DNA from: a virus
Taxonomy: Duplodnaviria; Caudoviricetes
Strand: one strand, 5' to 3'
DNA length: 25,581 bases
IMG/VR virus record: IMGVR_UViG_3300020220_000293
Location: 1 to 25,581 of that record
How positions within the stretch are numbered: the first letter of the stretch is position 1; each line of letters opens with the position of its first letter. Below the pieces are notes generated by a model that ran no database searches, was not told the DNA's origin, and saw only the letters and a program-made list of their open reading frames with translations. The translations under genes were made by a program, and so were the position numbers. Below, in pieces: positions 1 through 25,581 of the stretch.

Positions 1-1
1 T

Positions 2-175
2 TGGATGAAAACTCAAGTTATGGAAGGGATTCATGACCCAGTTAAACCTGGAATCCTTAAGAAAAGACTTGGAAATCTATCATGTTCTAGAGTAAGATCG
101 GCTAAATCCAAGCTAAAAGACAAAGGGACTCACTACGCAAAAGCCCTTCAACGCTATTTAAACTATCACTGTTAA
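2..175 (+). CDS. 3' part of hypothetical phage protein (truncated by window start)
   Basis: Frame 2 is open from base 2 (WMKTQVMEGIHDPVKPGILKKRLGNLSCSRV...LNYHC) to TAA at 173-175; not in the ORF track. Confidence 0.6.
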   Translation, partial: WMKTQVMEGIHDPVKPGILKKRLGNLSCSRVRSAKSKLKDKGTHYAKALQRYLNYHC

Positions 176-176
176 C

Positions 177-183
177 TATTTAT
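177..183 (+). promoter_or_regulatory. TATTTAT motif (putative late promoter)
   Basis: AAC-TATTTAT-A, 18 nt before ATG 202; one of 12 intergenic copies. Confidence 0.6.
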
Positions 184-201
184 ATAGACAAAACGAATTC
201 T

Positions 202-576
202 ATGTGGCAAGCCAACGTAACAATCATTAATAATACTAGTTATAGATTGACTATAGATGGTGTAGGTCCTGGAAATATATCCATTGGTGCCAACCAACAG
301 ACTAGTTGGAGTTCGGAAGAAGTGCATAATACTAAATCTCTCCTATTCTGGAAAATACAGGGAGAATTTTATATGCAAGGTAATTTGTCTTTTGGACCTG
401 AAGCAGGAGTGTATGTAGATAGAGGATGGCAAGCAGAAGATGATCAAACAATACAAATGGTTGCAGTAGCAAATGGTAAATCTTGGACACAATCTCAAAA
501 CGGCGGTGAAACCCTTCTTGCTTGGAATGAATTCGAACAAGGCGGTGACATCACGTTAACTTTTAACGAAATATGA
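202..576 (+). CDS. hypothetical beta-rich protein
   Basis: 124-aa ORF after a TATTTAT motif; Trp/Gly/Asn-rich; overlaps the next gene (ATGA). Confidence 0.7.
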   Translation: MWQANVTIINNTSYRLTIDGVGPGNISIGANQQTSWSSEEVHNTKSLLFWKIQGEFYMQGNLSFGPEAGVYVDRGWQAEDDQTIQMVAVANGKSWTQSQNGGETLLAWNEFEQGGDITLTFNEI

Positions 577-962
577 AAAAACAGACACTAAACGAAATTC
601 GCCGGATGCAAAAGATCGCCGGTATTTTAAAAGAAGAAAACGACTTCGATTACGATAGCTTTTGGCGCGATTTAGCTAGTAAGGTAGGAACTAGAAGTGC
701 AATACAGATGCCGCAGGGTAACGTAGAGTACGAATATCTCAGAGATATAACTTTTCCGAACGGGTTGAGTTTTAAGATAGGCGGAGAAGATCCTGAAGGC
801 GGTAAAGTAATTTCCATAGAAAAGTTTAGAGGCGGATATGGAATAAGCGGGATGGAGTGGATCGAATCTCTCAATGAGCCTGGAGATGAAGGATATACGC
901 ATTATTTCGATCTTAAAGGTAACGAAGCTCGCGAACAAGACATACTAAATGCATCACGATAA
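573..962 (+). CDS. putative internal head (cargo) protein with QKIAG leader
   Basis: N-terminus MKKQTLNEIRRMQKIAGILKEE, then an acidic domain. Confidence 0.7.
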   Translation: MKKQTLNEIRRMQKIAGILKEENDFDYDSFWRDLASKVGTRSAIQMPQGNVEYEYLRDITFPNGLSFKIGGEDPEGGKVISIEKFRGGYGISGMEWIESLNEPGDEGYTHYFDLKGNEAREQDILNASR

Positions 963-1315
963 TGATAAAGCTAAAACATCTACTTCCGGAATGCAACGAA
1001 TGTGGTCGTGATTGGAATCACGGTCATGATCACGAAGCCGGTATGGCTAAGAACGAATTAAGAGATATGATCTCTAATGCCTCTAAGATCAATTCTATGG
1101 TCGGTGAAGGAGATAACCTACCGGGATGGGTATCGGCATACATTTCACTAGCTGCCGATTATATGCATTCAGTATCTGAGTACTTAGCAGGTGAATCTAG
1201 TCGCATGGAACAACCAGGTCCAGGGTATGGATTAGAAGAAAAGAAAGCACAGAGTAGAGCCCAACAAGCAGCTATTGCGATTTCATTGCAAAAAGCAGGT
1301 AAGAAGCCTAAATAA
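962..1315 (+). CDS. hypothetical protein, putative head-associated (MIKL..LxE leader)
   Basis: MIKLKHLLPE start, helical core (DHEAGMAKNEL...WVSAYISLAADYM), basic tail; TAATG coupling on both sides. Confidence 0.7.
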   Translation: MIKLKHLLPECNECGRDWNHGHDHEAGMAKNELRDMISNASKINSMVGEGDNLPGWVSAYISLAADYMHSVSEYLAGESSRMEQPGPGYGLEEKKAQSRAQQAAIAISLQKAGKKPK

Positions 1316-1536
1316 TGATAAAGCTTTCTTCCATATTATATGAAGATGTTTCGAAAAGAACAATCATGAAGGATGCGATTGAAACTGCAGATTTTTTTGC
1401 ACGTCGCGCTTTCACAAAAGACGAAGCAATAGATCTTGCAGCCGTTGCAATAAAAAAGTTACATAATTACGAATTAACACCTGAAGACCGTGAAGCTATA
1501 AAACATTGGATTTATAATCATCCAGTATTTAAATAA
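1315..1536 (+). CDS. hypothetical protein (MIKL..LxE leader)
   Basis: MIKLSSILYE start; translationally coupled to the previous gene. Confidence 0.65.
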   Translation: MIKLSSILYEDVSKRTIMKDAIETADFFARRAFTKDEAIDLAAVAIKKLHNYELTPEDREAIKHWIYNHPVFK

Positions 1537-1539
1537 AAT

Positions 1540-2139
1540 ATGAACCTCGATAAACTAAAAGGACACGTTCCCGACACTGTAATAGCCCAAATTCCTGAAG
1601 TAGGAGAAAAATTTGCTATTAACACTCCTTTGCGTCTTGCACATTTTCTTTCTCAATGCGGCCATGAATCCGGTGGTTTTAAAGTAGTAAAGGAAAATTT
1701 AAACTATAGCGCTAAAGGCTTACGTTCTATATTTAAAAAATATTTTACCGATGACGCTACCGCTCTCCTCTATGAACGCAAACCAGAAAAAATCGCCAAC
1801 TTAGTATACGCTAGTAGAATGGGAAATGGAGATAAAGCAAGCGGAGACGGATATAAATTTCGTGGACGCGGATACATTCAATTGACTGGTAAAGATAACT
1901 ATACAGCATTTGGTAAAGCAATCGGTGTTGATATTTTAGCTAATCCTGATCTAGTTGCAACAAAGTATCCGTTATTATCTGCAGCCTGGTATTGGAATAG
2001 CCGTAAGCTAAATGCTGTAGCCGATCAAGGTGCAACTGATGCAGTAGTAACTAAAGCAACCAAACTTGTTAACGGAGGTACCATTGGCCTTGATGATCGT
2101 ATAAAACATTTTAAAGAGTTTCATCATTTACTATCTTAA
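1540..2139 (+). CDS. glycoside hydrolase family 19 (chitinase-like) endolysin
   Basis: Motifs RLAHFLSQCGHESGGF, ENLNYS, GDGYKFRGRGYIQLTGKDNY, SAAWYW and VNGGTIGLDDR, typical of phage GH19 lysins. Confidence 0.92.
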   Translation: MNLDKLKGHVPDTVIAQIPEVGEKFAINTPLRLAHFLSQCGHESGGFKVVKENLNYSAKGLRSIFKKYFTDDATALLYERKPEKIANLVYASRMGNGDKASGDGYKFRGRGYIQLTGKDNYTAFGKAIGVDILANPDLVATKYPLLSAAWYWNSRKLNAVADQGATDAVVTKATKLVNGGTIGLDDRIKHFKEFHHLLS

Positions 2140-2147
2140 AAAAAACA

Positions 2148-2402
2148 ATGAAAAAAAATTTAATCAACGAAGTACGTCAACTGCAGAAGATTGCTGGTAT
2201 TTTGAAAGAAGACTATCAGAAGCCTTCCGAAGAACATGTAAGAAAGTATTGGGAGACGATGATAGAAGTACAGCCGGAAACAGTACTTAACGTTCTTGCT
2301 GATTTGACTACCGGTAGAATGACTATTGATAGTTTTATTGAAAATACAATGGGTGATGTATTCGATTCCTACCGGGATGATCTTTATAGCAATATAGACT
2401 GA
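2148..2402 (+). CDS. putative internal head (cargo) protein with QKIAG leader
   Basis: MKKNLINEVRQLQKIAGILKED, then an acidic ~60-aa domain. Confidence 0.7.
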   Translation: MKKNLINEVRQLQKIAGILKEDYQKPSEEHVRKYWETMIEVQPETVLNVLADLTTGRMTIDSFIENTMGDVFDSYRDDLYSNID

Positions 2403-2411
2403 ATAAAAAAA

Positions 2412-2777
2412 ATGAAAAAGAAAACACAACTAAACGAAGTACGTCAACTGCAAAAGATTGCAGGTATTTTGAAAGAGTATTTTGAAACAGATCCTGAATC
2501 AGTACAAGAGGCTTTTCAAAAAGCCGGTATTGATATGAACACGCCTGTAGTCGTTGTTGAAACGTCAGGCCACTATGCTGACGAGCCTCGCAGAGCTAAT
2601 CCTACAGAATTAGTAAATAAGCTACAAAAAATAAAAGATACTCAACAAGAAGAAGGTGTCCACTTTGACTACGAGACTGCAGTTGCATATCCTGCTCAAG
2701 AATATGGACTTGAAGGTATGGAAGCTAAATTATCAATGGGAGTAAGCGATGCCTACGAATTCGTTATATTTCAATAA
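2412..2777 (+). CDS. putative internal head (cargo) protein with QKIAG leader
   Basis: MKKKTQLNEVRQLQKIAGILKEY; leader DNA 2433-2477 is 42/45 identical to 2166-2210. Confidence 0.7.
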   Translation: MKKKTQLNEVRQLQKIAGILKEYFETDPESVQEAFQKAGIDMNTPVVVVETSGHYADEPRRANPTELVNKLQKIKDTQQEEGVHFDYETAVAYPAQEYGLEGMEAKLSMGVSDAYEFVIFQ

Positions 2778-2781
2778 TAAT

Positions 2782-3252
2782 ATGACAAATAGAGAAATTA
2801 TAAGAAGATTAATACTTAACGAAGTAGAGAGGATGGAACCAAAAGTTCAATCTTTTGAAGATAATCCTATTGACTTTATTTTACAGAAGTATCCCACACT
2901 TCGTAAGACCTTAGAAATGCTAATGTCCTCTGCCTATAAGGACTACATTACAGGCATTTATATTATAGCACCAAAACCTACTACATTCAAAATTGTTCTT
3001 CATAATGGACAGAGCTTTATGCTTACATTCCTGGGTAAGGTCTACGAGGCTACAGTAGCAGGAAAGAAGTTTTACCTACAGACAATTGGTGAAAGAGAAA
3101 GGGCCACGAATGCAATTGCACGTATTTTAGCCGTTGGTAATCCTATTGAGACTAAGGGTCCTGAAGGAGAAGAACAGGTAGCTGGTGAACCTAAAGTAGA
3201 AGAAGAAGAAACACCCCCAGCTGAAGCTGAAGCTGAAGAAACAGAAGCTTAA
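2782..3252 (+). CDS. hypothetical protein with acidic C-terminal tail
   Basis: Start moved to ATG 2782 (MTNREIIRRLILNE), just after the upstream stop; followed by a terminator. Confidence 0.75.
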   Translation: MTNREIIRRLILNEVERMEPKVQSFEDNPIDFILQKYPTLRKTLEMLMSSAYKDYITGIYIIAPKPTTFKIVLHNGQSFMLTFLGKVYEATVAGKKFYLQTIGERERATNAIARILAVGNPIETKGPEGEEQVAGEPKVEEEETPPAEAEAEETEA

Positions 3253-3255
3253 TAT

Positions 3256-3284
3256 AAAGCCCGGTTAAAAAAGCCGGGTTTTTT
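3256..3284 (+). terminator. rho-independent terminator
   Basis: GCCCGGTT-AAAAA-AGCCGGGT stem-loop followed by a T-run. Confidence 0.85.
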
Positions 3285-3285
3285 G

Positions 3286-3314
3286 TTGTTAGTTTAAAAC
3301 TTGTTTCTTATACT
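3286..3314 (+). promoter_or_regulatory. sigma70-like promoter
   Basis: TTGTTA (3286-3291), 17-nt spacer, TATACT (3309-3314), 15 nt before ATG 3330. Confidence 0.45.
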
Positions 3315-3329
3315 ATAAGAAAATCATAT

Positions 3330-3581
3330 ATGAAAACACGAATTATTACTAGGACAATAAATACAGTTTGTGGTAAAACTATAAGCTATCTTGAATCTGA
3401 AGGCCAAGCTAATAAAATGCATTCCGTCGATGGTCCTGCATTAGTTTTTCCTGATACTGATAATAAAGCTCCCGAGTATTACCTGTACGGCATTAAATAT
3501 TCTAAAGCTGAATGGAAAGAAAAGCTTACAAAAAAGAAGACTATAACACCTGCAGATATATCTTTTGATTCACAGTTATAA
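3330..3581 (+). CDS. small protein with one HxxDGPA...Y(Y)xxG unit
   Basis: MHSVDGPALVF...PEYYLYGIKYSKAEW resembles the LHREDGPA-type unit of phage and giant-virus hypothetical proteins. Confidence 0.7.
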   Translation: MKTRIITRTINTVCGKTISYLESEGQANKMHSVDGPALVFPDTDNKAPEYYLYGIKYSKAEWKEKLTKKKTITPADISFDSQL

Positions 3582-3583
3582 TC

Positions 3584-3590
3584 TATTTAT
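3584..3590 (+). promoter_or_regulatory. TATTTAT motif (putative late promoter)
   Basis: 14 nt before ATG 3605. Confidence 0.6.
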
Positions 3591-3604
3591 TAATAAACGT
3601 TACC

Positions 3605-4102
3605 ATGGTATTTAATATACAAAAATTCTTGGTAAAGAATAAATTAACTAAAAGATCTCGTCTTAACGAAGATGCCGAGACTAAGACTGATGCCGAAAAA
3701 GTAGCTATGGGTGCTGAAGAAGGAGATGAAGAAATGTTTGATCCAGATAGCAATCATCCTTACAGGCAGGAAAAAGTAAGTAGTTTTACAGGCTCTGAAA
3801 TACCTTGGCCACAAAGAGACCCTCTTGACAGTACTAGAAAAGATGTAGATGATGGTCCGTCTGCAACTGATGCTAATAAAATCGATAGAGCTACTAGTAG
3901 CTTACATAAAAAAGAACTTAAGTTAAAATCTCTAGAAGATATAAAAGATAAACTAATAATGCAATATAAGAGCGGACAGTTAAAATTAGATCAATATAAA
4001 GCTGCTATTGGTAATATACCTAACCAAATTAAAAAATTGAGATTTGATATCGAGAGACAATTAGATCCGGTTATTGGTGATAGTGACGAAGACGATATCT
4101 AA
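3605..4102 (+). CDS. hypothetical protein upstream of terminase (acidic linker, C-terminal coiled coil)
   Basis: 165-aa ORF; N-terminal segment ends in RLNE; no recognisable small-terminase motif. Confidence 0.7.
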   Translation: MVFNIQKFLVKNKLTKRSRLNEDAETKTDAEKVAMGAEEGDEEMFDPDSNHPYRQEKVSSFTGSEIPWPQRDPLDSTRKDVDDGPSATDANKIDRATSSLHKKELKLKSLEDIKDKLIMQYKSGQLKLDQYKAAIGNIPNQIKKLRFDIERQLDPVIGDSDEDDI

Positions 4103-4110
4103 AAGTACAT

Positions 4111-5700
4111 ATGAGTCAACGAGCAGCAATTAGCGATGCTATAAGACAGGAACTTATAAGATGTAAGCAAGATCCTGTATACTTCATGAAGAAGTATTAT
4201 ACTATTCAGCATCCTACTAGGGGTAGAATGATTTTTAACCTTTATCCTTTCCAAGAAAAAGTACTGAGATTATTTCAAAGACATGATTATACAATCATTA
4301 ACAAGTCCAGACAGTTAGGTATTTCAACTCTAACCTCTGCTTTTTCATTATGGATGATGTTATTTGAGCAAGATAAAAACGTTCTTGTTTTAGCAACTAC
4401 GCAAGCTACAGCAAAAAACATGGTTACAAAAGTAAGATTTGCTTACGATAATCTTCCTACCTGGATGCAAATGCCGGTGCTTGAACATAACCGTTTGAGT
4501 TTGCGTTTAAAAAACGGATCTCAAATTAAAGCCGTTTCAGCTGCTACAGATAGCGCACGTTCTGAAGCAGTATCATTACTTATAATCGATGAAGCAGCAT
4601 TTATAGATAGAATTGAAGACATTTTTACAGCAGCACAACAGACACTTGCTACCGGTGGCCGGTGTTTAGCACTATCTACGCCAAACGGTGTTGGTAACTG
4701 GTTTCATAAAGAGTTTTCTCGTGCACAAAACGGCGAAAATAAATTTACACCCATCGCTCTCCCATGGACCGTACACCCGGAAAGAAATCAAGAATGGCGC
4801 GATGAACAAGAAGCAACTCTCGGTAAAAGAAATGCAGCTCAAGAGTGCGATTGTGACTTTACAACCTCGGGTAATACATTCCTTGAACCTGAAACTTTAA
4901 ACTGGTATCAATTAAATACGGTAAGGGAGCCACTTGAAAGGCGAGACATGAACCAATCGTACTGGCTATGGGATTATCCTAATTCGATGGCTACTTACAT
5001 GGTAGTAGCTGACGTAGCACGTGGTGATGGATTAGACTATTCAGCATTTCATGTTATAGAAACTGATACTATGACCCAGGTAGCTGAATTTAAAGACCAG
5101 TTAAGTACTAAAGACTTTGCTCGTAAGTTAGTTTCTGTTGCTATCGAATGGAATAATGCAATGCTTGTAGTAGAAAATGCTAATATTGGATGGGACGTTG
5201 TAACTACTATTGATGAAATGGGATATCCTAATCTTTATCATGCGCCGAAATCAGAAATAATAGGTACACAAATTGAACTCTATGTTGAGAAATTTGATAG
5301 AGGTGACGGAATGGTACCTGGTTTCAGTATGAATCAAAGAACTAGACCTCTTGTACTTGAAAAAGCAAGATCCTTTGTCGAAGAAAAAAGTATAGTTATA
5401 AGATCCCAGAGACTGCTTGATGAATGGCGAGTATTTATTTGGAAAAACGGTAAAGCGCAGGCCTTGCAAGGTTATAACGATGACTTGGTAATGTCTTTCG
5501 GTATAGGCTTATTTCTTCGTGATACAGCAATACGTTTCCGTCAAACAGCTATGGATCTGGCCTATGCAAGTCTTAACAGCTATACAAGAACTCAATCAGG
5601 CTTTCAAATTTATACTCAAAATAACGGTTCAAAACAACAGAATCCATGGCAAATGACCGTCAACGGTCAACAAGAAGATATCGGGTGGCTTATAAGATAA
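4111..5700 (+). CDS. terL: terminase large subunit (T4 gp17-like)
   Basis: LYPFQ adenine-binding motif, Walker A KSRQLGIST, Walker B LLIIDEAAF, STPNG coupling motif, nuclease motifs ADVARGDGLDYSAF and DDLVMS. Confidence 0.96.
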   Translation: MSQRAAISDAIRQELIRCKQDPVYFMKKYYTIQHPTRGRMIFNLYPFQEKVLRLFQRHDYTIINKSRQLGISTLTSAFSLWMMLFEQDKNVLVLATTQATAKNMVTKVRFAYDNLPTWMQMPVLEHNRLSLRLKNGSQIKAVSAATDSARSEAVSLLIIDEAAFIDRIEDIFTAAQQTLATGGRCLALSTPNGVGNWFHKEFSRAQNGENKFTPIALPWTVHPERNQEWRDEQEATLGKRNAAQECDCDFTTSGNTFLEPETLNWYQLNTVREPLERRDMNQSYWLWDYPNSMATYMVVADVARGDGLDYSAFHVIETDTMTQVAEFKDQLSTKDFARKLVSVAIEWNNAMLVVENANIGWDVVTTIDEMGYPNLYHAPKSEIIGTQIELYVEKFDRGDGMVPGFSMNQRTRPLVLEKARSFVEEKSIVIRSQRLLDEWRVFIWKNGKAQALQGYNDDLVMSFGIGLFLRDTAIRFRQTAMDLAYASLNSYTRTQSGFQIYTQNNGSKQQNPWQMTVNGQQEDIGWLIR

Positions 5701-5703
5701 AGA

Positions 5704-5710
5704 TATTTAT
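5704..5710 (+). promoter_or_regulatory. TATTTAT motif (putative late promoter)
   Basis: 5 nt before the portal ATG. Confidence 0.6.
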
Positions 5711-5715
5711 TAGAT

Positions 5716-7671
5716 ATGGCAGATCAACAACCACAAAGGAACCTTTTTTCAACACTTAAACGCTTGTTTTCCACTGATGTTATCATCAGAAACGACGGCG
5801 GTACTCTCAAGACAGTCGATATCGATCAGATCCAGGTCGATGGCGTACTTCAAACTAATGCATTAGTAGATCGATTCAATCGTATCTATACTACCTCTAC
5901 CTCTTACGGTGTAAACTTAAACCTTTCGCAGAATTATCAAAGCGCCAGGGTACAGATTTACGCCGATTATGAAGCAATGGATACTGATCCTATTATTGCC
6001 TCAGCTTTAGATATTATCTCTGACGAGTGTACTCTTAAAAACTCTCAAGGAGATGTAATTCAAATACGTTCATCAGATGAAAACATTCAAAAGATACTCT
6101 ATAGCCTTTTCTATGATATACTAAACATTGAGTTTAATCTATGGTTCTGGATTAGAAATATGTGTAAGTATGGTGATTTTTTTCTAAAGTTAGAAGTTGC
6201 CGAAAAGTACGGAGTTTATAATGTAATTCCATTTTCCGCTTATAATATTGTACGTCTTGAAGGTACAAATCCTTCTAATCCTTCTGAAGTAATTTTTAAA
6301 TATGACCCTACTGCTGCATTAGGAGCTACTGCAGGATATTCTACATCATATCAGAATACTGATTTAGGTATAACGTTTTATAATTACGAAATGGCTCACC
6401 TTAGATTGATTGGTGATGTAAACTATCTACCTTACGGTCGCTCTTACCTAGAGCCAGGACGTAGATTATATAAACAATATATTTTAATGGAAGATGCGAT
6501 GATGATTCATCGTCTTACTCGTGCTCCTCAACGCCGTATTTTTTACGTAAATGTTGGAGCTATACCTCCAAACGAGGTTGAAAATTATATGCAGCGTATG
6601 ATTAATAAGATGAAAAAAACTCCTCTTGTTGATCAAAAAACAGGACAGTATAATTTGAACTATAACGTTCAAAACATGCTCGAAGATTTCTTTATACCTG
6701 TACGCGGTAACGACTCCTCTACACGTATTGATAATGCACCACCTCTGGAGTATAACGGTATTGAAGATATTAATTACTTACTTAACAAATTATTTGCAGC
6801 TCTTAAAATACCTAAAGCATTCCTTGGATATGAAAAAGATTTAACAGGTAAAGCAACATTGGCTGCTGAAGATATTCGCTTTGCACGTACTATTGAAAGA
6901 ATCCAGCGTATTGTTCTTTCAGAATTGACAAAGATAGCATTAGTACATCTTTACGCACATGGATACGACGATGAGTCGCTGACTAATTTTGAATTAAGTC
7001 TTACTACTCCTTCAATTATCTACGAGCAAGAAAGAATTGCCTTGATGAAAGAAAAAATGGATCTAGCCAGTCAAATGATGGAGACTAGTTTTTTACCTAC
7101 TGACTGGATATACGACAAATTATTTCACTTCTCTGAAGAGGAGTTTGATGAATATCGTGATTTAATAGTAGAAGATAAAAAAAGAATGTTCCGTATTAAG
7201 CAGATTCAAGAAGAAGGCAATGATCCTGCTGAAAGCGGCCAGGCTTACGGTACACCACATCAAATCGCTTCAATGTATGGCGGATACGGTACTGCACCGC
7301 TTTCAGGTCAGAACGTCCCGCAAGGTTATGATGAAACTAACCCTAGCGAACCTGTTAAATTACCCGGACGCCCTGCAAATAAAGTATCTCTTATAAATAC
7401 TTCAGAAGATCCACTAGGCAGAGACAGAATGGGGGTATACGATCTCAAATCTAAATCGATCTCCGGCGAAGATGGATTAAAAGCTAAATTTACAGGCGGA
7501 AGCCCTCTTTCACTTAGAGAGGGTAAAAATACAACCGTAGCTACTTATCTAACCAATAAAGCTGCATTTGAATCTTTTAAGAAGAACAAGAGAGTTAACA
7601 TATATGAAAATGATAAAAAAAGCGAATTGCTTGATGAATCACGTATTAGACCTGATTCAGATTTAATCTGA
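5716..7671 (+). CDS. portal protein (T4 gp20-like)
   Basis: LMEDAMMIHRLTRAPQRRIFYVNVGAIP, NMLEDFFIPVRG, IEDINYLLNKLFAALKIP and EDIRFARTIERIQ match gp20-family signatures. Confidence 0.95.
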   Translation: MADQQPQRNLFSTLKRLFSTDVIIRNDGGTLKTVDIDQIQVDGVLQTNALVDRFNRIYTTSTSYGVNLNLSQNYQSARVQIYADYEAMDTDPIIASALDIISDECTLKNSQGDVIQIRSSDENIQKILYSLFYDILNIEFNLWFWIRNMCKYGDFFLKLEVAEKYGVYNVIPFSAYNIVRLEGTNPSNPSEVIFKYDPTAALGATAGYSTSYQNTDLGITFYNYEMAHLRLIGDVNYLPYGRSYLEPGRRLYKQYILMEDAMMIHRLTRAPQRRIFYVNVGAIPPNEVENYMQRMINKMKKTPLVDQKTGQYNLNYNVQNMLEDFFIPVRGNDSSTRIDNAPPLEYNGIEDINYLLNKLFAALKIPKAFLGYEKDLTGKATLAAEDIRFARTIERIQRIVLSELTKIALVHLYAHGYDDESLTNFELSLTTPSIIYEQERIALMKEKMDLASQMMETSFLPTDWIYDKLFHFSEEEFDEYRDLIVEDKKRMFRIKQIQEEGNDPAESGQAYGTPHQIASMYGGYGTAPLSGQNVPQGYDETNPSEPVKLPGRPANKVSLINTSEDPLGRDRMGVYDLKSKSISGEDGLKAKFTGGSPLSLREGKNTTVATYLTNKAAFESFKKNKRVNIYENDKKSELLDESRIRPDSDLI

Positions 7672-7679
7672 TACGTCGA

Positions 7680-7686
7680 TATTTAT
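7680..7686 (+). promoter_or_regulatory. TATTTAT motif (putative late promoter)
   Basis: 17 nt before ATG 7704. Confidence 0.6.
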
Positions 7687-7703
7687 TAGTAAGCTAACTA
7701 GCG

Positions 7704-8555
7704 ATGATTAAACATAGCAAATACAAAAATACAGGGATTTTATTTGAGCTTTTAGTACGTCAATCTACTTCAGATTTAATGTCTAATAAAGATCCAAAAG
7801 CTGTTAAGATTTTTAAGAAATACTTCACAGGCACAGAGTTAGGTAAAGAGTATAACCTTTATAATTCTGTTGCTAGTGCACCAAAACTTTCTGAATCTAA
7901 AGCTGAAATACTAATTAATACTATAGTTGAGCAAGCAAAAAAGCTTGATAGAGTTAAATTAGATAAAGAAAAGTATAATCTCATTAAAGAAGTAAAGAAA
8001 CATTACGATTTAGATGATTTTTTTAAAGCCAAAATAAATAATTATAAGATTTATGCTTCAGTATATACTCTTATTGAAAATCAACTTACCAAAAAGTTCT
8101 CAGATACTAAGCAGCTTGTAACAAATAAGCTTACTCTCCTTGAGTACATTACTAAAGAGTCTTTAACTGAGAGAAAAGTAGCTTCTAAGGTAGTTGAAGC
8201 GTTTATGAGAGAGGATAAAGAAATTAGAATCCTTGCCTATAAGATACTAGTTGAGAAGTTTAATGAAAAATACGCTAGTCTTTCTCTAGAACAAAAAGAT
8301 TTACTCAAAGAATATATTAATAACGTCTCTGATACTAAGAGACTAAGAACCTATCTCAATATTAAACTACTCGAAGTCAAAACCGAGCTCGTAGGCTTAA
8401 AGTCTAACGTCGGAGATAAGGTTCTTAAAATAAAACTGAATGAAGTTTTAAATTTTATTAAGCCCCTTGGTCCAAATGATTCAATCAAGGACGAGGTTTT
8501 GATCGGCTTAATGCAGTACTATGAATTGATCAGTGAGCTCAAAGCCATCAAATAA
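7704..8555 (+). CDS. helical head-assembly (prohead core-associated) protein, putative
   Basis: 283-aa Lys/Leu-rich helical ORF (KHSKYKNTGILFELL) between portal and protease; function inferred from position. Confidence 0.6.
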   Translation: MIKHSKYKNTGILFELLVRQSTSDLMSNKDPKAVKIFKKYFTGTELGKEYNLYNSVASAPKLSESKAEILINTIVEQAKKLDRVKLDKEKYNLIKEVKKHYDLDDFFKAKINNYKIYASVYTLIENQLTKKFSDTKQLVTNKLTLLEYITKESLTERKVASKVVEAFMREDKEIRILAYKILVEKFNEKYASLSLEQKDLLKEYINNVSDTKRLRTYLNIKLLEVKTELVGLKSNVGDKVLKIKLNEVLNFIKPLGPNDSIKDEVLIGLMQYYELISELKAIK

Positions 8556-9466
8556 TGAATAATCAATTTGCTACGCAATTCTTATTAGAAGATTTAAAAG
8601 ATCTGCCTGACGAAGATCTACCTTTCGATGAGAAGTTTATTGAGGCGATGATCGAAAAAGCTATGTCTTTTGGTTTAACTCGAATCGAAGCAGTAGCAAT
8701 GGTTAGAGAGATTATCAAGGGATTTAAGCTAGATGAAGATGGAGGAGCAGCAGCACCTGCAGGAGGTGGGGGTAGTACAACAGGCGGTGGAGTAACTAAC
8801 GGAGCAACAGTCAGCGGCGGACCTGAAGGAGAACAATACTTTGCCGGTACGCGAAAGAAAAAGATCAAAGAAGATGCACCGCGTCTTGCCGGATCACCTG
8901 CTAGGACTACTTCACAGGGTGCTAAAAACCTAAGTGCATATAGTAGCGTTGGTTTTACTAAGGCACCAAGTGCTCAAGAGGCCGGAAAAAAGATAAAGGG
9001 CGTACAGGTTAAGATGCTTTGGAAAGAAGGTCAGACTCCTGCCTGGGATGAAGTAAAAGAGTTTGTATTAAAGCTAGCAAAGCATTACGGATACGGAAAC
9101 GATTATGTAGATTATATGAAAGGCTGTCACCAACAAGGTCTAATTGTTAAACCACAGGATTTAGAGACTTGTACTGCAGGATACGGTGAGGCTCTAAGAG
9201 AGTACATAAACGAATCTCGTGCATATTCACAGTTTAAAAAGCAAACTGCCATTCGTCCTAAGGATCAGCAGATGCACGAGGCGGTAAAAATCATTCATAA
9301 GAAATTAGAAGAAGTATCCAGGCTTGTAGAATTCGCTCAGCAAATGAGAAATGAATTAACTGAAGGTGAAAACGCTCTTGAATATAAGCATAACACTAAA
9401 AAGATCTTTGAGAAAATCAATTCAAAAGTAGTAGAAGTGTATACAAAAACTAGAGATTTAAAATAA
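8555..9466 (+). CDS. putative prohead core protein carrying a copy of the MCP N-arm
   Basis: Several L/I-x-E sites; STTGGGVTNGAT is identical to MCP residues 62-73. Confidence 0.7.
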   Translation: MNNQFATQFLLEDLKDLPDEDLPFDEKFIEAMIEKAMSFGLTRIEAVAMVREIIKGFKLDEDGGAAAPAGGGGSTTGGGVTNGATVSGGPEGEQYFAGTRKKKIKEDAPRLAGSPARTTSQGAKNLSAYSSVGFTKAPSAQEAGKKIKGVQVKMLWKEGQTPAWDEVKEFVLKLAKHYGYGNDYVDYMKGCHQQGLIVKPQDLETCTAGYGEALREYINESRAYSQFKKQTAIRPKDQQMHEAVKIIHKKLEEVSRLVEFAQQMRNELTEGENALEYKHNTKKIFEKINSKVVEVYTKTRDLK

Positions 9467-9471
9467 GGTAT

Positions 9472-9606
9472 ATGGCAAAAGGAAAAGGCGGTAGTGAATT
9501 AAGAAAGATCAGTTTTGGCAAAAGAAAAGCAGGTTCTGCTCAGAAAAGTTTTAACAAACACAGTCCGCGGCCTAAAAAATATCGCGGGCAAGGAAGAAAA
9601 CCTTAA
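9472..9606 (+). CDS. 44-aa highly basic protein (KKYRGQG motif)
   Basis: MAKGKGGSELRKISFGKRKAGSAQKSFNKHSPRPKKYRGQGRKP; fills the gap exactly; below the ORF-track cutoff. Confidence 0.75.
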   Translation: MAKGKGGSELRKISFGKRKAGSAQKSFNKHSPRPKKYRGQGRKP

Positions 9607-9611
9607 GCATT

Positions 9612-9908
9612 ATGAGTACTAAAAAATTTCTTGGTGAAATCAACCGGCTGAAAAAAATTGCCGGACTGTTAAAAGAAGAGCTTGATCTATCTGATACACC
9701 AGAATTTATCAAGAAAAGCGATCTACATACAGGTAAGATCACAAACGTTACTTTTGACGGAATAGATCATAACGACTACCCTGATTACGTTGATGCATAT
9801 GTTGTTAGCGCGGATATAGACGGCAGACCAATGACTGAGGAAGAAATAGATGAGTTAAACGGTGATTCTGATCTAGTATACGATTTGCTTATGGATTACT
9901 TATACTGA
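9612..9908 (+). CDS. putative internal head (cargo) protein with KKIAG leader
   Basis: MSTKKFLGEINRLKKIAGLLKEE, then a very acidic domain. Confidence 0.7.
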   Translation: MSTKKFLGEINRLKKIAGLLKEELDLSDTPEFIKKSDLHTGKITNVTFDGIDHNDYPDYVDAYVVSADIDGRPMTEEEIDELNGDSDLVYDLLMDYLY

Positions 9909-9916
9909 GTCATAAC

Positions 9917-9923
9917 TATTTAT
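9917..9923 (+). promoter_or_regulatory. TATTTAT motif (putative late promoter)
   Basis: 4 nt before ATG 9928. Confidence 0.55.
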
Positions 9924-9927
9924 TATT

Positions 9928-11289
9928 ATGAAAAATATTCAAGCTCAATACCAAGACCTGTTAGAGGGTAAGATGTCTAAGAGCAACTTCATGCGTAATG
10001 TACGTATGCAGTTTCCACAACATATCTCACCTACTACCTCTTTTGACGATTCCGTAAGAATCCTAAAAGGAAAGCGTATTTTATCCGAAAACAAATCTAC
10101 TGAGTACAATAAGATAATTGATTTCATAAAATACGAAGTCGATTATGTTCCCGATGATATTGAAGTATATATGAAGTGGCTGGAACCTTATAGAACCATG
10201 GCTTTGAAAGCATTGCAATACAGGAAAAAGAATTTTAGTCAAATGTCAAAAGATAGGTTGCAATCTTTAGCTGAAGCTAAAAAGCCTGAAGGTGTTTACG
10301 GTCATAATCCAAACGCCGAAAACGACACCTACAGAGGTATCGATCACCTAAACTACTACCAGGTTTATCATGGCATTCAATTTGAGCTTGCTAAGATGCC
10401 AGAGATTACTGACGAGAATTACGTTAAGGCTAGAAAGAAAGTCGTTGATACTATCCTGAAAGATCCTGATGCTTACAAAGATTTGCAGCTTGCAAACTTT
10501 AAGGCCGTCAAGGAAATGGATAAGGATCTCGAAATGAAAGATGTTAAGAAAAACAATCTTAACGACAAGCCAAATGAGATGAAGGTTGTTAAGAAAGATG
10601 CTAAAGCCAACACGCAAGATACTCTCGAAAAGAAAGAAAAAAGAAAGTCTAAGACTGCTAAGGTACCTGTAATGACTCAAACTCCGAAAGGAAAACTTGA
10701 AGCATTTGCAACTCCCGGTAAGGAAAAAGTAATGGCTCTCAAAGAACATATTCTTGATGAAATGACTACCCGAAATCCTCATCACGAAGAGATTCATAAG
10801 GGTAACGAGGTTTATAAAAAAAAAGGTAACGGTACCCCCGGTAAAGTAGTTGATTTTGATGGTCATACTGCTACAGTAGAATGGCAAGATGGCCATAAAG
10901 AAGATTTACAAAAAAACGTACTTACAAAAGTTAAGCCTGAAAAGACTACTACAGAGCTTCCTTCTAGCGAAATGAAACCTCGTACAATGGTTCCATGGAG
11001 CAATAACGAAGAAAAGCTCAATGAAGATCCTGTAGGGCAGCAAGCAGCAGGCGATGAAGAAGAAGAGGCTAGCTTACGTGCTACCGTTATTAGGAAAGAG
11101 GATAAAATTAAAGATCTGAAAGAAAAACTTATTAAAGCGTTGACTAAAGAAGCCGGCGATCTGGTAAAAGCGGCTGACGGAACCTTTTTAGGCGCAACTG
11201 CTACAGGAAAAGGCAAAAGTTTAGCTAATAGTATAAAGAATCAATCTAAAGGCGGTATTAATCCCATCGTTACAACAATCAGCTCATGA
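9928..11289 (+). CDS. putative prohead core/internal protein, multi-segment
   Basis: 453 aa, Lys/Glu-rich, segments bounded by LLE, LSE, LAE, LKE, LDE and LNE; overlaps the protease start. Confidence 0.65.
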   Translation: MKNIQAQYQDLLEGKMSKSNFMRNVRMQFPQHISPTTSFDDSVRILKGKRILSENKSTEYNKIIDFIKYEVDYVPDDIEVYMKWLEPYRTMALKALQYRKKNFSQMSKDRLQSLAEAKKPEGVYGHNPNAENDTYRGIDHLNYYQVYHGIQFELAKMPEITDENYVKARKKVVDTILKDPDAYKDLQLANFKAVKEMDKDLEMKDVKKNNLNDKPNEMKVVKKDAKANTQDTLEKKEKRKSKTAKVPVMTQTPKGKLEAFATPGKEKVMALKEHILDEMTTRNPHHEEIHKGNEVYKKKGNGTPGKVVDFDGHTATVEWQDGHKEDLQKNVLTKVKPEKTTTELPSSEMKPRTMVPWSNNEEKLNEDPVGQQAAGDEEEEASLRATVIRKEDKIKDLKEKLIKALTKEAGDLVKAADGTFLGATATGKGKSLANSIKNQSKGGINPIVTTISS

Positions 11290-11915
11290 GTAAGCAAGTC
11301 TTAATAGAATATCTACCATTCACACCCTTACCTAGGCAACTACACGAGGCTAGAATGAATCCTAAAGCCCCACTTATTGTAGCCGGTCTCGTACAGGCTG
11401 CCGATAGACCTAATGCTAACAAGCGTATCTACGACTTTGATACTTTAGCTAAGCAAGTAAAACTCTATATCGACGGACCCATTGCTGAAAGAAGGGCGCT
11501 TGGGGAGCTTGATCACCCAGAATCTTCTGTTATTAACCTTAAGAATGTTTGTCATAATATTACTAGACTCTGGTGGGATGGTAAGAATCTCATGGGTGAG
11601 TTTGAAGTTTTAGATACACCTTCAGGTAATATACTACGTGAATTATTTATGAACAATATTACAGTCGGTGTCTCTTCACGTGCAATGGGGTCGGTTTCAC
11701 CAATAGGTGAAGGTCTTGTTCAAGTAGAAGATGACTTAGAATTGATTTGCTGGGATTTCGTTTCTACACCTTCAACATATGGTGCTTATGTAAAACCGTT
11801 GGAAGGATTAAATGAATCTTATGATCCAAACGGCGGTGAGGGTAGGAAAAACAGTATTAATAGACTAATTTCAGATATTATTTGCACCCAAAGCGGTGTT
11901 TGCTGTATAAAATAA
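11286..11915 (+). CDS. prohead protease (T4 gp21-like)
   Basis: NANKRIY, ALGELDHP (His), GVSSRAMGS (Ser) and WDFVSTPS motifs. Confidence 0.95.
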   Translation: MSKQVLIEYLPFTPLPRQLHEARMNPKAPLIVAGLVQAADRPNANKRIYDFDTLAKQVKLYIDGPIAERRALGELDHPESSVINLKNVCHNITRLWWDGKNLMGEFEVLDTPSGNILRELFMNNITVGVSSRAMGSVSPIGEGLVQVEDDLELICWDFVSTPSTYGAYVKPLEGLNESYDPNGGEGRKNSINRLISDIICTQSGVCCIK

Positions 11916-11922
11916 AACAACT

Positions 11923-12171
11923 ATGAAACAACATCTTAACGAAATTAGGAAAATGCAGCATATAGCTGGATTGATTAATCAATCACAATCAAACGAAGCA
12001 TTCGAACCAGACTACGATCGAGGCGGGTATTTTATGGATATGCTAGAAGAAGCTATTGGTCCTTGGATAGATAGTAAAATAAAGGATGGAGAAGAAATTG
12101 AACAAATTAAAGCTGAATTACACTACGACGTAGATAAAATAGTTGATAGCCGTAGTAAGACTTATTTTTAA
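11923..12171 (+). CDS. putative internal head (cargo) protein with QHIAG leader
   Basis: MKQHLNEIRKMQHIAGLIN, then an acidic domain. Confidence 0.7.
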   Translation: MKQHLNEIRKMQHIAGLINQSQSNEAFEPDYDRGGYFMDMLEEAIGPWIDSKIKDGEEIEQIKAELHYDVDKIVDSRSKTYF

Positions 12172-12192
12172 AAAATAAGAAATCCTAAATAA

Positions 12193-12243
12193 TTAATTTC
12201 TGACATTATTTGCACTCAATCAGGTGTTTGCTGTATAAAATAA
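12193..12243 (+). repeat. orphan duplicate of protease 3' end (copy of 11865-11915)
   Basis: Both copies encode LISDIICTQSGVCCIK-stop; 44/51 nt identical, all differences synonymous. Confidence 0.9.
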
Positions 12244-12248
12244 CGATC

Positions 12249-12563
12249 ATGAAACAACAACTTACCGAAGTAAAAAGACTGCAAGAGCTTGCAGGGGTTG
12301 TTGAGCACGAGCATAATTTTTTAGAAGACCCTAACCCTTTAGACGATCTACCATCGGTGAAGTTAGATATTGACGATAACGGAATGATGAAAATCGAATT
12401 AACCGCTTTTTTTCATACTCCGGGTAACGGAAAAGTTCCGCTATTGATTAATAACCCAGCACTTCAGGAAGTAGTTATGAAATCAATTCAATTAGAATCT
12501 CAAAAAGCCTTTAGAAAAGCCGTACACGGAGTACTTGGAATCCCTTACGGCTTACCTGAATAA
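12249..12563 (+). CDS. putative internal head (cargo) protein with QELAG leader
   Basis: Start at ATG 12249: MKQQLTEVKRLQELAGVVE. Confidence 0.7.
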   Translation: MKQQLTEVKRLQELAGVVEHEHNFLEDPNPLDDLPSVKLDIDDNGMMKIELTAFFHTPGNGKVPLLINNPALQEVVMKSIQLESQKAFRKAVHGVLGIPYGLPE

Positions 12564-12606
12564 AAAAATTTTCACTAAGAATCAAGGTTTTCCGTACAGG
12601 CAGAGA

Positions 12607-12613
12607 TATTTAT
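12607..12613 (+). promoter_or_regulatory. TATTTAT motif (putative late promoter of scaffold-MCP operon)
   Basis: 89 nt before the scaffold ATG. Confidence 0.6.
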
Positions 12614-12619
12614 GAACGT

Positions 12620-12684
12620 ATGCCATCCTAATATGGCATCTCGTATTCTATACACCCTTATATTGCTACACTCTAATTAGCAAT
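12620..12684 (+). promoter_or_regulatory. twin-hairpin 5' UTR element
   Basis: ATGCCAT-CCTAAT-ATGGCAT (12620-12639) and ATTGCTA-CACTCTAAT-TAGCAAT (12662-12684). Confidence 0.5.
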
Positions 12685-12702
12685 CCCCGAAACAAATTTA
12701 AG

Positions 12703-14022
12703 ATGGAAAATCAAGAATTGTTTAAGCAAGCAATCCTTGACGCAAAGGCTGTTCGTGAGACTGCAATGGCTGCCGCCAGAACTACTCTCGCTGAGCATTT
12801 TGAACCTTTCATCAAGGAAACCATGGCAAAAGAACTCACAAAAGAAGAGCACGACACCATGGAAGAGGATAATGAAATGGAAGAAGCCATGAAGCATCAT
12901 AAAAAACATGATGCTACTGAAATGGAAGAAGCCATGAAGCATCATAAAAAACATGATGCTACTGAAATGGAAGAAGCCATGAAGCATCATAAAAAACATG
13001 ATGCTACTGAAATGGAAGAAGCCATGAAGCATCATAAAAAACATGATGCTACTGAAATGGAAGAGTCTACACTAGATGAAATCTTAGCCGAGCTAGATGC
13101 TCTTTCTGAAGAAAATATCGAAGAAGGAGATCACACAGTCGATGAAGGACACGTTCCCGAAGACGGCTACGTTGGAAAAGCAGGCAGAGGTGCAACCGGT
13201 TATAATGAACGCGCCGGAGTATCACATGGCGATGGAAAACTTCACGAAGCTGATGATGAAAAAGAAGAAGAAGACGACGAGGCTGAAGAAGCCGGCGAGG
13301 ACCTTACTAAAGACATCGAAGCGGCTAGAGGCGGTGAAGAGCAAGAAGTAGTTGATATTACTGTAGGTGAATTGAAAGACATCATTCGTGATGTATTCAT
13401 GCAATTACAGGGCGGTGATATGGCTCCTGGAGCATCACTAGATGGCGGTACTGAACTTGCAACAGATTTAGGAAGCGGCGGAGAAATGGAGGCAGGAGAA
13501 GAAGAAATCTCTCTTGATGAAATTCTAGCTGAACTTGAAGAAGAAGAGCATAAAATGGAAGAAGTTAAGAAAAAGCATCACCACAATGATAAAGTAGATG
13601 AAGGTACAGGACCGGGTGGTGAGATCGATCCTAAAGCCGAAAGCACTTACAAGGTTGAAGAAATTAAGAAAGAGCTTAATGAAGCTGTTAAAACGATAAA
13701 AGCACTTAAAACCGAACTTAATGAAATCAATCTTTTCAGTGCAAAACTTCTATATGTAAATAAAATATTCAAGGCAAAAAATCTTTCTGAATCACAAAAA
13801 ACGAAAGTAATCAACGCATTTGACAGAACAACAACAATCAAAGAGGTTGAGAATACTTACAAAACTTTACTTGAGTCAATTAGTGTAGAAGCTAAAAAAA
13901 CTTCACTTAAAGAATCCGTAGGTTTTGCATCAAAACCAATCGGTAGCGCTCCAGCTCGTCCGATTGTTGAAGCCGATGCTTTTGTATCAAGATGGCAACA
14001 GCTTGCTGGAATAAAAAAATAA
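12703..14022 (+). CDS. prohead core scaffolding protein (T4 gp22-like role)
   Basis: Very acidic, coiled-coil C-terminal half, directly upstream of MCP, many L/I-x-E sites, ends in RWQQLAGIKK. Confidence 0.85.
   Translation: MENQELFKQAILDAKAVRETAMAAARTTLAEHFEPFIKETMAKELTKEEHDTMEEDNEMEEAMKHHKKHDATEMEEAMKHHKKHDATEMEEAMKHHKKHDATEMEEAMKHHKKHDATEMEESTLDEILAELDALSEENIEEGDHTVDEGHVPEDGYVGKAGRGATGYNERAGVSHGDGKLHEADDEKEEEDDEAEEAGEDLTKDIEAARGGEEQEVVDITVGELKDIIRDVFMQLQGGDMAPGASLDGGTELATDLGSGGEMEAGEEEISLDEILAELEEEEHKMEEVKKKHHHNDKVDEGTGPGGEIDPKAESTYKVEEIKKELNEAVKTIKALKTELNEINLFSAKLLYVNKIFKAKNLSESQKTKVINAFDRTTTIKEVENTYKTLLESISVEAKKTSLKESVGFASKPIGSAPARPIVEADAFVSRWQQLAGIKK
12874..13064 (+). repeat. perfect 45-bp in-frame tandem repeat, 4 copies plus a partial
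   Basis: Unit gaaatggaagaagccatgaagcatcataaaaaacatgatgctact encodes EMEEAMKHHKKHDAT. Confidence 0.95.
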
Positions 14023-14048
14023 CAATCTCTAAACTAAACATTAAAAAA

Positions 14049-15731
14049 ATGTCAAACCTAGTTAATTCCCTTTTAGAAAGCGCTAACCCATATACCGATC
14101 AAATGGGGGTTAGTCAGAAACTTGCTAAGAAGTGGGCTAAGTCCGGCCTACTCGAGGGTTTGAAAGATTACGACCGAACTAATATGGCCGTTATTCTTGA
14201 AAACCAAGCAAAACAACTCGTACTTGAATCTTCTACAACTGGTGGTGGCGTAACCAACGGTGCAACTTTTACTCCTGGTAATGGTGAGCAGTGGGCTGGT
14301 GTAGCTTTACCTCTCGTTCGTAAGATCTTCGGACAAATTGCATCTAAAGAGTTCGTTAGCGTACAGCCAATGAACCTTCCTGCTGGTCTAGTATTCTACT
14401 TAGATTTCCAGTATGGTAACAACATCCCTAAGCCTTTCGTAAAGGGACAATCTGTTTATGGTACTCTAAACCAAACAGCTACTAGCGGATTCGGTAACTT
14501 AGCCTCTGGTGGTCTTTATGGTCAAGGCCGTTACGGATATTCTATCAACCAGTTTTCTGCTTCTGCAGGTACAGTTGTAACAACTGCCGCAACTTTTGCT
14601 AACGTTAACTTCAACAATGACTACTCTCAGTCTGTTGTAGATAGCAAGATGATTCAGATCGCAGTTCCTACTGCTTCTTTAAGCACCCCTGACCTTAACG
14701 GTATCCGTGCTTTCGAATTGAGCGCTAGCTCTGCTATACTATCCCCTTCTACTTTGATTAATGATTTTACTACTTTATCCGGTGGCGATATCTTATTCTA
14801 TGTAAGCGGATCAAATGCAGCAGCTATCGATGCTGTAACCGGTTCGATTATTGTATTCTACAATAAGCAAACCAATTTCCAAACTCGCGGTGATGTTGAA
14901 GATGCTCCTGGCGATACACCAACACCATTCTCTAATCCGAACGCTGCTTCTTCAACTCAGATCGTTATACCCGAGATTAACGTTCAGATGAAGTCAGAGA
15001 CCATCTCAGCTAAGACACGTAAGTTGAAAGCACAATGGACTCCGGAATTCGCTCAAGATTTGAATGCTTATCATTCTCTTGATGCTGAAGCAGAGTTAAC
15101 CGGTATGCTTTCAGAGTATATCTCTCTTGAGATCGATCTCGAGATCCTCGATATGTTAATCGAGAATGCTCAGACAGTTGCAAACTGGTCTGCACAGATT
15201 GGTAACCAAATTAACGCAGCTGGTACTGCTTACACTAGCAATACTGCTGGTGCTTACTATAACCAGATGTCTTGGTTCCAAACTTTAGGTATTAAGCTTC
15301 AAGCTGTATCTAATAAAATCCACCAACTGACTTTACGTGGCGGTGCTAACTTCCTAGTATGTTCACCAACTGTAGCTACAATCCTTGAATCTATTCCTGG
15401 ATTTGCAGCTGATACTGATGGTGCTGCAGATACTATGAAATATGCATTCGGCGTTCAGAAAATTGGTCAGTTAAACAGTCGTTATAAGGTTTACAAGAAC
15501 CCTTATATGACCGAGAACACTATTCTATTAGGGTTCCGTGGTAACCAATTCCTAGAGTGTGGTGCCGTTTACGCTCCATACGTACCGTTAATTATGACAC
15601 CTCTAGTGTACGATCCAGATACCTTTACACCAAGAAAAGGTATTATGACTCGCTACGCTAAGAAGATGATTCGTCCTGAATACTACGGTAAGGTATACGT
15701 TGCTAACTTAAACGTAGCTCAAGCTAGCTAA
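14049..15731 (+). CDS. major capsid protein (T4 gp23-like)
   Basis: ILENQ, LPLVRK, VSVQPMNLPAGLVFYL, AKTRKLKAQWTPEFAQDLNAYHSLDAEAEL, YAPYVPL and FTPRKGIMTRYA; start at ATG 14049 after an A-rich tract. Confidence 0.97.
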   Translation: MSNLVNSLLESANPYTDQMGVSQKLAKKWAKSGLLEGLKDYDRTNMAVILENQAKQLVLESSTTGGGVTNGATFTPGNGEQWAGVALPLVRKIFGQIASKEFVSVQPMNLPAGLVFYLDFQYGNNIPKPFVKGQSVYGTLNQTATSGFGNLASGGLYGQGRYGYSINQFSASAGTVVTTAATFANVNFNNDYSQSVVDSKMIQIAVPTASLSTPDLNGIRAFELSASSAILSPSTLINDFTTLSGGDILFYVSGSNAAAIDAVTGSIIVFYNKQTNFQTRGDVEDAPGDTPTPFSNPNAASSTQIVIPEINVQMKSETISAKTRKLKAQWTPEFAQDLNAYHSLDAEAELTGMLSEYISLEIDLEILDMLIENAQTVANWSAQIGNQINAAGTAYTSNTAGAYYNQMSWFQTLGIKLQAVSNKIHQLTLRGGANFLVCSPTVATILESIPGFAADTDGAADTMKYAFGVQKIGQLNSRYKVYKNPYMTENTILLGFRGNQFLECGAVYAPYVPLIMTPLVYDPDTFTPRKGIMTRYAKKMIRPEYYGKVYVANLNVAQAS

Positions 15732-15751
15732 TTCAGACTAGCTTAAAAAAT

Positions 15752-15782
15752 AAAGACCGGCCCTGTAAGGCCGGTTTTTTTT
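15752..15782 (+). terminator. rho-independent terminator after MCP
   Basis: ACCGGCC-CTGTAA-GGCCGGT followed by a T-run. Confidence 0.9.
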
Positions 15783-15796
15783 ATACTTATATCTAC

Positions 15797-15803
15797 TATT
15801 TAT
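15797..15803 (+). promoter_or_regulatory. TATTTAT motif (putative late promoter)
   Basis: 13 nt before ATG 15817. Confidence 0.6.
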
Positions 15804-15816
15804 ATTAAAATTATTA

Positions 15817-16085
15817 ATGCCTACTCTGTTAGATTTAAGCAGAGATCCATACGGATTAAACGGTGGTACAATCGTCAGTGATCAATAAATACAAAAGCTG
15901 ATGCATTTTGGTATCTACCAGTAACAAATACTACCGCAATAATATCATTCAGCAGTCTAACTGGAGGACCGATTAGCGCATCATTTACAGCCGGTAACGG
16001 TATTTTCGGCGCAATTACTGAAGTCTCACAGTCATCCGGTATCGCCGTTCTCTACTCAGGTTCTTATCAATACCCCCACCCCTAA
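15817..16085 (+). pseudogene. frameshifted ~89-aa small virion-type protein (1-nt deletion near 15880, or sequence error)
   Basis: MPTLLDLSRDPYGLNGGTIVS stops at 15886; the -1 frame is open 15882-16085 (SINTKADAFWYLPV...GIAVLYSGSYQYPHP); has its own promoter motif and terminator. Confidence 0.7.
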
Positions 16086-16112
16086 TATAAATCCTTGAAA
16101 ATATATAATATA

Positions 16113-16135
16113 GAACCCTCTTTTGAGGGTTTTTT
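16113..16135 (+). terminator. rho-independent terminator
   Basis: AACCCTC-TTTT-GAGGGTT followed by a T-run. Confidence 0.85.
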
Positions 16136-16151
16136 ATTCTCTTTTGCTTAC

Positions 16152-16158
16152 TATTTAT
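16152..16158 (+). promoter_or_regulatory. TATTTAT motif (putative late promoter)
   Basis: 16 nt before the phoH ATG. Confidence 0.6.
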
Positions 16159-16174
16159 ATCAAACGGTCTATGC

Positions 16175-16849
16175 ATGGTGACAACAACAGTTACAAGAAA
16201 GAAAAAACTTAAGAATCCAATTAAATTTCAGGTTACACTTAATGAAGAACAGAAAGTTGCGAAATCAGTTATTCTTGAAAACAAGATAACAGTACTAAAA
16301 GGTAGTGCAGGATCAGGAAAATCGATAGTAGCTGCTCAAGCTGCACTCGATCTACTCTTTACCGGACAGGTTGAAAAGGTAATACTAACTAGACCTGCCG
16401 TAACTGCTGGAGAAGAATTAGGTTTTATGCCCGGAGATAAAGACGCTAAGCTAGCTCCCTATACAGCAGCTATATACGATAATATGTATAGGCTCTATAA
16501 TAAGGAAAAGATAGATAGAGAAATTATTGAAGGTAGAATAGAGGTTATTCCGGTAGCATTTATGAGAGGCAGGAATCTTACAAACTGCTGTGTAGTAGTA
16601 GACGAAGGCCAAAATATTACACACAGGCAGATGGAGCTAATTCTTGGTAGAATATGTGAAGGATCAAGAATGATTATATGTGGTGATACTGCACAGATTG
16701 ATTTAAAAGATAAAAAATTATCAGGTTTTGGATTTATATGTAATAACTTGACCAACGTAATAGGTTTTTCAGTTGTAACTCTGAAAACTAATCATCGCGA
16801 TCCAATCGTTGAAGATATTTTGAAAATTTATTTAGATCATAGAGATTAA
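16175..16849 (+). CDS. phoH: PhoH-like ATPase
   Basis: Walker A GSAGSGKS, ILTRPAV, LGFMPGD, AFMRGRNL, VVDEGQN, GDTAQIDL and HRDPIV. Confidence 0.95.
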   Translation: MVTTTVTRKKKLKNPIKFQVTLNEEQKVAKSVILENKITVLKGSAGSGKSIVAAQAALDLLFTGQVEKVILTRPAVTAGEELGFMPGDKDAKLAPYTAAIYDNMYRLYNKEKIDREIIEGRIEVIPVAFMRGRNLTNCCVVVDEGQNITHRQMELILGRICEGSRMIICGDTAQIDLKDKKLSGFGFICNNLTNVIGFSVVTLKTNHRDPIVEDILKIYLDHRD

Positions 16850-16852
16850 AAA

Positions 16853-18043
16853 ATGGCTAATCCAATAATTTATAACGGCGATCCAGGGCCAATTTCAGGC
16901 AGTACCCCATTTGGATTTTACGATAATGACGCAGATTATCAAACCGATGGACCAAAAGTAGCAAACTACTGTGCATGGAAACTAGGATATCCCGTACTCG
17001 ACGTTGAACTACAGTCCGGATCGATTTACGCTTGTTTTGAAGAAGCCGTTTCAATCTACGCCGAAGAATTATATCAACTTAAGATAAAAGACAATTACCT
17101 AACGCTTGAAGGACAGCCGACTTCCTCTCTATTAAACAGTATTGTAGTCTCGCCTAACTTAACCAACCTGGTTAATATAGCCGAAACTTACGGTCAAGTA
17201 GCAGGAGTAGGTGGATTTATAAGTTGGAGAAGTGGTTCGTTGGAACTTATATCTGGAGAGCAAAACTATAACGTATACGACTGGGCAGTAGCATCACAGA
17301 GTATGAGTCCGGGAGATAGAATAGTAATTCAAAGAATAATGTATCAAGCACCGCCTGCGATTTACGGATACGGGTATGGTGCTTATTATCCTCAATTAGG
17401 TGGATCGGGTGCATGGCCTGGTAGTTGGGGCGGATACGGAGCTATGGGCGGAGGGAACAACGCTGCTACTTATTATCCTGTATTTTGGGATATTCAAAGA
17501 ATTCAAGAATTAGAAATGTCAAATGACGTACGGCTTCCTGAATGGTCGTTTGAGCTTATTGGAACTAACTTAAGAATTACTCCAGTACCTCTAGGCAGTA
17601 ATTATGGCGGATACCGTTCATGTATTTCAATTCAATATGCATTCCAATCAGACCTTATGTCTTTGACAGAAAATAGCCCATACGGCAGTAATAAAGGTCT
17701 AGTAGCAAATGCAGCATTAGCTCCATACGGTCTAATCACATACTCCTATATTAATCAACCGGGCAAACAATGGATCAAAGAATATACAGCTGCACTTACT
17801 TCTGAATTGCTTGGTTTGATACGCGGAAAATACCAAACTGTACTTATTCCAGGGGCAGAAGCTACACTCAATTTTGCTGATTTAATCTCACGTGGTAAAG
17901 AAATGCAAGTAGCTTTACGTGAAAAATTACGGCTTGACTTCGAAGACATGTCAAGACAGAAGCAGCTTGAAAGAAAACAGTCTGAAAACAATTCTCTTAA
18001 CGATACTTTAAATAGTATACCGTTAATGGTATATATCGGATAA
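16853..18043 (+). CDS. neck protein / head-tail adaptor (T4 gp13-like)
   Basis: KLGYPVLDVEL...CFEEA near the N-terminus and WIKEYTAAL...LGLIRGKY...IPG near the C-terminus parallel gp13. Confidence 0.85.
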   Translation: MANPIIYNGDPGPISGSTPFGFYDNDADYQTDGPKVANYCAWKLGYPVLDVELQSGSIYACFEEAVSIYAEELYQLKIKDNYLTLEGQPTSSLLNSIVVSPNLTNLVNIAETYGQVAGVGGFISWRSGSLELISGEQNYNVYDWAVASQSMSPGDRIVIQRIMYQAPPAIYGYGYGAYYPQLGGSGAWPGSWGGYGAMGGGNNAATYYPVFWDIQRIQELEMSNDVRLPEWSFELIGTNLRITPVPLGSNYGGYRSCISIQYAFQSDLMSLTENSPYGSNKGLVANAALAPYGLITYSYINQPGKQWIKEYTAALTSELLGLIRGKYQTVLIPGAEATLNFADLISRGKEMQVALREKLRLDFEDMSRQKQLERKQSENNSLNDTLNSIPLMVYIG

Positions 18044-18045
18044 CT

Positions 18046-18540
18046 ATGGCACTATTCGGTTCAGTAAGAGATGCAACAATGCAACTTGGCGTAGCCGGCG
18101 AGTTTGTAAATAACGTAGTAACCCAGCAAATAGGCTACTATAAGATAGTAATACCCTCATCCCCTCCGAATATCTATGGCGAATCATCCGTTAAGCAATA
18201 TATCGGCCCGGTACTTTTAAACTGTTTAATAGTCAGGGGCGACTTCTCAACAATTACCGATAATAATTTCGGACCTGATAGTAGAAGGGAAGTAGATTTT
18301 AGATTTTTAAAGCCAGATCTAGAATTAGCTAATATAGTGCCTGAGACCGGTGATATTATTATGTATAACGAATTATATTACGAAGTAGATAATACTAACG
18401 AAAATCAGCTTTTCCTTGGAAAAGATCCCAATTATTCTTACTCTGAAGGATTAAACAACTTTGGTACTAGTTTTTCTATCATTCTAACCACCCATATGAC
18501 ATCACCTGAAAGATTAGGTATAACACAACAGAGACTCTAA
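18046..18540 (+). CDS. head closure / neck protein (T4 gp14-like)
   Basis: NIYGE and PETGDIIMYNELYYEV motifs; lies between gp13-like and gp15-like genes. Confidence 0.7.
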   Translation: MALFGSVRDATMQLGVAGEFVNNVVTQQIGYYKIVIPSSPPNIYGESSVKQYIGPVLLNCLIVRGDFSTITDNNFGPDSRREVDFRFLKPDLELANIVPETGDIIMYNELYYEVDNTNENQLFLGKDPNYSYSEGLNNFGTSFSIILTTHMTSPERLGITQQRL

Positions 18541-18541
18541 T

Positions 18542-19402
18542 ATGCCACAAATAGTACGTCCAGAGAATAGAAGGGAGTTTATGAATAAACTTATCATACC
18601 TGCTGATCCGCAGTATGGCAATCCAAATATAGTTTTTTCTGAACCTTTCAAACCAGGACAACCTGAATTTAATAGGGCATATGAAACTGCTTTTGAACCT
18701 ACAGGAGACAAAAAATACTCAATAGGATTAAAAGATATTGATCAATCAATAATGTACCATTTTGCAAACGTTCTTAAGCTTACGGTATTTCAAAACAATT
18801 CTACGGTACTTGTTCCCGTTATATACGGTTCACCTGAAAAATGGAAATCAATACAAAAAGACGGATACTATCGTAATAATGTAGCAAAAATAATGTCCCC
18901 TCTTTTAGTTTTTAAAAGATCTTCAGTTGTACAGAATAGAACGCTCGGAAATAAAATAGACGGTAATGTTGCTAAAAATGTTCAACTATACGAAAAGGCT
19001 TTCTCAAAAAGAAACGTATATGATAACTTCAATGTTTTGCAAAATCAAAAGCCGCAGAAAGAATATACGGTTGTAGTTACGCCTGACTATGTTACTGTAA
19101 ATTATACAGTAATAATGTGGACAAACTATGTTGAACAAATGAATAAGTTGATAGAAGCTGTAAATTTTGCTTCTAATTCATACTGGGGTGACCCCGATTC
19201 ATTTCAGTTTCTTGCAAAAATTGAGACGTTTAATGACGCGCAAGTCTATGATCAAGGTGAAGATAGATTGGTAAGAACTGAATTTGATTTAACTGTCAAC
19301 GGTTACCTTATTCCGGATTCGCTAAATGCCTATTTAGCACAGCTTTCAGGAAAAACTTATAATATATGTAAAATAGTATTTACAACCGAACAGGTGCAGT
19401 AA
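18542..19402 (+). CDS. tail terminator / sheath stabiliser (T4 gp15-like)
   Basis: VPVIYGSPEKW, PDYVTVNYTVIMWT...QMNKLIE and FDLTVNGYL resemble the gp15 family. Confidence 0.75.
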   Translation: MPQIVRPENRREFMNKLIIPADPQYGNPNIVFSEPFKPGQPEFNRAYETAFEPTGDKKYSIGLKDIDQSIMYHFANVLKLTVFQNNSTVLVPVIYGSPEKWKSIQKDGYYRNNVAKIMSPLLVFKRSSVVQNRTLGNKIDGNVAKNVQLYEKAFSKRNVYDNFNVLQNQKPQKEYTVVVTPDYVTVNYTVIMWTNYVEQMNKLIEAVNFASNSYWGDPDSFQFLAKIETFNDAQVYDQGEDRLVRTEFDLTVNGYLIPDSLNAYLAQLSGKTYNICKIVFTTEQVQ

Positions 19403-19431
19403 GGTAGGTTTCTTATTGTTACGGAACGAAC

Positions 19432-19438
19432 TATTTAT
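19432..19438 (+). promoter_or_regulatory. TATTTAT motif (putative late promoter)
   Basis: 16 nt before GTG 19455. Confidence 0.6.
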
Positions 19439-19454
19439 AATCAAATTTCATAGA

Positions 19455-20681
19455 GTGGCAGATACTATATCAACTTCCGGTATATCCCCCGGTCAATTAA
19501 TTAAGTCCGAACAGGTTCTCAGAATTATTTACGCTCTAAATGGAGTAAGCGGTAGTACAATCCTTATTTCAGGTAGTCTTGGAGTAAGTGGATCTGCAAA
19601 CTTTTTAAATACTGTTAATTTCTTTGCAGGATTAACCGGTTCATTATTTGGGACCTCTTCTTATGCTGCTACCGCATCGGTTATACAAGGAGCGGCTACA
19701 GGGTCTTTAATTACAACAGCTTCATTTTCTAATCCTTCTATTACATTTACTAAAGGAGACGGTTCAACTTTTTTAGTAAATTTAACAAGTCTTGTTCCTC
19801 TTACAGCATCACATGCTTTAACTGCTTCTTATTTTAGCGGTTCAATCTCAAATGCTATATCTGCTTCTTATGCTCTTACAGCATCGTATGTTGCTAACGT
19901 ATCATCTTTCCCTTTTACTGGAAGCGCTATTATAAGTGGTAGCTTAAATGTAACAGGAAGTACAAATATAAGCGGCGCTTTATTTGTAAACGGTCTTTCC
20001 CTGAGTGCAGAGAATGGGGGACAATTAGCTATATGGAAATATACATCAAGTTTAAATACAGGAGTAGATCCTGGTAACGGATTTTTTAAACTAAATCAAT
20101 ACTGGTCATCATCTCCTACTGCTGCATCGTTCGACAATTTTGCGTATGATCCAAACGTAAGTTTTTCAGGTTATTTAGATAATCTAACAGTAGGTACAGT
20201 AATAAAACTTGTAAGCCTTGCAGAAGCAGGTACCTTTAAACTACTACAAATTACAAGCGTAGCACCCCCTGAATCTGGTTACGAAAGTTATGGAGTATCA
20301 CAGTTAACTTCAGCAGGTAACGACCCCGCTGAAGGAGATCAATTTGCATTTATACCAGTAGGCGCATCTGGGGAGGGTTTTAATACAATCAACAACGCAG
20401 GACCTGGTAGATTAATTATTTCTGACGGTTCGACTAATGCTGCTACAGCGTCATCTGATTTAATTTACACAGGTAGTACTTTTTTCGTAACCGGGTCAGC
20501 TACTATTGTAGACATATATAGCAATTATTTTTATGTTAGAAATAAACAGACACAACAGCCTGTATTTACAGTAAGCGAAAGTGTTGTACAGTTCGCGACT
20601 CAATCAGCGATTCCTACCGGCACTGCACCTAATGGAGGAATATGGTTTACATCAACTAATCTTTATGTAGGTTTAGATTAA
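19455..20681 (+). CDS. Ser/Gly/Thr-rich virion fibre-like protein
   Basis: Likely GTG start at 19455 (downstream of the motif); repeated SGS/TGS and TASYA/TASHA units. Confidence 0.7.
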   Translation: MADTISTSGISPGQLIKSEQVLRIIYALNGVSGSTILISGSLGVSGSANFLNTVNFFAGLTGSLFGTSSYAATASVIQGAATGSLITTASFSNPSITFTKGDGSTFLVNLTSLVPLTASHALTASYFSGSISNAISASYALTASYVANVSSFPFTGSAIISGSLNVTGSTNISGALFVNGLSLSAENGGQLAIWKYTSSLNTGVDPGNGFFKLNQYWSSSPTAASFDNFAYDPNVSFSGYLDNLTVGTVIKLVSLAEAGTFKLLQITSVAPPESGYESYGVSQLTSAGNDPAEGDQFAFIPVGASGEGFNTINNAGPGRLIISDGSTNAATASSDLIYTGSTFFVTGSATIVDIYSNYFYVRNKQTQQPVFTVSESVVQFATQSAIPTGTAPNGGIWFTSTNLYVGLD

Positions 20682-20688
20682 AATTAAC

Positions 20689-20695
20689 TATTTAT
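20689..20695 (+). promoter_or_regulatory. TATTTAT motif (putative late promoter)
   Basis: 20 nt before ATG 20716. Confidence 0.6.
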
Positions 20696-20715
20696 TAAAA
20701 TAAAAAGACAGAAAA

Positions 20716-21810
20716 ATGGCAAATTGGAAAAAAGTAATAGTATCGGGAAGTGTAGCTCAGTTAAGTAATTTAAGTATTAGTAGTAACTTAGCTGTAACCG
20801 GCTCGGTAAACGCTTTAGGACTTACTAATGCAAATAAGCCGAATATAGTTTCTTATGATACAACTACAGGTTTATTCACTTATCAAGGTACCGGTTCATT
20901 TACCGCAACTACTGCTTCTTATATTTTAAGTAGCGGGGTAGATGGCCCTCTAGGTATGAATAGCATACTTACTGCCTCTCATGCCGTAAGCGCTTCAATT
21001 GCAGGTAGAACAAAAGGTACTTTATCTCAAGTAGCTGGCGGGGGTCTTAATGCTTTTTCTTTCAACGGTAGTACTGACGTAACAGTAGAAGTCAGCGGTG
21101 CTGCTCAACTTTCTCAAAACGCTATTACAAAGTGGAATGACACAGATAATAAGTTTACCAATTCGAGTCTCTTTGATAACGGTACTTTAATAACCGGTAA
21201 TACATCGATAGTACTTACAGGCGCAAATTCAAGCTTAACTGGTTCATTTAGCGGATCATTTAAAGGAGACGGTTCACAACTAACCGGCCTTGTAACTGAA
21301 TTAGACTTCTCTGGTTCAACCGGAAGCGGTAATGTAGATCTTTTAACTCAGGTATTTACAATTACCGGTACAGCTAATGAAATAGAAACATCAGCTGCCT
21401 CCCAAACCCTAACAATCGGGTTACCTAATAACGTTACTATTGGTAACAATTTAGTAGTTAGTAATAATTTAACAGTATTCGGTACTGCTAGCTTCCAACA
21501 AACAACAAATCTTGAGGTTGCAGATAGATTTATTCTTCTTGCTTCTGGATCAAACGCAGCAGGTGATGGGGGTATCGTAGTACAGCAAGGAACACAGAAT
21601 GTAGGCGAATTATTTGCATTCGATAGCGGAACTACAAGATGGGGATTAACTGGTTCATTTACCGCCAATCAAAGTACTTATACACCTGATGCATTTATGG
21701 CAGCAGCGGTTTTAGGTTCAAGCGGAGATCCAACAACAGCACCAGGTAGGTACATTGCAAAAGGTAATATATTTATAGGTAATGACGAAACAATTTGGAT
21801 ATATTCTTAA
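20716..21810 (+). CDS. virion fibre-like protein (NWKKVIVSGS N-terminus)
   Basis: FSGSFKGDGSQLTGL, TGTANEIET and LTVFGTASFQQTTNLEVADRFILL segments of fibre type. Confidence 0.72.
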   Translation: MANWKKVIVSGSVAQLSNLSISSNLAVTGSVNALGLTNANKPNIVSYDTTTGLFTYQGTGSFTATTASYILSSGVDGPLGMNSILTASHAVSASIAGRTKGTLSQVAGGGLNAFSFNGSTDVTVEVSGAAQLSQNAITKWNDTDNKFTNSSLFDNGTLITGNTSIVLTGANSSLTGSFSGSFKGDGSQLTGLVTELDFSGSTGSGNVDLLTQVFTITGTANEIETSAASQTLTIGLPNNVTIGNNLVVSNNLTVFGTASFQQTTNLEVADRFILLASGSNAAGDGGIVVQQGTQNVGELFAFDSGTTRWGLTGSFTANQSTYTPDAFMAAAVLGSSGDPTTAPGRYIAKGNIFIGNDETIWIYS

Positions 21811-21832
21811 TAGAGTTTTCAAAAGAGTAGTT

Positions 21833-22039
21833 ATGGGTTTTAACGCAAATAACGTAGTAGTAAATAATAAACGTGTAGAGGAGCTCCATAAGGCTCCTTT
21901 ACCTGTCTTAAGTCTTAATAAACCTGAGGTTGAGACTTTGTTAAATTTAATAAGAGAATCTCATTTCAAAGGAGAGCAGGTTCAAAAGATATTTGAATTA
22001 GTGCTAAAACTTCAAGACTATTACGTTAAGCTACCCTGA
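21833..22039 (+). CDS. small helical protein, possible fibre chaperone
   Basis: Start at ATG 21833 (MGFNANN...), 68 aa, follows the fibre gene; function inferred from position. Confidence 0.6.
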   Translation: MGFNANNVVVNNKRVEELHKAPLPVLSLNKPEVETLLNLIRESHFKGEQVQKIFELVLKLQDYYVKLP

Positions 22040-22047
22040 TTCTGTGA

Positions 22048-22054
22048 TATTTAT
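22048..22054 (+). promoter_or_regulatory. TATTTAT motif (putative late promoter)
   Basis: 88 nt before ATG 22143. Confidence 0.6.
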
Positions 22055-22059
22055 ATGAA

Positions 22060-22126
22060 GGAAAGTACTGTAGGCCGAAAGGAAGTAGGCATATACACGG
22101 CATAAGTGTATGTATCTAACCACAGT
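22060..22126 (+). ncRNA. candidate structured cis-regulatory RNA (three-way junction)
   Basis: ACTGT(A)GG/CCACAGT closing stem, CC-GAAA-GG tetraloop and a 13-position hairpin at 22086-22118. Confidence 0.45.
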
Positions 22127-22142
22127 GTAAATTTGTATTACT

Positions 22143-22601
22143 ATGCCGAATTGGAAAAAAGTCATCGTAAGTGGCTCAAATGCCTCTTTAAACTCATTAA
22201 CAGTAGCTACAAATGTTGTAGCTGAATCATTCACTGGTTCTTTATTTGGAACTGCTGCTTCAGCTTCTGCCGCTTCAGTATTTAATATTTCATCTTCATT
22301 ATATTCAGCTCAAGGAGCTTTAGCTGGTGTAGGTACAACAACAATTGTCAATATATCCACAGGTTCATTTAGAGCTGGTTTTTTTGATTATGTAGCTTCA
22401 AGCGGAAGTAATGCTCGAGCTGGTACAGTGATGTCTGTCTGGGATGGTAGTAATGTAAACTTTACTGATAATTCAACAACAGACATTGGAAGTACTACAC
22501 TTGTTACAATGAGTGTAGCTTTAAGTGGTGCTAATGCTTTATTAAGAGCAACAATAAATGGAGATACTTGGAATATAAAAACAACTTATAGACTTATTTA
22601 A
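22143..22601 (+). CDS. short virion fibre-like protein (NWKKVIVSGS N-terminus)
   Basis: MPNWKKVIVSGS, FTGSLFGTA and a beta-rich C-terminal domain (FFDYV...NARAGTVMSVW). Confidence 0.72.
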   Translation: MPNWKKVIVSGSNASLNSLTVATNVVAESFTGSLFGTAASASAASVFNISSSLYSAQGALAGVGTTTIVNISTGSFRAGFFDYVASSGSNARAGTVMSVWDGSNVNFTDNSTTDIGSTTLVTMSVALSGANALLRATINGDTWNIKTTYRLI

Positions 22602-22611
22602 ATAAAAATTA

Positions 22612-22959
22612 ATGGCTTTGAATCTTTCAGATATTACCTTTACTTGGCAGTTTAATCCACTTTTTGTTAGCCCTACATCGACTGAACATAATGATGTTGT
22701 TACTAAAGTTTTTTACGAACTTAGAGCAACTATAGGGTCTGTTAGTGGATCAGTAGGTGGATTTCAAGAGATACTTCCGATATCACCTTCTGGAAGCTTT
22801 ATTCCTTTTCAAGACTTAACATCACCTATAATACAGCAGTGGGTTGAATACATGCTAGGAGAAGAGGGTGTAAAAAACCTTAAGACTGACCTTAAAGAAA
22901 AGCTTGAAAATAAATTGAATCCTACTTTTGTTATAAAACAATCTCCTTGGATTCTATAG
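22612..22959 (+). CDS. hypothetical protein, fibre-associated type
   Basis: 115 aa with FIPFQDLT...IQQWV and a terminal PW; lies among fibre genes. Confidence 0.65.
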   Translation: MALNLSDITFTWQFNPLFVSPTSTEHNDVVTKVFYELRATIGSVSGSVGGFQEILPISPSGSFIPFQDLTSPIIQQWVEYMLGEEGVKNLKTDLKEKLENKLNPTFVIKQSPWIL

Positions 22960-22990
22960 TGATTTATTTAGCTATAAACAAGATTTTAAC

Positions 22991-22997
22991 TATTTAT
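22991..22997 (+). promoter_or_regulatory. TATTTAT motif (putative late promoter)
   Basis: 60 nt before ATG 23058. Confidence 0.6.
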
Positions 22998-23026
22998 ATA
23001 ATATATTAGCATATATAAAACCCCTA

Positions 23027-23048
23027 CCTTAGGGAAAGTGAACTAAGG
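23027..23048 (+). promoter_or_regulatory. 5' UTR hairpin with GGAAAGTGAA loop
   Basis: CCTTAG-GGAAAGTGAA-CTAAGG; the 3' arm overlaps AAGGGAG just upstream of the ATG. Confidence 0.45.
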
Positions 23049-23057
23049 GAGATAAAC

Positions 23058-25581
23058 ATGGCGAATGAATTTATTGTCCGTAACGGCCTAAAGGCCCTAA
23101 ATAATTCACAAGTTACAGGATCTCTCTCTATTTCCGGATCACTTGCCGTTCCGGCTATACCTTTAGGTTCAACTGAAACTAATGTAGTAGTAACTGATAC
23201 GGATGGAACTTTTAAATATAGAACTAATCTTAGTCTCCAAGGTACACAAGGAATTCAAGGTATTCAAGGCAATACCGGTACTCAAGGCATCCAAGGTACG
23301 CAAGGCATACAAGGTACTCAAGGAATTCAAGGTATTCAAGGTATTCAAGGTAATAACGGAACCCAAGGTATCCAAGGTACGCAAGGCATACAAGGTACTC
23401 AAGGAATTCAAGGTATTCAAGGTAATAACGGAATCCAAGGCATTCAAGGAATACAAGGAACCCAAGGAATACAAGGAACCCAAGGAATACAAGGTAATAC
23501 AGGAATACAAGGTATACAAGGCATACAAGGAACTACCGGTCCTCAAGGAACTCAGGGCGTTCAGGGCTCAACCGGAACCCAGGGACTACAGGGCATACAA
23601 GGTATTCAAGGTACACAAGGAACACAGGGTATTCAAGGAATTCAAGGCTTAACCGGAACCCAAGGAATTCAAGGCGTACAGGGTATTACCGGTCCACAAG
23701 GCACGCAAGGTACTCAAGGAATTCAAGGGGTACAAGGCATAATTGGTGCTCAAGGTAGTCAAGGAACACAAGGTATTCAAGGAATACAAGGAATACAAGG
23801 AATACAAGGTACACAGGGTACTCAAGGAATACAAGGTACACAAGGCACACAAGGTATTCAAGGAGTGCAAGGAACTACCGGTACACAAGGTACACAAGGA
23901 ATACAAGGTACACAAGGAATACAAGGCGTACAGGGTATAACCGGTATTCAAGGTATTCAAGGTATACAAGGTATACAAGGTTCTCAAGGCACTCAGGGGA
24001 TTCAAGGCGTACAAGGTACTCAAGGAATACAAGGAACACAAGGAACACAGGGAACACAAGGTACCCAAGGCATTCAAGGAGTGCAAGGAACTACCGGTAC
24101 TCAAGGTATTCAAGGTATTACAGGACCACAAGGTATACAAGGTATTCAAGGTATTCAAGGTACACAGGGTATTCAAGGCACGCAAGGTACGCAAGGCATT
24201 CAAGGTATACAGGGAATACAAGGTACGCAAGGGACTCAAGGGACTCAAGGAACGCAGGGTATCCAAGGCATACAAGGTACGCAAGGAATACAGGGTATAC
24301 AGGGGGTACAAGGCATAACTGGAACCCAAGGTATCCAGGGTATTACTGGCCCTCAAGGTACGCAAGGAATCCAAGGTACGCAAGGAATTCAAGGAATTCA
24401 AGGGATTCAGGGTACCCAAGGTACACAGGGTATACAAGGCCCCCAGGGTACACAAGGAATACAAGGTATTCAGGGAATTCAAGGTACAACAGGACCGCAA
24501 GGTACTCAAGGTACTCAAGGAATTCAAGGGATACAAGGTAACACTGGTACGCAAGGAACCCAGGGAACTCAAGGAATCCAAGGTATACAAGGAATACAAG
24601 GTACGCAAGGTACACAGGGAACTCAAGGAACTCAAGGAATACAAGGCATTCAAGGTACACAAGGAATTCAAGGTATTCAAGGTACAACCGGTACACAAGG
24701 TATACAAGGCATACAAGGAACTACCGGTCCTCAAGGAACTCAAGGCATCCAAGGTACTCAAGGTACTCAAGGCATCCAAGGCATTCAGGGAATACAAGGT
24801 ACACAAGGCACAACTGGCGCTCAAGGTATACAAGGTAATACTGGTACTCAAGGAACACAAGGAACACAGGGAACGCAAGGTACGCAAGGTACGCAAGGCA
24901 TTCAAGGAGTACAAGGCTTAACTGGAACTCAAGGTATCCAAGGTATTACAGGACCGCAAGGTACACAGGGTGTACAAGGTACCCAAGGTATACAGGGTAT
25001 TCAAGGCACGCAAGGTATACAGGGTATTCAAGGCATACAGGGAATACAAGGTACGCAAGGTACTCAAGGTACAATTGGTACACAAGGTATACAAGGCATA
25101 CAAGGTACTCAAGGAACACAAGGAATCCAGGGTATACAAGGCACCCAAGGAACTCAAGGAATTCAAGGTATACAAGGTACAACAGGACCTCAAGGTACGC
25201 AAGGAACCCAAGGTACTCAAGGGATACAAGGTAATACCGGTACCCAAGGAACACAAGGAACACAAGGAACCCAAGGTATCCAAGGCAATACCGGTATCCA
25301 AGGTATCCAAGGTATTCAAGGTATACAAGGAACTACTGGACCTCAAGGAACACAAGGAACACAAGGTATCCAAGGTATTCAAGGTATACAAGGAACTACT
25401 GGACCTCAAGGAACACAGGGAACACAAGGAACAACTGGTACGCAGGGCATTCAAGGCGTAACTGGTCCTCAAGGTACTCAAGGCATACAAGGTATTCAAG
25501 GAACACAAGGTACTACTGGTGCACAAGGAATTCAAGGTATACAAGGTATAACTGGCCCTACTGGACCGACAGGTCCGCAAG
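23058..25581 (+). CDS. giant collagen-like fibre protein (truncated by window end)
   Basis: MANEFIVRNGLKALNNSQVTGSLSISGS... 61-aa head, then Gly-X-Y from 23241 to the end; absent from the ORF track because there is no stop in the window. Confidence 0.9.
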   Translation, partial: MANEFIVRNGLKALNNSQVTGSLSISGSLAVPAIPLGSTETNVVVTDTDGTFKYRTNLSLQGTQGIQGIQGNTGTQGIQGTQGIQGTQGIQGIQGIQGNNGTQGIQGTQGIQGTQGIQGIQGNNGIQGIQGIQGTQGIQGTQGIQGNTGIQGIQGIQGTTGPQGTQGVQGSTGTQGLQGIQGIQGTQGTQGIQGIQGLTGTQGIQGVQGITGPQGTQGTQGIQGVQGIIGAQGSQGTQGIQGIQGIQGIQGTQGTQGIQGTQGTQGIQGVQGTTGTQGTQGIQGTQGIQGVQGITGIQGIQGIQGIQGSQGTQGIQGVQGTQGIQGTQGTQGTQGTQGIQGVQGTTGTQGIQGITGPQGIQGIQGIQGTQGIQGTQGTQGIQGIQGIQGTQGTQGTQGTQGIQGIQGTQGIQGIQGVQGITGTQGIQGITGPQGTQGIQGTQGIQGIQGIQGTQGTQGIQGPQGTQGIQGIQGIQGTTGPQGTQGTQGIQGIQGNTGTQGTQGTQGIQGIQGIQGTQGTQGTQGTQGIQGIQGTQGIQGIQGTTGTQGIQGIQGTTGPQGTQGIQGTQGTQGIQGIQGIQGTQGTTGAQGIQGNTGTQGTQGTQGTQGTQGTQGIQGVQGLTGTQGIQGITGPQGTQGVQGTQGIQGIQGTQGIQGIQGIQGIQGTQGTQGTIGTQGIQGIQGTQGTQGIQGIQGTQGTQGIQGIQGTTGPQGTQGTQGTQGIQGNTGTQGTQGTQGTQGIQGNTGIQGIQGIQGIQGTTGPQGTQGTQGIQGIQGIQGTTGPQGTQGTQGTTGTQGIQGVTGPQGTQGIQGIQGTQGTTGAQGIQGIQGITGPTGPTGPQ
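23241..25580 (+). repeat. degenerate 9-bp repeat encoding 260 Gly-X-Y triplets (mostly GIQ/GTQ)
   Basis: GGN-(ATH/ACN)-CAR pattern; Gly codons at 23241 and 25572 are in the same 9-nt register. Confidence 0.95.

Follow-up and report, generated by a model that had tools for sequence, protein, structure and literature searches.

In the window analysed here (the whole stretch of 25,581 nt), the same twelve residues, STTGGGVTNGAT, are encoded twice: at 8774-8809, in ORF 8555 (residues 74-85), and at 14232-14267, in the gene for the major capsid protein (MCP, residues 62-73). What is the predicted start of the mature shell protein doing in a second gene? Few viral pathways have been studied as thoroughly as T4 head assembly, yet there is still debate over the trigger of expansion and over the compensation for missing subunits at the portal vertex. 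A gene of its own for a copy of the arm that moves upon expansion, one that follows the cognate MCP from one distant T4-like group to another, points to a component of this machinery that has gone unrecognised.

Gene calls, Pfam and PHROG identify the window as the head and neck genes of a T4-like phage that is uncultured, and the window is by itself the genome record for this phage. The genes run in the order terminase (4111), portal (5716), ORF 7704, ORF 8555, two unannotated genes, protease (11286), scaffold-like gene (12703) and MCP (14049). The features that bear on the copy are listed in Table 1.

Table 1. Features of the head gene block related to the arm copy, with positions in the window.
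Feature	Position	Strand	Evidence and remarks
Portal protein, gp20 family; start of head operon context	5716..7671	+	PF07230, E 7.5e-70
ORF 7704, 283 aa, unannotated, after the portal gene and ahead of ORF 8555	7704..8555	+	No PHROG or Pfam family; arm-motif gene directly 3' in 129/142 pairs
ORF 8555, 303 aa, putative prohead-core polyprotein bearing the arm copy	8555..9466	+	365 homologues (alignment A1); matches neither Pfam nor PHROG families at the chosen cut-offs
L-D-E61, predicted gp21-type cleavage site ahead of the copy	8729..8737	+	Fits L/I-X-E as described in PMC9026906; E in 22/23 clade orthologues
12-residue Gly/Ala linker, only in the window's clade	8738..8773	+	Offsets after E: 9-14 residues in 19/142, 0-1 residue in 114/142
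Copy of the predicted mature N-terminal arm of MCP (N-fist equivalent)	8774..8848	+	Exact 12-mer at 8774-8809; AlphaFold pLDDT <50 for residues 58-115
Basic tract RKKK, 3' of the copy	8852..8863	+	At least 4 K/R per 10-residue window downstream in 126/142 relatives
I-K-E106, predicted second cleavage site	8864..8872	+	E in 23/23 clade orthologues; predicted release of D62-E106 (8738-8872, 45 aa)
Second conserved stretch, D107-E158, bounded by predicted sites	8873..9028	+	pN/pS 0.30
Conserved C-terminal helical hairpin	9206..9463	+	With D107-E158, ties long-form to short-form relatives; weak match to phrog_2280 (unknown function), E 0.002
gp21-type prohead protease, predicted cutter of ORF 8555 and MCP	11286..11915	+	PF03420, E 2.3e-25, score 89.7 vs cut-off 27; phrog_207
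Acidic protein ahead of MCP, scaffold (gp22-like) candidate	12703..14022	+	Position and make-up only; no family match
MCP, gp23 family, 560 aa, start ATG 14049	14049..15731	+	PF07068, E 1.5e-76; phrog_138; T4 gp23 gives the top fold matches
Predicted maturation site E60 of MCP, with the arm S61-W82 that is the template of the copy	14226..14294	+	E60 at 14226-14228, invariant in 86 MCPs; W82 aligns to T4 I91 (weak domain score)

The arm and its copy

Both loci were retranslated, and the 12-residue identity reported in the preliminary description was found again, with the same count of codons: they differ at seven of the twelve positions (AGT and TCT among them). Of the 36 bases, 28 are identical. 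The match does start at the second residue after MCP E60, as had been stated, and the copy is flanked by LDE61 and IKE106, which enclose the 45 residues claimed. BLASTP aligned ORF 8555 residues 74-95 with MCP residues 62-82 with 16 identities in 22 positions (E 3e-5 in a single comparison). The local score between the two proteins was 78, which none of 5000 shuffles with local composition kept could reach (maximum 56); exact matches in 1000 of these shuffles were no longer than six residues. Among the 435 pairs of the 30 proteins in the window, the 12-mer was the second-longest exact match.

The description of the segment as an exact copy of the arm stood for the first 12 of its about 22 residues in this phage, whereas the remaining part has drifted (VSGGPEGEQY in ORF 8555 vs FTPGNGEQW in MCP). 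Position 86 is F in 19 of the 23 orthologues of the window's clade. Since a 12-residue linker follows E61, the N-terminus of the window's released copy would also differ from that of MCP.

What is copied was judged by comparison with T4. HMMER gave a strong match between MCP and gp23 over the whole protein and placed W82 on gp23 I91, with a weak domain score for the arm stretch. By this alignment, MCP residues 61-82 correspond to the N-fist of gp23 (residues 66-91). The N-fist is described as disordered and inside the unexpanded T4 head, and as outside after expansion, when it becomes ordered and touches four subunits; at the portal, the N-fist region is disordered in five subunits (PMC9958956, PMC7136217, PMC9546572). 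The cleavage motif of gp21 is given as L/I-X-E (PMC9026906). MCP has V rather than L or I at P3, so its cleavage site is predicted from the position of E60 and from its invariance in the 86 aligned MCPs. 

AlphaFold gave a pLDDT below 50 for the MCP arm (residues 59-111) as well as for the copy region, and modelled ORF 8555 as short helices and disorder (pTM 0.29). A predicted complex of two arm-less MCP copies (residues 84-556) with the 45-aa peptide had a score of 0.00 and speaks neither for nor against binding. ORF 8555 had no match in a fold search at E up to 0.001 or by tblastn against cultured phages, its family had none in PDB sequence searches, and the ESM Atlas returned only unnamed viral clusters, under 0.9.

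The copy is under purifying selection. Among the 23 clade orthologues, its pN/pS was 0.29, compared to 0.67 and 0.55 in variable parts (with synonymous sites near saturation, these ratios are rough). Ten of its positions are invariant in all 23, E61 is kept in 22 and E106 in all of them. The 57 long-form relatives (see below) use the same codon as their cognate MCP at 360 of 803 identical residues, where 348 were expected, and the same-codon share was 0.448 with the cognate and 0.441 with non-cognate MCPs. The likeness between copy and arm is thus held at the protein level, as had been proposed. Recent gene conversion is out, since synonymous codons are randomised and the same-codon share is at chance level. 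The orthologues, which keep the segment under purifying selection, also speak against the match being a one-off conversion or a low-complexity coincidence.

Relatives of ORF 8555 and tracking of the MCP

Among the fetched loci, 184 had both an MCP arm and an ORF 7704 orthologue; five more were dropped because the arm pattern failed. The motif was present in 182 of the 184 and absent from two, and removal of duplicates and of L120 left 142 distinct pairs, among which the L121 segment is a weak, doubtful pick. The motif was located with seed alignments, as a single motif HMM missed the window's clade. An arm-like long form is found in 57 of these pairs, while the other 85 have a short motif at the same place, with the pattern E, x-S-T-T, four residues, G-Y-x-T-P-x-A-F. 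Sequence outside the motif links 94 of the 142 (41 long and 53 short, including Mel-JY01), and the other 48, immuto among them, are linked by position and motif only. Among cultured phages, the nearest by MCP are the immuto phages of Flavobacterium (56% identical) and the Microcystis phage Mel-JY01 (50%).

A hydrophobic-X-E site lies ahead of the segment in 125 of the 142, compared to 40% of all Glu residues in the same proteins; because the Glu ahead of the segment was chosen by script, only the P3 residue and the offset count as tests. The orthologues are 58-529 aa long and differ in the inserts or domains that lie between their Glu sites. In Flavobacterium phage vB_FspM_immuto_2-6A, gp072 (73 aa) consists of a leader, the motif and a basic tail and nothing more, so that these three parts presumably form the conserved core. 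This protein and WWT39308.1 of Mel-JY01 share gene position, leader, Glu site and basic tail with ORF 8555, but they carry the short motif, which is at chance against their own MCP (its score was reached in 563 of 2000 shuffles for immuto and 830 of 2000 for Mel-JY01). Both are annotated as hypothetical. WWT39308.1 has a sequence link to ORF 8555 outside the motif, whereas gp072 shares position and motif only.

The long and short forms interchanged at least 13 times on the tree, and degenerate forms of the segment occur in L034, L298 and L079. With a 10-column profile of the short motif, the arm ranked first in 27 of the 142 MCPs (3.7 expected by window share), the arms being rich in G, S and T; among single phages, it came first in P-HM2 by a hair, and not first in RM378, Mel-JY01 and L117. 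The short motif may, as these ranks weakly suggest, be an older arm copy. In L281 and L020, the N-terminal part of the core gene has what resembles the initial half of the short motif, and then a complete arm copy, which suggests that the long form may have arisen by insertion into the short form.

The preliminary description had proposed that the copy tracks the cognate MCP. Between distant groups, this tracking is strong: when the copies of the window, T4, P-HM2, GAP32 and 121Q were cross-compared, they scored 67-110 against the MCP of their own group and at most 45 against the others, and none of 2000 shuffles reached the score in each case. Low-complexity chance as the source of the match was thus rejected, both for the window (0/5000 shuffles) and for these five phages' copies (0/2000 each). 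Between sister pairs, taken from a FastTree tree built without the arm, the tracking is modest. For the long form, 10 of 24 independent pairs were for the cognate arm, 4 against and 10 tied (sign p 0.09), with a Wilcoxon p of 0.011 for the 14 non-zero values. The cognate arm had a median rank of fifth among 111 distinct arms. Private words common to copy and MCP occur in single genomes, with 18 residues in L044 and 7 in L070, L045 and L223. On average, the tracking fails in the immuto-like clade, where long copies scored 45.0 against their own clade's arms and 51.5 and 54.1 against those of two other clades. For the short forms, which make up 85 of the 142, there is no measurable tracking (15 pairs for the cognate, 15 against, 8 ties). 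The copy therefore follows its MCP in part, with lag and lapses, and not in lockstep.

Arm copies in cultured phages and likeness to known systems

The same design is found in T4, a parallel that the preliminary description had overlooked. The product of gene 61.1 (NP_049649.1, 54 aa, annotated hypothetical, phrog_1823) consists of a leader ending in I-K-E, a D, a copy of the gp23 N-fist, KKKK and a Glu. In 1414 frames from 100 kb of the 169-kb T4 genome, gp61.1 was the best non-self match to the N-fist, with a score of 71 vs 40 for the next. A scan of 50 kb of T4 head genes, a stretch outside which gene 61.1 lies, gave no arm copy. The protein scored 82 against gp23 and 35 against the gp24 arm, the latter elsewhere in the protein, and the window's segment scored best against gp61.1 (57) among the 142 segments. 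The start of gp61.1 is a leader of internal-protein type, with a weak match to phrog_5341 (E 0.31).

In cyanophage P-HM2, an arm match (76% identical, E 6e-9) stands at the start of PHM2_171 and is followed by a K/R tract; this copy has no Glu ahead of it. Searches of the whole records of GAP32 and 121Q found the arm copy in small ORFs. In T4, GAP32 and 121Q, the likeness also spans residues before the Glu. The arm-copy gene adjoins primase or helicase genes in all four phages, compared to the head operon in the window. The design of an arm copy, a lysine tract and, mostly, a Glu site is confirmed for T4 gp61.1, P-HM2, GAP32 and 121Q. (In 121Q, L373:1465-1659, and GAP32, L374:1486-1653, the copy runs on into the helix after the arm, and its gene lies two genes after a replicative-helicase-like gene.)

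A loose first look, whose blanks are weak, gave no second arm match in RM378, SCTP-2, immuto, Mel-JY01 and three complete uncultured records; in a fourth such record, G003 (locus L044), the MCP and one copy are present. Where whole records were searched, there was one long copy per genome, and no second long copy turned up in the examined records of short-motif phages.

As to earlier reports, gp61.1 is in no PDB entry, and a literature search, judged by its listings, gave no paper on its function. The available text of the T4 portal-vertex paper names no extra peptide, and that of a 2026 portal-neck-tail paper has no occurrence of "61.1". No separate copy of the gp23 arm is described in the accessible parts of the literature searched (including PMC5694885, PMC11965321, PMC7824862 and PMC12929629). 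The arm copy is genuine and conserved, and within the reach of these searches it has no published description.

Like ORF 8555, gp61.1 has an X-X-E site, a copy of the arm of its own MCP and a lysine tract. Unlike ORF 8555, it is encoded beside the primase gene and not in the head operon, and has 54 aa without further domains. Neither window 8735-8875 nor immuto gp072 gave a profile match to phrog_1823 or phrog_2086 at E up to 1, as expected if each copy follows its own MCP. The likeness between gp61.1 and ORF 8555 is of low complexity and so does not establish common descent.

With the T4 class of gp67, gp68 and the internal proteins (IP), ORF 8555 shares its place in the gene order, after the portal and before the protease, as well as an abundance of L/I-X-E sites and the predicted processing by a gp21-type protease. 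As expected of this class, it is encoded together with a gp21-type protease and a gp23-type MCP in the head gene block, and its L/I-X-E sites LDE61 and IKE106 are at conserved positions. In contrast to ORF 8555, gp67 and gp68 lack a gp23-arm copy; they are broken down into fragments, most of which exit the head. No PHROG or Pfam match links ORF 8555 to the gp67, gp68 or IP families. At most, ORF 8555 would be a core protein of the gp21-processed kind by its predicted workings, and not a member of any named family.

The cleaved T4 vertex protein gp24* is a known case of a second gene that gives an MCP-like N-terminus, at the vertices. However, gp24 has the whole capsid fold, whereas in ORF 8555 only about 22 residues are copied, without a capsid domain: neither the model nor the fold search (E up to 0.001) gave the HK97 capsid fold expected of a gp24-like vertex paralogue. 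The nearest working analogy for an arm supplied in trans is the portal vertex protein (PVP) of Oshimavirus P74-26, described as a distinct protein that contributes strands to MCP through its N-arm at the site of the missing penton (PMC12407722). It differs in being globular, added from the outside and from an unrelated phage family, and the available text reports no copy of MCP-arm sequence in it (PMC12407722).

Possible roles of the copy

The reading that we tentatively prefer, and whose probability we put a little short of even, is that ORF 8555 is a prohead-core protein that is cut by the protease, and that the freed arm-plus-lysine peptide binds in trans where MCP's own arm binds in the maturing shell. 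The ORF 8555 protein would be built into the prohead core, where the gp21-type protease would cut at E61 and E106 and free the 45-residue peptide. Upon shell maturation, the peptide would fill the grooves otherwise taken by MCP's own arm, either at sites that no subunit reaches, with the five around the portal as the obvious candidates, or at sites seeded early in expansion, while the lysine tract may tether it to DNA or to the acidic core.

Binding in trans is suggested because the copy corresponds to an N-terminus that exists only after cleavage, with the propeptide left out, because it ends where the N-fist ends and is far longer than a protease motif, and because there is one copy per genome. 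The location of the gene between portal and protease, the place of T4 core genes 67 and 68, supports it further. It is weakened by the 85 of 142 relatives in which the short motif suffices, without a likeness to the MCP of the same phage above chance, and by the drifted second half and the preceding 12-residue linker of the window's copy. The immuto-like clade, whose long copies match the arms of other clades better than their own, and the lack of a copy in RM378 and SCTP-2 in the loose first look also count against it. A location at the portal vertex is conjecture, and this version is weakened in addition because the subunits missing there in T4 are gp24, yet gp61.1 copies gp23 (82 vs 35), and because neither the PDB nor the available text of the two T4 papers mentioned above shows such a peptide.

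A broader form of this proposal is that T4-like phages in general, T4 included, keep a gene for a protease-released spare arm that would complete or seed the arm lattice in trans, with its lysine tail on the DNA, and that would have been overlooked as a small peptide nearly identical to the N-terminus of MCP. We regard this as doubtful, with clearly less than an even chance. The head-operon position in the present lineage is an added reason for a role in head assembly, while the T4 gene hides beside the primase gene. T4, through gene 61.1, and the cultured immuto phages would both allow a direct test, and the copy should surprise T4 specialists.

Alternatively, the copy could act in the prohead before maturation, by binding a partner of the MCP N-terminus (scaffold, portal or the 283-aa neighbour) and so helping to nucleate the shell on the core or tuning head size, to be discarded after cleavage. 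The gene lies in the head operon, near the portal gene and ORF 7704, and the rest of ORF 8555, with 14 hydrophobic-X-E sites, resembles a multiply cut core protein. In the unexpanded T4 head, the N-terminal region of gp23 is inside and is described as probably contacting gp22, and the length mutations A66D, A94V and G97S fall within the copied stretch or beside it (PMC9546572 section 13). These mutations tie the region to the scaffold stage too, and to that extent count against binding in trans. However, the likeness does not begin ahead of the cleavage Glu and, in this lineage, does not include the propeptide helix that precedes E60, and a role before maturation gives the conserved basic tract nothing to do. 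We consider such a role unlikely, although it survives best among the alternatives.

The segment could also mimic the MCP cleavage site and act as a decoy or timer that competes for the gp21-type protease or helps to switch it on, consistent with the hydrophobic-X-E ahead of the motif in 125 of 142 relatives and with the likeness that reaches residues before the Glu in T4, GAP32 and 121Q. T4 gp21 is described as needing only L/I-X-E, though, and the likeness extends 20-30 residues beyond the site. Moreover, a linker of 9-14 residues parts the Glu from the copy in the window's clade and the P-HM2 copy has no Glu before it, which makes a decoy quite improbable.

Equally improbable, in our judgement, is a docking tag that brings variable cargo into the head, or a peptide ejected with the DNA via its lysine tract to soak up a host capsid sensor. 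The varied inserts between Glu sites in orthologues of 58-529 aa would suit cargo, as would the internal-protein-type leader of gp61.1 (a weak match, phrog_5341, E 0.31) and the location of the gene outside the head operon, close to primase or helicase genes, in T4, P-HM2, GAP32 and 121Q. On the other hand, the presumed loading of other window proteins uses a different common leader, the minimal orthologues have no cargo (73 aa in immuto, 54 aa in T4), and the design recurs in phages of Bacteroidota, cyanobacteria and enterobacteria, which makes a partner from the phage more plausible than one from the host. Finally, a neutral remnant of an ancient duplication of, or conversion from, the MCP gene, kept as filler in a disordered linker, could explain a glycine-rich segment that is predicted to be disordered, that interchanges between long and short at least 13 times on the tree and that has degenerate forms (L034, L298, L079), but this very improbable reading is largely refuted by the pN/pS of 0.29 with ten positions invariant in 23/23 (synonymous sites near saturation), by a same-codon share at chance level and by the recurrence of the design in four cultured phages that belong to distant groups.

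Several other features of the window were observed. Small acidic genes starting at 573, 2148, 2412, 9612, 11923 and 12252 have a common N-terminal leader with a Q/K-x-I/L-A-G motif and a Glu at its end; the leaders of 2148 and 2412 are identical over 15 residues, and a similar word occurs at the end of the scaffold-like protein (12703-14022), which also contains four tandem copies of a 15-residue unit rich in His, Lys and Glu. A long repetitive stretch at about 23170-25581, with period-three protein repeats in several frames and no single plus-strand ORF listed across the whole of it, is probably a collagen-like tail-fibre gene. A glycoside-hydrolase-type endolysin (1540-2139; phrog_181, E 1.8e-73) lies among the small leader genes 5' of the terminase. 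ORF 7704 is conserved in sequence and position across the lineage, immuto and Mel-JY01 included, and its product is a candidate partner of the arm copy.
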